Assembly (NCBI GenBank): GCA_963701965.1
Contig: OY969695.1
Coordinates: forward strand, 928,001-992,000
DNA: 64,000 nt
From: an uncultured Gemmatimonadales bacterium
Lineage (GTDB): Bacteria > Gemmatimonadota > Gemmatimonadetes > Gemmatimonadales > Gemmatimonadaceae
Direction of reading: 5' to 3'
Below are positions 1-64,000 of this stretch, piece after piece; position 1 is the first letter of the stretch; each line of letters begins with the position of its first letter. The notes under the pieces are model-generated. The model ran no database searches, was not told the DNA's origin, and saw only the letters and a list, made by a program, of their open reading frames with translations. The position numbers and the translations under genes are program-made.

Positions 1-473
1 GCAGGATGCGCCACGTCCGGTTTGGCGTAGCCGGTTCGGGGCAGCACTTCGACTCCCGCCAGGTACAGGCCTTCCACCACGAGCAAGAGCGCCAAGACGT
101 GCGCGCGCGGAGTCCGATGGCGCCACGTCCAGATCGCGCTCCACACACCGGCGGAGAACAGGGTCGTGACGCCTACCAAGTATATCGCGAGGCCCGCGCC
201 GCAGCGCGCGGCGTAGGGCCAGAACACCATCCCCACCCCCAACGCCAGGGCTAGAAGCAGCCGCGCCCATGCGGCCATGGGCCGATGCTTGTGCGGCGCG
301 GCCGGCGCCGCGGGCGTGCCGGCCTTGAGCGCGCGCTGCTGAACCGTTGGTTGGAGGCTCGGGCTCTCGGCGGCCATCGCCGCCAGCTTCTCGGGGGACG
401 TCGCGGCGAGCTGCCGGTCGATCTTGGCCATCTCCGCGTCCCAGTCGCGATCGCCGCTGCCGGATTTGGGCAT
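1..473 (-). CDS. Hypothetical membrane protein, runs off the window start
   Basis: Manual translation from ATG 473, which overlaps the stop of the upstream regulator: [22 protein letters not shown]...WARLLLALALGVGMVFWPY, with hydrophobic segments. Confidence 0.7.
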   Translation of the reverse strand, partial: MPKSGSGDRDWDAEMAKIDRQLAATSPEKLAAMAAESPSLQPTVQQRALKAGTPAAPAAPHKHRPMAAWARLLLALALGVGMVFWPYAARCGAGLAIYLVGVTTLFSAGVWSAIWTWRHRTPRAHVLALLLVVEGLYLAGVEVLPRTGYAKPDVAHP

Positions 474-1840
474 CAACCCTCCCTGGTCAATGCGTAGCGT
501 TCGATTTTCTTGTACAGGTTCGATCGGGGCATATCGAGGGCCCGCGCCGTTTCCGACACGTTCCAGTCGAATGCCCGGAGCTTGGCCAGCAGAAAGGCCC
601 GCTCGGCCTCCTGTTTGAATTCCTCGAAGGTCGTGCATGACGCCAATGACCCGATCCCGGTCCCGTCTTCGACGGTACGACGGCCGACCAAGCGGTCGAC
701 GTCGCTGGCCGCGATGCGCGGGCCGGCCCCGAGAATGAGCAGGCGCTCAATGGTGTTGCGGAGCTCACGGACGTTGCCCGGCCATTCCAGGGCTTGCAAC
801 GCCTCCACGGCGTCGGGAGCGATCGTCCGCGGGGTTACGCCGTCGCTCTCGGCGATCAACGCCATGAAATGCTGGATCAGCAGGGCGATGTCCTCGCGGC
901 GGTCGCGCAGCGCCGGCACGGCGATCGGGACCACGTTGAGCCGGTAGTACAGGTCCTCCCGGAACCGGCCGGCAGCGATCTCGTCGGACAGCGTCTTGTT
1001 GGTGGCCGCAATGACGCGGACGTCGACCGCAATGGTCCGCGATCCCCCGATGCGGGTCACGACCCCATCCTGGAGCACGCGCAGGACCTTGGCCTGCGCG
1101 GCCAGGCTCATGTCCCCGATCTCGTCGAGAAACAGGGTCCCGCGGTGGGCCTGCTCGAATTTGCCGGCCCGGTCCGCGACGGCCCCGGTAAAGGACCCGC
1201 GGACGTGCCCGAACAGCTCGCTCTCGATCAACTCGGTCGGGATGGCGGCGCAGTTGACCTCGATGAAGGGCTTGTCGTGGCGCGGAGACTGCCGGTGAAT
1301 GGCGCGCGCGACCAACTCCTTGCCGGTGCCATTCTCGCCGGTGATCAAGACCCGGGCCGGGGTGCCGGCGACTTTCTCGATCTTTTCGATGAGCGATCGG
1401 ATCGCGTACGATTTCCCGACGATCTCGAAGCGCGATTCGATGGTCTGCTTGAGGCGGCTGTTCTCCTCGTTGAGCTCCAGATGCTGGAGCGAGTTGCGCA
1501 ACGTGACGAGGATCCGGTCGGTGTCGAGCGGCTTCTCCAGAATGTCGTAGGCGCCGAGCTGGGTGGCCTGCACCGCGGTCTGGATCGTGGCGTGGCCGCT
1601 GATCATGACGACAATGGCGTGCCGGTCCAACTCCCGGATGCGCTTGAGCGCCTCGAGGCCGTCCATCCCCGCCATCTTGACGTCGAGAAAGACGAGATGG
1701 GGACGCCACTTCTCGTACTCGCCGAGGCCCGCCGCCGCATTGGCGGTGGAGCGGACTTCGTAGCCTTCGTATTCGAGGAGCTGCCCGAGCGCCGCCCGGA
1801 TGCCTTCCTCGTCGTCGATTACCAGGACTCGCCGGCTCAC
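473..1840 (-). CDS. Sigma-54-dependent response regulator (NtrC/NtrX family)
   Basis: Receiver domain (VLVIDDE, FLDVKM), AAA+ [42 protein letters not shown] and a C-terminal Fis HTH. Confidence 0.95.
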
Positions 1841-2481
1841 GGAACGTTCTTGTACAGGGTGATATGGCCGCGCGCGACCCGAATGTCGGCGACGGTCTGT
1901 GGAATATCGACGGTGGTGCGCCCGCCCATGGCGCCCAAGAGGCGCGGAATCAGCACCGGGGGCAAAGCGAACGACTGGATCTTGACCTCCGTCACGTGGA
2001 ATACCGCTTCGCCGGGGCGCGGCACGTCGACCGTGCCGACCAACTCGACGGGTCGGGGCGCGTCGAGGAAGCGAGCCAATGGACCGAGGGTCTCTGCGTC
2101 CGCGACCTGGCGCAAGTCGACGGGTCCCCGCACGTGGAGCCGGTCATCGATGACCGCGGCTTGGACGCTGTCGGCGCTCCCGGGAATGTGGCCGCCATCG
2201 CCGGCGATGAGATAGGACGCGAACTCGGCGCCGTCGACTGTCTCATACACCGGTCCCCTGGGCACGGACAATCTCTCGACGGCGTGGCGCGCGGCGGCGG
2301 CGCGGCGGTCGCTCACGGGCTGCCATGGGCTGTTGACGCCCGAGGCGCCGCTCACGTCGCCATGAACGACATGTCGTCCCGACGGCCGCAGGGCGTCGAT
2401 CCACATCGCGCGCGTCATCCATCCGGCCACCACGCCGATGACGAGGATGGTCAGGCACCCGATGGTTCTCAAGCATCCCAT
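1837..2481 (-). CDS. Hypothetical membrane-anchored protein
   Basis: 214-aa ORF with an N-terminal TM segment and operonic overlap with the downstream gene. Confidence 0.7.
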   Translation of the reverse strand: MGCLRTIGCLTILVIGVVAGWMTRAMWIDALRPSGRHVVHGDVSGASGVNSPWQPVSDRRAAAARHAVERLSVPRGPVYETVDGAEFASYLIAGDGGHIPGSADSVQAAVIDDRLHVRGPVDLRQVADAETLGPLARFLDAPRPVELVGTVDVPRPGEAVFHVTEVKIQSFALPPVLIPRLLGAMGGRTTVDIPQTVADIRVARGHITLYKNVP

Positions 2482-2484
2482 GAC

Positions 2485-3033
2485 TTACCGCTCCCGGGCG
2501 TCGAGCGGCGACGCGTGCAGCAGGCGATAGGCGCCGCCCCGAGATTGCATGAGGTCGATCGACCGCACGGGGGACTCGTCGCGGAGCCGCATCCGGCGCG
2601 CGGCCTCCCGCAGTTGGGTCGCATTGCGTAGCTCGATGACGCGACCGAGTGTCACGTGCGGGCGGAAGGGGCGGCCATCGAGTCCGAAACCGAGTGCTTC
2701 ACAGGCGACCTCAATGTCATGGTGTAGCAATTCCAACTTGGGATCGGGGGCCACCCTCACCCATACGATGCGCGGCCGCCGAAAGTTCGGGAACGCGCCC
2801 AGGGACCCCAAAGCCAGGTCCATGACCCGGGTGGCCCCGGCGACGCGATCCAGCGCCGCGGCCACGGGCGAAACGACGGACTCCTCCTGCTCCCCGAGAA
2901 ACTTGAGGGTCAGATGCAGTTTCGGCTCGGTGACCCAGTGCACGTCGGGTCGCGCCGCCCGCAGTGGAGCCGTCGCCTCGTAGCAGCGGCGGCGCACGGC
3001 GGGATCGAGATTAAGCCCCAGGAAGAGCCGCAC
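2485..3033 (-). CDS. thpR: RNA 2',3'-cyclic phosphodiesterase (2H family)
   Basis: RLFLG start and two HxT motifs (LHLTLKFLG, FRPHVTLGR); probable GTG start at 3033. Confidence 0.9.
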   Translation of the reverse strand: MRLFLGLNLDPAVRRRCYEATAPLRAARPDVHWVTEPKLHLTLKFLGEQEESVVSPVAAALDRVAGATRVMDLALGSLGAFPNFRRPRIVWVRVAPDPKLELLHHDIEVACEALGFGLDGRPFRPHVTLGRVIELRNATQLREAARRMRLRDESPVRSIDLMQSRGGAYRLLHASPLDARER

Positions 3034-3819
3034 CCGCCCCGCTCGACCGGTATTCGGCGAGATCGACGGTGAGATATCCGGCGCCTTGGACGGCGGCCGA
3101 CAGCGCGGCCTGGCGTGCCGGCGCTCTCCAGTCATCGAGTTGCCCGGCGTCGATCTCCACGCGCGCCAAGTCGCCGTGGTGCCGCACGCGCAGGTTGCCC
3201 GTGATGCCGAGGAGGCGCAAGGCGCGTTCGGCCTGCTCGACGGTCCGGAGACGCTGGGGCGTCACCGGAGTGCCGTGCGGAATACGGGACGCGAGACACG
3301 GCGACGATGGCTCCGACCAGGTGGGGATGCCGCGCGCGCGCGACCGCTCGCGGATCTCGGCCTTGGTCAAGCCGGCGTCGGCGAGCGGCGATGCGACGCC
3401 GTGCTCGCGCCCGGCGGCGCCGCCGGGGCGGTGATCCCGGAGGTCATCGGCATTGGTACCGTCGACGACGACGGCCAGTCCCCGCGCGCGGGCGATCGGC
3501 GCCAAACGGCCCCAGAGCTCGGTCTTGCAGTAGTAGCACCGGTTGGTGGGGTTGGCGGCGTACCGGGGATCGTCCATTCTCGTCGGTGTCGACTTCTTCG
3601 ACGGGAACGCCAAAACGGGTAGCGACGGCCCGGGCCATTCTCGGCTTGCGCGACCGGGAAGGACGCGCTCTTGCCGATCACGGCCAGCACGCGCGCGGGG
3701 CCGAGGGTTTCCGTGGCCACGCACGCGAGATACGCGGAATCGACGCCGCCGCTGTACCCCACGAGCACGGACCCGGCGCGGCGGAGCCAGTCGATGAGCG
3801 CCCGTTCTTTCTCGAGCAT
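3011..3819 (-). CDS. larE: LarE-like ATP-dependent sulfur transferase, frameshifted near 3580-3640
   Basis: YSGGVDS, NRCYYCK, DGTNADD..DHRPG, PCLASRIP and LRVRHH motifs spread over two frames. Confidence 0.85.
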
Positions 3820-3873
3820 CAGTCGAAATAACGGCGCCGGGCGGAGGGGACGCCAGCCCGCGTCAGAACCCTG

Positions 3874-4236
3874 CTAAATCCGTTCGTAGCTGGGGACGGC
3901 GCGGGGGTCGGCGACGCCGCCGGCATGCAGGATGCCCGCGGGCTCGACGAGCACGAGATGCACCTCGTGCTCGGCCACCGGACGATGCTCGACGCCTTTG
4001 GGAATCACGACGAGCTCCCCGGGGCCCAAGGTGACGACGCCGTCGCGGAGCTCGATCCGAAGGCGGCCCTTGAGGACGAGAAACAGCTCGTCCTCGTGGG
4101 CGTGGGAGTGCCACACGAACTCACCCTGGATCTTGGCGACCTTCACGTGATCGCCATTCAGCTCGGCCACGATCTTCGGGCTCCACTGGTCGGTGAACTG
4201 GGCGAGCTTCTTCTCGAGACTCACGACGTCGAGCAT
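3874..4236 (-). CDS. Cupin domain protein
   Basis: FVWHSHAHEDELFLV and IPKGVEHRP; ATG at 4236. Confidence 0.9.
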   Translation of the reverse strand: MLDVVSLEKKLAQFTDQWSPKIVAELNGDHVKVAKIQGEFVWHSHAHEDELFLVLKGRLRIELRDGVVTLGPGELVVIPKGVEHRPVAEHEVHLVLVEPAGILHAGGVADPRAVPSYERI

Positions 4237-4253
4237 CCGCGGATCTCCTACCG

Positions 4254-5252
4254 CTAGGTAAAGTCGCCGACCAACGCGTCGAAGCCGTGGCGCAAGTGCG
4301 CGAGGATCGGTGATTGGCGCGGGTGGCCCCAGTACGGGGTCTTGTTCACATTGACCACCACGACGGCGCCGTCGGCGTCGGTGACGCAATCGGCTCCCAG
4401 AAAATCTATGTGGAGGGCGAGGGCCATGCGGCGGGTGGCGGTCAGCGCGTGCTCCGCCCGCGCCGTGGTCGGGCCCAGGGGGGTCTGGTCCCAGTAGTAG
4501 AAATTGTGGCGGCGGCGCATCCGGGTCGAAAGCTTCTTGATGTCGCCATCGACCCAGACGACGCTGACGACGGCGGCGGGACCGACGACGTACACCCGCA
4601 GAAAGATCCCCTCGGGATTCTCGATGAAACGCTCGACCACGAGCGCGGGGTCGGTCCACGTGGCCTCGGGGACGTGGTCGCGCCGCAGCACGGCGTACTC
4701 GGTGGGCTCCACCAACAAGCCCTCGATAAACGACGTGGCGCGGTCGCCCCAGCGCTCGCGCAGGATCCGCTCCGGAGCGCCGCCGTGGTTGAGCGTGGAC
4801 TTCACGATCAAGCGCTCGTGGTCCGGGCCGTTGCCGGCGGCGCGCGCCGAGGGCACGCCAAACGCCTGCGCGCAAGCGTGGAGCGTGGACTTCCGAATGT
4901 CCACGGCCTCGAGATTGAACACCCGCTGCCCCCGCTCGGCCAACGCCGCCGCGAACTCGGTTTCGGTGGCGATGAAGCCCCGGGTCAGGCTGGCGTTCAG
5001 GTTCACGAGGACGCCCCGGACGCTGTCAGGGATCGCGTCGACCAAACGCGTGGCGGCGTCGCCCGGGGCCACGCTGACGCGGATCGCGTTCGGGTACAGC
5101 ACCTCCAGCATGAAGCCGTGCCAGCCATTGTACTCGCAGATCGCCACGCGTTCGGCGGGCGATGCCTGCAGGACCGGCTCCGGGGCGCGACCGAGCCAAC
5201 GGCGCAGGACAGACCTGGGCGTGGTGGGCATCCACATGGAAGACCCCGCCAT
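4254..5252 (-). CDS. Hypothetical protein, possibly ATP-grasp-like
   Basis: 332 aa; IVKS, VVERFI, LRVYVVG and DFLGADC..VVNVNKTP resemble ATP-grasp motifs. Confidence 0.55.
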   Translation of the reverse strand: MAGSSMWMPTTPRSVLRRWLGRAPEPVLQASPAERVAICEYNGWHGFMLEVLYPNAIRVSVAPGDAATRLVDAIPDSVRGVLVNLNASLTRGFIATETEFAAALAERGQRVFNLEAVDIRKSTLHACAQAFGVPSARAAGNGPDHERLIVKSTLNHGGAPERILRERWGDRATSFIEGLLVEPTEYAVLRRDHVPEATWTDPALVVERFIENPEGIFLRVYVVGPAAVVSVVWVDGDIKKLSTRMRRRHNFYYWDQTPLGPTTARAEHALTATRRMALALHIDFLGADCVTDADGAVVVVNVNKTPYWGHPRQSPILAHLRHGFDALVGDFT

Positions 5253-5257
5253 GCGCG

Positions 5258-6621
5258 CTACCGGCCGGTCTCCTGAGGAAAAACTGACGTAGTAGGGTCT
5301 TGGTCCGGCCCCAACCCTCGATACGCCAAGGCTTCAGCGACCGCTGCCCGCGTCATCGACGCCGTCTCGTTGAGATCCGCTACCGTGCGTGCGACCCGCA
5401 GGATGCGGTGATAGCCTCGTGCCGACAGGTGCAGGCGGGTCGCCGCGGTGTCCAGGAGGGTTCGCGCGTCGGCATCGATTGGCGTGTGGGCATCGATCGA
5501 CCGGCCGTTCGCTTGCGCATTGCACTCTGAGCCCTTGTAGCGCCGGCGCTGGACCGCGCGTGCCGCCTCTACACGGGCGCGAATGGTCGCGGAGTCCTCA
5601 ATGGCGCCGGAACCGGACAGGGTTTTGATTGGAACCGGGCCGGCAAAGATCTGCATGTCGATGCGATCGGCGAGGGGACCGGACAGTCGGGCGCGATAGC
5701 GGCTGACGTCACGCGCCGGGCAGTGACACGGAGTCGTCGGATCTCCGGCATGGCCGCACGGGCACGGATTGGCGGCACCCACCAGGGTGAAGCGCGCCGG
5801 ATAGGTCACGCTGCGCTGCGCGCGCGTGATGACAATGCGGCCGTCTTCCATGGGCTGTCGCAGCGCCTCCAGCGCCGCGCGCGAGAATTCCAAGAGCTCA
5901 TCCAGAAAGAGCACCCCCAAGTGCGCGAGGCTCGCCTCGCCGGGAGTCGGCGATTTCCCCCCTCCCACGAGACCGGCGTATGAGATGGTATGATGCGGGG
6001 CGCGGAACGGGCGCGGCGGAGGAATCGGACCATCGCCAGACAGGATGCCGGCAACCGACTGCACGGCGATGACTTCGAGCGCCTCCTCCTCGGAGAGGGA
6101 CGGCAAGATCGTGGGAATCCTCCGGGCAAGCATGGTCTTCCCCGTTCCCGGTGGACCCAGGAGGAGCGCGTTGTGTCCGCCGGCAGCGGCGACTTCGATC
6201 GCGCGCTTGGCGGATTCCTGACCGACGACATTGCTGAAGTCGACGCCCCCCTCGCGTCGCGTGGGTACGCGGCGAGAGGGTATGTCTGCGCCGCGGAGTG
6301 ATCCGGAGGAGAGGGCATGCACGAGCTCACGCAGGGTGCTTTGCGTGAGCAACCGGTCGTGCCGCGCCAATGGCGCCACGAGCGCCGCCTCGCTGACGTT
6401 GGCCGGCGGCACGAGAAGACGAGTGCGGGAGTCCAGGGAGGACACAGACCGGGCGATGGGCAGCGATCCACGCACGGCGCGGATCGCGCCATCGAGGCCG
6501 AGCTCGCCGACGAAGACGATCCCGGCGAGGCGCCGCGCGTCGATCTGGTTCGTCGCCGCGAGGACGCCGAGGGCAATCGGGAGATCGAACGCGGTGCCGC
6601 GTTTCACGACGTCGGCCGGGG
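5258..6621 (-). pseudogene. comM: ComM/YifB Mg-chelatase-like AAA+ ATPase, 3' part (interrupted by the ICE)
   Basis: PADVVKRGTAFDLPIALG, GELGLDG, GPPGTGKTMLA, RPFRAPHHT, LFLDE and NPCPCG; the N-terminus lies at 53971-54182. Confidence 0.95.
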
Positions 6622-6646
6622 CAAACGGGACAACAGCAAAAACGGA
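6615..6646 (+). other. ICE att site, left junction (core GCCGGGG plus arm)
   Basis: GCCGGGG at 6615-6621 is identical to 53971-53977. The arm GACAACAGCAAAAACGGA (6629-6646) is a 14/18 inverted match to 53946-53963. Confidence 0.85.
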
Positions 6647-7042
6647 ACGCACTGGTCCACATCCGAATCCCACTTCCAAGACGACTCGCAGCCCCAGGAC
6701 AGAGCAAGTCTCGGTCGAGCTACTACCGGCGGCTAAGGAAGGAGAGGGCCCAGGCCGCTCAATCGATCTCAACAGACGCGAAATCAGAGCGCCGTGTTCA
6801 ACGGGACTCGACCGTGCGCGCCATGAGGGCTCGCGCGCTATCAGGGCGTCGCGAACTATCCTGATCCAGACAGGGGTAGGGGAGGTACCACAAATCCGGC
6901 TCTGTTGCCTTGCCGCGAGATAGTGCGCCTCGGCCGCCTGGGCCTTGTGTGACTGTTGCCGGGCATTGCCGGCTATATCCGGGCACGTGAGCTTTCACAC
7001 CTAGAACCGAAGTCCGCAGTTTGACGCGCACCGGCCTACGTA

Positions 7043-8365
7043 CTAGCGGGCTGTTGCCTCCATGTCCCCAACCGGGATGACTGTATAGAGCGTCTCGATC
7101 GGCCAGCTGGCAGCCGGGCTGTCCAGTACGAGCGATCCGCTCCAGCCTTCAAACACCAAGTCGACCCGGTCATTCTCGGCGAGCACCGCTGGCCGGTGGC
7201 CCGCGAGATCAGGAAACAGGCGCACGGCGCTGGGATCGCCATCCGCCGGGAACCGCACGTCGGTCAGTCTCAATCCTTCGTTGAGTAGCTGACCCGCGAT
7301 GACATGGATGGTGTTGCACCGGTCGACGACAGCTGGCGAGTCGAACAGAAGACCTTGCAACGCCCAAGTCCGGCCGTCAGTCCAGTGTGAACCGTCCCCC
7401 GACATCGCCTGGAAAAGCTTGCCGATCGAGGGGACGGCGACACTCCCATCCCAAATCAAGCGCAACATGCCCGTGGAATCGACAAGGAGACGAGGGCGGT
7501 TTGCCAAGCCCTGGTCCTCCACGCGTGACACCTCAATCGGACCACTCCATGTCCTCCCCGCGTCAACCGAGCGAAGCACGAACACCGTGTTGGAGGGTCG
7601 ACCGTAGTTCCTTCCGGGGTTCGCGGCGATGAACGAAATGACTGCGAGTCCAGTATCCCGGATGGCGAGATCGGCGTCGCCTGGCACCAGCGCGATCGGC
7701 AGTTCATGCACCAGCCATTTGTCACCGCGTTGGCGAATAAAGGCTATGCTCGCGGTGTCACGCAACGATTGGCTCGCGATGGCCAGCGCCAGATCTCCGG
7801 ATGGGTCGTGGACGAGGCCAGAGGCGTCAGAGGGCCCCCAGTCAATCTTCCGCGCGCGGTAGATTATCATGGGTTCACCCCATCGACCATCGCGATACGA
7901 GACATCCCACAGTGTGGTGAATCGCGTGAATTCGAGGTGATTGGGGTCGACACCCTTGTGATCGGACGAATCCGGATCCGCCCAAACGACGTGAAGCGTG
8001 CCGTACCGGTCGGTTGCCGCCAGCGGATAGGCGAACAGGAAATTCCCCCGCAGGCGGGCCGGCTCAAACTGATTCCGATCGAGCCGATACACGCGCAAGG
8101 CAAGCGACGACCGCGCGATCGTCGTCGTATCGCGCGGTCGATTTAAATACCCTTCGACTCCTACGACGAGTACGCCCGTAGGCCCGCTTACCAGCCGCGG
8201 AAATTGGAGCCGCGACGGCAGGGGGCCCAACCTGCGCGGCGTTGTCGCCCTGCCTCCGGCGCACCTGGTGCTTTGCGCCTCTGCCGCACCAACAACCGCC
8301 GTCGCATGCGCCATCAGGCAGCACGCTAGCAGTGCACGTCGAACGATGGTCACGAAGCGACCCAT
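7043..8365 (-). CDS. Secreted protein, probable beta-propeller with Asp-box (BNR) repeats
   Basis: Signal peptide; Asp-box-like RSVDAGRTWS and SGDGSHWT; repeated LHVVW-type strands. Confidence 0.65.
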   Translation of the reverse strand: MGRFVTIVRRALLACCLMAHATAVVGAAEAQSTRCAGGRATTPRRLGPLPSRLQFPRLVSGPTGVLVVGVEGYLNRPRDTTTIARSSLALRVYRLDRNQFEPARLRGNFLFAYPLAATDRYGTLHVVWADPDSSDHKGVDPNHLEFTRFTTLWDVSYRDGRWGEPMIIYRARKIDWGPSDASGLVHDPSGDLALAIASQSLRDTASIAFIRQRGDKWLVHELPIALVPGDADLAIRDTGLAVISFIAANPGRNYGRPSNTVFVLRSVDAGRTWSGPIEVSRVEDQGLANRPRLLVDSTGMLRLIWDGSVAVPSIGKLFQAMSGDGSHWTDGRTWALQGLLFDSPAVVDRCNTIHVIAGQLLNEGLRLTDVRFPADGDPSAVRLFPDLAGHRPAVLAENDRVDLVFEGWSGSLVLDSPAASWPIETLYTVIPVGDMEATAR

Positions 8366-8408
8366 CGCCTAGCTGTTTGTCGTCGCGCGAGCCGGTCCGC
8401 TACCACGA

Positions 8409-9158
8409 TTAGAGACTACCGGTCGTTTGTGTCTGGCCGAGGAAGACAAGTGGGCCACTGAAAGGTTGGACATAGTGCTTATTGATCACCTTTTCCGTTT
8501 GAGCCCCCACCGCAATGACGGAGTCCCGGCCATTCGCAGCTGGCGGCAAAGCTGTATAGTTGAACTCGACCTTGAGCTGCGAACCGAAGTAGCCATCCCC
8601 TGTTCCACTGAGCGTCCAGACGTTGGTTGTGTTACAGTTGCTGAAACACAGAGTCTGGCCGACGAACGCGATGTAACGGAAGTTCGGCGACGACCCCGAG
8701 AGGTTCCAAATCTGACTGACCCCCGCGAGTTCGACTGAGGCTCCGTTGATATTCGTAAAGAAGAAGCTGGTCGACGAGTCTGCGGCCTCGGCATGCAGGC
8801 GTGTGCCGCCAAACAGCGAAGGCGATCGCATCGTCTGTGGTTGTGTTGTCTGTGACTGCGCTCCCTGCAGAACAGCGATTAGATCTTCGATGGTTGCGTG
8901 TGAATTGGCCCCGATGCCGATGGCCACGCGACTACGTAACGTCGGGTTCGCAGCTACGGCGCGCAGCATGGCGATTTCGTCGACCAGCGCGGTAGAACGC
9001 CTCTCCACAGTCGCCGCTCTGTCGCTCAGGGCCGCAACTGACATCCTGTTCTCGTCGGCGGGTGCCGTTGCCGACTGCTCGGCGCAACCCAATAACATCG
9101 CAACGCCAATCGAAGTGAGGTAGGCGAGTGTGTGACGGCTTCGCAGGTCCCATGTCAT
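8409..9158 (-). CDS. Putative lipoprotein of unknown function
   Basis: Lipobox LLGC followed by SATAP; strong RBS GGAGGAAGG upstream. Confidence 0.7.
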   Translation of the reverse strand: MTWDLRSRHTLAYLTSIGVAMLLGCAEQSATAPADENRMSVAALSDRAATVERRSTALVDEIAMLRAVAANPTLRSRVAIGIGANSHATIEDLIAVLQGAQSQTTQPQTMRSPSLFGGTRLHAEAADSSTSFFFTNINGASVELAGVSQIWNLSGSSPNFRYIAFVGQTLCFSNCNTTNVWTLSGTGDGYFGSQLKVEFNYTALPPAANGRDSVIAVGAQTEKVINKHYVQPFSGPLVFLGQTQTTGSL

Positions 9159-9377
9159 GTTCCTTCCTCCGCTGTAGGATGGGAATCAGCCACGCTGCTG
9201 GCGTCGTGCTCAAACCAGCGCACGCGACGCAGGGTCGTCTGGTGCCCGCGACCGGTGGCGGTCGGCGCGCCCATCCTACAATGACCGGCGAACCCTCCCG
9301 ATACCCCATGCGATAGCAAAACAACGGAGGTCATACGGAACCGTATTTCAATCGAGACGACGTCGACACCGGGGAAT

Positions 9378-9896
9378 CGGCAAGAGATTGCAATTCTGCA
9401 AGGTCACCTAGGTCGGATGACCTACTGGCTGCGACGGTCGAAAGTGCCTTCGGTTGAGTGCCTATAGTCGCGGTGGTGGGCCAGTCGGCCGATAACGTCA
9501 CCCTCGAGTACTTAGCGAGGGTCGACGGCACGATCAGCGAAGTACGCCTGCGAACCTCCGGGTGGTAGGCCATTCGGCCTACACGCCCAGGACGCGGTAG
9601 GGGCACACTGTCAATCCTCGTCAGTCTCTGACCAACATGGGGCGACAGAAGCCTCAGAGCTGTCGCGATGGGAGGTGGTCTTGAGCGCGCTATTCGGACA
9701 CCGAAGGCGCCCCACGGCGAGAGAGCGAGGGAGGGTCGCTTACCCCGGATCGGGGGCGACAGATCGGGAACGTTAATGTGCCGCGCGATGGAGGGACAGG
9801 TTCGTGCTCCGAAAGCGTCCGGCACGAGGATCGAGTGTCCATCCGGCAAGAGATTGCGATTCGGCAATGTCGCCCAGACTAGGTCAGATGACCTAC
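9378..9896. repeat. Two degenerate copies (9378-9425, 9844-9896) of a composite operator-like motif
   Basis: Both copies read CGGCAAGAGA-TTGC(N6)GCAA ... TAGGTC(N4)GACCTA-C. Confidence 0.75.
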
Positions 9897-10437
9897 GCGG
9901 AGTCCGAAGTACGAGAGACTCGCGGGTTCCGGAGCAGCTAGGGGCGCGGGTGCGCTGAGTGCGGTGTGGTTCTATCGGCGCCGCATCTCCATACCCGCCA
10001 GGCTCGCGGCGCCGGGCGAGAGTACGTCGCGATCGAGCCATTTCTGGCGTCTCCGCCGGGAGAGGGAGGCCGCCCTTCGAACCCCGGACGAGCGCGCGTG
10101 CATCCGCGGCCACCCGTAAGCAATGCAACAGACCGTGGCCGGAAGCGCGGTCCTAAGCGACCCTCCCCTGCCCTGCCTCGCCTCGCTTCTCGTCGTCGGC
10201 TTGCGACCAGAATGCCAGGGCGCGGACTGTGCCGGCCACACCGTTATTGTTCGGAATATGGGCCTGATCGTCGCGCCGCCGAGGCCAAGGTGGACGTCCT
10301 ATCCTGACGCTGGGCTGCATTCCATTATCGCGGCGCTTGGTGCCGAGGGATGCCATATAGAGCGAACGTGTGTCAACACCGGCCGAAGTTGCACATTTTC
10401 GCCGGTTGAAATTGCACACTCGTCGTGGGGACGAGCC

Positions 10438-10935
10438 CTAGGGCGTCGCGGCCTCCCGAGCGCGGCCGCGTGGTTTGGCCGCGGCGCGCGCCTCGCGGGT
10501 GGAGGCGCGGAGCGTCGCTGAGAGGTCAGCGTGCTGGCGCATGCGGTAACTGTTGCCGCGGATGTTGACAATGTGGCAATGGTGCACCAGTCGATCGATC
10601 AGGGCACTGGCCATGACGTCGTCGCCGAACACCTCGCCCCACTCGTCGAAGCCTTTGTTGCTTGTGAGGACGGTCGCGGCGTGCTCGTAGCGGCGACTCA
10701 TGAGCTGGAAGAAGAGCATCGCCCCGGTCCGCGTGATCGGCAGATACCCGATCTCGTCGACGACCAACACGCTGGGGAAGACGAGCGTCTTCATCCGCTG
10801 CGCGAGGCGACCGGCCTGTTGCGCCTCCTCCAGCGAGGCGATCAAGTCGGCCAGGGTGCCGTAGTAGACGCGCCGCCCGCCCTGGGCCGCGGCGATGGCG
10901 AGACTGATCGCCAGGTGGCTCTTGCCGACACCGGG
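10438..10935 (-). pseudogene. istB: IstB ATPase, 3' part
   Basis: PGVGKSHLA, VLVVDEIGY, RYE, LTSN and LIDRLVHH..GNSYR. Confidence 0.9.
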
Positions 10936-10937
10936 CG

Positions 10938-11271
10938 GTACAACGACATGGTGCCCATCGCGGCGTAGTCCGCGTGCAGTATCCCTGGCACCCGCTCCAC
11001 GGGCAGGACCTGGTCGTGTGGAAGGCGCACACGTCCGGCGGCGGGCGCAGTTACGTGGTCGCGCTGGCGGAATGGAACGATGACCCTGCTGCCGCAGTGG
11101 ATGACGGAGCCTGCCGCGGCGACCGGTGCGGTGGTGGTCGCACGGCCGCACGTGTCGGTCGCAGCGCTCGAGCAACTGCGACGCCTGGTTGACGCGGTGC
11201 GACAGCCGGTGGACTGTCTTCCCCATCCGCCATCGTCACCGTCACCACCGCCCGGGAGCCTCAATGTCTGA
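10938..11271 (+). CDS. Small accessory protein (Y4bD/DUF5372-like), frameshifted near 11075 and lacking its own start
   Basis: QRHGAH..VQYPWHPLHGQ, then LPQWMT..VSVAALEQLRRLV in the adjacent frame. Confidence 0.65.
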
Positions 11272-11455
11272 TCGTCGCACCGCGCTCGTTCCGTCCGCTG
11301 TCCAGCGTTCCCTCGCATTGGGGGAAGGCACCGTACACTGGGAGACGCTGCCGTCCACCGTCCGGTCCGCGGTCCTCGAGATGTGGGTCGCCCTGCTCGC
11401 GGCCCACGTTGCCCAGGCGTCAACCGCAGCCGTGATGACGGAGCCGACCCCGTGA
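11264..11455 (+). CDS. Small accessory protein of the recombinase element
   Basis: 63 aa (..WETLPSTVRSAVLEMWVALL..) with RBS GGGAG; overlaps both neighbouring genes. Confidence 0.6.
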   Translation: MSDRRTALVPSAVQRSLALGEGTVHWETLPSTVRSAVLEMWVALLAAHVAQASTAAVMTEPTP

Positions 11456-13564
11456 CCGGCGCGAAGATCACCCCACCCATGTCGGCCGAACCGCGTACGT
11501 GTACGTGCGCCAGTCGACAATGACGCAGGTGCACGATAACCGGGAGAGTCAGCGGCGGCAGTACGAGCTCGCCGACCACGCCCGGACGCTCGGCTGGACG
11601 CAGGTGGAGGTCATCGACGACGATCTCGGTCGGTCGGGCAGCGGCCGGGTCGCGCGGCCTGGCTTCGAACGACTGGTCTCCGCCGTCTGCCTGGAAGAAG
11701 TCGGTGCCGTGCTCGCGCTGGAAGTCTCTCGTCTCGCGCGCAACAGTCGCGACTGGGCGCATCTCGTTGACCTGTGCGGGCTCACCAGCACACTGATCAT
11801 CGACGGCGAGGGGATCTACGATCCGCGGGACTTCAACGATCGCCTCCTCCTGGGCCTCAAGGGGACGATGAGCGAGTGGGAACTGGGCGTCCTCCGCCAA
11901 CGCTCGCTCGCCGCCCTCAAGCAGAAGGCGGAGCGGGGCGAACTGTACACCAGCGTCGCGATCGGCTTCCTGCGCACGCGCGACGCCGCCGGCACCAGTC
12001 GGGTCGAACTCGATCCCGATCTCCGGATCCAGGAGGCGATCCGCGGCGTGTTCCGCAGCTTCGCGCGGACCGGGAGCGTGCGCCAGACGCTGCTCTGGTT
12101 CCGGAGCGAACGGATCGCGCTGCCCGCCGTGCGCTATGGCCCATTCGGCCGTGCCGTCGAGTGGAAGGTTCCGGTCTACGGCACGGTGCACAAGATGCTG
12201 ACCAACCCGATCTACGCCGGCGCGTACGCGTACGGTCGGACGACCACGCGGACGACCGTGGCGAACGGACGTGCCGAGAAGCGCCGCGGCGCCCACACCG
12301 CGCGGGCCGACTGGGCGGTCTTGCTGCGGGACCACCATCCGGGCTATATCGACTGGAGCGAGTACGAGGCGCATCAGGCGACGATCGCGGAGAACGCGCA
12401 GATGAAGGGACTCCTGGGTGGTCGCGGTGCGCCGCGGCGCGGCATCGCTCTCCTGGCCGGACTGCTCCGCTGTCGTCGGTGCGGACGTCGGCTGCATGTG
12501 ACGTATAGCGGGACCAACGGGACCGTGCGCCGCTACGCGTGCCAGGGCGCGGCGATCAACCACGGGACCGACAAGTGTCTCTCGTTCGGCGGGCGCGTCG
12601 TCGAGGCGGCGGTTGAGGCGGCCGTGCTGACGGTCATCGCGCCGGGCGCGATCGAGGCGGCGATCGGGCATCCGCACAGGCCGATACGGCCCACGAGGAA
12701 CGCGGGGCGCAGGCGCGACTGCGCGTCGAGCAGGCCCGGTACGAGGCCGAGCGTGCGCGGCGCCAGTACGATGCGGTCGATCCCGCGTACCGCCTCGTCG
12801 CGGCCGAGCTGGAGCGACGGTGGAACGCGGCACTCGCCGCGCTGGCCGAGGCGGAGCGCGTGCTGGCCGGCCTCGAGGCCACGACGGCCACCACGCGGCC
12901 CGTCGACCACCGGTCGCTGCTCGCGCTGGCCGATGATCTGCCCGCCGTGTGGCACGACGCGCGCACGGACGTCCGACTGAAGAAGCGGATCGTGCGCGTG
13001 CTGATCGAGGAGATCCTTGTCGATGTCGATATGGGCGCCGCGCAGGTCCAGGGCGTCATCCGGTGGGCCGGCGGACAGCATAGCATGATCACCGTGCGGA
13101 AGAACCGGACCGGCGAGCATCGCCGCACGACCGATCGCGACGTCGTCGCCTTGGTGCGCCAGCTCGTCGCGGTCCTGCCCAATGGCCCGATCGCGGCCGT
13201 CCTCAACCGGCTGGGATACCAGACCGGCAAGGGTAACACGTGGACGGCGAGCCGCGTCGTCGGACTGCGCCACTACTACGAGATCCCCGTCCACGACGTC
13301 GAACGCAAGGCGCGCGAGGGTCTCCTGACGCTGGAAGAGGCGGCGGCCCGCACGGGCGTGAGTCCCTCGAGCGTCCGGCGCTGCATCGCCGACGGACTGC
13401 TGCCGGCCACGCAGGTCGTCGCGTATGCCCCGTGGGTGATCCGGTCCGCGGATCTCGACGTGCCGGCTGTCGCTACCGCGCTCGAACGCGTCCGCACCAG
13501 TCCCCGCGCCCCGCGGCGCATGGACCGCACGCAGCTAAGTCTCGACCCACCATCCACATCGTGA
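11452..13564 (+). CDS. Large serine recombinase, frameshifts near 11472 and 12670-12720
   Basis: AYVYVRQST, DDDLGRSG, EVSRLARN, LLGLKGTMSE, zinc ribbon LRCRRCG, coiled coil and C-terminal HTH. Confidence 0.92.
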
Positions 13565-13587
13565 GGTGACGTAGTATGTCGCTGGAT

Positions 13588-13925
13588 CGGGTGGTCCGAG
13601 GAGCACGACGTTCTCCTTCCGCTCGACGAAGCCCAGGGTGTGGAGACTCTCGATCTGCTCCCGCTTGAGCGAAGGCTGGAAGGTGAAGTCGAAGTCCGCG
13701 AGCGTCTTCACGGCCGGGAGGCGAGAGGAGCGCATCGCCGCTTCCAGCCGACGGTTGTTGCGCAACCCGATCTGTGCGCCGAGCAGGGCTTCGAGTGCGG
13801 CCGCGGCGGGGAGGCTGCCCGCGTCCACGCGCTGGAGGACGGTATCGAGCGCTTCCAAGGCCCTTGGCATCTTGAGGTCGGCGAGTTGCGCGCGCAGGCG
13901 CTCGCGGACGGTCAGCCCCGGTCAT
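13588..13925 (-). pseudogene. istB: IstB ATPase, 5' part
   Basis: LKMPRAL..KTLADFDFTFQPS..ENVVLLGPP; the ATG overlaps the istA stop. Confidence 0.9.
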
Positions 13926-14947
13926 GAGACGGCCTCCGCGAGCGCGGCGTACGCGGCGAGCGGGCGGCGTTCGACGACGACTATGCGGGTCGGGATGGGG
14001 GCCGCCTGGGGATCGCCGGGCCCGGCAGGCGGGACGCCCCGCGGATACGGGCGGGGCGCGAGCGGCTGGAGCGCGGGCCGCTCGTCACGCTCGAAGCGGA
14101 CGCGCGGCGCTTCCCGCGTCGTCCCGTGCACCCGCACGTTCGCGGTCGCCTCGAGCCAGGTGCGCGCCTGCGCGGCGAGATCGGCGTCGCCCAGGAAGTC
14201 GCGCCCGTAGAGGAAGTTCCGCCGCACATAGCTCACCGGCCGCTCGACCTTCCCCTTCGTCTGGGCCCGATACGGGCGACAGGCGCGGATCCGGAACCCC
14301 CAGTGGGCGGCGACCCGCAGGAACTCGGCGTTCTCGAGGAGTCGCCCGCCCTCAGGCCGCCGATCCTCGACGACCACGGCCCGCATCTGATCGAACAGCA
14401 CCTCGCGCGGGACGCCACCGAAGTAACCGAACGCCGTCTCCAACCCGTCGATCACGGCGGCCATCGTCTGCCGCGGGTAGAAGCCGAGCCAGAGGAGCCG
14501 CGAGTAGCCGAGGACGACGAGTAAGGCGTAGCGGCGGCCCCACGGGAAGCGGACCGTGGCGAAGTCGAGCTGCGCCTGCACGCCCGGTGGTGTCTCGAAC
14601 CGGACGATCGGTTCGGGCTCGGGGCGTGGGCGCACCCGGGCGACGTAGTCGCGCAGCTGCGTGATGCCACCGTCGTACCCGGCGGCGCGGACCTCCTCGA
14701 ACAAGCGCACGGCGCTGAGCTCGGGGTACGTCGCGAGCCGGGCGTCGATGATCGGCTGATAGCGCGCCAACTTCCCGGGCGCCGCCCGGCGGATCCGGGG
14801 TGCCGTCACCTCCCGATCGAGCTGGCCCGTCTGGAGCCAGTGATAAATCACGCGGCGACTGACACCGAGCTGCGCGGCGATCGCCGTCTTCGAGAGTCCC
14901 TCGTCCAGCATCTGTCTGAGTAGCACGAGTCGATCCGCTCCGTACAC
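13922..14947 (-). CDS. istA: IS21 transposase IstA
   Basis: N-terminal HTH, RFETPPGVQAQLDF, LGYSR, GGVPREVLFDQM and RAQTKGKVER. Confidence 0.95.
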   Translation of the reverse strand: MYGADRLVLLRQMLDEGLSKTAIAAQLGVSRRVIYHWLQTGQLDREVTAPRIRRAAPGKLARYQPIIDARLATYPELSAVRLFEEVRAAGYDGGITQLRDYVARVRPRPEPEPIVRFETPPGVQAQLDFATVRFPWGRRYALLVVLGYSRLLWLGFYPRQTMAAVIDGLETAFGYFGGVPREVLFDQMRAVVVEDRRPEGGRLLENAEFLRVAAHWGFRIRACRPYRAQTKGKVERPVSYVRRNFLYGRDFLGDADLAAQARTWLEATANVRVHGTTREAPRVRFERDERPALQPLAPRPYPRGVPPAGPGDPQAAPIPTRIVVVERRPLAAYAALAEAVS

Positions 14948-15331
14948 TGCGTCTCCCCAGCAGAGGAGACGGGAACGTGGCACCGATCGGCGCGATGCCG
15001 AGGCCGGCGCTCGACCCGAGCTGGCCTGACACCCCGCCCTAGGACTGGAGTGGACTGTGCAACTTCAACCGGTGAAAGTGCGCAATCTCACATTGGTGAT
15101 GACAACGTGTCGCCCAGCGCGCCGTAGAGCACTCCTCGGGTCCGTAGTGGTGCAGCCCGACCCTCCTCAACGGGCCGCGTGTCGCAGAGTCGGCACGCCA
15201 ATGCTGCGCGCGGACCAACCGCAACCGGTCGCAACCGGTGTCCGCGGTCGCGGCAGTCCACCACTCCGAGGTGTTTTGGTGGCCGTAGGGCTCGGGCCCG
15301 CTTCCCGCGTCGCCGACCTCGGAAAGGACAC

Positions 15332-15529
15332 TCAGCGCGCTCCCTCCGTCGTTCCCACCTCATGGAACGCGATGCGAACCTGGAGCTGCGCGTAGGCCAC
15401 ATCCGGGTCAGGACGCTCTCCCTGTGGCCAGGGCCACCGGGCCAGCAAGTCGTTCAGGTCCGCCCAGCGTTGCTCTCGCTCCAATCGCGTCAGCCGGCGC
15501 GCTAGCAAATCATCATTCGCGTCCCACAT
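15332..15529 (-). CDS. Small hypothetical protein
   Basis: 65-aa ORF at the end of an overlapping minus-strand gene string. Confidence 0.45.
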   Translation of the reverse strand: MWDANDDLLARRLTRLEREQRWADLNDLLARWPWPQGERPDPDVAYAQLQVRIAFHEVGTTEGAR

Positions 15530-15804
15530 GTGTCACATCCTGGGCTGGGCCCCCGCGAACGCCTATCGCAGGATGTCGCCTGCGTCCAGCCCGAGGCGTA
15601 CCCCAAGGCTTCGCCGTCCGCTGTGATCTTGAAAGCAATCGGATTGCCGGCAGCGTCGCGAACCACTTCGGCCAGTCCCAACGCGCCCAGCTCTTCGCCG
15701 GCCAGGTTGATCCGCTCGATCTCCTCGTCCCGGCGCTTGCGGCGTGCGCCAACCTGGTCGTGGCTCGTGCCCTTCGCCCTTTGCTTCTTACGGGGGTTGC
15801 TCAC
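15502..15804 (-). CDS. Hypothetical protein
   Basis: 100-aa ORF overlapping the stop of the tandem-HTH gene. Confidence 0.5.
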   Translation of the reverse strand: MSNPRKKQRAKGTSHDQVGARRKRRDEEIERINLAGEELGALGLAEVVRDAAGNPIAFKITADGEALGYASGWTQATSCDRRSRGPSPGCDTCGTRMMIC

Positions 15805-16406
15805 GATGAGACTCCCGGATGGGTTGCATGGCCTGGGTTGCTCACGGAGTGACCCTGCATCCGGTTAGGACTGGTTCCTGACATTGGCGACACTGGCGCG
15901 GTTGAGCGTACGGACGGGAATAGGTCTTCGACAGGCCTGTCCAAGAACGCGGCGATACGGGCCCTGAGAGCATCACTCCCTTGTCGCTGACGCGTCAGCA
16001 CGCACACCAGGTGGTTGTAACTCGACTGAAGTTTTCTAGCCGCCACTGGGCCCGACATCTTCAGCCCGGCCAGCCGCTCATTGAATGCCTTCATGTTTGG
16101 GTGTGACGCTGCCGGCTGCGACTGGCGGTCGAGCGCTAACGCCGCACGTCGTCTGGCACGCCGTTGTTCCAGCCCCGGAAAGATCTGATCCTCGGGCACA
16201 CCAAGGAATCTGGCGAGTCGATCTCTAAGCCCTGGCGACGCGAACCGCTTGCCACTGAGGACTAGCTGCAGGTGCGCGTAGGAAACGCCGAGCCACACAG
16301 CCGCTTTGGCTCCCGTCAGTCCGCTGTACGAGATGATCGCCTGAAAGAGTGCAATCCGCTCTCTGTCCGTGAAGCCGGCGGCGCCGACATTGGGAAGAAT
16401 TCGCAT
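15801..16406 (-). CDS. Protein with two tandem XRE-like HTH domains
   Basis: Internal repeat: AAVWLGVSYAHLQLVLSGKR..LRDRLARFLG / AARKLQSSYNHLVCVLTRQR..LRARIAAFLD. Confidence 0.75.
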   Translation of the reverse strand: MRILPNVGAAGFTDRERIALFQAIISYSGLTGAKAAVWLGVSYAHLQLVLSGKRFASPGLRDRLARFLGVPEDQIFPGLEQRRARRRAALALDRQSQPAASHPNMKAFNERLAGLKMSGPVAARKLQSSYNHLVCVLTRQRQGSDALRARIAAFLDRPVEDLFPSVRSTAPVSPMSGTSPNRMQGHSVSNPGHATHPGVSS

Positions 16407-16481
16407 TGAGGCTGGTGTGCAACAGGATGGATGGTGGTGTCCGCGATCGGCGGGGTCTCGATCACGAGTGACGGCGTCGTT

Positions 16482-16772
16482 CTATGACGCCTTGGCTCGG
16501 GGCGTTGGTCGGCCGCCACCGCGCTTCCTCGGCAGCGGATCAGCCTGGTGCAATGCCTTGCCAAGTTCTTCCCAATTGATGCCGAGGCCGACGCACAAGG
16601 CGCGCAGCTTCCGAAATCCGATGTTCCGTTCCCCCCGTTCGACCGCACCCACGAAACCGCGATCGATGTGGGCCTCATAGGCGAAGCGTTCTTGCGAGTA
16701 ACCCGCCGCGCGACGAAAGGCACGTATGACCTCCGCCAGCGCCGCGAGTTCGTCATATCGCTCTACAGCCAT
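16482..16772 (-). CDS. XRE-family HTH regulator
   Basis: IRAFRRAAGYSQERFAYEAHIDRGFVGAVERGERNI. Confidence 0.9.
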   Translation of the reverse strand: MAVERYDELAALAEVIRAFRRAAGYSQERFAYEAHIDRGFVGAVERGERNIGFRKLRALCVGLGINWEELGKALHQADPLPRKRGGGRPTPRAKAS

Positions 16773-16889
16773 GTTGCTTCTTGGTGCTCCAGATCAGAAG
16801 TGAGAGGGGGCGGTGGCGCATGTCAACGAACCATGCCCTCATGACGGTTCACGGTAACACGGATCGCGACGTATCGCGAATGTTCATAT

Positions 16890-16941
16890 GTCTACCAATC
16901 GGCGGACGACTGACTGGCGGTCTACCGATTGGCGGTCGACC
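16890..16941. promoter_or_regulatory. Tandem 15-bp operator-like repeats between divergent XRE genes
   Basis: GTCTACCAATCGGCG / GACGACTGACTGGCG / GTCTACCGATTGGCG / GTCGACC. Confidence 0.65.
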
Positions 16942-16971
16942 AAAAGGCCCCCACGCGCTAATCTCGCGGCC

Positions 16972-17241
16972 GTGTCGAACCGCTCAGAGCTGCTTGCCAT
17001 TGGCCAAAGCCTGCGCAGCCTCCGTGAGGCCGCCGGAATGACGCAGGAAGACCTTGCAGAGGCGGCCGATCTCCACCGCACCGAGATCGGTCGGTTTGAA
17101 CGGGCCGAGCGGAATATCGGCATCTTGACCGTCCGCAGAGTCCTCGCCGCCCTGGGCAAGTCGTGGATTGACCTGGGGCGGGAGCTAGAGGCCCGTGACC
17201 CGTTGAACCGGGCTACTCGCCGGAGCGGTCGCCGCGCTTAG
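16972..17241 (+). CDS. XRE-family HTH regulator
   Basis: IGQSLRSLREAAGMTQEDLAEAADLHRTEIGRFERAERNI; probable GTG start at 16972. Confidence 0.9.
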   Translation: MSNRSELLAIGQSLRSLREAAGMTQEDLAEAADLHRTEIGRFERAERNIGILTVRRVLAALGKSWIDLGRELEARDPLNRATRRSGRRA

Positions 17242-17245
17242 GCAG

Positions 17246-17263
17246 CATTGCAGTTCTGCAATG
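17246..17263. promoter_or_regulatory. Palindromic operator candidate upstream of the TPR gene
   Basis: CATTGCAG-TT-CTGCAATG. Confidence 0.65.
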
Positions 17264-17366
17264 TTCCGCGCATGGGTCATTTGAGCCTATTGCGATCGTA
17301 GTTGGCGCCATAAGTTCATGCGCCGCGCGGATTGGACTTTCATCACGCGACGGCGCAATCGATCCC

Positions 17367-18653
17367 TTGGCCTGGACAGACCTGTGGCGGACGAACGGTC
17401 CCTCTTTCTATTCCGATGAACCCCTCCTCCGTCATAGCGCATTCTTCGCGACGGCGGCGACGACCCCAGACGATTCCCCCGAGTTCGAGCTACTCACCGT
17501 TGGCCTGCTGGTGCTGCGTCTGCTCGACCGATGGCGGGCACGCGACACAACGGACCGGGACGTCAAGTTCAGCGAATTCATCGCCGTCAAACGCCGCGTG
17601 GAGGCCATGTCGGAGGGGCCGGCGAGGCGGATATTGGCGGAGCTAGTCAACACGATCAGCGCCTTTGCCTACGGCCGCTCCGACTCTCGGATGGCCACGC
17701 TGCTCGCCTTTGCCGAAATCCTCGAACACGCCAGCCAATGGGAACCGGCCGCGGACACTTACCGCACCGCCATTGACTTGGCCGGCGATCGGATCGCGGA
17801 CCGCGAGCTGCTGCCACGGGCGTACGATCGCGCCGCCTACTGCATCCGACTGGTCGGTCGTCTCGATGAAGCGCTCGAATTGGTGAACGAGGGGAGCGCC
17901 ATCGCGGCTGAGATCCGCGACCCCTATTGGGCGCTGCGTTTGCGTATCAACGCCGCCCTGATCGAAGTGCGGAAGGGAAATCTGCCGGAGGCCGAATTCC
18001 AGTTGGACGCGATCGTCGAGGATGCCGAGACCACAGGTCAGCTCGAGATGGTGGCGTGGGGCAAGCATGAACGGGGACACGTGGCCTACGAGAGGAACGA
18101 GAACGAACTGGCCGCCACGCTATTCCACGCCGCGAGCCTCGGACATACCGATCCTGCGCGCGTCCAGCGCGCGGTCCTTGACCTGGCGCTGGCCCTGGCG
18201 GATCTGGGCCACATTGGGCACGCGCAGCGGGCCTACCAGGTCGTGCGTAACGCCAGGGAAGACCACGACGGCATACGGGCGTTGGCCGGAATCAACTTGA
18301 TGCGACTCGCCCACATGACCGACGACCGGGCGCCCTTTGAGCAGCTCCGTCGCGAGCTGGGGAGTGAGCGCATGACGGGCCGGTTGCGAGCGCACTATCA
18401 CCTGATTGCCGGGCAAGGACTACGGCGGTTCGGCGATCCGGATGGGGCTCGTGCCGCATTTCAGCGCGCCATTGAAGTGGCCGAACAGTTCAAGGTGTTC
18501 AAGCTCGTCGTCGAAGCTGAGGCGCTACTCAACGCGACTGGGGACGAGCGCCCGCGGCCGAGAAAGACGAAAGCGGGCGCCAGGGCACTGGCTCCGATTC
18601 TGGCCGACATTGACCAGAGGCGCGGACCGTTCGCAGGGGCGGCACAAGACTGA
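17367..18653 (+). CDS. Cytoplasmic TPR-repeat protein, candidate peptide receptor
   Basis: 428 aa, all-helical, with TPR-like units (LVGRLDEALEL, RKGNLPEAEFQL, DLGHIGHAQRAY, FGDPDGARAAFQRA); no signal peptide seen. Confidence 0.8.
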   Translation: MAWTDLWRTNGPSFYSDEPLLRHSAFFATAATTPDDSPEFELLTVGLLVLRLLDRWRARDTTDRDVKFSEFIAVKRRVEAMSEGPARRILAELVNTISAFAYGRSDSRMATLLAFAEILEHASQWEPAADTYRTAIDLAGDRIADRELLPRAYDRAAYCIRLVGRLDEALELVNEGSAIAAEIRDPYWALRLRINAALIEVRKGNLPEAEFQLDAIVEDAETTGQLEMVAWGKHERGHVAYERNENELAATLFHAASLGHTDPARVQRAVLDLALALADLGHIGHAQRAYQVVRNAREDHDGIRALAGINLMRLAHMTDDRAPFEQLRRELGSERMTGRLRAHYHLIAGQGLRRFGDPDGARAAFQRAIEVAEQFKVFKLVVEAEALLNATGDERPRPRKTKAGARALAPILADIDQRRGPFAGAAQD

Positions 18654-18678
18654 CCGCCCCCGCGAAGCGCTCGCTAGG

Positions 18679-18807
18679 TTAGCACTGGCCCGTCCCTGCG
18701 ACCACGCCGCCACCGCAGGCCCGTTGAGGGGCCGTGACTGATCCACAGGCGGCCAGCGCAAGGGTAGCGATGGCCAGGACGATGCGGCGGGCGATGATGT
18801 TTGACAT
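18679..18807 (-). CDS. 42-aa secreted lipopeptide (not in the ORF track)
   Basis: MSNIIARRIVLAIATLALAAC-GSVTAPQRA-CGGGVVAGTGQC*; RBS GGAGAG 7 nt upstream; lipobox LAAC. Confidence 0.8.
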   Translation of the reverse strand: MSNIIARRIVLAIATLALAACGSVTAPQRACGGGVVAGTGQC

Positions 18808-18926
18808 GGGATGTCTCTCCGTAGAGGGTGACCAACCGCTCGGGATTGAGCGTGGTTCTCAACGGTAGATCGCCATGGCTGATGCGAGAATACCCACAGC
18901 GTTCGTGCATTATTGCGCCTGACCGA

Positions 18927-18940
18927 TTGCAGTCCTGCAA
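18927..18940. promoter_or_regulatory. Palindromic operator candidate upstream of the peptide gene
   Basis: TTGCAG-TC-CTGCAA, a 13/14 match to 17248-17261. Confidence 0.65.
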
Positions 18941-18949
18941 GGTATGAGT

Positions 18950-19297
18950 CTACGACTCGGCGTTGCGTGGTGGACCAGGCGTATAGTGCCTGGCGCCATC
19001 AAATCGGCCGCGGGCTGGCCACGCCGCCTTCCGGAGCTGGGCCGCTAGCACGTCGACGGTGAGACCCCGAGGCTCGTCCCGGTCGAACTTGTAGCTCCGC
19101 TGCTCGCCGCCCTCGCCAACGAAGTACCGCGAACTCGCCCGATGGTCGCCGAGCGGCACGATTCGGCGCTTGAACGGCGCGGCGTGCGGCGGTCCGTAGG
19201 CGACGTCGTGCACCCGCCAGCGGTCGTTCCGATGGTCGACGAAGTACAGCCTGCCGTCTGGGGTAGTCTCGACGGCTGGCTTTCGTGGCATTGCCAT
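18950..19297 (-). CDS. Hypothetical protein
   Basis: 115 aa (YFVD..RWRVHD..RYFV..RSYKF..RGLTVDVLAAQL). Confidence 0.7.
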   Translation of the reverse strand: MAMPRKPAVETTPDGRLYFVDHRNDRWRVHDVAYGPPHAAPFKRRIVPLGDHRASSRYFVGEGGEQRSYKFDRDEPRGLTVDVLAAQLRKAAWPARGRFDGARHYTPGPPRNAES

Positions 19298-19411
19298 ATG
19301 GCAAGGACACCGACGGCGGACCGCGGTGCGGCCTCCCGAAAGAGTGCCGGCTCTTGCCTAGGCATCAGCAGAGTCGCATTGTAGCGACCCCAACCACAAG
19401 GACCGCCAGAA

Positions 19412-19972
19412 GTGCCTTCGCTAGCATACGCGCTGTTAGTTACGATGGCGTCATCGCAGGCCATTGCGCAGTCCAATTTCGGCACTGCCGCGACCGCGCC
19501 CGTGGATACCACCACGCCCGAACCGAAGGCAGCTAAGGCGCCTCGGCAGCGATCGATCAGTGTGGTTCTGCCATTTGTGAAGGACAAGGCTAGCGATTTC
19601 GTCGCCGGCGCGCTGCTCGACGCCGGGTACCAGATCGCTTCCACATCACCCGCCCTCATTGAAACGGCGGAATTGCCTCGATACGGGAACACGGCTGGCC
19701 TGGTGATCCGCGTGAACACCATTGGTTTTGCGTCCGGGGATTCGACCCGTGTCGTAGTTACCGGAACATTTTTCAACGACATGGCGTTGCGCCTCACCCG
19801 CGTCCTTGCGGGCAACCAGGCATTGCACGACATGCACGCCGGAGAGAGCCAACCGGTCGAGTCCTATTCCGGCGGCCTTCAGGCGAAATTGTGGAAACGG
19901 CTATCGGACGTCGCCGACGCGGTCACCAAAGCTGGCGGCGGTCACTCACTCGCCGCTCCACCGACACGGTGA
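19412..19972 (+). CDS. Putative secreted protein
   Basis: Signal peptide ending AIA-Q; 186 aa. Confidence 0.65.
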   Translation: MPSLAYALLVTMASSQAIAQSNFGTAATAPVDTTTPEPKAAKAPRQRSISVVLPFVKDKASDFVAGALLDAGYQIASTSPALIETAELPRYGNTAGLVIRVNTIGFASGDSTRVVVTGTFFNDMALRLTRVLAGNQALHDMHAGESQPVESYSGGLQAKLWKRLSDVADAVTKAGGGHSLAAPPTR

Positions 19973-19977
19973 TATCG

Positions 19978-20453
19978 TGAGAGCGTGTCTGGTCGGGGCG
20001 TGGCTGCTCCTTGTGACCGTGCCTACTGCGTCCGCACAGCCCGATACCATGCGAGCACTCTGGATGCCCGCGTTCGATGATGGTCAGCAGGTCGACGACT
20101 CGACCCTGGTGTACGATGTTGGGAGCCTCGCTCAGACCCCCGACCGTGACGTGTTCGTCTTTCTCGCACGAGCGCCCGCGCCGAGACCCCGGTTCCCATG
20201 CATTCTGTACGGTGACTGCTCGCCGACGCTCGAAAAGAAGTACTGGGAGGAGATGGCTAGGCCCGAGTCCAATGCTCGCTTCGTGATCGAGTATGACTAC
20301 GTCAACTGTCACTCACTTTTCATGAAAGGGGGAAAGCAGTGGTTTGTGGACTCGGCTGGTCACATCCTAGCCACGAAGACCCGCGTTAAGCAGTGGATCC
20401 ATTTGCCATCGCTCGCGAAGCCAATCTGCCGCAAGATCCTTGATCCGCCGTAG
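19978..20453 (+). CDS. Putative secreted protein
   Basis: GTG start, signal peptide ending ASA-Q, several Cys residues. Confidence 0.55.
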
Positions 20454-20811
20454 CGCGCCGATCAAGCCGCGGCCGCGGGTCGCCGACCTTCGCAAGACGC
20501 TAAGTATCCGTGTAGAGTGTTCGTGGAGAGCAGGCACCGCCGCGGGCGAGGTCCCGCGGGCGGCGACCTCACGCATGATCCCAAAAGTGCCTTCCCAGAA
20601 CGCCTATGAGGACGAGCAGCGTCCCAAGGACGCAAGCGATTCGTCGCGCATCGTCCGCACGGTGCCCGCGCCGTCGCTTTTTGTATCTGTCACGCTGATT
20701 CTCGCCGCACTGAACACGACGGGCATGTTCGCGTTACCTTCCTTCACACGAAGGATCGTGCACATGGTCTGTCCCGGCCTTCCGGCTGCGGTAACAGGGA
20801 GAAAGTAGCAC

Positions 20812-21534
20812 ATGGGCAAACCGCTAGATGTTGGGGGCGCGCAGGGTAACGACAGGCCAGTATCGCAGCGCGTTCTTGATGAATGGGTGGCGCTTCGCGA
20901 GCGAGGGGCGCTCATGCCGCTCCTGCCCTCGTGCCGCGATATCCGCCACCAGCGCAGTTATGGGCCAGTGAGCAGTGTCGGCTATGTCACTAAGGACTAC
21001 CACGTTCGGCGGTCTGTGGTTCTACCAAACGCGTGGCACGACGGAACCGTTGTTAGTATCGACCTGGTGGAGACCTACTGGTCGATCCGCACAGCCGGTG
21101 GCGTCCAGGATGTTGCATGGCCTCCTAGCCTCAACGTGCACGCCCTGTTGGTAACTGACAACGCGATCGATGCCGCGCTGATCGACCAGCTCTACCGGTC
21201 GGTCTTGGCCCTCCAGGCGGCCGTCGGTGCAGGCGGGATTGGAGAACTCACAACATCGGGCGTGGACGTGTCGTTCTATGTCCGCGGTGTGGTAATTGGA
21301 TCCGCCATCGCAGATATCGGGCATGTGATAGGCGCGCTGGCCCGGCACACTGATGTTCCGATTGCACTCGCTACTGCGACGTATTCGCCCGAGGATGGCA
21401 TCGTTATCCACGATACGGATGACGCGGAGCGCTACTTTCGCGTCGACCACCAATCCGCCATGGTCTACGGGCGGGATCTTGTCGGCAACGACGAGTTGGT
21501 CCGAACCCGTGGATTCTGGACCGTCGTGGAGTAG
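20812..21534 (+). CDS. Hypothetical protein
   Basis: 240-aa ORF with RBS GGGAG and globular-protein composition. Confidence 0.6.
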   Translation: MGKPLDVGGAQGNDRPVSQRVLDEWVALRERGALMPLLPSCRDIRHQRSYGPVSSVGYVTKDYHVRRSVVLPNAWHDGTVVSIDLVETYWSIRTAGGVQDVAWPPSLNVHALLVTDNAIDAALIDQLYRSVLALQAAVGAGGIGELTTSGVDVSFYVRGVVIGSAIADIGHVIGALARHTDVPIALATATYSPEDGIVIHDTDDAERYFRVDHQSAMVYGRDLVGNDELVRTRGFWTVVE

Positions 21535-21618
21535 AAATCGATCGTGGTACGCCGTACAGCACGCGGGCGGACTGGTCAACCCTCGCGTGCGACGTTGAAG
21601 CCAACAACCTGTGAATCA

Positions 21619-22233
21619 TTAGCGTGCAAGAGACCGAACAGCTGTGGCGGGAGCCGAATCGATATGGCAACTGTAACGGCCGGACTCCGGACGCCAGTCG
21701 TAGAATAGGCCCGCCTGTCCCGTGCTGACTGTAAGAGCGTCGCTTTCACGGATTCTCAGTGTCGACGTGTGCAGCTTAATTGGTTCCCGTCGACGGAAGA
21801 GTGTAGCAAATACATCGACGGTATAATCACCTTCCCGAAAGACAAATTCTGTTCCGTCAGGCGGAAGGAGGAAATGATGGTTGCAGGTTATTCCGCTCTC
21901 CGAAACGTGAAGCCCGCTGCCGCGCGCTAGCTCCCGCTCACCTAAGACCCAGACATTAAATGCTTGGACCGTGTCGCCGCACCTGAGACGAATGAACATG
22001 CTTTCGATGACGTTCCCTCGCTTTCCGCTGCTAAACAGCAGAGTGCGGAGATAAACCTTAGGCTGGAGCTTTGCCGCATCGCTTCTCGCGCTGCGATCAT
22101 AGCCGAAATGCACTAATGTCGGCTGCGTCATGTACACGTTGCCCCGTCGCCACATGGTGGCCCATGCGGTCACGAGTGATACAGCGAGTGCAATTGCTGA
22201 GAGTCCGACCGTAGCGATGTCTTTGACGTCCAC
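21619..22233 (-). CDS. Hypothetical protein with N-terminal membrane anchor
   Basis: 204 aa; a TM helix followed by a beta-rich domain. Confidence 0.7.
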   Translation of the reverse strand: MDVKDIATVGLSAIALAVSLVTAWATMWRRGNVYMTQPTLVHFGYDRSARSDAAKLQPKVYLRTLLFSSGKRGNVIESMFIRLRCGDTVQAFNVWVLGERELARGSGLHVSESGITCNHHFLLPPDGTEFVFREGDYTVDVFATLFRRREPIKLHTSTLRIRESDALTVSTGQAGLFYDWRPESGRYSCHIDSAPATAVRSLAR

Positions 22234-22503
22234 TCACCGCTCCTCAGCGACAATCGGTGCGTCCGGTTCTTCTGCGAAACGGTACGCCCTATTTCGGTAC
22301 TCGATGACGCCTCCATTCCGCTCTTCGATCGCGCCAACGACCCTCGCTCTTGCCTCGTCCTTCTTGTGTTGCGATGAGGATCGATAGCCGTTGTCGGCCA
22401 GCAGCGACCGGATGCTCAGGTTTCGCCAGATCTTGCCGTCGAAGATCGACGCGGTGAAGTAGCCAGCGGTTGGTGAGAGGCTTGGGGCCTGCGTGCTGTT
22501 CAT
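22234..22503 (-). CDS. Hypothetical protein
   Basis: 89 aa; abuts the downstream gene. Confidence 0.55.
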   Translation of the reverse strand: MNSTQAPSLSPTAGYFTASIFDGKIWRNLSIRSLLADNGYRSSSQHKKDEARARVVGAIEERNGGVIEYRNRAYRFAEEPDAPIVAEER

Positions 22504-22596
22504 AGCCGTCGAACTATTGGGACCCGACCCTGTACATCGGACCCGATGGCGACTTCCACGAACGAATTCGTTATTTGCACCGACCTACCGCGCCCC

Positions 22597-22857
22597 CTAG
22601 TTCTTGCGCTGCTTGCGTGGTGCGTGGGGTTGCGACACCGTCGGATCGTCCGGCACGTACTCAATGACGTCGCCCGGTGTGACTTCGAGGATTTCGCACA
22701 CGCGATTGAGTAGGCTTGCACTAACGCGCCGAAAGCGGCCGTCCTTCGGAAATGCGGTGACTACCGAGTGCGGGTGCCTGTACCCCAGGAGCTTTCCGAA
22801 CCGGTAGAGAGTCATCCCTTTCGCTGCCAGGACATCCCGCACCCGCCACCGCACCAT
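22597..22857 (-). CDS. Cro/C1-type (HTH_26-like) regulator
   Basis: VRDVLAAKGMTLYRF..LLNRVCEILEVTPGDVIEYVPD. Confidence 0.85.
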   Translation of the reverse strand: MVRWRVRDVLAAKGMTLYRFGKLLGYRHPHSVVTAFPKDGRFRRVSASLLNRVCEILEVTPGDVIEYVPDDPTVSQPHAPRKQRKN

Positions 22858-22916
22858 GCGCCGTTCTCCGGATGAGATTGTCTTCCCCGGAGGCGGAATC
22901 TCAGCGGATCGCGAGC

Positions 22917-22970
22917 GTTGACAATAAGTACTCTGTCAACGTATATACTCTGTCAGAGTACTGCTCAACG
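22917..22970. promoter_or_regulatory. Divergent promoter/operator region
   Basis: Inverted repeat GTTGACA-N10-TGTCAAC, direct repeat TACTCTGTCA x2, and TATATACT. Confidence 0.65.
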
Positions 22971-23098
22971 AGATTCTGACCGTGTCTATGCCATATCTAG
23001 AGCGGAAAACCGAGGGCGCCCCTGGGGCGGCGCGCGGACGTCCAATGCGATCGACTGTCGTTTCGCGGCATCGGAGCCGAGCCTAGTGAGCGCCGCTG

Positions 23099-23383
23099 AT
23101 GCCGCTTAAGAGCCGAGAGTATTGGCGCCTAATGACCATGGTTGAAGAACTGGCCGAGCAAGGGGACCCCTGGGAAGAAGGCAACCGGGCGCTCGTGGGC
23201 TGGCTCTGGAAGCTGCATATGAGCGGACGGCGGCTCGCCGAACGTACAGCCGCGTTGATCGCGCGCGAAGATCGACGACAGAAGCTGTTCCTCGGGCGCG
23301 TGGATCGCTGGCGCGGATCAGGGTCGGCGGTCGCTGGCGGCTCTAACGGTCAGAAGAAAAAAGTCTTGGTGATCCCTAGCTAG
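23099..23383 (+). CDS. Hypothetical protein
   Basis: 94-aa helical ORF. Confidence 0.5.
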   Translation: MPLKSREYWRLMTMVEELAEQGDPWEEGNRALVGWLWKLHMSGRRLAERTAALIAREDRRQKLFLGRVDRWRGSGSAVAGGSNGQKKKVLVIPS

Positions 23384-23425
23384 GGATTCGCGTTGTGGTC
23401 ACAACGTATCGCCGGAGATCGAAGG

Positions 23426-23635
23426 ATGACGCCCCTAGAGCGCAAAGCAGCGTTCAAGGCCACAGTAACAATGCTAGAGACGACGGGTGCGAAAGCGGTC
23501 AAGCAACTCGGCGTCTCCTACAATCACCTCAGTTTGGTGCTGCAGGGCAAGCGCGTCGGGTCGAAGCGGCTGCGAATGGCATTTGCGAAATTCATTGATC
23601 GTCCTGAGCGCGACGTTTTCGGTTCGACCCGCTGA
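23426..23635 (+). CDS. Small HTH protein, paralog of 15801-16406
   Basis: AVKQLGVSYNHLSLVLQGKRVGSKRLRMAFAKFIDRP. Confidence 0.75.
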   Translation: MTPLERKAAFKATVTMLETTGAKAVKQLGVSYNHLSLVLQGKRVGSKRLRMAFAKFIDRPERDVFGSTR

Positions 23636-23649
23636 GTGAATCCCGACCA

Positions 23650-24141
23650 ATGTTGCCCGAGGAGCCCCCGTTTTGGGATGCCTTCTTCGCAAGGGCCGAC
23701 CACGCGCTACTAGGTCTGGTTACTGCCGCAGCCACCACCATGTTCCTGCTGAGCATGTGGGTGGCCACAAGCTGGCTTGTCGACGCGGGCCACGACGGTG
23801 CTGCACTTCTGCTGTTTGGATTTTACGTCATGGTTTCCTGGCCGATCTTCCTGATCCAATTCGCTCTCCTGGGCGATCCTCTTTTCGTCCTGTTGACTGG
23901 CCGTGCCGTAGTCGTCCCCGCACTTGAGGCAATCGCCCAGGGGCCGACGGAGAGCGGTCCTGTACGGGCGTTGGTCGCTTTTCTAAGCGCGGTTTCGCCT
24001 TTGGCTCCGCTATCGCTGTGGGCTTGGAGTGTCGCAGCGCCCACGTGGCGCGCCGGTCGCCTAGCACGGACGAAGTACCGCGTTGAAGCGGTCATCACAG
24101 TCGCCGTGATTAGAAAACTGCTTCGGCTCAACCCTTCCTGA
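23650..24141 (+). CDS. Hypothetical membrane protein
   Basis: Multiple hydrophobic segments. Confidence 0.55.
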   Translation: MLPEEPPFWDAFFARADHALLGLVTAAATTMFLLSMWVATSWLVDAGHDGAALLLFGFYVMVSWPIFLIQFALLGDPLFVLLTGRAVVVPALEAIAQGPTESGPVRALVAFLSAVSPLAPLSLWAWSVAAPTWRAGRLARTKYRVEAVITVAVIRKLLRLNPS

Positions 24142-24176
24142 GTCCACCGCAAACCGAACACTGCGTGGAGGGTCGG

Positions 24177-24425
24177 ATGGAACCCGATATCGAGTTTTTG
24201 TCCTTGCTGATTGCTGCCGCTGCGACGAGCCTCGCCAGCGGTCGAGCCTTCCATGTGCTGGTGTGCGGTCCGCCCGTCGGTCTGATCCCGTGGGTCGTGG
24301 TGGTCCACTTCGTCCTCGGACAGCTCGCCGCCATGCTCGTCGGCCTCTATGCGCTCTGGCTAGAGTGGGACCACATTTGGGCGACCCTTGGGACTCTCTG
24401 GAGCCTGTTGCGCGGGCGGGATTGA
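24177..24425 (+). CDS. Small membrane protein
   Basis: RBS GGAGG; two hydrophobic helices. Confidence 0.5.
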   Translation: MEPDIEFLSLLIAAAATSLASGRAFHVLVCGPPVGLIPWVVVVHFVLGQLAAMLVGLYALWLEWDHIWATLGTLWSLLRGRD

Positions 24426-24428
24426 CGC

Positions 24429-24752
24429 GTGCCGGCCCCACCGAATGACGAACCAGCGGTCATGAGATCCCTCAGTACGCGGGTCGCTGGTCCGACCATC
24501 GCGTCGTTGGCGCTGCGTGAGCTGCGTGGTCGCGAAGGATATTCCCAGGAACGACTGGCGGCGAAAGCACACGTGGCACGGGCATACGTCTCGCGCCTGG
24601 AGCGCGGCCTATTCAGTCCGACGTTCCGCATGCTAGCTAAGCTGCTCGCGGCAATGGGCCTTTCGTGGACGGCGTTCGGGGAGGTGGTTGACCGAACGAT
24701 CGAGCGGTTCCCGGCGAGCGAGCTGAAAGACTCGAAGCGACGTCGTGCGTGA
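24429..24752 (+). CDS. XRE-family HTH regulator
   Basis: LRELRGREGYSQERLAAKAHVARAYVSRLERGLFSPT. Confidence 0.9.
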   Translation: MPAPPNDEPAVMRSLSTRVAGPTIASLALRELRGREGYSQERLAAKAHVARAYVSRLERGLFSPTFRMLAKLLAAMGLSWTAFGEVVDRTIERFPASELKDSKRRRA

Positions 24753-24969
24753 CGCGATCAGCGTCACCGCCGGCGCGGAACTGGAAGGCCACGGCCGCGC
24801 AGCCGCGCGGGCGCGAACGTCTCAATACCGGCCGTCGCCACCCGGGCGCGCCGCGCACCGCGGGGTTGCCCGCCCGAACGGACCCCCAGCCGCATGGCAA
24901 GGACGAATGGGTATGTATGGCATGTCGGACGCCGTTCCGGGACAGCTCGTGGGTTCGCAACTCCAGCGG

Positions 24970-25416
24970 CTACGGCGATTCCGAGTCGTAGTATCCCTCA
25001 ATCCCCCAACGGACAACATCCTCGATCAGTGCCCGCTCCTCGGACCATTCCAACGAATCGGCTTTGTCTATTGGCAACAACTCCTTCACGATCACCACCA
25101 TGCCTTCGGGCGGCGTGCCACGCACGCGTTCAGCGTGCGCGAGCTGCGCAACAAGCCCACGCAACTCGCTGCGCTCGCTGCTGGTGTCATGGAGGAATGC
25201 TTCTGACCAGGTCACTTGCCTGGCGCTGTCGCGCACCAACACCGGCGCACCGTGCGACCTCGCCGCGCAAATGGCGGCAACCAGGCGCGTCAAGACTAGG
25301 CGGGCTGCACTCACGAGCTGAGTGTCCGAATTGCGGCGGCCCCAAACCGTTTCGGTGGTCTCGCACCTGCGTCGATTGGGACGGTTGTATCCCGGCACCT
25401 CAACAAACTGCGCCAT
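24970..25416 (-). CDS. Hypothetical protein
   Basis: Helical C-terminus ..PPEGMVVIVKELL..VVRWGIEGYY; start uncertain. Confidence 0.55.
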   Translation of the reverse strand: MAQFVEVPGYNRPNRRRCETTETVWGRRNSDTQLVSAARLVLTRLVAAICAARSHGAPVLVRDSARQVTWSEAFLHDTSSERSELRGLVAQLAHAERVRGTPPEGMVVIVKELLPIDKADSLEWSEERALIEDVVRWGIEGYYDSESP

Positions 25417-25996
25417 GGTAGCCCCGCGAGAGATTTTTACACTTAAGTGGGTGGCCACGCGGATGTCAACATCCACAGCTCGGCCTCTGGCTATTGAGAG
25501 CGAAGGGGCAAGCTCCTGCCTTATTCCGCCGCGCGTTCCAGTCTTTCGGGACCTTGTACCAGCAGTCACTGTCCTGGCGCGGATGTGACGACTGAGAGGT
25601 GGACCCGGCCGGGTGGATCTTCTTCGATCCGGCTGGAATGGTGATTTCTTGGAACGAAGGCGCGCGGTAGACGGTGGCTCATTCGACCGCGGATGTGGCG
25701 ATCCCCGCTGTGAGACAGCGGACATTACCGCTTACCGGTCCGTATCGAACGGGGAGGCCGGTTTTCCGCGACGGATCCCTTGGCTTGCGTCGGCCGGAGC
25801 TTGCACATTGGGTCCTGCGGATCGGGTCGAGGCGTGGGGTTACTTAGGTAGGAGAGCCACGGGATCACGGCTTTCCCCCTGTGCGAGCTAGTAGAGAGAT
25901 GCCTCCTCCGCAAACCGCCGCGGAGTTGCCTCTCTCTACGCTCGCCCCCATTCGCGCCTTGCGGCGCTCAAGGGGGACTACAACCCGCAATGGACC

Positions 25997-26326
25997 ATGC
26001 GCCGGACGTACCGCGTCGTCATCCGCTACCACGCCACCGAGCTGGAGTCCGTGCAAGAGCGCGCCAGAGTGTGCGGCTGTCCGCTGGCGCGGTATGTCCG
26101 CGAAGCCTCCCTCGGTGCCGTCCTGCGGGAGCGCCGTCACCGCGCGACGGATGAGGTGATCCGCCATCTCGCGCGCATCGGGAACAACCTTAATCAGCTT
26201 GCGCGCGAAGCGAACGCACGAGATCGGTACCCGATGGAGGCCCGGATAGACGCAACCATTGACGAGCTCCGCGGGGCGATCCACGGCATCACGACGACGG
26301 ATGCCAGCCAGGGAACCCCAGAGTGA
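25997..26326 (+). CDS. mobC: Relaxosome accessory protein MobC
   Basis: RHH-like N-terminus and LARIGNNLNQLAR motif; overlaps the relaxase start. Confidence 0.92.
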   Translation: MRRTYRVVIRYHATELESVQERARVCGCPLARYVREASLGAVLRERRHRATDEVIRHLARIGNNLNQLAREANARDRYPMEARIDATIDELRGAIHGITTTDASQGTPE

Positions 26327-27891
26327 TTGCCGTGGCAAGGAGCGGGCGCCGCTTTGCGGGCCTCACCCGGTATCTAGAGCGGGGACGGGATGGCACGAAT
26401 CCCGATCGAGTGGCCTGGACCACGACCCGTAACCTGATCGTCGACGAGCCGCTTGTCGCCGCGCGCGTCATGCAAGCAACGGCCGCCGAGAATGCCCGCG
26501 TCACGCATCCTGTCTACCACGTCGCCGTCTCATTTCATCCTGACGACGTGGTCGATCGTCAGACCATGGAGCGGGTCGCCGACTATCTGCTGCGTGAGCT
26601 GGGCCTCGCAGGGCACCAGACGCTTATCGTTGCGCACCGCGATCGGTCACACGCCCACATGCACATTGTCGTGAACCGCATCCATCCCGAGACCGGCAAG
26701 GCATGGGATAGGTGGCAAGACCGGGTGACGACACAGCGTGTCTTGCGTGAGGAAGAACGCGCCCTCGGCCTGCGAGAGGTTCGCGGCCGACTCCATCAGT
26801 TGCCTGGTCAGGACGTGCCGGAGCGTACCGCCGCAAGCCGCGGAGAGCACCGGACGACGGAACGCACAGGGGAGGCGCCATTGGTCGCGCGTCTCCGCGA
26901 GCGCCTGCCGTACTACCGCGCCGCAGGCACCTGGGGCGAACTGGAGACCCGGCTGGCCGCTAACGGCTTGCGGCTCGAACGAAAGGGACAGGGGCTGGTC
27001 ATCACCGATGGCGAACACGAAGTGAAGGCTTCGCGAATCGGACGAGACTTTTCGTTCGCGCGCCTCCAGGAACGTCTCGGCCCGTACGAGCGTCGCACGC
27101 CGGAGCGCCCCGTCGTCGCGCCCGCCGGCCCGCATACCGGCATGGGGACAGAGCACGCGATGTCCCTCCCTGACCCGGTCGCCGAAGCGCTATCCCGGAC
27201 GCGGGGGGCCGAACGGGCCGCAGAACTCGACCGTGCCATCGCGCGAGCCAAGCATGACGCGGAGGCGGCTGAGAAGTACCTCGCCGGCGTCACCTGGGCA
27301 GAGGCGCGGGCCACGGCCGCCGCGGCCGAGTTTGATCGCGCTCTCGGAAAACTCTACGTTCGCCCCGACGATGCCCGCGAGCTGTTCGACTCGGCGGTGA
27401 AAGCATCGGGCCGAGACGCCGCCGCCCGCGATTTGGCCGAGAACCCGCGCGCGTACGGGCCGCTGCGCCGGCAAGAACGCACTATCATCGGTGTGCTCCG
27501 AGTCGCTGACGATCGCCGGGGCGAGGCCCGAGCAGCGCAAGCGGCCCGTGCGGGGCGTGACGCGGCCCTCGCCGCGGACCGGCTGCGCGCACGTATCTGG
27601 AATGCGCCACCTGCCATGCCGCGCCCGAACGAGACCTGTACAAACGCGCACGTGCACGCCTTGACGCATGGTGCTAGTCGGCTGCGTTGGGCGGAGCGTC
27701 GAAGAACGAGTCTCAAGTCGAAGCGCATGGAATTCGCGTCTGCAGCGACGCTCGGACACCAGCTAGCTCACGTAGCTCGAGTGTTGACACCGAGCGATCT
27801 ACGGCGCGCTACGCTTTGGCTGACTGCTCCACAGATGGCATTGGTCAATTCCGCCAACAGCATCATCCGTCAAATTGCAATCGGCAGATAA
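26323..27891 (+). CDS. Relaxase (MOBP-like)
   Basis: LTRYL, VYHVAVSFHPDD and AHRDRSHAHMHIVVNRIHP (HUH motif). Confidence 0.92.
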   Translation: MIAVARSGRRFAGLTRYLERGRDGTNPDRVAWTTTRNLIVDEPLVAARVMQATAAENARVTHPVYHVAVSFHPDDVVDRQTMERVADYLLRELGLAGHQTLIVAHRDRSHAHMHIVVNRIHPETGKAWDRWQDRVTTQRVLREEERALGLREVRGRLHQLPGQDVPERTAASRGEHRTTERTGEAPLVARLRERLPYYRAAGTWGELETRLAANGLRLERKGQGLVITDGEHEVKASRIGRDFSFARLQERLGPYERRTPERPVVAPAGPHTGMGTEHAMSLPDPVAEALSRTRGAERAAELDRAIARAKHDAEAAEKYLAGVTWAEARATAAAAEFDRALGKLYVRPDDARELFDSAVKASGRDAAARDLAENPRAYGPLRRQERTIIGVLRVADDRRGEARAAQAARAGRDAALAADRLRARIWNAPPAMPRPNETCTNAHVHALTHGASRLRWAERRRTSLKSKRMEFASAATLGHQLAHVARVLTPSDLRRATLWLTAPQMALVNSANSIIRQIAIGR

Positions 27892-27984
27892 AGACCTTAA
27901 GACTGTCGTCCCGGTCTTACTCGCATCGACGCGGTCGCGGTCGGGCAGAACAATATTTAGTTGAGTGGCATGCAGGCGAGATGG

Positions 27985-28764
27985 TCAGACCTGCCGTCGT
28001 GACCACACGGCTTTCGCAGTCGCTCGCACTTGGTCTAGCGAGCAAGGACCGAGGCTCCGAATCCATTCAATCATTGAACGGGTATGCTCACTGAGTCGAC
28101 TCTGAGAAATCTGCACATAGTACGCCCCTTGAGGACCGTATCGCCCTGTGTCCGTACGGATGCGATTCCACACCCGCATCCTGCGTCGTCGCTCTGCGCG
28201 CTCGGTTGCGTCCAACCCGTCATCATCGACATCCTCTTCGACGCAGTCGTCGATCTCCCCTCGATCAACCTCATCCTCCTGTCGCCAGATGGCAGCGCAC
28301 AAGGACCATTGATGAGGGTGGAAGCTCAGGTCGCGGGTCCCTTTATGCGCGAGACGTTCCAATATTGACCGGCCGCGTTCACTGAACAGTGACGGCTCAA
28401 CGCGTGCGATCAGCAACAGCGTGTCGTGCGGGTAGTTGTAAAGATCGGCCGCACGCACGTGGATCATTACGTCTACGGCTTCGGCGGCGAGAATCGCCGC
28501 ATCGCGCCATTCGTCATGTTCAGGTTCGTGGTAATCGCGCCCATCGACTTCAAAGCCAATACGACGGTCATCCACACGCACGACGTAGTCAATCACGAAC
28601 GGTCCACACAAAGTGTCAACCGGCTCGTGGTCCACATAGCTGACGCCGGATTGCAGTACCTTCGTGATATGATGTAGGAACCGTTCCTCTGCCGGACTAT
28701 CAAATGGGCCAGTCGGCATTGGACTGAGCGGCGTTGGACCGAACAAATCGAAAAGACCGCTCAC
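27985..28764 (-). CDS. PD-(D/E)XK-like nuclease (DUF559/Vsr-like)
   Basis: DSPAEERF..FVIDY..IGFEVDGRDYH..DEWRD. Confidence 0.7.
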   Translation of the reverse strand: MSGLFDLFGPTPLSPMPTGPFDSPAEERFLHHITKVLQSGVSYVDHEPVDTLCGPFVIDYVVRVDDRRIGFEVDGRDYHEPEHDEWRDAAILAAEAVDVMIHVRAADLYNYPHDTLLLIARVEPSLFSERGRSILERLAHKGTRDLSFHPHQWSLCAAIWRQEDEVDRGEIDDCVEEDVDDDGLDATERAERRRRMRVWNRIRTDTGRYGPQGAYYVQISQSRLSEHTRSMIEWIRSLGPCSLDQVRATAKAVWSRRQV

Positions 28765-28810
28765 GACTGACGGCTCGTGTAAGTGTCCAGATGGTTCATG
28801 ACAGTCGGCG

Positions 28811-29275
28811 TTATGCGGCCATCGGCAGTTCGTCGTGGTGCTGCCAGTAGAACATTCGCGTTTCGCCGATCACATTGCCGAGCGTCGGCCAGTCTCCATC
28901 AGTGGAGCTTTCAATCGTCCCCGAATCGTCCGGCACGTTCCACTGGTACGTGTGGCGGTGATGCTGCGGCCGATGCTGGTGAGGACTGTCGTACCGAAAG
29001 ACATTGCCGAACGTCGCGATCGAGACGTTGTAGCTGTACGTGAACGTCTGAACCATGAATCGACTCCCTTGGCGCCAAACGTCCAAGCTCTTACCGACAT
29101 CGATCTGCAACCCACCAAGGCAGCGGATTGTGCCGCTGATGTACAGGTAACCGGCGTACGGCGAGGAGGTCAGATCATCAGCCAGAACGAATCCAACATC
29201 AACAAACTGGCCCATGACGGTGGTGTGTGTCTCGACGTAGTTGGTCCACGAATTAGGGCTGTGTTTGTCTCCCAT
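28811..29275 (-). CDS. Putative toxin, TumE/DUF6516-like
   Basis: YSYN..FRYDSPH..PQHHRH motif; downstream of an overlapping small gene. Confidence 0.7.
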   Translation of the reverse strand: MGDKHSPNSWTNYVETHTTVMGQFVDVGFVLADDLTSSPYAGYLYISGTIRCLGGLQIDVGKSLDVWRQGSRFMVQTFTYSYNVSIATFGNVFRYDSPHQHRPQHHRHTYQWNVPDDSGTIESSTDGDWPTLGNVIGETRMFYWQHHDELPMAA

Positions 29276-29564
29276 GTTCCCGTACCGAGATAAGGAAAAG
29301 CCAGCGCGATATATCCACGGTTTCCGATACTTGGCCCGTCTCCAACCTTTGTGTCAGTTCCTCGCAGGTCATTTTGTAGAGGAACTCGTATCTGCGGATG
29401 GCCTCGGCCACTGCGCGGTCGGGCACCTCACCGGCCGCCATTGCTTCCGCCGCTGACTGCTCCAACGCGGCGAGACGATCGTCCTTCGCCGCGCGTATGT
29501 CAGCGGTCCGTAAACTCCGAGCTTCCTTCTCCGCCGAGTCCGAATCGCGCATGATGTCGATCAT
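29253..29564 (-). CDS. Putative antitoxin, TumA-like
   Basis: IRRYEFLYKMTCEEL..LETG..DISRW pattern; overlaps the toxin gene. Confidence 0.6.
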   Translation of the reverse strand: MIDIMRDSDSAEKEARSLRTADIRAAKDDRLAALEQSAAEAMAAGEVPDRAVAEAIRRYEFLYKMTCEELTQRLETGQVSETVDISRWLFLISVREHGRQTQP

Positions 29565-29758
29565 GAAACAATACATCAGTTTGGTTCCCATAACAACTGA
29601 TAGAGGAGTAAAAGGAGCATACACTGTCCAAGGGACACCACGCTCGGACGCCCTGGCAGATCCAGCGCCTGCAAATCGCGTCGATCACCTGCATGTGCCC
29701 GGGACCCTGCCGGCGACTCAAACAGACAAGAAGACGATGGCGTCTATGTTGTGCGCGT

Positions 29759-29938
29759 ATGCCCGAGACGCCTAAGGCACCTGAACTCCGCGACCAGCGG
29801 CTGGTTATACGGCTGAGTCGGGCTGAGAAGAAGCGCATCGAGGACGCGGCCTGGGAAGACCGCTCCGACATGAGCAAATGGGCTCGCGACCTGCTCCTGG
29901 CCGAGGTTCATAAGCGAGAGCAGCGGAAGAAGAAGTAA
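29759..29938 (+). CDS. Small ribbon-helix-helix protein
   Basis: RLVIRLSRAEKKRIEDAA..MSKWARDLL. Confidence 0.7.
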   Translation: MPETPKAPELRDQRLVIRLSRAEKKRIEDAAWEDRSDMSKWARDLLLAEVHKREQRKKK

Positions 29939-29961
29939 CTCCCGCTCCGGAGAACCAGACC

Positions 29962-31190
29962 ATGGCTGCGGCCGACGGGACGCGTCATTGCATCTATTGT
30001 GACCGCGACAAACCCGAGGATGAGTTCTCACTCGAACACATCCTCCCGCATAGCATCGCGCGCGGACCTTTGAGTGACCGGCTTAAGACTGACCAAGTCT
30101 GTAAGTCTTGTAATCAGACGATAGGTCGATACGTCGACGCAAGCTTCCTGAAGAACTGGTTCCTAAAAGCAGAAGGCGCAGAGGCCGCGCGCCGATACGT
30201 CGACCTGTCGACTGGCTCATCATCCACTTTGCCCTTTCACTATGTTGGCGCAGTCAACTCATTGCCAATCGACGCCGACCAAGTGTGTGAGGTTTGGCTT
30301 GGACCATGTGGTGCTCGGGTTTATCACGTTCATCAGCGGAATGATCCGCAGTTTGATTCCTTCGCCGGCGGCAATGCTAAGAGTCGAAGAAAGGACCCCG
30401 GGCGCGCCTTTCTTATAATTACTGCGGATGACAGCGTGTGGATCCCGATAGTTCTGAGATCATTTCGAACCGAGTTTCGGGATGCGAAACGATATGCCGT
30501 TAACTTCGGCGTGGTTTCAGCAGATATCGCAGCTGGTCTCATTCAAGTACCAGACGGTGCAGCGACGATTTTAATCGAAGCGCTGAGGGCGGACCTCAAT
30601 TCAATGACGTCGTCCAGGCGATCCAGCAGGTGGGATTCGAGCATCGCTTCCTGGCCAAGCTTGCCCTGGGGCTTGGCTACAGGTTTCTCGGCAATGCGTT
30701 TCTAAGGACACCGTATGCGCAGGAGCTGCGAAAGGGTCTCTGGGAGCGGGACCCTGATAAGCGTCGCAAAATACCGATTCGCGGAACAGGCTTTTTAACG
30801 GACCTGCCTGAGCATGCGGCGGCGCAGGCGGAAATGCTCAGGTGGGATGGTGGTTACTTGCTCGTACTGCTCGCGGTGGGTTCGACGCTGGTGCTCACTA
30901 TGGTCCTACCAACTGGACGGATAATGAGCATCGTTGTCGCAAACGATCCAACACTCTGGCAGGGTGCCGAACACGCCGAGCTTCGTGAAGGAATTGTATT
31001 CGTGTCGGTGCCGCAGGTCGCGGTGGTCATCGGACCTCTGGCATTAGCAGAATACTTAGCTCACAAGGTAGGCGAGTACCGCTCGTCAGAACTTGAAAAG
31101 TTGGAAGAGCGACAAGTCGACCCAGCAAGCCTACCAAGAATGCCGCCGCGCCGACGAGATGACACTCCCGGTCGATTCCAGCGACGTGTA
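29962..31190 (+). CDS. HNH endonuclease domain protein, frameshift near 30610-30630, end approximate
   Basis: CIYC..SLEHILP..VCKSCNQTIG; continues in a second frame (RFLAKLALG). Confidence 0.75.
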
Positions 31191-31215
31191 GAGAGCCCCC
31201 GGGCCCAACTGAGGA

Positions 31216-34200
31216 TCAGATCCCTCCCTGTTCCTCGCGTCGCACGCGCTCACCCTCACGCTCATACGACGCGACAATTTCGCGCATTGTCACCGCAAGG
31301 CGAGGGTACCCGGCTGTGTCTACGTCTTGAGCCTGTAGACGATACTTGTCCGCCAGCGCGGCCTCGGCCTTGCCGGTGGGATCGACCCAGTGGGCTCCGC
31401 GTGAGTTTAGGATCTCGTTTCGAAATCCGTCTCGAAGATCGGACGCGTCCTTCGCGTTGAGGGCGCGCGCCACGGCTTGGTGAATCCACAACCCGCCAGG
31501 GTCTGCCGGGGCATGGGCCAGTACGCGACCGACCATTATCATGGCCACCTCCAAATGGCCCGTGGACTCGGTTTGCTGCTTTGCAGTCTCCAACCATTGA
31601 GCCAAACGATCGCCATCGTATCCTCCGTGAGCGACCGAGCCAGGTGGCGTGTGCCATTCATTCAAGAGGCGATACCCGTTCATGACGATCGCCCAATGCG
31701 ACGAGTCTTCGCTCTCATCGTTGGTTGGCGCAGTGTGCTTTGAACGAAATGCCAGACGAATTACCTCGGAGAAGAACGCTGGATCTGTCGCCAGTCTATC
31801 CTCTAAGGCCTGCGGCGTGGCGCCGTGATATCCGTGTAGGAGGGGCAAGAACGCCCATTCGACTCGAAACAAGTCTTCAGGCGCTGTGCGGGAATCCTCC
31901 TGCAATGCCTTTATGACCTCGATCGTTTCGTACTCCGGCGGAGTGCGCGATCCATCGTGCGTATTCAGGGCTTCTAGCAATGCACGTACAGCGAGTGAAG
32001 GATCAAATCGATCTTTCTTGTGCACCACTTGACTGAGGCATTGTATGGCAGCCACAGGTCGGCCGTGATCAGTCAGTTGCTGCGCCGCAAATAGCAAATC
32101 GGGTGGCTCAACTTGAAACGGATTGACGGCGGCTTTCTTCCAGTACGCGCCAATGTTCTCTCCGAGCAATCGGCTTGCGTGATCCCATACCTCTCGATTG
32201 AAGGGAAGAAACGATAGAAATAGCGCGATTTGTTCGACGCTCCATATCGATGCGATGACGCCATTGACCCAGGGCCAGCGCTGGTCCTGAAAGCGGGCCA
32301 TGACAAATGCGCCGGCCAATTTGGCGATCGCTTGTTGCGGAGATTCGAGCAAATCCGGAAGTACGTCTACGTCGACCTTGGGTGGCGCAACACGCCCTAA
32401 CGCGGCGCCAACCTGCCACGGTGCTTCGACCGCAGTAGCGAATTCGAGCACTGCTTTGAGCCCCCCACTATCAGCGATCTCGGCGACAGCCTGACTGCGG
32501 CGCTCTTCAAGTTTTCGGTAGAGTTCCTGGTAATCTTCGCCTCTATCGAGCAGCGTGAGAACGTTTTCGCTGAACAGGCGTTGATGTCGCATGCTCGGCG
32601 CACCGGGATCGAGGGCCGTTGCCACTTCCTCGAGTTCGGCCAATCTGCCGGAGCCTATCGCCCACGCTGCGTCCGCGAAGCGACGGTGCTTGTCGATGAC
32701 GGCAACGAGGCCGCTCCAAAGCTGGTGTCGAGCTTCCTCCGGCAGAGATTTTATCTCATCAGATCGAAGGTAAGATAGAATTTTTTCGCCTGTTGCCTTC
32801 GGTAAGTTCTCCCAGTGATCCATGAGTTGCCGCATCTTCGCTGGATCCTGCGCTGCCGCCTCGAATGCAAGGTCCGCGTACGCGGTGACTTGTTCCCAAT
32901 ACTCTGCGTGAGTGGTGCCTGCGGTCCAGTCATCGGGGATGATCGGGCGCCACGCGGGACGGCGAGTGTAGCCCGATGCGCTGTGTACCTCTGGCAGAAG
33001 TGCGAGTAGCAGTTTCCACCCCACATCGGGATACTCACTGAGTAAGGTGGCCGCTGCGCTGCGGCGCTGCGAGACCGGCGCGAGTGTTTGGGGTAACCAC
33101 GGAAGGAGAATCGTGCGCAGGGAATTCGCAGGACGATTCGATATCATTCCTCCTGGGTCAATGGCTGCTAGCCCGCCTAAGCACATCGCGGCCTGATTCA
33201 AATACTCGGGTGCCCACGCTAAAGTCTCCAACGCCCAAAGGACACCAGTAGAGTACGAACGGCTCATGATGCCGTCGCCCTCCTCCGCGAACACATCGCG
33301 GAACACTGAGTTATCCGCGTCTATCGCGTCCTGAAGGCGCCCCAAAAACTCCTGCGGTGCCGCCTCGGCGAGGAGCGGAAGCACATCATTCAGACTGGCC
33401 CACTTAATGGCACTGGCTTCTGACAACAGGGCACGAATGGTCAGAACCGCTGTCGCTTCAGCTTTGCCGAATGAGCAGTTGGTGAGCGCTTCGTCGCGAC
33501 TTCCTACTAGCGCCAGCGCTTCCGCGAGTCCCATGCGGAGGCGCTTGGAGAACTTGCGCGCCTTGCCGTAAATCGACGCTGCGAATCGCTCCTCTTTTGC
33601 GAGGTCGAGCACGGGGTCGTTTTCGCTGAGTACGTCCGTGGCAGCTTTCTGTAACCTTTCGAGATGTTCGTCATACAAACGCGGCCCCAACGCGTACCAG
33701 CCTTCGAAGCGCGCGACAAATCTCCAGTGGCCGTCTTGCTGAACAAGGGGAGTGTCCGGGCCAAGCGCGATCTCACGCACACGGCCGATCCACTCCCCGT
33801 AGGAGTTTCCCGATAGGTTCTCCACAATGGCCTTATCTCCCTCGCTCGTCTCGACCCAACTGCCGAGTAGTTCCGCGATGACGAGGTCGGAGGCGGCTGA
33901 CGTTTCGGCCCAGCTCGGGTGCAGGGAGAGGTTCTGAATGCAACGGAGGAGTGACCCGAGAATGCCACCTGATTTCGCGGCGAGAGTCCTGGCTCGCTCT
34001 GAGCTATAGCCGGCCTTTTCCAACGCGTCTTGTATCTGGCCGATTTTTGGAGCGGGCAGGGCGGCCCTGCTCGGATCAGGGATACCACCCGGATCGCCCC
34101 GGAAGATCACGGCGTGGCCACCTCGGTGTGCCTTCTGAATCAGTATCGTGCCTGCTTCGCCAGCCAGATCGAGCATCGAATCGGCTATTAGGATGTGCCG

Positions 34201-35025
34201 TTGACGCTGGGCAACCACAGCGTTCCATGCGGCGCTGCTGGAAACGATCACACACCGACCTTCTGCATCCAACCGACTCGCTTCGCTAAGCTCCGCGACG
34301 TGAGCGCTAACGAATCCGACTACCTGATCCGTGTAAGGTGTGTCCAGTTTGAGATGCTTGGTCTTGTCGGCTAGTACTTGGTCCAGCTTCTCGCGAGCCC
34401 CTTCGCGGTTGACTAAGAATATCTGCGGAGGTAAGGGAGGAGGATCGCCGATTGAACTAATTATATCCCATCTTTGGCCGACCGTGTCTAAGTCCGCGGC
34501 CACAGGACCCACAGTTTGCTGAATGAGCCACGCGTTGACGGAGTGAAACTCGCGAATCCACTCATTCAATCTCGTTCCGTCAATGACCCTGACGGCTTTC
34601 CAGTCGTTGCAACCTCGTCGTTCTTGGAGCCAGTCTCGTTGTTGTCCTTCCTTCCAAGTGTCCTTCCAGTCTCTAAGACTTGAAAGCGGAGTAACGAACA
34701 CGAACGTCGCATCCTTCCTGTCATCTTCTGGGACGGCTTTGGTGCGATCTCGGTAGTCGCTTGTGGCTTTATCGCCGGCATCCAGGCTTGTCCCAATTTC
34801 CCAGAACGACACGCCATCCGGGACGAATGGATCGAGACCAAGCTCGATATCCAGATAGCCATCCGCGCCGTGCTGGCCGATACTGTCGCCACGAGGAAAC
34901 CTCCGGTCGCGCGGGCTCGGACATGAAGCAGCTACAAGCCGCGCGACAAGTTCGACGATCACTCCTTGTGCGATCCTCGAATTGCCACGGACCCACTCGT
35001 CCAGCTGCGCCTCGGTAATCCACAT
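31216..35025 (-). CDS. Large (~1269 aa) putative defence protein: restriction-endonuclease-like N-terminus plus long helical region
   Basis: GADG..WEIG..KATSDY (PD-(D/E)XK-like); RBS GAGGAG at ATG 35025; lower GC than the flanks. Confidence 0.7.
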   Translation of the reverse strand: MWITEAQLDEWVRGNSRIAQGVIVELVARLVAASCPSPRDRRFPRGDSIGQHGADGYLDIELGLDPFVPDGVSFWEIGTSLDAGDKATSDYRDRTKAVPEDDRKDATFVFVTPLSSLRDWKDTWKEGQQRDWLQERRGCNDWKAVRVIDGTRLNEWIREFHSVNAWLIQQTVGPVAADLDTVGQRWDIISSIGDPPPLPPQIFLVNREGAREKLDQVLADKTKHLKLDTPYTDQVVGFVSAHVAELSEASRLDAEGRCVIVSSSAAWNAVVAQRQRHILIADSMLDLAGEAGTILIQKAHRGGHAVIFRGDPGGIPDPSRAALPAPKIGQIQDALEKAGYSSERARTLAAKSGGILGSLLRCIQNLSLHPSWAETSAASDLVIAELLGSWVETSEGDKAIVENLSGNSYGEWIGRVREIALGPDTPLVQQDGHWRFVARFEGWYALGPRLYDEHLERLQKAATDVLSENDPVLDLAKEERFAASIYGKARKFSKRLRMGLAEALALVGSRDEALTNCSFGKAEATAVLTIRALLSEASAIKWASLNDVLPLLAEAAPQEFLGRLQDAIDADNSVFRDVFAEEGDGIMSRSYSTGVLWALETLAWAPEYLNQAAMCLGGLAAIDPGGMISNRPANSLRTILLPWLPQTLAPVSQRRSAAATLLSEYPDVGWKLLLALLPEVHSASGYTRRPAWRPIIPDDWTAGTTHAEYWEQVTAYADLAFEAAAQDPAKMRQLMDHWENLPKATGEKILSYLRSDEIKSLPEEARHQLWSGLVAVIDKHRRFADAAWAIGSGRLAELEEVATALDPGAPSMRHQRLFSENVLTLLDRGEDYQELYRKLEERRSQAVAEIADSGGLKAVLEFATAVEAPWQVGAALGRVAPPKVDVDVLPDLLESPQQAIAKLAGAFVMARFQDQRWPWVNGVIASIWSVEQIALFLSFLPFNREVWDHASRLLGENIGAYWKKAAVNPFQVEPPDLLFAAQQLTDHGRPVAAIQCLSQVVHKKDRFDPSLAVRALLEALNTHDGSRTPPEYETIEVIKALQEDSRTAPEDLFRVEWAFLPLLHGYHGATPQALEDRLATDPAFFSEVIRLAFRSKHTAPTNDESEDSSHWAIVMNGYRLLNEWHTPPGSVAHGGYDGDRLAQWLETAKQQTESTGHLEVAMIMVGRVLAHAPADPGGLWIHQAVARALNAKDASDLRDGFRNEILNSRGAHWVDPTGKAEAALADKYRLQAQDVDTAGYPRLAVTMREIVASYEREGERVRREEQGGI

Positions 35026-35319
35026 CGCTACTCCTCGGTGGATTGAAGCCGCGCCACTAACGTGAGCGGCGGCCCGGTAGGGGCGAATCCGACGCGCACA
35101 AACATACGACTCTGGTGCATGGGCCGGCAGGGATCGGGAGGGGCGCGCTCGCGCTGGGCACATTTTGGGCACATTCATCCGCAAAACACCGCAATCGGAT
35201 GCGAAGCGGCGCTGGCGTAGTTCGCCGCCAGCGCCGCAATCCCAACGTCTGGCGGCATCGTGCAACTCAGCGTAAACGGGTCGCGAGAATTTAGCAAAAC
35301 CAAGCGCTGTGGCCCTCTC

Positions 35320-35732
35320 GCCGCCCAAGGCCCGCGCAGCAACCGCTTCCAAGACACTGACGCAAGCCCGGCACCCACCAGCCTACAATCTCGGGATCGT
35401 AGTAGGTCGGGTCGCGGAGTACGCCCTCGACGCGTGGCCGAGCGGTGACACGAGCCAATAGTGTCGTGCATCCGGATCCGCCGCATTGAGCGGCTAGTCG
35501 GCGTAGTGGGCCACCGCATCAGGATCGGTGATAATCGCGCGCCAGAAGTTGACAATGTAACAGTCCCGATCGCAGGCGGTCTCTACCCTCACCGCATGCG
35601 GGCAACGCAGCCGTACGATAGGCGACCCGGCGAAGGGCTCTACGTAATTTGGCACATCGCCGAATCGGCTCCACACGAGCAATGCCGCGCGCGACTTGCC
35701 GCCAAACCACGGGAACGGTACCCGCACCCTAC
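35320..35732 (-). pseudogene. DNA adenine methyltransferase remnant
   Basis: PFPWFGGKS..YVEPFAGS..NFWRA, an in-frame TAG at 35494, then ARHYWLV..DPTYYD..GWW in shifted frames. Confidence 0.75.
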
Positions 35733-36259
35733 CACGTCCATACCGGACGCAGGACGGCAATCACGTCGTGCGTTGACACCGGTCCGAAATACCGACTATC
35801 GAAGGACCGCACGTTATGGGTGCCAACCAACCAAAGCTGTCCGGGTTCAAGTACCCACTGAACGCCGGTGAGCTGGGGCAACGACCGGCCGCGGGAGTCG
35901 ACGCGTAACGGAGCCGTGGACGCGACGGGACGACCATTGACGACGAGACCCGTCGCCGTGACCTGCACGGTATCGCTCGGTCCGGCGGCGACTTGCTTTC
36001 CAAGAGGCTCAATGTCCGCAGGGCACCGCCCCTGCGTCAAGTAGCCACGTGCGCGCGCCAACACCGCCACGTTTCGTGGCAGACAGACGAGCACTATGTC
36101 ACCGCGGCCCGGCCGCGCGCCTTGCACCATGCGATAAAGGCCTATCGGAATGCTGGGCAATGTGTTGATCGGATAGAGGCCCTCAGCGGCGATCGAGAGT
36201 ACGGCGTGTGCCAGTGCGGCGGCAACGCCCGGCGCCAGGAGACGACACCACGCATTCAT
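35729..36259 (-). CDS. traF: Conjugative transfer signal peptidase (S26 family)
   Basis: PSIPIGLY, LGKQVAA and SFDSRYFGPV. Confidence 0.9.
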   Translation of the reverse strand: MNAWCRLLAPGVAAALAHAVLSIAAEGLYPINTLPSIPIGLYRMVQGARPGRGDIVLVCLPRNVAVLARARGYLTQGRCPADIEPLGKQVAAGPSDTVQVTATGLVVNGRPVASTAPLRVDSRGRSLPQLTGVQWVLEPGQLWLVGTHNVRSFDSRYFGPVSTHDVIAVLRPVWTW

Positions 36260-38103
36260 AAGGCACGCGAGGGAGGCTGAATGAGTGACGCCAAGTCACG
36301 ATCGGTGCGGTAGTCGAGCCGTCGTGCCCGTATCGGCGCCGCGCCGCGCGGAAAGACGACTACTTCGTCGCGCGCGAGTCGGCGCGCCTCGTCCGGGAAC
36401 AGCAGCCGCCGGCCGTGTTCCGACACGGATGCAGAGGCGCTCTCCTGACTGCTGCCGCCGCGACCGTGGCTCACGCCCGCTGAGCGATTCTCGCTGGAGA
36501 CGCGAACCGTCGCGTCACCCGTGAGCTTGGAAACAAGTTCCGCCGTGCGATAGTCGTTGATGCCGAACAGCATGGTGATGTCCGCATTGCTTATGAAGGT
36601 CTCCCACGACTTGGGATAGGTCCGTTGCAGCCCCGCAATGTCTTGCGCGATGAGCCAGAATCGGACGCCGGCGCCCGCGGCAATCGTGAACTCCTCCTCG
36701 ATCGGATCGAGACGCCCGAGATTTTGGACTTCGTCGAGCAGCGCCAGCCAGCCAGGATGCGAGCGATCGAAGTGCGTGGTCACCTCACGTAAGAAGGTGC
36801 CGACTACCAGCCGACAGTATCGGCGCGCCGTCTTGGTGCGGCGGCGCGGGACAATGAGATAGATCGTCATCGGCTGACCGGTGTCGCCAAACGAGATCGT
36901 GGAGTCGGCCATCGCCGTTGCCAGGAGCGGACTGTCCAAGAAGTGCGTATGCGCATACGCCGTCGCGAGCACGCCGGCGAGCGTGCGCTCGTCCAATTGA
37001 CTGAGCTGCGCTGCGGTGCGCTTGATGAGGCCATGCTGGCTCCGGTCGTTCGCCATGTCAGTGAGCACTCCGGCAAACTCGGTCTTCGGGCGACACAACA
37101 ACGCCCGGACGCCCGGCAAGTCACGATGTTGCGCATGTTTCTCCGCCGTCGCGACGTGGAGAATGAGGCCGGCGATCAGGGCTCGGGCTGACTCGTTCCA
37201 GAACGCCGCGTCTGCGCCACGGTCCTCCGGGTCCACCAGCAGATCAGCGAGGTACCACGCATCCTCGCCCGCCTCGGGATTCTGCGCGGAGATGAGGTCG
37301 AGCGCATTCATCTGCGCGCCGTTATCGGACACGACGGCGTAGGGATCGAGGGCGATGACCCGGTGCCCCATCGCTTCGCGGCGGGCGGCGGTCAGCCGGT
37401 AGTTCTCACCTTTCGGATCCGTCACGAACATGCTATCCGGACAGGTCAGCAGCGCCGGAATAACGAGGCCGACCCCCTTCCCTGCGCGTGTCGGCGCCAC
37501 GGCGAGTAGGTGGCCGTCGCCCGCGTACCGCAGCAGTCGTCCCTCCGCATCGCGTCCGAGCGGCAGACCCTTCGCGACGCGGAGCTCCCGGCCGTCCCCC
37601 CACGCCGCACTGCCATGCGACTCGCTCAACCGCACATCGTCGCGGCGCGCAGCGGCCGCCAGAGACGCCACCGTGAGCGCCACGAGTGCGGCGGCGAACG
37701 CGAGCCAGCCATCGCGCAGAAATGGCGTAAGTGCCGCGACATTACGGTACGCCCAGGACCACACGAGGAGACGCTCCGGCGCGTATATGCGTCCGCCCGA
37801 GAATACGAGCAGCAGGGCCGCGAGGCCCACGAGCGGCGCCAAGCGCCGCCACCTACGGATGCAGAGGAGTATGACCGCTACAAGCGCTATCCACGCCGCG
37901 CCGGGAGCAATCCATCGCGACAGGGCCGCCGGTGCCACGTAGAGGGGCGGCCCTAAGTTCGCGTGGTCATGAAGGCGAAGCGCGACGTAGCGCGTGGCAA
38001 TTCCTAAGGCGATCAGCGTATCGATCAACAGCACCAACAGCAGGGCACGCCGGCGTGTCGCGCCGAGCGGCGGTGGGCCGACGGTCGCGCGACCGCCCTT
38101 CAC
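36256..38103 (-). CDS. traG: Type IV coupling protein TraG/VirD4
   Basis: HGSAAW, APTRAGKGVG, TDPKGEN and LLDEVQNLG. Confidence 0.95.
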   Translation of the reverse strand: MKGGRATVGPPPLGATRRRALLLVLLIDTLIALGIATRYVALRLHDHANLGPPLYVAPAALSRWIAPGAAWIALVAVILLCIRRWRRLAPLVGLAALLLVFSGGRIYAPERLLVWSWAYRNVAALTPFLRDGWLAFAAALVALTVASLAAAARRDDVRLSESHGSAAWGDGRELRVAKGLPLGRDAEGRLLRYAGDGHLLAVAPTRAGKGVGLVIPALLTCPDSMFVTDPKGENYRLTAARREAMGHRVIALDPYAVVSDNGAQMNALDLISAQNPEAGEDAWYLADLLVDPEDRGADAAFWNESARALIAGLILHVATAEKHAQHRDLPGVRALLCRPKTEFAGVLTDMANDRSQHGLIKRTAAQLSQLDERTLAGVLATAYAHTHFLDSPLLATAMADSTISFGDTGQPMTIYLIVPRRRTKTARRYCRLVVGTFLREVTTHFDRSHPGWLALLDEVQNLGRLDPIEEEFTIAAGAGVRFWLIAQDIAGLQRTYPKSWETFISNADITMLFGINDYRTAELVSKLTGDATVRVSSENRSAGVSHGRGGSSQESASASVSEHGRRLLFPDEARRLARDEVVVFPRGAAPIRARRLDYRTDRDLASLIQPPSRAL

Positions 38104-39380
38104 GGCGCGGCGGCGCCGTAAGGGCGCGGGAACGACAGGTCTGTCGTCAACAGCAGGTTGAACAATGCGCCGGGTGGGAGGGTCAGCGTGGGAGGGACAT
38201 CGAGTTCGCGCCGAACGATCTCGAGTCCGACGGTGCCCAACTCCTGCCCAAGGGATCCGGCGAGCACCTGTCCGACGCTCGGCGTCGTCAACACGGAGCC
38301 GCCGTTTTGTGGTTGGCTCAGCTCGACGCCGGCGCCGATCGCAGCAGCAATGCCGGCCGCGCTGAACGTCCGAAAGGAATGGTTGTCCACGTCCGCGGCG
38401 ACACCGGCTGCGCCACGCTCGTCGGTCGCTGGCTGCCCCGGTAGATCAATTACCTCCCCGTTCGGCAGGTTGATGCGGACCCACGCGAGCGCCACGCGCT
38501 TTTGACCGTGCACGACTCCCGACCCGAGGTGACCGACTAATCGCGCCCCCTTGGGGATCAAGACGACAGACTCGGTCGGACTATCGTAGACATCGCGCGT
38601 CACTTGCGCCCCGACGTCGCCAGGCAGATCGCTGTTGAGGGCCGTCACCAAAACAGCCGAGATGACGGACCCCGCCGTGAGTAGGAATCCAGTGTTCGAC
38701 TGACGCGCGTTGACCGCGATCACGGGCACCGGCCCCTCCCGCGCCACGAGCTGCGACACGGGCTGGCGCGGGTCACCACCGCGTCGCGTCGGCAGCCCAC
38801 CAGCGACTTGCAGCGGAGAGGCCACCGGCGGCGCCCCCGCCTCCGGACCACCCTGGGTCGGAAGGTCAGCGCCCTCCCGACGGTCGGTTACTCCAGCAGC
38901 GACCGTCAGCGGGCTTCTAAGGGCCCTCCAGTAGTCGTCCTCGCTGTCACTGCGCATCGTCGGAGGGGCAACATCGGGCGAGCGATAGAGCGGCGCGTCA
39001 GCAGTGGTGCCCGTTGTGTAGCGGCCAGAGATCGCCACCCGCGTTGAATCGCCAGCGATCGGAGGCGGCACCACCGCCGGACTGTCAATGCCGGCCGCTC
39101 CGCTGGCGCCGCTTGGAGGCATCGGAGCCGGGCCAGGGCGATCCAAGAACAATGGCGGTGGGGGTGACGCCGCCCGCGCCCCGCTCGCCGCTGCCGCGAC
39201 GGGAGAGGCGCCCTTGGCGGGGACGAGGAACACCACCGCCACGAGTGCCGCCATCCCGAGAACGCAGCCGGCGACGATCAGGGCGTTGCGATTGAGGCGT
39301 TCGGCAAGCGGCGCCGTCGGCCGCTGGAGAGGCATCGGCGTGCGGTCTCGCGGCGTCTTCCCTGAATCGTGATCGCTCAT
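38100..39380 (-). CDS. trbI: TrbI/VirB10
   Basis: AGSVISAVLVTALNSDLPG..DVYD..IPKGARLVG..VDNH. Confidence 0.92.
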   Translation of the reverse strand: MSDHDSGKTPRDRTPMPLQRPTAPLAERLNRNALIVAGCVLGMAALVAVVFLVPAKGASPVAAAASGARAASPPPPLFLDRPGPAPMPPSGASGAAGIDSPAVVPPPIAGDSTRVAISGRYTTGTTADAPLYRSPDVAPPTMRSDSEDDYWRALRSPLTVAAGVTDRREGADLPTQGGPEAGAPPVASPLQVAGGLPTRRGGDPRQPVSQLVAREGPVPVIAVNARQSNTGFLLTAGSVISAVLVTALNSDLPGDVGAQVTRDVYDSPTESVVLIPKGARLVGHLGSGVVHGQKRVALAWVRINLPNGEVIDLPGQPATDERGAAGVAADVDNHSFRTFSAAGIAAAIGAGVELSQPQNGGSVLTTPSVGQVLAGSLGQELGTVGLEIVRRELDVPPTLTLPPGALFNLLLTTDLSFPRPYGAAAP

Positions 39381-39389
39381 CGGCGGCGA

Positions 39390-40298
39390 CTATCGATCCG
39401 GACGCCAGCGCGCATTCATCACTTCTACGGTGCGCTCGTTCTTCCCCGTTCCCAGCGCGAGGACGGCCCGATCAAAAATGTGGTCGGTCTTGTAGGTCCC
39501 GTCGCGGAGAACATAGTTGAGCAAGGCACGTGTGCCGTCCGGCTGGATCTCCCACAATGCTGGTGCGGCGGCGAATCGCGCCGTTTCTGGCAGGCGGATA
39601 TACACATGGGCGCTATCGTCGTAGACCTGCTCCGGCGCCCACGGCACCGCTTTGGCCGCGTGCCATTGGTAAGCAAAATTGAGCCGCTCCGGTGGCGCGG
39701 GTGGAGACCCACCAGCGCTCGGATTCGGATTGGGCATTGCCGCGACGGTCGGCGGCGCTGTGCTCCCCGAGTCGACCCGGCCCGATCGTGCGGCATCGGG
39801 GAAGTAGAACGCGACGTGGCGAACGGTCGGTGCGCTGGCGGTCCCGGCGCGGCCGACGCATGGCGGTGCCCGGAGCGCGACGTCGTACACGCGGCGATCG
39901 GTGGCGATCAAGAGGTTCGTCGCGACGTCACAGGCGGTTGGTTTCACCACAACCAACATCCGGGGAACGTCTCCACCTTGCGCGAGGGTATCGAGCTTCC
40001 AGCGCACGGCGTCGCAGCGCGCAATGCCGGTCACGCGTTCACCCGGCTCCAGGCTGACATAGCACGCGTGCAGCGGCGCACAAATCATTTCCGGTTCGGC
40101 GTACCCGAACGGATACACCACCGCATCGGCTGTCCGGACGACTCGCGGGGTCCATCCGTGCTCTCGGACCTCCGCGAGCGCGATCGCGACGGCCCCGCTC
40201 TCGACCGACTGCCCCTGCGCTCGCGCGCCGATCACGGCCGACTGCATCGCGACGAATGCAACGAACGCCAGGAATCGCCGACTCTTCCCATCCGTCAT
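39390..40298 (-). CDS. trbG: TrbG/VirB9
   Basis: Signal peptide, LEPGE, TNLLIATDRRVY and LNFAY..PEQVYDD. Confidence 0.9.
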   Translation of the reverse strand: MTDGKSRRFLAFVAFVAMQSAVIGARAQGQSVESGAVAIALAEVREHGWTPRVVRTADAVVYPFGYAEPEMICAPLHACYVSLEPGERVTGIARCDAVRWKLDTLAQGGDVPRMLVVVKPTACDVATNLLIATDRRVYDVALRAPPCVGRAGTASAPTVRHVAFYFPDAARSGRVDSGSTAPPTVAAMPNPNPSAGGSPPAPPERLNFAYQWHAAKAVPWAPEQVYDDSAHVYIRLPETARFAAAPALWEIQPDGTRALLNYVLRDGTYKTDHIFDRAVLALGTGKNERTVEVMNARWRPDR

Positions 40299-41037
40299 CG
40301 TGCCTCCATAGCCGAGTTCGCGACGCCCTCGCGGACAGCGCGACCCACTTTCGACCAAGAAATCGACGTCACGTAGACGCCGAGGGGATTCGCGATCACA
40401 TCGTCGAGTGACCGCGGTGTGGCGAGCCGTGTCCCGAGGTACGCCTCCCAGGCGGCCGAGGACGGAGCACCGCCGCCGGCGGCGATCGGCCAGTCAGTCT
40501 CGACCACGCGACCCGGTAGACGGACAACGCGGGCACGCGGAGGAGCCCTGTGATCTCTACGGTACGTACGCGGTCGCGGGCGATCGTCCGCGGGTTGTTG
40601 GCCGTGTCGCCGAACCACTGATTCAGGAAGGTCGCCGCTGCAGGGTCGACGAATGCGTAGGCACGACTGACGACGTCCTTCTCCGCGACGTCCGTGGGAT
40701 ACACGGTCCGGACATCACGCACGAAGTCAGCGATCTGCGACCGAACGACCCGCTCATCTGGCGCGCGGAGCTGTTCGGCCGGCCCGAACGCCTTGGCCCG
40801 GCCAAACCGATCCACCTCGACGATCCACGGAATGACCCGAGCTGAGAGGACGAGCCAGACGCACGTTCCCGCTAATACCGCTGTCACCACCAGTTGCCCG
40901 AAGAACGCCCGCTGCCAGTTGGCCTTGGCCCGCGCGAGGTTGGTCCACGCATGCTCGAACTCGTGACGGGCCGCGAGAAATACCGGCTCGTCGCTTGCCG
41001 GCGCAGCCGGCCGTATCCGCTCCCGGCGCAGTCTCAT
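40295..41037 (-). CDS. trbF: TrbF/VirB8 (frameshifted)
   Basis: ARHEF..NWQ, PWIVEVDRFG and NPLGVYVTSISW. Confidence 0.88.
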
Positions 41038-42012
41038 AGCGCCCGCAGGGCCGCCGCGATCCCGAGCGATTGGTGGCCCGCAATGCGCTCCGCGACACGA
41101 TCCGGAATGCGGATCACCATCAACGCGAAGATGAGCGCGCCACCGAAGACCTCGCCGAGCGCTTCCATGCCGAGCTGTCCAATCGCGACGAAATGCGCCT
41201 GCACGACCCAGGTCCGACTCATGTCCATCCCGACCGCAACGAGCAGGTAGAGCAGAAATATCTTGATCGCGACGCTGAGCGCATCCGGGGGACTCCCCTG
41301 CATCAGTACCGCCGTACCCGAAAAGCGGGTCAGCCCCATGAACAGCGCACCGGCAGATCGCGATGCTGAAGCTTGATGAAAGCAACAACAAGCAGCACCG
41401 CGATACGACGTAGGCGACGGCAACGATTAATGCTTCGGCGGCACCAACGAGTGCGGTCGCGACATTGCGCAGTGTGCCAATGCCCTCGAAGGAGAGCAGC
41501 ATCTCGCCACTCAGTGACCAGCCCAGGCTCACCGACTTCGGACGGTCCGACGACCCCCGCGGTGCCGATCGCGCGTTCACCCGCCGTGGCGAACCCGCCG
41601 ACGATCGGCGGAACCCAAAAGCTGTACGACGTGACGAGCGTGAGCAGGCCAGCAATGAAGCAGAATTTCAGGATGAACCGGCCGGCGATATCGTCGAGCG
41701 CATCGCGCCGCAATCCGTCAATGGCGCCCGACACGGCAAACTCCAGACCGGCCGAACGACGAACGTTCGTTGTGCGATGGGCGTCAGGCTCGCGAGCCAC
41801 CCTTGAGACGCCACCTTGTATTGGTGCGCCATACCATCGAGCATGCCGCCCGGTTGGACCGCGGTCTGTGCGTACAGTCCAGACGCGACTACGAGTCCAA
41901 TGGCGGTCAGCATGAAGGACGCCCACACCGACGCGTGCGGCGACCGGAGGAGTGCGCCGAGCCGCGCGCGCCACGGGCCCACAACTTGGCTGGGCACCGA
42001 GCGCCCGATCAT
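41034..42012 (-). CDS. trbL: TrbL/VirB6 (several frameshifts)
   Basis: Polytopic hydrophobic segments across frames; located between trbJ and trbF. Confidence 0.75.
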
Positions 42013-42741
42013 GCGTCGGGCCGGAACGAGACCAGTGCCCGGTGCGGCGCATCGACGGCGAGCTGGGTGTACCACGCGTGCGCGTTCGCCTCGGGCTGCG
42101 CCGAATCCGTCATGTCCTGGGCGACACGCACGGCGGCCAAATTGTTCGCGGCCTCCGTTGCTTGGCGATTCAGCAGGTTTTCGCCTGCCTGAAACAGCGC
42201 GATGCTATTTGAGAGTTCCAACGCCTCCTCATGACCGTGAATACCGGTCAGCTGCGACTTCATATCCGCGAGCTGCTTTAGCCCGGCGACAAAAGCGTCT
42301 GCGCCTGAATGCTGTGCGGCCGCGAGCACTGCCGCGGCGGTGCTGAGGGCGCGTGCCACCTGCGCTGCACGTTCGGCGGCGTACTGCACCAATGGCCGGT
42401 TGCCAGGAAACGTGGAGCGGAGGAGAGCGGCCGAATTGCCGGCACCGTCTGCGCCCGATGCCGCTGGCCGTGGTGAAATCCGTGTTGAGCGTACTCAACG
42501 TGCCCGTCAGGTCCCGCCATGACGGATTCGCGAGTTTCTTCAGCGCGGTGACCTGATTCTGGATGGCCGTGAGCTGATTCGAGATTTGGGATGCGCCCTG
42601 GGCGGCCGACTTGACGGCCTCAGCAAACACGCTCCCGTCAAAGACGGCGAATTGCGCGTGCGCCGCTGACGGGGTCGTGAGCGTGCCGCCCATGAGCGCC
42701 CCGGCAATGGTGAGCAAGCGCGGACGAAACCGGGCCAACAC
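42009..42741 (-). CDS. trbJ: TrbJ/VirB5 (frameshifted)
   Basis: AHAQFAVFD..QISNQLTAIQNQ. Confidence 0.75.
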
Positions 42742-42751
42742 AGCCCGCGCG

Positions 42752-45400
42752 TTACCGGGGTAGCGACCAGCGGGCGCGCCGGATACGCGCTGGAACGATC
42801 ACCGTCAGGGAGAGCCGTCGCATAGGAATATCCTCCGTCCTGCTGCCCGAGAGCAGCGTAGGGTGAGCGAACGTGAGCGGCGTCGGCTTCGACCGCTTGG
42901 TCGAAGCGCGCCGCCCAGGGATCGAGACCGAGCTGTCGGAGCCAGTGCGCGGGCCATTGCGCGCCATGGCGAGACATCAGTGCCTCCACGGCGGCCCTGG
43001 TCTCAGAGATGGTCAAGCCCGTCGGCGTGCCGAGAAATGCCAGAGCTAGGCGGCCGAGGCCGAGCTGGAACAGTCGACGGCCGCGCGGTGCGGCCAGGTA
43101 GTAGTCGCGCTTCGGGACCGCCGACGCAATGGCTGGGACCTCGGTCTCATTGAGCCCTAGCTCGGCGTACGCCTTGGCATTTGTCACAGAGGTGGCGTCG
43201 GGATTCGGCAGGAATAGCCGCGTCGGACACGATTCGTATAGCAGCTGGGCACCGGGCAGCGCACAGAGCTGGGCCGGGCTATGTGGATGACGAGGACGAC
43301 CGCGGCATTGTACTTCCGCAGTGTCAGCATCCACTCGCGAATCTTGGCCGCGAAGGCACTGCGCATGAGCGGGGCCCAGAGTTCCTCGAGTACGATCAGC
43401 GTTGGACGGCCGTCCAGCGCCCGTTCCACCCGCCGGAACAAGGCGAGTGTGACCGGGACACGGCGGCGTCACTCAAGTCCATGAGCCGCTTCAACTCGAA
43501 CGTCACATGTCGTCCCGAGAGCGTCGTGTCAGCCGTACCGTCCAGGACTGAGTAAGGCCCCGCCACCGTGTAGGGCCGCAGCGCGGCGGCGACGTCAGGG
43601 AGCTGGACTTGGGTGCAGAAAGTTGTTCAGGGTGCGATGTTCCCGTGCGCCGTGGGCGAGCAGGAGTAGCGCACGGTCGATCCGCTCCCGCATGAGGGGC
43701 GTCGGTTGAACGCCCTGAATCGCCAGGACGGTCTCGATCCAATCCGCGGCCCACGCGCGTTCGCTCGGTTGGTCCACTTCGGCCAACGGCTGGAGCGAGA
43801 GACCCGCCTGGTCATCCGTGGCCACATGGTCGTGTTGGCCCCCGGTCGCCTGGCAGAGCAGCCAGCCCGAATAGCCGACGTCGAACACGAACGCCTGCGC
43901 GGCCCGATGCCGTTGAAATTGCGCGGCGAGAAGGCCCACCAGTGTGCTCTTGCCCCCACCGGTCTTCCCGACGATCAGCGTATGGCCAATGTCGGACTCG
44001 TGCAGATCGAGTCGGAACAGCATGGCGCCCCCGCCGTGACTGCCCATACGAGTGGCGGGCTCGCGATCGGGTAGTACGAACACGGGTTAGCGGAAGGTCC
44101 AGGCCACACCGATTCCAAGGGCAGGAGATCGGCCACGTTCAAGGTGTTCGCCAGTACCCGGCGAACGTTGGCGTACCCATTGCCGGGGAGCGTCCCAGGT
44201 ATGCATCCAATGCGTTGACACTCTCGATCCGCGCCGTGTAGCCGGCATCCTGCAGGCGCTCCGAATGTCCCTGGCCGCACGATCCGCGTCCTCGGCTCGC
44301 GGCTCCATCACCACCACGCATTGCGTGAGATGCGCAAACCGCACGTGACCCGACGCGTTCTCCGCGAGCGCGGCCGCGGCATCCGCCGCCATAGAGGTCG
44401 CATCCTGGTCGGTGAAGAGGGCGTCGTCCGCCTTCGGAGGAGCGTTACCCTTGGCGGCCATGTCCCGCACCCAGGCGCCCGCCCTTTCCGCTTCTGGAAC
44501 CACCGGAGCTGCGCGCGCTCAATCAGCGTCGCCCCCTGCTGCGCGTCGAGAGGCAGGACGCGGGTGGACCATCGATAGGTCAACGGCAGCTCGCTCAGGA
44601 ACGCGAGGGCGCCGGCAGACGAGTTAGCCGGATAGCCCTGGACCGCAATAATCCGGATGTGCTGTTCGCCAATACGCGGCGCGAACCCACCAATGGACTC
44701 TTGATCGGCAGAGTGACATTGAGATACGCCCCCGGTGCCGGCGTCCGTACCGGATGCGGGAGTCCGGTGAGGCACCGGTGGAGGAAGGTGCACAACTCGT
44801 CCGAGCCGAGCCGTCGCAGTGACAGGTGCGTGCTCAGGCGACGCGCGAGAGCCGCAATGTCACGCTCAAAGGCGCCGAGCACGCGATCCCACTCAACGCC
44901 ACGCGCGGCCCCAGCACGTTGGACGAACCACGCGGCCAGGCGCGAGTCCACGTCCGCCGGTGGCAGATACGTCACCGTGAGATATGTGTCCGACTCGAAG
45001 CGGGCGCCCCCCGCTGCGTAGTCGTCCCGCTCCGCGTCGATCAGCTGACCGATCACACTCGGAAATACGCTCTCGGGATAGGGGGTCGCCGGTCGCCGCA
45101 CCACCGAGACGTCAAGCATCAACGCCCAGTCAACCCGAGCAGCGCTTCGTTGACGTGCTCCGACAGCGCGGCGCGCTCGGCGTCGGTCGCCGCGACCAGA
45201 TCCGGTCCGCGCAGCGCGAAGGTCGCGAGCAGACTGCCATCCTTCTGCATGACGACGCCGTCGCCAACCAGAAAGGCCCACGTGGTGAGGTCGGCCACGC
45301 CCTCGGTTTGGACGCGGTGCTCCCGGAGGAACGTCGACAGCATCACCGCCAGGAGCCCAGTCGCCACCCCCGCCACAAGCCAGAGTGTCGCGTGCATCAT
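42752..45400 (-). CDS. trbE: TrbE/VirB4 ATPase (many frameshifts, end approximate)
   Basis: QKDGSL..GPDL, GHTLIVGKTGGGKS, FDVGYS, LEELW..LRKYN, CPTRLFLPN and PKRDYY. Confidence 0.9.
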
Positions 45401-45760
45401 GGCACCTGTGGAAACGACCGCGGCGCGCTGGGCGTCCCGATCGCTGGAGCGCATGCGGCGGGTAGAAGTCGCGCGCGAAGAGGCTCCGGACGTACACCAC
45501 ACTGATCTGCGGGTCGGACACCGTAAGGCGCGCGACCGCACTGTGCACGACAGTGACGTAGAAGAACGCCACCGCCACGGTCGCGACGTGCACGCCGACG
45601 ACGAACAGCAGCGCGAGAACGACGGCTGCCTCAACGAGCACGACACCTGGCTCGGCACCGAGAAACAGAATCGGCCGAGCCAGGGACGGGTGATGGGGTG
45701 GCGCGACGAGGATGTGGCGGGTCGGTGCAGATCGGCATCAGCATCGCTCATTCTTGTCAT
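45396..45760 (-). CDS. trbD: TrbD/VirB3 (frameshifted)
   Basis: SLARPILFLGAE..hydrophobic segment..DPQ. Confidence 0.75.
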
Positions 45761-46130
45761 ACGACGGCGCCAGCGAAGGCGAGAGCGGCAACGATCTGCA
45801 CGGACCCAAACATAATGGCGATGCCAAAAATGGCTTGACCGACCCGCTTCGCTCCTTCCTCGTGTCGGGTGAAGCCCCATGGCCCCCCCGATCACAAGCA
45901 TGAGACCCGCGAGCACCCGGGCGGTCGTGCCGCTCAGGTTGTCGAGCAACTGTTGGAGCGGCTGATCCCACGGCAGATCGGCGCCACCCGTACCGGCCCA
46001 TGCCGGATTCGCGAGCAGCAGCAGCGCGATTGTCGTTCGGAGCCGACAGAGCCCGGTGGCCACGACGACGCGACGCCCGGCACGAGGACGAAGGGCGGCG
46101 ACCGGCGAAAACTGACGTGAGGAAGCGCAT
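45757..46130 (-). CDS. trbC: TrbC/VirB2 pilin (frameshifted)
   Basis: PAWAGTGGADLPWDQPLQQLLDNLSG followed by two TM segments. Confidence 0.85.
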
Positions 46131-47139
46131 TACAAGGTCTCCTGGGTGCCGAAGGGTTCCGCGATGCAGTGGCCCTCCGCATCCAGGCCGCGGACGCGCG
46201 AGAGCCCACGACCTGCCGGTGCGCCATGGTGATGATCCAATCGATGGCCTCCGCGACGAGCGCAGATTGCGGCGGCACATTCTCCCGCTGGGCAAGCCGG
46301 TCGAGGCGATGCAGTGCGCCAATCGCGTCGGTCGCATGCAGGGTCGCGACGCCACCGCTATGCCCAGTCGCCCAGGCGTCCAGGGGGTAGAGCGCCGCGC
46401 CATCGCGTACTTCCCCCACCACGATCCGGTCCGGTGGAGCCGCAACGTCCATTTGACGAGCTGCGCCAAGTCGTAGCCATCCGCCGTGCGCAGTGCGATG
46501 TGGTCGGCGGAAGTACAACGAATCTCCGCCGTGTCTTCGAGAATGACAATGCGATCCGTCGGATGCGCGGAGGCGATTTCGAGCAAGAGGCTGTTCGCCA
46601 TGGTGGTCTTGCCTGACCCAGTGGAGCCAATGACGAGGACATTCTCCCGGCGTCGGGCGATGCCGACCAGCGCAAGGGCTATTTCGGTGTGGGAGCGCCT
46701 GCGGCCATCCAGTCCGGCAGCGACAACACGCGCCCCGCAGGCCGGCGAATGACGAACGTCGGCCCTATCGTAATGGGGGGGACGAGCCCTTGCAGCCGCG
46801 CGCCCTGGAAATCTCGATACGGGAGCGATGCCTGTACCGAAGGGGTGTGACGGCCCAGGGCGATGTTCTCGCGCGCAGCAACCGTATTGAGGAACATCTC
46901 ACACGGCGCGCATCGAGTCTGATATCGAGCGCCATGCGACCACCCGCCCCGCGATCGACACGAAGGACTGCGTCTTGGGGATTCCACGACACCTCGCGGA
47001 CGTCTTCCTCAGCCAGCATCGCCATCAGCTCAGGGCCGAGATGGCGTCGCATCATGGTGATATAGCCGTCCTCCGTTTGGGACGGTCGTGCGGCGCCAGT
47101 GCTGCCGGGTGATGGGACTGATCCGTCGTTCGCGGGCAT
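46130..47139 (-). CDS. trbB: TrbB/VirB11 ATPase (several frameshifts)
   Basis: GSTGSGKTT, ILEDTAEI, PDRIVVGEVRD and WATGHSGGVATLHA. Confidence 0.9.
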
Positions 47140-47626
47140 TCCGCCTCTTCGACATCGAGTGGTGATGAGCCTTCTACCCAGGGAACCCCGCAGCCCCATC
47201 GAATCCGCAGTCGCCCGCGGGCCGACCGTCGGCATAGGCGTACGATGCGTAGGCGCGACAGCGCGGGCCGCGATGTCGCGGGTACGGCCGAAGACCCTGG
47301 CGCCCTGGAGACGCTGACGGCGGTCGTCTGACTGGCTCACCGATTTTTAACGGGGATGTAATCGGGTTGACGTGACGCCCACCTGACGCAACCGCTTACG
47401 CTGATGACGGAGGGGATAGGCCAACAATCGTCGCTGGAGGGCACTCACGGCGGACGCTGCACTACCGGCGGGTCCGCATTTATAACACCGCGCCCCACGC
47501 AAACCCGTAGTGCTCATTGACAGCCAACGGAGTCCGTTGCGCGGACGGTATTCCAGTGGCGACCATTCGCATCCAGCGATCCACTCGGCGTGGGGCCACA
47601 GCACGTCGAGTGACAGGAGTGGACAC

Positions 47627-48427
47627 GTGACGAGGAAGCGCGCACTAGATCTGCCGAAAGGGAGCAGCCCTGACGCAAGAGACGTCGCCACACGCACTGA
47701 GCTGTCGCGCTTGGCGTCCGAACCACAGGAGGCGGAATCCCGATGGGGTGCGGCACTGCGTGGTGTCGACGAACACCGAGCGGCAGCGGCGCTCATGGAG
47801 ATGTTCGATCTCTTTTACCGACCGCTGGTGGGATGGGGCGTACGGCACCGCGGCCTCACGATCGACGAGGCCGACGACATTGCGCAGAGCATCTTCATCT
47901 TCATTTGGACACACCGAGCGGAATGGCCGGTCACCAGCGGCACGTTTCGCTACCTCCTGCGTGCGATGCACAATCGCAGCAAGAACGAGCGACGAGACCG
48001 TGAGCGCCGTCTCGCGCGGCAGGGCGCCGCGACTGCCGCCGACGAGCCATCGATCCTCAACGACGCGGAACACGCCATTGATGAAGCGGAGCTTACGGCC
48101 GACATCACCGCGATTGTCGGCAGTTTGCCACAACGTGAACGCGATGTGCTGCGCATGCGCAAATGGGAGGGCCGAAGCATGAAGGCGATCGAGCACGCGT
48201 TGGGATTGTCCGAGAATACCGTACGCGCGACGCTCGTCCGCGCCATCGCGAGGCTGCACGCGGCACTAACGGAGCGTGGCTGGGGCGACATCCTCTTGCG
48301 TATCCGACACAATCGCGGCTTGCGTAGTAGACGTGGCGCCCAGCGAAGGGAGGCGGCTGATCCGGTCGCTACGCTTGGGACGGCGGACGAGACGTGCCGA
48401 GGAGAGGGCAATGCGCGGCGATCGTAA
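47627..48427 (+). CDS. ECF sigma-70 factor
   Basis: Region 2 (EADDIAQSIFIFIW..YLLRAMHN) and region 4 (LPQRERDV..LGLSENTV). Confidence 0.88.
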   Translation: MTRKRALDLPKGSSPDARDVATRTELSRLASEPQEAESRWGAALRGVDEHRAAAALMEMFDLFYRPLVGWGVRHRGLTIDEADDIAQSIFIFIWTHRAEWPVTSGTFRYLLRAMHNRSKNERRDRERRLARQGAATAADEPSILNDAEHAIDEAELTADITAIVGSLPQRERDVLRMRKWEGRSMKAIEHALGLSENTVRATLVRAIARLHAALTERGWGDILLRIRHNRGLRSRRGAQRREAADPVATLGTADETCRGEGNARRS

Positions 48428-49286
48428 TGGCGACGAGGAGCCCGGACCACTTGGCCGCCCACGGCCTCACACGCCCCATAGGTCGCTGTCGTTCCAGGAC
48501 TATCGACTGATCGCGTCCTATGTCTGCTGCGATCCCGCTCAGAGGACGGACGGTGAGGCATCGGTCGCCGGACAGCGTCTACAGACTGATGTCGAATTTG
48601 CGACGGCGCTTTACGTGGTCGAAGAAGCGCTGACCATCGCCCGCACGCCGGAGTTCGATTACGCGGCCAGGCGACGGTCATTCATTGAGCGCCTCGCTAG
48701 TCATCGATTCGGTGCCATCCTGGGCGAGCACGAAAAGAGGCCTGCTCAGTCCTGGGGACGACGCCTGCTCTCATCCCGAGTGTGGCGCGCGACGGACGAT
48801 TCGCTGTCGTGGGTCGAACGCCTCGGCGCTGCCGTCTTGGTATTGGCATTGATTACTGGCGCGGCCTATCGACTGATGACGCCCTGGCGCTCGTCAATCG
48901 GCAGCGTGCACTTCGCTGCATCGGTTGATGAGCGGCGGACCTTCGAGTTGCCCGACTCCGTTCGGGTCACGCTGGAACCCGGCAGCACGATCGACTATCG
49001 CTCGTCGAAGAACCGCCCCTCACGCGTCGCTCGGCTAGAGGGGGCGGCACAGTTGGAGGTAGGACACGATTCTGGCCGTCAGTTCGAGGCCCGGGTAGAC
49101 GGGCTCACTGCGCGGACGGACGCTGGCGCGTTTGTCGTCGGCAAGATGAGCGCTCCCGACCGCGTCACCATTACTGTCTTGCGGGGTAACGTGGATGTGT
49201 GGTCTGACAGTGTTAGCACCGGCCCACCGAAGCGCCTGACTGCCGGACAGAGCGAGAACATGTCCCACGGCGATCCGGAGAGGTGA
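48411..49286 (+). CDS. FecR-domain anti-sigma factor
   Basis: TM helix followed by LPDSVRVTLEPGS..LEGAAQLEV..VLRGNVDV. Confidence 0.85.
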   Translation: MRGDRNGDEEPGPLGRPRPHTPHRSLSFQDYRLIASYVCCDPAQRTDGEASVAGQRLQTDVEFATALYVVEEALTIARTPEFDYAARRRSFIERLASHRFGAILGEHEKRPAQSWGRRLLSSRVWRATDDSLSWVERLGAAVLVLALITGAAYRLMTPWRSSIGSVHFAASVDERRTFELPDSVRVTLEPGSTIDYRSSKNRPSRVARLEGAAQLEVGHDSGRQFEARVDGLTARTDAGAFVVGKMSAPDRVTITVLRGNVDVWSDSVSTGPPKRLTAGQSENMSHGDPER

Positions 49287-49544
49287 TTTGACCCTTCCCG
49301 GCTGTCAGTCCCTGGTGTCCTTGGTACATGGGAATTCGGTGCCAGCGCGCGATAGACCGAAAATCGGACGCACGCGTCTATCGCATCGATCACCACAACA
49401 CCCGCTGGCGGGTGCACCCGAAAGTTAATGGAACGCAGCAGCTCGCCGAGCCCTTTAAGCGGCGACTTTGCCGTTCGGTGATCTGTTAGCCACCGATCGG
49501 CAATACTGTACTTGACGCACCCGGACCAGGGGAGAGTATCGTAG

Positions 49545-50414
49545 GTGATACCCTTCCTGAGTCTGATAGACGTGATCGAACTTGTAAGTGGCACGCCAAT
49601 GTTCCTGTCGGAACTGCTATGCGGGAACGAGCAGGTCCTGACGGAAGTGATCCAACAGTATGGACCGCTGGCGCAACTTCCCCCAGACGCTTGGGCGCAT
49701 GTTCGCGGTCCGGTACTGGCGCTTAGGGAAATTGCCAACCGCTTTTCTCTATCCGGGTCTGGCATGGTAGCTCAGGCGCTGCTTTCCACGCTCAATGGCG
49801 CCAGGGCTTGCAACCTGCAGATCGTTCGAGAAAAACTCGCCGATCTGCGCCGCACCGTTATCGCGGAATGGGGAGCCCGGCAATTCGCCTACATTCCGCC
49901 GGAGAGGTCGAAGTACGCTACTGCGGAACCGCAATTCGGCGCAGCGGTGGATACAGCCTTCCCTGACGCCCAGAGGGACATCCGTGCAGCTGCGGAGAGT
50001 TATGCTGTCGGGCTGAACGACGCTTGCGTGTACCATCTCATGAGAGCAGCAGAGATCGCCTTGCGAGTGCTCGCGCGGGACCGCGGCGTCAAGTTCCCGC
50101 ATCCGGTTGAACTGGAGAACTGGAACACCATCATCGAGAAGATTGACGCAAATGTGAAGGACGAAGTTGAGAAGTGGCCCAAGAGCGCGGCAAAGAGCGA
50201 CGCATTGGAGTTTTACCGCGGCGCCACCGGAGAGTTTCGCGCCTTAAAGGACTACTGGCGCAACCGCAACTCGCATGCGCGTGTTCACCACAATGAGCAC
50301 CAGGCTGCGAGCGCGTTTCTGCACACGCGAGAATTCATGGCCCGGCTTGCGGTCCGCCTATCGCAATCCCGCAAGAAGCCGATTGCATGGCGGACGAAGA
50401 AGAACGGGCCTTAG
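49545..50414 (+). CDS. Hypothetical protein with a HEPN-like Rx4H motif
   Basis: ACVYHLMRAAE..WRNRNSH; helical. Confidence 0.65.
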   Translation: MIPFLSLIDVIELVSGTPMFLSELLCGNEQVLTEVIQQYGPLAQLPPDAWAHVRGPVLALREIANRFSLSGSGMVAQALLSTLNGARACNLQIVREKLADLRRTVIAEWGARQFAYIPPERSKYATAEPQFGAAVDTAFPDAQRDIRAAAESYAVGLNDACVYHLMRAAEIALRVLARDRGVKFPHPVELENWNTIIEKIDANVKDEVEKWPKSAAKSDALEFYRGATGEFRALKDYWRNRNSHARVHHNEHQAASAFLHTREFMARLAVRLSQSRKKPIAWRTKKNGP

Positions 50415-50493
50415 TGCGTACCGCATTCACGGCGTTGGTGGTAGAATGAACTGTTCTACCACCTAGTCGCCATTCCGGCACCCTGCACAGGCG

Positions 50494-51300
50494 GTGTGGT
50501 TGGGTGGCGACCCGACAAATTGCCGAGTGGCTATTTTCCACGCCTACTACGACGCGAGCGGAACTGAGACGACTCCCGATAGCCTACTGGCCATGGCCGT
50601 TCTGGTGGCGACCGTGGAGCAGTGGGAGGCCATCGAAGGCGATTGGCGGGCCGTGCTCAAGGATTGCAATGTGCCGTACCTGCACATGAAGAAGTTCACG
50701 GCGTCCAAAGGGCCGTTTGCTAGTGGCTGGGAGGGCAATGAAACCAAGCGCGCAAAGTTTCTCGGCCGATTGGCAGACACCCTGCACTCGCGCATCGAGT
50801 ATGCCCGCGTCTTCGATAGTCTCCCGGCAGACTTCAACGCGGCAGATGAACAATACCAGCTGAGAGAAAGTGGGTACTGGTCCGGGCCATACGCGTTCGT
50901 CTCTAGCCTTTGCCGGGACTACGTTCAGCGCTGGTTCATGGCGTCGCACCCAACAGACCACATCATCCATGTCTTTGAGGACGGCGATAATGGCCAAGGG
51001 CCGCTCATCGCCTATGCACGAAAGATGAAGGTTCCTCTCCTAGTCGCCCCTAAGACGGACCCGGTTACCGGCGAGCACAATGTGGCTTTCCAGGTAGCGG
51101 ATTGGGTCGCCTACGAGCACAAGCTAGAGGCTTCCAGAGTCGATGCTGGCAAAACCCACGAAGTGCGTCGCTCATTACGCGCGATAAACGACGCTATTCA
51201 TCCTACTAAGCATTTCACGATCGGGTATGATGTCATTACGCAAATCTGCCGTAACCATCCCGACCTGTACCCGCCTCGATCCCATGGGACCGGCGCCTAG
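50494..51300 (+). CDS. DUF3800-like (RNase H fold) protein
   Basis: AYYDASG..LHMKKF..FEDG..FQVADWVAY. Confidence 0.75.
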   Translation: MWLGGDPTNCRVAIFHAYYDASGTETTPDSLLAMAVLVATVEQWEAIEGDWRAVLKDCNVPYLHMKKFTASKGPFASGWEGNETKRAKFLGRLADTLHSRIEYARVFDSLPADFNAADEQYQLRESGYWSGPYAFVSSLCRDYVQRWFMASHPTDHIIHVFEDGDNGQGPLIAYARKMKVPLLVAPKTDPVTGEHNVAFQVADWVAYEHKLEASRVDAGKTHEVRRSLRAINDAIHPTKHFTIGYDVITQICRNHPDLYPPRSHGTGA

Positions 51301-52109
51301 TGCGCGCGCTTTCGCTTCCGCGCCGGTTTGTGTTTTGTCGGCAATTCCGACTTCGGCACCGCAATGATCCGCAGGTACCTATGGGGTGCGTCAAGTACAT
51401 AATTGCCTACCCATCGGTACTTCGTGAGCCGGGACGGTGACGAGCGCGTATCAACCCAAGACTGTCGCCCCGCGAGAGGTCGCGCTCCAAGTGCTCGGCC
51501 GTCAACTCGCGGCTGCGGGCTCGTCGGCGCGCGGGCCTTCGACGGCCGACATTTGACGTCAGAGCCACCGCGACGGCGGTCCTGAACCCCTCGCGGTCCA
51601 CCAACTCGTAGTAGGTCTCGCCGAGCATCGGCCCCTGCCCCGCGTGCTGGCACGCGGTTCCGGGAGGGGATGACCCTCGGTTTCACTTCGCGTACGCGCC
51701 TATCACGGTGAGATCAGGCGAAATCACGCATCGGGCCGCGCGTGCGGGTTTCGGGCTTGCGCGGGGTTCCTCTAGTAGAGGCCCCTCGCAGACGTCGGGC
51801 GGATGGCGCATTCGGTCCGTACTGTCGCCGCGATTCGGGAGGCCAGACGCACGGGTTGAGGGACCGCCCGATGAATCAAGACTTGGCCCGCGCCACCGGA
51901 CACTCCGCGCACCCTCGCGGGCAACACCCAGCGGTCCGCGCCTGTAGCGATCGATGGCAACTGGCAATCGAAGTACGTCGCGTCGCGCACTTGGCGCGGC
52001 TGGATAACTCGCGCGTGCAGCCGGTGTTGTTGTCTCTCTACCGCGCGCAGCGAAGGGTCCAGGCTTATCCAACCTCCCGGCGCTCGAATTCTAGTGGGCT
52101 CGGAGCGCC

Positions 52110-52346
52110 ATGAGTCCCGACAAGGACCCGCGCACGTCGGGCAACCCCCGCGCGTCACCTCCGCGCGTTGCGCGCCGTCCATCCCCGCGCGTCGTTTGCC
52201 GACAGAGTGAGGACGTCGTTGATCTTTCTGCGTGGGCGCGGCAATATGTCGACGCCATTCTCGCGCTATACGACACCGGGGAGTCAAATGCAGCGTACAA
52301 CTGCCGTGCCCGCCGCCGTCCCGACCCTTCCGGACCCTGCGACTGA
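52110..52346 (+). CDS. Small protein overlapping the integrase start
   Basis: 78 aa with RBS GGAG; DLSAWARQYVDAILAL helix. Confidence 0.45.
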   Translation: MSPDKDPRTSGNPRASPPRVARRPSPRVVCRQSEDVVDLSAWARQYVDAILALYDTGESNAAYNCRARRRPDPSGPCD

Positions 52347-54138
52347 TACGGTCGGCTACATCCGCGTGAGCAAGGAAGAACAGGCAGGAGAAACCAAGAC
52401 GTCCTTGGCCACGCAACGCGCCCAAATCACTGCGCTAGCCGCACGCCTCGGTCGTTCTCTGCCTCCGACGGCCATTTTCGCGGATCCCGGCGTAAGCGGC
52501 CAGACGGCCGAGGGGCGCCCCGCTTTTATGGCCCTCGTCGCCTTTTGCGAGGGTCACAAGCGATCGCGGCGGTCCGAAGGATTCGTCCTCGTCTTAAACG
52601 ACAGCCGCTTCGGACGCTTCCACGATCCGGAGGAGGCGGCCTACTGGAGAATCACGCTCCAACGCCTTGGGTGGATTGTCAGATACGCGGAGAACGACGA
52701 CACCACTGATCCCACGGTGCGCACCCTCATGCGCGCAATCGGGTCATCCACGGCTTCTGCGTATACCGCGCAGCTCCGAGCCAACACCACGCGCGGCAGT
52801 AGAGGCGCGGCAGCACAGGGATTCTGGTGCGGCCGCGCCCCGATCGGATATCGGCGCGTTGCTACCCGCAACGGCCAGGACCCCATCGTCCTGCCGAATG
52901 GCGTCAGGAAAGCGGATGACCAAGTGACACGCCTAACGCTCGGACCAGCGGAGGAGGTTGAACTGGTCCGCTGGATATTCAGCTCATACGCGAGCGGCGC
53001 GGAGTCCCTTCGTTCACTGGCATTGAAGCTTCGCAAACGCCAACCGGATAAAAGGTGGTCCGGACCCGTCGTTCAGAAGCTCCTCCGCAATATGACCTAC
53101 CTCGGTCACGTGATCTGGGGCCGTCGTCCCGGCAACGAGCGTGAACGACGTGAGCTTGGAATACGACCAGAGAGCGAGTGGACTGTGGCACGAGCCGCGC
53201 ATCCCGCAATTATCGACCAGTACTTGTTCGACAGGGTGCAGCAGAGGCTCGCCACAAACAGGCGAACGCTTCGCTCCGTGGTCGGCGGCTACTCCTTGTC
53301 TGGTCTCCTAACGTGCGCACATTGCGGCGTACCTTATTGGGGCGGTGGCGGCTCTATCAATTACAAAGACCCGAGCGACCTCGACCGATACCGGTTCTAT
53401 CGGCACGGGCAGATCGACGACCCAGCCGAGTGTGTTGGGCAACGCGGCACCCTGAAACGGCGCCTGGTCGAACCGGCGGTCGTCGAGGCGGTGGCGGCAG
53501 CCGTGGAGAAGCCTGTGGTCCGCAAGGCCATCGCCGACGCACTGGATGCGGCGCTGGCAAGCCGGAAACGCGGCGCGACGGGGCGGGCTGACCGTCTGCA
53601 AGCGCGGCAGGCTCAGTTGCGGGCAGAACATGCCCGGCTCGTAGCTGCTGTCTCCAGGGGCGTCCTCGACGATTCAGACGCGCGCGATGGCCTCGCCAAG
53701 CTCCGGGCCGAGGAGGCCGACATCGCGGCCCAATTGGAGCAGGTACGCTTCGGGGATCGCGCCGCGACCCGCTTTCGCACAGAACGCAGCGAATTGCTCG
53801 CCTTTGCCTCAGATTTTCGCAGCCGGGCGAGTCAGGTGTCAGGTCTGGCATTGCGCGAGCTGCTGCGGCCTTGGATTGCCAGCGCCACAGTCGATCGAGA
53901 GTCGCATTTTATCGACCTGGCGATTCGGAAGGTGCCGGCGGCCGGTCCATTTTTACCGTCGTCGCATTCTGCCGGGGACAGATTCACCGTCATGCGACGG
54001 GGAGGGACGGTGAAATCCGAGTTCACGAGCGCGGCGTTGACGCGCTCGCGGCTTTCCTTCACGGCGTTCGTCGGCAGACCGACAATGGTCCAACTGGGAA
54101 GGCCGAGGGCGGCGTCGACTTCGACGACGACCTCGTAG
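52288..54138 (+). CDS. Large serine recombinase (ICE integrase)
   Basis: GYIRVS, DPGVSG..RPAF, SRFGR, APIGY, LSGLLTCAHCG and a coiled coil; RBS GGGGAG before ATG 52288; the ORF reads across the att site. Confidence 0.95.
   Translation: MQRTTAVPAAVPTLPDPATDTVGYIRVSKEEQAGETKTSLATQRAQITALAARLGRSLPPTAIFADPGVSGQTAEGRPAFMALVAFCEGHKRSRRSEGFVLVLNDSRFGRFHDPEEAAYWRITLQRLGWIVRYAENDDTTDPTVRTLMRAIGSSTASAYTAQLRANTTRGSRGAAAQGFWCGRAPIGYRRVATRNGQDPIVLPNGVRKADDQVTRLTLGPAEEVELVRWIFSSYASGAESLRSLALKLRKRQPDKRWSGPVVQKLLRNMTYLGHVIWGRRPGNERERRELGIRPESEWTVARAAHPAIIDQYLFDRVQQRLATNRRTLRSVVGGYSLSGLLTCAHCGVPYWGGGGSINYKDPSDLDRYRFYRHGQIDDPAECVGQRGTLKRRLVEPAVVEAVAAAVEKPVVRKAIADALDAALASRKRGATGRADRLQARQAQLRAEHARLVAAVSRGVLDDSDARDGLAKLRAEEADIAAQLEQVRFGDRAATRFRTERSELLAFASDFRSRASQVSGLALRELLRPWIASATVDRESHFIDLAIRKVPAAGPFLPSSHSAGDRFTVMRRGGTVKSEFTSAALTRSRLSFTAFVGRPTMVQLGRPRAASTSTTTS
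53946..53977 (+). other. ICE att site, right junction
   Basis: Arm TCCATTTTTACCGTCGTC plus core GCCGGGG at 53971-53977. Confidence 0.85.
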
Positions 54139-54182
54139 GCATTGATGCCGTCGACCGCCGCTGACCGTACGCAGGCGTGCAC
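53971..54182 (-). pseudogene. comM: ComM/YifB 5' part
   Basis: GINAYEVVVEVD..GLPSWTIVGLPTNAVKESRERV..RMTVNLSPA. Confidence 0.95.
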
Positions 54183-54219
54183 GCCGCCAGCATAGCGGCG
54201 CGCTCCGGTCACCCCATCA

Positions 54220-55476
54220 TCATCGCGCGACGAGGATAGGCCAGAGTGGTCCGATGTCGCCGTCGATCGGCCCGGTCTTCAGTCCGAGGATGTGCGCGAT
54301 CAGCGGATAGACGTCGATGTTCTGGAACGACGGGACCGTGACGCCGTGCTTGATCTGCGGGCCGGCGGCGAAGAAGCTCGCCTTCATCTCCGGGATCTTC
54401 GCCGGATCGAAGCCGTGGGCGCCGACCTCGTGGGGGCGTGATTGAGTCGGCGTCACGACGCGGACCAGGTACGGACCGTTCGTGACGACCATGGGATCGC
54501 CGGAGCGCGCATTGGCGTCGTCGTGGAGCCACGCGGGGAGCTCGGCGCGACGCACGACGGTGAACTTGTCGCTGGCATGGGCGAGCGCGGCCACGATATG
54601 GGCCGCGTCGCTATCGGAGCGCGCGTACATCAATGGGCCGTTGGTCTTGTCGACATGGGACGCGATGTCGGGCTCGAACTGATCGAGGCTGATCCAGTCA
54701 CCCTCGACCGTGACCATGCCGTGATCGGCCACGACGACCAGATCAATCGGGAGATGGAGGGCGGTGAGCGCCGAGTCCAGCGTGCCAATGTTCTGGTCCA
54801 GCGCATGGACGGCTTCGGCCAGCTGCGGGCTGTCCGGACCATAGGCGTGGCCGGCGTCGTCCGCGTCCGACATGTACAGCGTGATGAAGTGCGGGCGCTG
54901 ATCCGGCGGGAGGCGCAGCCAGTCGATGACCTGTCGGACGCGCGCCGGGTTTGGGACCTTCTTGTCGTACTTGAGATAGTACGAGGGCCGCACCCCCTGG
55001 ATCGCGGCTTCCGACCCCGGCCAGAAGAAATCCGCGGCGCGCATACCCTGTTGCTCGGCCAAGACCCAGAGCGGCGTGCCCGCATACCAACTGCCATCGG
55101 TCACGGTCGTCGAGTCGCCCAAGCTGTAACTCTGGTGGCGCGCCGGATCGTAGAACGAGTTGGCGACGATGCCGTCGTGCTCCGGGTAGAGACCGGTGAC
55201 GATCGCGTAGTGGTTGGGGAACGTCAGCGACGGGTACACGGGGATCATTCCGTTCGGCGCGCTCGCCCCGCGCGCCGCGATGGCCGTCAGGTGCGTCGCG
55301 TGGTAGCGCGCGGCATAGTCGTAGCGAAACCCATCCAGCGATACCAACACGACGTAGGGCTTGGACCGGGCCGACACCGAGTTCGGCGCGTTGGGCGCCG
55401 TGAGGACAGGAACAGTCTGAGCCGGGCAGGGCGCCGCCGCGAGGAGCGCCACTGGGAGGAAGAGGGCGCGAAGCAT
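54220..55476 (-). CDS. Ectonucleotide pyrophosphatase/phosphodiesterase (alkaline phosphatase superfamily)
   Basis: VSLDGFRYDY, PSLTFPNHY..TGLYP, ADHGM and GAHGFD. Confidence 0.95.
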   Translation of the reverse strand: MLRALFLPVALLAAAPCPAQTVPVLTAPNAPNSVSARSKPYVVLVSLDGFRYDYAARYHATHLTAIAARGASAPNGMIPVYPSLTFPNHYAIVTGLYPEHDGIVANSFYDPARHQSYSLGDSTTVTDGSWYAGTPLWVLAEQQGMRAADFFWPGSEAAIQGVRPSYYLKYDKKVPNPARVRQVIDWLRLPPDQRPHFITLYMSDADDAGHAYGPDSPQLAEAVHALDQNIGTLDSALTALHLPIDLVVVADHGMVTVEGDWISLDQFEPDIASHVDKTNGPLMYARSDSDAAHIVAALAHASDKFTVVRRAELPAWLHDDANARSGDPMVVTNGPYLVRVVTPTQSRPHEVGAHGFDPAKIPEMKASFFAAGPQIKHGVTVPSFQNIDVYPLIAHILGLKTGPIDGDIGPLWPILVAR

Positions 55477-55572
55477 GGGGAACGGATAGCCACGCGCCGT
55501 TCGGCGCGCAGCCGGACGTCCTCCCTGTTGCCAGGTCGTGACCGGCGTAGCGGCGACGGTCTATCTTTGTAA

Positions 55573-56215
55573 ATGGCCGATCAATTCGACGTGCAGGCGC
55601 TCATCGTCACGCAGGAGCTGCCGGTGCGGGCCGAGCGACTCGAAGGCGACCGCGCGCCCGAGTCCCTCCGGCCCGGTACGGTCTGCCTCGGCCTCTTCCT
55701 CGGACCCCAACTCGTCTCCCGTTTCGAGGTGGACCTGGAAGACGAGGAGGCCATCGGGCGCAAGGGATTCTTCGGCGAGCCCCGCCGGCTCGTGCTTTAC
55801 GGCATGGCCTATCCGCCCGGCGTGCAAGGCCGGCTCATGGCCCTCATCCCCGAGACCCTGATCGCGGACGCCGAACCCTGGGAAGCGGACAGCCAGTCGT
55901 ACGAGCGAGAGACGTCCGACCAGGGCGAAGGGCCGCTCGCCGAGTTGCTGGCCGGCATGCGGCAGTTGCCCGTCGGGGACCTCGTGCGCTATGACGCCAT
56001 GCGCAAATTCCCGGACGACCTCGCGGCGGAGTTAGCCGACATGTTGGCCAACGCCGTGCACCGCGGGGCCCAAGACATCGTCGATCACGCCTTGGCCGCC
56101 ATGGAGCACGAGTTCGGCGCCAGTACACACGGCGATGCGCCGAACGACGGAGAAGAGAAAGAGGACGGAAAAGAAGAAGAAGAAGAAAGAAGAAGAAGAA
56201 GAAAAAGACGACTAA
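55573..56215 (+). CDS. Hypothetical protein with an acidic tail (probable 1-bp frameshift in the GAA run)
   Basis: Coherent ORF up to a GAA-rich stretch; the shifted frame ends EEEEKDD* at 56215. Confidence 0.65.
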
Positions 56216-56706
56216 GGCCCGATCGAGCGCGCCTGCACCTCTTCGGCCGTCAGGCCGTAGATGGGCGGCGTCGCCACCCCGCGTATGGCGAGCATGAGAT
56301 AGAGCTGCCCGCGGTGGTGGGCCTCATGTTCCAAGTGGGCCCGGAGCCATTTCCAGACCGTGATCGGCGACCCCGCGGGTGTCTGGCACTTCTCCATCAT
56401 GCGCCCATCGCCCAAGCCCGCGAACTGTTCGCGGGCTTGGGCGTGCAGGTGGTCATAGTACGCCAACGTCGCCGGGAACCCCTCGGCCAACCCGGTCCCA
56501 TGCCCGGGATACCGCGTTGGCCGCCCCTGCACCGTCTCGGCGTACATGAACCGCTCGATGCCGGCCAAATGCCGGACCAGGCCGCCCATCGTGAACCATC
56601 CCGCTTTCGGCGCCCACTCGATGTCGCCGGGCGGGATCAGCACGACAATGCGGCGCGTCCGGGCATGGACGCGGTCCAACTGGTCGAGAAACGTCAATAA
56701 TTCCAC
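56212..56706 (-). CDS. DinB family protein
   Basis: LVRHLAGIE and HEAHHRGQLYLML. Confidence 0.88.
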   Translation of the reverse strand: MELLTFLDQLDRVHARTRRIVVLIPPGDIEWAPKAGWFTMGGLVRHLAGIERFMYAETVQGRPTRYPGHGTGLAEGFPATLAYYDHLHAQAREQFAGLGDGRMMEKCQTPAGSPITVWKWLRAHLEHEAHHRGQLYLMLAIRGVATPPIYGLTAEEVQARSIGP

Positions 56707-58403
56707 TGTCTCGTATCTTCTCCCCGCGGCGCGTGCTTCGTGATCGCCGCGGCCATCTCGCGGAGGATGCCCGCGTTGTTCGTGTGCTGCCACCCGTGCC
56801 CCTTCTCAGGGCGCCCATAGCGGAACTCCCCGGGCACGTGCGGCGCCTTCGTCGAGTCCAGGAACGCCTCGAGGTCGTACACCGCCAGGTTCAACGAGAA
56901 GTTGTCCATGTCTCCGACATTGACGTGAATCTTGTCGACCAACTGCGGCCCCTCGGTGGCCCAGTGGGCCGCCAGGTACGCCCGCAGGTCGTAGCCGTGA
57001 TCCCGCATGTAGTTCACCACGTCGTGATCGATGTGCCCGGTGCGCTTGTCCCACAGGGGCTTGGGGTAGCCGTCGGCGCCCACCGGCCCATAGACCGCTT
57101 CCCACGCCTCGAACTGCTGCGCCGAGCGCCCATGCGTGCCGAGGACCTCTTCCATCTGGCTGAACTGCTGCTCCGTGATGTACGGCTGTCCGTCGTTGCC
57201 GCGCATGATGATGCGCGACGGATGGAACCAGGGACTGACCGGGCTATTCGGTTCTTCGCCGACCGTGAACGCGTTCGTGTCCGCGTAGGCGTTCACCGCG
57301 TCGTAGTGCCGGAAATCCACGGGATCCGGATACAGCGTCCACGTGCCGCCGAAGAAGTCCGGGTGATAGATCTGCAGCGCGATCGACTCCCAGCCGCCGG
57401 TAGAACCCCCCGTGAGGACCCGGGCGTACGGCTTCGGGATCATGCGGAAATGCGACTCGAGATACGGCACGAGCTCTTTCAGGAGGGCGTCGCCATATGG
57501 GCCGTTGTTCGCCGAATTCACCGCGTACGAGTCATCGAAATACGGCGTCGGATGCTGCCACGTGACCGCGATGAAGCGGGGGAAGTTCGGTCCGTCCCAC
57601 GTGCGATAGAAACCGAAGCCCGGCGTCTGATTGTAATTCGCCATCCGGGCCACCAGCGCGGGCGACGGCGGCGTGCTGTCCGTGGTGAAGCCCAGCGGCG
57701 GGCGCAACCCGAAGTGCCCTTGCTGATACACGACCGGGTAGTGCGCGTTGGGATGTTCATCGTAGCCCTTCGGCAAGAGCACCGTGGCGCCGAGAAAGAC
57801 CGGATGGCCCCAGAAGTCCGACAGCATCTTGCTCTGGATCTTGATGTGCTTCACCCACTTCGTGTCCTCCGGCATCGTGACCGCCGGCAGCGCACGGCTC
57901 AACGCCACGTGGACGCGGTAGCCCGCGGTGGGGTCCAGGTGGACCCGCTGCACGGCGCTCACCAGGTTGCCCGGGGACGTCGAGAAGTGCTGGCCTTCCC
58001 ACTGGTCCATGTGACCCCAGATCGTGTGGCCATCGGATCGCTTGAATTGCGTATAGACGTTGAAGATCGCTTGGACGTAGTAGTCCCCTGGCGGAACGTT
58101 CCGCAGCGACGACATCGGGAACCCGAGCGTCGTGTCGGTGACGAGGGCCGGCTGATCCGGCTTGAGCTCACTGACGTCCGCGCCGAACGTCGCGACCTCC
58201 GTCCCGAATCCGCCGAGGCGCTCGCGCGGCTCCGGCGTGGAATCGTGCGTGATCAACACGAACACGCGGCCCGTGATCGGTTCGGCGTGCAACGATTGCG
58301 GAAACGTGACGGCGACCTCGAGCGGGGCGGCGTCGGTCTGCGTGCGGCAGGCGAGCGCCAGTGCACTCGCGGCGATGACTACGGCGGCGCGATAGGGTCT
58401 CAT
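56694..58403 (-). CDS. Alpha/beta hydrolase (esterase-like) lipoprotein
   Basis: LALAC lipobox, VLLPKGY..YPVVY and TGGSTGGW. Confidence 0.85.
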   Translation of the reverse strand: MRPYRAAVVIAASALALACRTQTDAAPLEVAVTFPQSLHAEPITGRVFVLITHDSTPEPRERLGGFGTEVATFGADVSELKPDQPALVTDTTLGFPMSSLRNVPPGDYYVQAIFNVYTQFKRSDGHTIWGHMDQWEGQHFSTSPGNLVSAVQRVHLDPTAGYRVHVALSRALPAVTMPEDTKWVKHIKIQSKMLSDFWGHPVFLGATVLLPKGYDEHPNAHYPVVYQQGHFGLRPPLGFTTDSTPPSPALVARMANYNQTPGFGFYRTWDGPNFPRFIAVTWQHPTPYFDDSYAVNSANNGPYGDALLKELVPYLESHFRMIPKPYARVLTGGSTGGWESIALQIYHPDFFGGTWTLYPDPVDFRHYDAVNAYADTNAFTVGEEPNSPVSPWFHPSRIIMRGNDGQPYITEQQFSQMEEVLGTHGRSAQQFEAWEAVYGPVGADGYPKPLWDKRTGHIDHDVVNYMRDHGYDLRAYLAAHWATEGPQLVDKIHVNVGDMDNFSLNLAVYDLEAFLDSTKAPHVPGEFRYGRPEKGHGWQHTNNAGILREMAAAITKHAPRGEDTRQWNY

Positions 58404-58475
58404 GTAGCGCAAGGTATGCGAAACGGACGTGGTCGCCACTGGCACGTATCGCCGACCGCCGCCAAGCTACAACAT

Positions 58476-59231
58476 ATGACGCCATGGGTCCGGCGACTTC
58501 TCGTCGCCAATATCGTGATGTACGGGTTGCAGAACGTCGTGCCGTCGGTCACGCCGGCGCTCGAGTTCGTACCGGCCGCCGTGTTTCTGCGTCCGTGGAC
58601 CATCATCACCTACATGTTCCTGCACGGCAGCATCACCCACATCCTGTTCAACATGCTGGCGCTGTACTGGTTTGGCTCCCGGGTCGAGGAGCGGCTGGGC
58701 GGCCGGCAGTTCATCACCCTGTATTTCTCGAGCGGCATCGGCGGCGGCCTCCTCTCCGTCGTCCTGGCGCCGATGGCACCCATCATCGGCGCCTCCGGGG
58801 CCATCATGGGCGTGATGGTGGCGTATGCGAAGTACTGGCCGCGCGAGCGCATTTACATCTGGGGGGTCCTCCCGATCGAGGCGTGGATGCTCGTCGTCGG
58901 GTACGTGCTCTTCGACCTGGCCGGATTCGGCGCCAACGTCGCGCACTTCGCGCACCTGGGCGGCGTGGCCACGGGATTCCTGTACTTGTCGTGGACGGAG
59001 TGGCGCTCCCCCGCGCGGGCGTTTCGCCGGCGCGTCGGCGGCCCGGTGGTGGCGCGCCCCAGCCCCAACGGCGACCAACTCAAAAAATGGCGCGAGATCC
59101 GGCTCGACGATCTCCACCCCATCAACCGGGACGAGATCGTGCGGCTCCTGCAGAAAGCGCAGGCCCAGGGCGCGAAGAGCTTGACGCCCGAAGAGCGCGC
59201 CACCCTCAACCGGTTCGCCGGGATCTCCTAG
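58476..59231 (+). CDS. Rhomboid intramembrane serine protease
   Basis: YMFLH..HILFNM, GASGA and AHFAHLGG. Confidence 0.93.
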   Translation: MTPWVRRLLVANIVMYGLQNVVPSVTPALEFVPAAVFLRPWTIITYMFLHGSITHILFNMLALYWFGSRVEERLGGRQFITLYFSSGIGGGLLSVVLAPMAPIIGASGAIMGVMVAYAKYWPRERIYIWGVLPIEAWMLVVGYVLFDLAGFGANVAHFAHLGGVATGFLYLSWTEWRSPARAFRRRVGGPVVARPSPNGDQLKKWREIRLDDLHPINRDEIVRLLQKAQAQGAKSLTPEERATLNRFAGIS

Positions 59232-59235
59232 TCGC

Positions 59236-59793
59236 ATGCGCATCCGCGGATGCGACGTCGTCGTGGAGAACACGCGCCCGGACATTGAGACCGCGTTCGT
59301 GGTGGCGCGCTTCGACGCCGCGTTGGCGCTCATGGAGCGCTACCAACCGTGGCGGCTCCGCCACGTGCGTCGCGACATCGCGCATTTCTGGATCGTCGCC
59401 TACCCGTGCCGCGGCGCGTATTTCCCGGCCCAACGCGTGATCATGACGGAGCTGAGCTTCCTGGCGCGGGCCGCCGAGTTCTCGCCGGCCGTCATTGCGT
59501 CCTCGATCCTTCACGAAGGCGTACACGCGCGCGTGCACCGCATGCGCGAGCGCCTCGGTCTTCTCGCCCGCCGCACGGACCCGGCGCGCGAGGAGCGCCT
59601 CTGCCGCCGCGCCGAGCTGGCGTTCGGCCTGGCGCTCCCGCGCGATGTGGGCGCGCCGGTCGTGGAGCGGGCCGCCGCGTCGCTGGCGCTCGACGACGCC
59701 GACGTGGCGCCGGTCATCGATTGGGACGCGGCCCACGCCGCCAAGTCCCGCGAGCAGCGCGCGGCCGTCGACGCCTGGCGCCGGAGCCGCTAG
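59236..59793 (+). CDS. Hypothetical protein with HExxH motif
   Basis: ILHEGVHAR..REE. Confidence 0.65.
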   Translation: MRIRGCDVVVENTRPDIETAFVVARFDAALALMERYQPWRLRHVRRDIAHFWIVAYPCRGAYFPAQRVIMTELSFLARAAEFSPAVIASSILHEGVHARVHRMRERLGLLARRTDPAREERLCRRAELAFGLALPRDVGAPVVERAAASLALDDADVAPVIDWDAAHAAKSREQRAAVDAWRRSR

Positions 59794-60572
59794 GGACTCT
59801 CCAGCAGACGCGCCGCAAGCTCGCGCACGATCTTGGCCGCCACCCACGCCGTCGTCCCCAGTGGGTCGACCGACGGGTTGAATTCCACGACGTCGGCGGC
59901 GACCACGCGGGCCTGCACGCTTTGGATCGCGTCGATGAGCTGCCGGGTCGACAAGCCGCCAGGCTCCCGATGCGACACGCCGGGCGCGAACGCGGGGTCG
60001 AGAACGTCCAGATCGACGGAGATATAGAGCGGGTCGTCGAACGACAGCACCCGGCCGTCGCGCCACTCGCGCATGGTCACCACTTCCACGCCGAACCGCT
60101 CCGCCTGCGCGCGCTGGTGGGCGTTGAGCGTCCGAATGCCGACCTGCACGAGCCGGTCGACCAGGCCGTCTTCCATGATGCGCGCGAACGGACTGCCGTG
60201 CGACAAGCGGTCGCCGTCGAGCGCATCGTACAGGTCGGGATGCGCGTCGAACAGCAGCAGCGCCAGGCGGGGGTAGGCCGGCCGCACGCCGCGCACGAGT
60301 GGGTAGGTGATCGAGTGATCTCCGCCCAGGGCGATCGGCCGCGTCCCGGTGGCGATGAGCGCCGCCATCCGCGCCGCGGCGTCGGGCAGTGCCACGTCGC
60401 CGGCATCGGCGAGCGTGCCCGGCGCGCGCAGATCGACCATCGACTCCGTCCAGCCGTTGGTGGCTTCGGAATGGAGCGTGTGGCGAATCAGCGCGGGCGC
60501 CCCAGCGGAACCGCGCAGGAACGATGACGAGGCGTCGTAGGGCACGCCGAGCATCGTGACGCGGGCCGTCAC
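59790..60572 (-). CDS. Agmatinase/arginase family ureohydrolase
   Basis: LGGDHSIT, FDAHPD, SHGS and DLDVLDPAFAPG. Confidence 0.93.
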   Translation of the reverse strand: MTARVTMLGVPYDASSSFLRGSAGAPALIRHTLHSEATNGWTESMVDLRAPGTLADAGDVALPDAAARMAALIATGTRPIALGGDHSITYPLVRGVRPAYPRLALLLFDAHPDLYDALDGDRLSHGSPFARIMEDGLVDRLVQVGIRTLNAHQRAQAERFGVEVVTMREWRDGRVLSFDDPLYISVDLDVLDPAFAPGVSHREPGGLSTRQLIDAIQSVQARVVAADVVEFNPSVDPLGTTAWVAAKIVRELAARLLESP

Positions 60573-63330
60573 CTAGCGATTGTCCGCCAACAGGGGTTGG
60601 AAGCTGGCGACGGGTCGCAGGGGCGCCCACGTCGGGTCGATGCGCAGCCACGCCGGCGTGATGACCTGCGCCGGAATGCGCAGCGCCGTCGCCATGGCCT
60701 GCACCGCGCCGTCACTGTCCCCGGTGATCATGCGGACGCGCGCCAGGTACGTGAAGATCTGGCCGGCCGTGAACGGGTCGCCGCGCATCGGCGCCAGGGC
60801 GATGGCGCGGCTGACCGCGCGGATGGCCTCGTCGTTCCGTCCGCCCATCGCATCGGCCAGCGCCAGCAGGCCGTAGTTGACGCCGTCCGTGGAATCCTCG
60901 GCCACATCACGGGTGGCCGCGACGCGGGCCGAGTCGGCGTAGGCGCGGGCCCTGATCGAGTCGCCCTGGACCTGATACAGGTCGGCGCGCGCCAGCGCCC
61001 AGTCGCCGCGCCCCAGCTGGGTCACGTTCTCGAACGTCTTGAGTGGCGTGCCCAGGACGAGGCGCTGCTCCGAAGGGTCGAGCACCCAGGCGAAGTCCGG
61101 GCCCAACGCCATTTGACAGTAGAGCGCCGTCCGATCGACGCCGGGCGGGGGATCCTGGAGCACGGCGCGCGCGCCGGGCAGATCGCCCGCCATGAGATAC
61201 GTGAGCGTCGTGAAGAAGATGGCGTGCAGGTTGGTCGGATCGATCGCCTCGATCCGCTGCGCGTACCTCCGCGATCGCGGATAGTCGTGGGCGAACGCCG
61301 ACGCCAACGTCGCGCTGAAGAGGAGCGAGATGTCGGCGGGATCGATCGCCAGTCCGCGATCCGCGGCCGCCTGGCTCTCGGCGTACCGCCCCAGCTTGAT
61401 CAGGACCGACGACGAGCGGTTGGCGACCGAGACAGACCGCGGATCCAGCGCCTGCATGCGCTCGAGACGCCGCAGCGCCAGGTCGGGATGGCCGAGGGCC
61501 AGTTCCGCCGTGGCCATGGCGCCGAGCGCCTCGACATCGTTCGGGGTCTGGATCAGCGCCAGCGAGTCCTCCAGGCGCGCCCGTTCCTCGTCGTTGGCCA
61601 CCCGCGAGTAGTATCCGCCGAGCGCCAGATAGGCCTGCGACAGCCCGGGGGACAAGGCCAGCGCGCGATCGGCGTGGGCTTTGATGCGATCCCCGAACTC
61701 TGGCGACGGGTTGTTGCGATACACGCGCGACTCGACCAGCGCCAACCGCGCCCAGGCGCGCGCGAATCCGGAGTCCAGCGTGACCGCCTGCTGAAAGTCG
61801 GCGGTCGCGCGCCGAATCGAGGCAATGTCGACGCCGAGCGTGCGCGGCAAGAGGGCTTCGCCCTGGAGATACGCGTCATACGCGGCGACGTTCGGCGTCG
61901 GCTTGGCGGCCAAGGACGCCCGTTGCCCGGCGCCCAGCGTCACGCCCAATGCTTCGGCCACCTGCTGGGCGATGGCCGTCTGGATGCCGAAGACGTCCGT
62001 GAGCGTGGTGTCGTAGGGCGCCGACCACCGGTCGGTCGAGCTGGAGACGTCGACCAGCTCGGGGTCGACCTGAATGCGTCCGCTGACCCCCGAGGCGTGC
62101 GCCCACCGCACTTTCCCCATCAACAGGTACCGGACGTTCAGCTCCCGGCCGACGTCCTGCAACCGCTTGGCCGTGTGCCGGTATTGGGCGGAACTGCCCG
62201 ACGCGATCACCTCGACGCCCGGCAGCGCCGTGAGCTTGGCGCGAATGGCGTCGGTGAGTCCGTCGGCGAAGTACGCCTGCGTCGAATCACCCAGGTTGTC
62301 GAAGGGCAGCACCGCCAGGCGGACGGGCACAGGCTTCACCTTGTGGAACGCGGTCCACATGGCGGCGATCTCAATGAACGCCAGGGCACCCAAGACGAGC
62401 ATCACGGTCGACGGCCGCCGTCCCGACGCCCGGACCCGGCGCGTCGTCGGGGCCGTCGTCACCGCGGCCGTCTCGTCGACCTCCAACGCCGTGGCGAAAT
62501 CCGCCGCCGAGGAAAACCGGTCGACGGGCAGCGGGGCGAGGGCGCGGCGGATGGCCAAGTCGACGCCCTCGGGCACCGAAGGCCGGGCCCAGCGCACGGA
62601 GGGCACGGCTCCGCTCATCCGCTTGGCGGCGATCGTTTGCGCCGTCGCGCCGGCGAACGGCGGCTCGCCCGCGAGCGCCTCGTAGAGCACCGTGGCCAGC
62701 GTATACACGTCGGAGCGCGCATCGAGCTCGCGCTCGCCCGCGGCCTGCTCGGGACTCATGTAGGCGGGCGTCCCCATGCTCACGCCGGTCTCGGTCAGCG
62801 GGCTCTCGGTGACGCCGGTCGGCGTGAGCACGCGCGCGATCCCGAAATCGGCGATCATGGCGTTCAGGCCCTGATTGGCGTCGCCCGAGAGCAGAATATT
62901 TTCCGGCTTGATGTCGCGGTGGACGACGCCGTGCCGGTGCGCATAGTCGACAGCCAGGGCGACGTCGCGCACGATGCGAATCGCATCGGCCACGCGCAGC
63001 TGCTTCTCCCGCGTCAGCCGGGCGCGGAGGGTTTCTCCGTCGACGTACGGCATCGTGTACCACAGAATGCCCCGTGCCCGTCTCCCCGGAGTCGTAGACG
63101 GACACAATGTGGCTGTGCCTGAGACGCGCCGCGAGCGTGATCTCGCGCCGAAAACGCTCGGCGCCCACGTAGGCGGCGAGGTGCGGATGCAGGACCTTGA
63201 GGGCGACGTGGCGATCGTGCTTCACGTCGCGCGCCAGAAAGACCGTCGCCATACCCCCGCGCCCGAGCTCGCGCTCGATCGTATAAGCCGAGCCCAAGTC
63301 GGATTGGAGTTGCTGGGTCAGGTCGCGCAC
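60573..63330 (-). CDS. Ser/Thr protein kinase with TM, TolB-like and TPR domains (frameshift near 63080)
   Basis: LGRGGMATV, VALKV, HRDIKPEN, DFGIA, GTPAYMSPEQ and LAVLPFDNL. Confidence 0.92.
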
Positions 63331-63388
63331 GCCGCTAATTTGCTGCTGAGACACAGGTTTCGGGGAGTTCTCGTTTATGTCAACGGCC

Positions 63389-64000
63389 ATGGAACTGCTG
63401 GGGCTGCATCATGTAACGGCGGTAACGGCGCAGGCGACCGGCAATCTCCGGTACTACACGGACACGCTCGGACTCCGGCTCGTGAAGAAGACCGTCAACC
63501 AGGACAATGTGTCCGCGTATCATCTGTTCTACGGCGATCGGGCGGGCCGACCTGGCAGCGAGGTGACATTCTTCGACTGGGCGGAGTCGCCGCGGCACCG
63601 GAGCGGCGCCCGGGAGATCGGCCAGATCGGGCTCCGGGTCCCGCATGCGGACGCCCTGAAGTGGTGGCAATCGCGGGTCGGGGGCGAGGTGACGACCGTC
63701 GCCGGCCGCTCGACGCTCGCCTTTACGGATCCTGAAGGCCAGCGCCTGGCGCTCGTCGCGGCGGGCGCCGACCCGGCAGCCGAGGCGTGGGCGGGGGGCG
63801 CGGTGCCCGCCGAAGTCGCGATCCAGGGACTGGGGCCGATCACCCTGGTCGTCGACGAGGCCCACGCGACGGTCGATCTGCTCACGACGGTGATGGGGTT
63901 CCGGCGCATGGGAGGCGAGGGGCAGTTGCAAGCGTTCGTCACGGGCCCGGGCGGCGCGGGCACCGAGGTGCACGTGGTCGAGCGGCCGGACTTGGGACAG
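63389..64000 (+). CDS. VOC-family ring-cleaving dioxygenase, runs off the window end
   Basis: MELLGLHHVTA..LGLRLVKKTVNQD..YHLFYGD..PGSEVTFFDW. Confidence 0.9.
   Translation, partial: MELLGLHHVTAVTAQATGNLRYYTDTLGLRLVKKTVNQDNVSAYHLFYGDRAGRPGSEVTFFDWAESPRHRSGAREIGQIGLRVPHADALKWWQSRVGGEVTTVAGRSTLAFTDPEGQRLALVAAGADPAAEAWAGGAVPAEVAIQGLGPITLVVDEAHATVDLLTTVMGFRRMGGEGQLQAFVTGPGGAGTEVHVVERPDLGQ

Follow-up and report, generated by a model that had tools for sequence, protein, structure and literature searches.

An IS-sized serine recombinase element within an IS21 istB gene, with its attachment site in the 5′ end of a DUF5372 gene: a probable circle-only translation switch

An IS21 element with istA, istB and both terminal inverted repeats occupies positions 10389–15085 of the window, the 64,000-nt stretch of contig OY969695.1 from an uncultured Gemmatimonadales bacterium that was analysed here. 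As listed in Table 1, its istB gene is interrupted within the Walker A codons by a 2.66-kb element (10932–13591) that encodes a large serine recombinase (LSR). When the flanks were rejoined without the LSR element, an uninterrupted IstB was obtained, in frame through the Walker A motif. The LSR element has three overlapping ORFs on the strand opposite to istB. It is present in one copy in its own genome, where no empty copy of the IS21 site was found.

Table 1. Features of the interrupted IS21 element and of the LSR element inserted in it (window positions)
Feature	Position	Strand	Evidence or remark
IS21 terminal inverted repeat, istB side	10389..10421	.	33-nt inverted repeat pair, 85% complementary with 15053-15085
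istB 3′ part, from the Walker A glycine on	10438..10933	-	Pfam IstB_IS21 profile 102-235, E 1.4e-53
attL core CGGG	10932..10935	+	likely central dinucleotide GG 10934-10935; core position from homologs
Left att arm, mirror of right arm	10935..10956	+	CAT 10947-10949; doubles as junction-gene codons 6-12
DUF5372 (Y4bD-like) junction-gene body	10935..11271	+	own start and RBS absent; PF17342 E 0.0032, below curated cut-off
Internal GTG	10974..10976	+	sole alternative start; without RBS, duplex −1.7 kcal/mol
orfC, conserved small ORF of 63 aa	11264..11455	+	own RBS; start overlaps junction-gene stop, stop overlaps LSR start
Large serine recombinase, ~700 aa	11452..13564	+	PF00239, PF07508, PF13408, PF12728; start inferred from overlap
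Shine-Dalgarno GAGGTG of junction gene	13563..13568	+	overlaps LSR stop
Right att arm with stranded ATG 13576-13578, codons 1-5, attR core CGGG 13588-13591	13569..13591	+	
istB 5′ part, interrupted	13592..13870	-	Pfam IstB_IS21 profile 12-100, E 5.9e-19
istA transposase of host IS21	13922..14983	-	Pfam rve E 2.7e-13
IS21 terminal inverted repeat, istA side	15053..15085	.	partner of 10389..10421

The LSR contains resolvase, recombinase, zinc-ribbon and C-terminal HTH domains, with PF00239, PF07508 and PF13408 scoring above cut-off, and its N-terminal serine is invariant in 61 relatives. The ends of the element fit a crossover at a 2-bp core within a quasi-symmetric att site, as expected of the LSR class. 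OrfC matches no Pfam or NCBIfam family. Both LSR and orfC have strong ribosome-binding sites (RBSs) of their own (LSR mean −9.5). An RNA guide seems unlikely, since the element has no evident non-coding region.

The initial annotation had described a gene that is assembled only when the element circularises, and its account of the two ends holds. At the right end, GAGGTG overlaps the LSR stop codon (TGA, 13562–13564) and is followed after 7 nt by ATG; the CGGG core is shared by both ends. The left end opens a frame with no evident RBS, as had been noted: the duplex predicted for the internal GTG is far weaker than that of the stranded ATG (−1.7 against −7.0 kcal/mol). When the ends are joined at CGGG, the right end runs in frame into the DUF5372 body, but the full-length gene that had been read there is not intact in the window copy, its frame being broken near 11071. 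The junction forms a symmetric 30-bp att site with ATG at positions 1–3 and the mirror CAT at positions 28–30, and the crossover likely takes place at GG, positions 15–16. Since the ATG occupies positions 1–3 of the att site, it would also be part of the presumed recombinase-binding arm.

The break near 11071 is one of three one-base frameshifts of the window copy; the other two lie near 11470 and 12665 in the LSR gene. The second half of the DUF5372 gene sits in another frame, and as assembled the junction gene yields about 50 correct residues. All three sites are in or beside base runs, and none of the three one-base differences is present in contigs of related elements from two public runs. 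The density, 3 in 2.66 kb, compares with a background of about 0.4 frame splits per 10 kb, which is a lower bound obtained from 146 paralog loci. Given the position in base runs and a density above this rough genome background, local assembly error and decay are both possible.

On the stretch before the frameshift, the window copy scores 17.9 bits with PF17342 against a cut-off of 25; 39 of 61 intact relatives match the family at E ≤ 0.05, the best at 1.6e-10. A profile search gave 4195 clusters of DUF5372-like proteins at 50% identity. The predicted structure is a small β-barrel plus a helix (pLDDT 86.5). Likeness of this model to KOW/SH3 domains is weak (best Z 5.4, rmsd 1.4, 46 aligned) and implies no function. 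Foldseek with the model returned nothing at E ≤ 0.001, and a sequence search of the PDB with the DUF profile returned nothing under E 0.03.

Related loci were collected from GTDB genomes (47), from metagenomes (the best 80 of 599) and from plasmids, and their named hosts include Gemmatimonadota, α-, β- and γ-proteobacteria and Planctomycetota. A full LSR was found at 119 loci. Of these, 19 had no LSR stop or no DUF5372 N-terminus and were left out, and the remaining 100 were sorted by LSR identity, into 71 clusters at the 90% level and 19 groups at the 60% level. Six divergent loci (L053, L054, L063, L072, L076 and L080) were set aside. A weight matrix of the right arm was reverse-complemented onto the left end with no frame information used; the right arm was set by hand in 2 of the 71 clusters (L035, L051). 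The relatives gave a symmetric 30-bp site with the start at positions 1–3, the core at 15–16 and the mirror at 28–30. With this frame-blind model, 69 of 71 clusters have an in-frame junction, where 1 in 3 would be expected; the binomial p of 1e-30 is overstated because the clusters are kin. The out-of-frame clusters, L019 and L128, are without a credible left arm. Identity between the two ends peaks at positions 15 and 16 (62/69 and 58/69), the first core base being the same at both ends in 62 of 69 clusters and both bases in 55. The spacer from att site to domain is 12, 15, 18 or 21 nt, that is, it changes in steps of three only. Elements present in multiple copies, whose ends were fixed by comparison of the copies, are in frame too: on pNGR234a (2 copies), on a Burkholderia plasmid (2) and on a Microvirga plasmid (3), the cores of the Microvirga copies being unmatched between the ends. 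Conservation of the frame across attP in homologs, which had been proposed earlier as the test of a junction gene, was thus found in 69 clusters and in three more multi-copy families, and the split-gene layout, as read from these alignments, exceeds chance.

Part of this layout may follow from the symmetry of the att site and part from translation, and the two were compared in 62 elements. An RBS at or below −6 kcal/mol was found at the right arm in 48 and at the mirror place in 2. It is weak at 14 right ends, is missing in L131, and reaches only −3.9 and −5.0 in the pNGR234a and Burkholderia copies. A start codon stands at position 1 in 56 elements, a count that is partly circular because ATG was already in the pattern from which the arm model was seeded. 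In each of the six elements with no start at this position, an in-frame start is found 9 nt further upstream, in five of them with an RBS near −9; these five share 66–88% LSR identity and may represent few events. The mirror arm also carries ATG in 47 of the 62. A dN/dS of 0.29 (26 disjoint pairs) was obtained for the gene body, against 0.14 for the LSR, which indicates purifying selection. The attP codons, with dN/dS 1.11, are conserved as DNA and not as protein. Judged on sequence, four features lie outside the symmetry: the one-sided RBS, the replacement starts, the whole-codon spacer and the purifying selection on a body that has no start.

Other ways of expressing the body in the integrated state found little footing. 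Translation from the internal GTG, which the initial annotation had held up as the observation against its reading, is not borne out: this GTG is not conserved, 51 of 62 elements lack any internal start, and an internal start preceded by an RBS occurs in 1 of 62. The body could also be fused to starts of target genes, but this was rejected, as the flank provides both start and RBS in only 1 of 50 cases. The stranded start, when integrated, reads 5–91 codons into target DNA (46 loci). A hybrid promoter at the junction was also rejected for the sigma-70 type, the only one considered: the best −35 hexamer matches at 3 of 6 positions or fewer in 59 of 62, and the left arm has a −10-like hexamer with 4–5 of 6 matching in 42 of 62. 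No signal of RBS occlusion by RNA structure was seen for LSR, orfC or the junction gene. The conserved frame, the one-sided RBS and the absent internal starts support the proposal that full-length expression would be limited to the excised circle, and we regard it as highly probable that circle-restricted translation is selected.

Junction N-termini were sought among the best 150 matches of the profile search, and eight proteins among these 150 have N-termini that fit a junction, four of them more weakly. The N-terminus of P0056 agrees with the right end of L105 in 14 of 16 residues, and the match extends upstream into the 3′ end of the LSR gene; P0046 and P0045 match a right end at 5 of 5 residues and P0088 at 4 of 5. 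For each of these four proteins, the element matched by the N-terminus is also the closest one by gene body, and the Atlas neighbours of P0045 are DUF5372 clusters. Three of the seven junction proteins of known contig size come from contigs of 2719, 2729 and 2733 bp, compared with 0 of 8 controls; these sizes would fit an element plus the terminal overlap left by an assembler. From such proteins and contigs, joined ends do occur in public assemblies, as circles or tandem dimers. Of 106 library hits, 6 carry a Met nine residues ahead of the mirror His, compared with 14 and 13 that have it at other distances; this Met is in itself not enriched. Joined attP DNA was not found with narrow patterns in 165 sequences, where two matches belonged to a neighbouring second element, nor with narrow patterns in viral contigs, nor with one strict pattern in 401 genomes of the window's phylum. 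The two public runs X1 and X2, which carry relatives only, gave no end-to-end joint.

The probable explanation is that of an IS-sized LSR element whose att site lies in the 5′ end of its DUF5372 gene and acts as a translation switch that is on only in the circle, likely promoting re-integration. Because the att site is inside the 5′ end of the gene, translation would be possible only from joined ends. The insertion separates the RBS, the start and codons 1–5, left at the right end, from the gene body at the left end; the LSR would excise the element at the 2-bp core and the circle would close the ORFs into a chain. On the circle, ribosomes coming off the LSR stop would meet the RBS after another 14–21 nt, translate across attP and terminate at the LSR start, or else at orfC, whose own translation ends on the LSR start, and more LSR would be made. 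The small SH3/KOW-like protein would aid attP × attB recombination, by binding the LSR or by countering orfC, and integration would turn the junction gene off again. Directionality factors (RDFs) act on the integrated state, so a protein made only from attP would most likely serve integration; for the DUF5372 protein itself we put the chance of such a role at about even. OrfC is the better candidate for an excision factor, since its own RBS could allow it to be made in the integrated state. A wider proposal, of a large IS-parasitising LSR family in which att site is translation switch, att arm is start codon, the coupled ORFs form a ring on the circle (LSR, DUF5372, orfC, LSR) and a circle-only LSR cofactor drives integration and possibly sets the target, is offered tentatively, with somewhat less than an even chance.

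The switch could instead work mainly through translational coupling, by which ribosomes that cross attP are brought to the LSR start and recombinase is boosted on the circle, with a minor or separate role left to the DUF5372 protein. In 45 of 62 elements, the junction gene ends in a stop codon that overlaps the start of the LSR. The gene runs to about 160 codons in these 45 elements and overlaps orfC in another frame, through some 60 codons that are poorly conserved but free of stops; across its last 60 codons, the third frame, which is not used, is free of stops in 1 of 45. In the clade of the window the chain runs from junction gene to orfC to LSR, each stopping on the next. Such an arrangement would agree with coupling, but the gene body is under purifying selection and is predicted to fold confidently, and the DUF5372 gene of the 3.3-kb pNGR234a type ends far from the LSR. 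The LSR RBS is moreover strong and unoccluded, so coupling would be a boost and no requirement. We consider this explanation rather unlikely.

A role opposite to integration was also weighed, in which the circle-only protein is a directionality factor of the excision type or a brake: it would prevent re-integration, hold the circle in the free state or set off excision of sister copies. Directionality factors of LSRs are small proteins of diverse structure (10.1101/2024.08.21.608926), and several genomes carry multiple copies of the element, both of which would suit such a protein. Excision, however, requires its factor in the integrated state, in which the DUF5372 gene is without a start; a 2.7-kb circle that does not replicate and carries no rep gene would presumably gain little by staying free. 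This role seems improbable.

The protein may also select the target and not the direction. When target genes were rebuilt by the same crossover, Walker A motifs were found at the site in 21 of 57, mostly of IstB by the flanks tested and one of an AAA_5 ATPase. Targets of the transposon type further comprised IS66 transposase, TnpB, rve, IS110, IS4, IS1380-type and DUF772 transposases, and others were a sigma-54 activator, an FtsX permease and an ABC binding protein. On a quick tree of 50 LSRs, with class labels assigned by us from the flank results and shared among kin, 14 target classes are distributed with 13 changes, compared with 27 after shuffling. The repeated shifts between conserved motifs of other IS genes, and the small SH3/KOW-like barrel predicted for the protein, would agree with a target selector. 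Against this, target class follows the LSR clades, so the DNA-binding domains of the LSR may suffice. As kin share target labels, the tree does not separate the roles of LSR and DUF5372. We hold a selector to be improbable as well. It is very improbable that the junction frame is a by-product, with the ATG serving only as att-arm sequence and internal or leaky starts used when integrated: the frequent mirror ATG and the attP codons not selected as protein would agree with it, but the one-sided RBS, the substitute starts of elements that have lost the arm ATG, the spacer in steps of three and the scarcity of internal starts do not, and a start at the position of GTG 10974 would remove the first strand of the predicted structure.

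No paper on this element family or on a junction-completed DUF5372 gene was found, though subscription journals, ISfinder and supplements such as the LSR tables of PMC10083194 may list them. The same LSR family (E 2.6e-188) is represented by a 3325-bp element on pNGR234a of Sinorhizobium fredii NGR234, in two identical copies. Its DUF5372 gene is likewise divided between the two ends, which join in frame at a TT core, and the copies lie in transposase genes. We take it to be the repeated element that bears the names y4bA–y4bD and NGRIS-4. Elements of the window type (2546–2715 bp, or 2.55–2.72 kb) have three ORFs in an overlapped chain, whereas the NGR234 type of 3.3 kb has its DUF5372 gene far from the LSR, with extra DNA between the two; by its length and gene layout the window element is a sister subtype.

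Genes switched on by joining of a circle are known from other elements. Lyras and Rood are said to have described, in 2000, a circle-junction promoter of tnpX in Tn4451/Tn4453. The recombinase of Tn4451 is also a large serine recombinase. In IS1111/IS110 elements a junction promoter is formed in the circle and turns on an element gene (PMC11187229). These systems assemble a promoter, whereas the window element would join RBS, start and first codons to the gene body, and its junction has no fitting −35 hexamer. In mycobacteriophage BPs, the available portion of PMC4557955 places attP within an ORF and lets integration alter the gene product: a C-terminal degradation tag is lost and the integrated form is the active repressor. 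An attP inside an ORF is shared by the window element, but in the latter the N-terminus and the initiation signals are lost, the integrated state would be off, and the element is IS-sized and not a phage. The gene is cut after codon 5 and its product is modelled as a β-barrel and not as an HTH protein, unlike a repressor of the BPs type. Durrant et al. describe multi-targeting, transposon-like LSRs of a TndX-like clade that insert in many genes at a central dinucleotide (PMC10083194). In the part of their paper that is accessible, the clade is marked by DUF4368, of which the pieces of the window LSR have no match at E ≤ 0.1, and no accessory gene across attP is described. A translation start assembled across attP was not encountered in the literature found, in which junction promoters and the attP of BPs are nearest.

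The element bears on the question of how transposon-like serine recombinases distinguish the free from the inserted state. The answers known so far are junction promoters and excision factors; here it is apparently translation initiation across attP, and it extends over the family. DUF5372 gains a first testable role, and the erratic N-termini of its members in databases would be explained. If a circle-only protein that drives integration is indeed made, it would stand for a new class of LSR cofactors with an action opposite to that of RDFs, and genome-engineering screens in which only LSR and att sites are supplied would give poor scores to the LSRs of this family. As the elements insert into catalytic motifs of other mobile elements (the Walker A motif of IstB, IS66, IS3-type, IS110 and more), the family may keep IS activity down in bacteria of soils and symbioses.

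As listed in the table below, a QL[SD]LF-like motif with near-invariant Q..L was found in orfC, the small ORF preceding the large serine recombinase (LSR) gene, and in its relatives. With a loose regular expression, the motif was also detected at the LSR C-terminus in 30 of 71 clusters (90% identity). It resembles a beta-clamp-binding motif, and both orfC and the LSR may be linked to replication through it.

Positions of the features described (window coordinates unless a locus is named)
Feature	Position	Content
~50-nt sequence, copy 1	9378-9425	internal palindromes
~50-nt sequence, copy 2	9844-9897	internal palindromes
orfC	11264-11455	QL[SD]LF-like motif
LSR C-terminal region	13530-13564	region of the QL[SD]LF-like motif
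ORF cluster past IS21	15801-18653	putative small HTH regulators; 428-aa repeat-like protein
Second family element	L024/L025 6025-6130	begins ~60 nt beyond the first

Several related loci showed unusual arrangements. Six copies in one Planctomycetota genome (L035-L040) lie within a repeated sequence that appears to be non-coding and has simple repeats after it; an RBS and GTG are located ~90 nt 3′ of the LSR stop. In L024/L025 the two neighbouring elements are apparently housed in one IS66 transposase gene. The divergent Microvirga element (L062, L067, L071) is inserted in istB and has different central dinucleotides at its two ends; the flanks of L062 appear exchanged through rearrangement. 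A 3.0-3.3-kb subtype (L063, L072, L075, L166-L168) carries an additional ORF upstream of the LSR, putatively HTH-like by eye.

Upstream of the host IS21, a ~50-nt sequence containing palindromes occurs in two imperfect copies 466 nt apart, which are candidate protein-binding sites. No target duplication was visible around IS21 (10380-10390 versus 15085-15095). The ORFs past IS21, several of them resembling small HTH regulators on visual inspection, and the repeat-like protein suggest a genomic island beyond it.

The flanks of L001-L164 indicate that the insertion targets are mostly conserved catalytic motifs in other mobile elements. Walker A codons, one target type, are also common in ABC transporters. 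The mobile-element bias may reflect true targeting or survivor bias, and is compatible with either.
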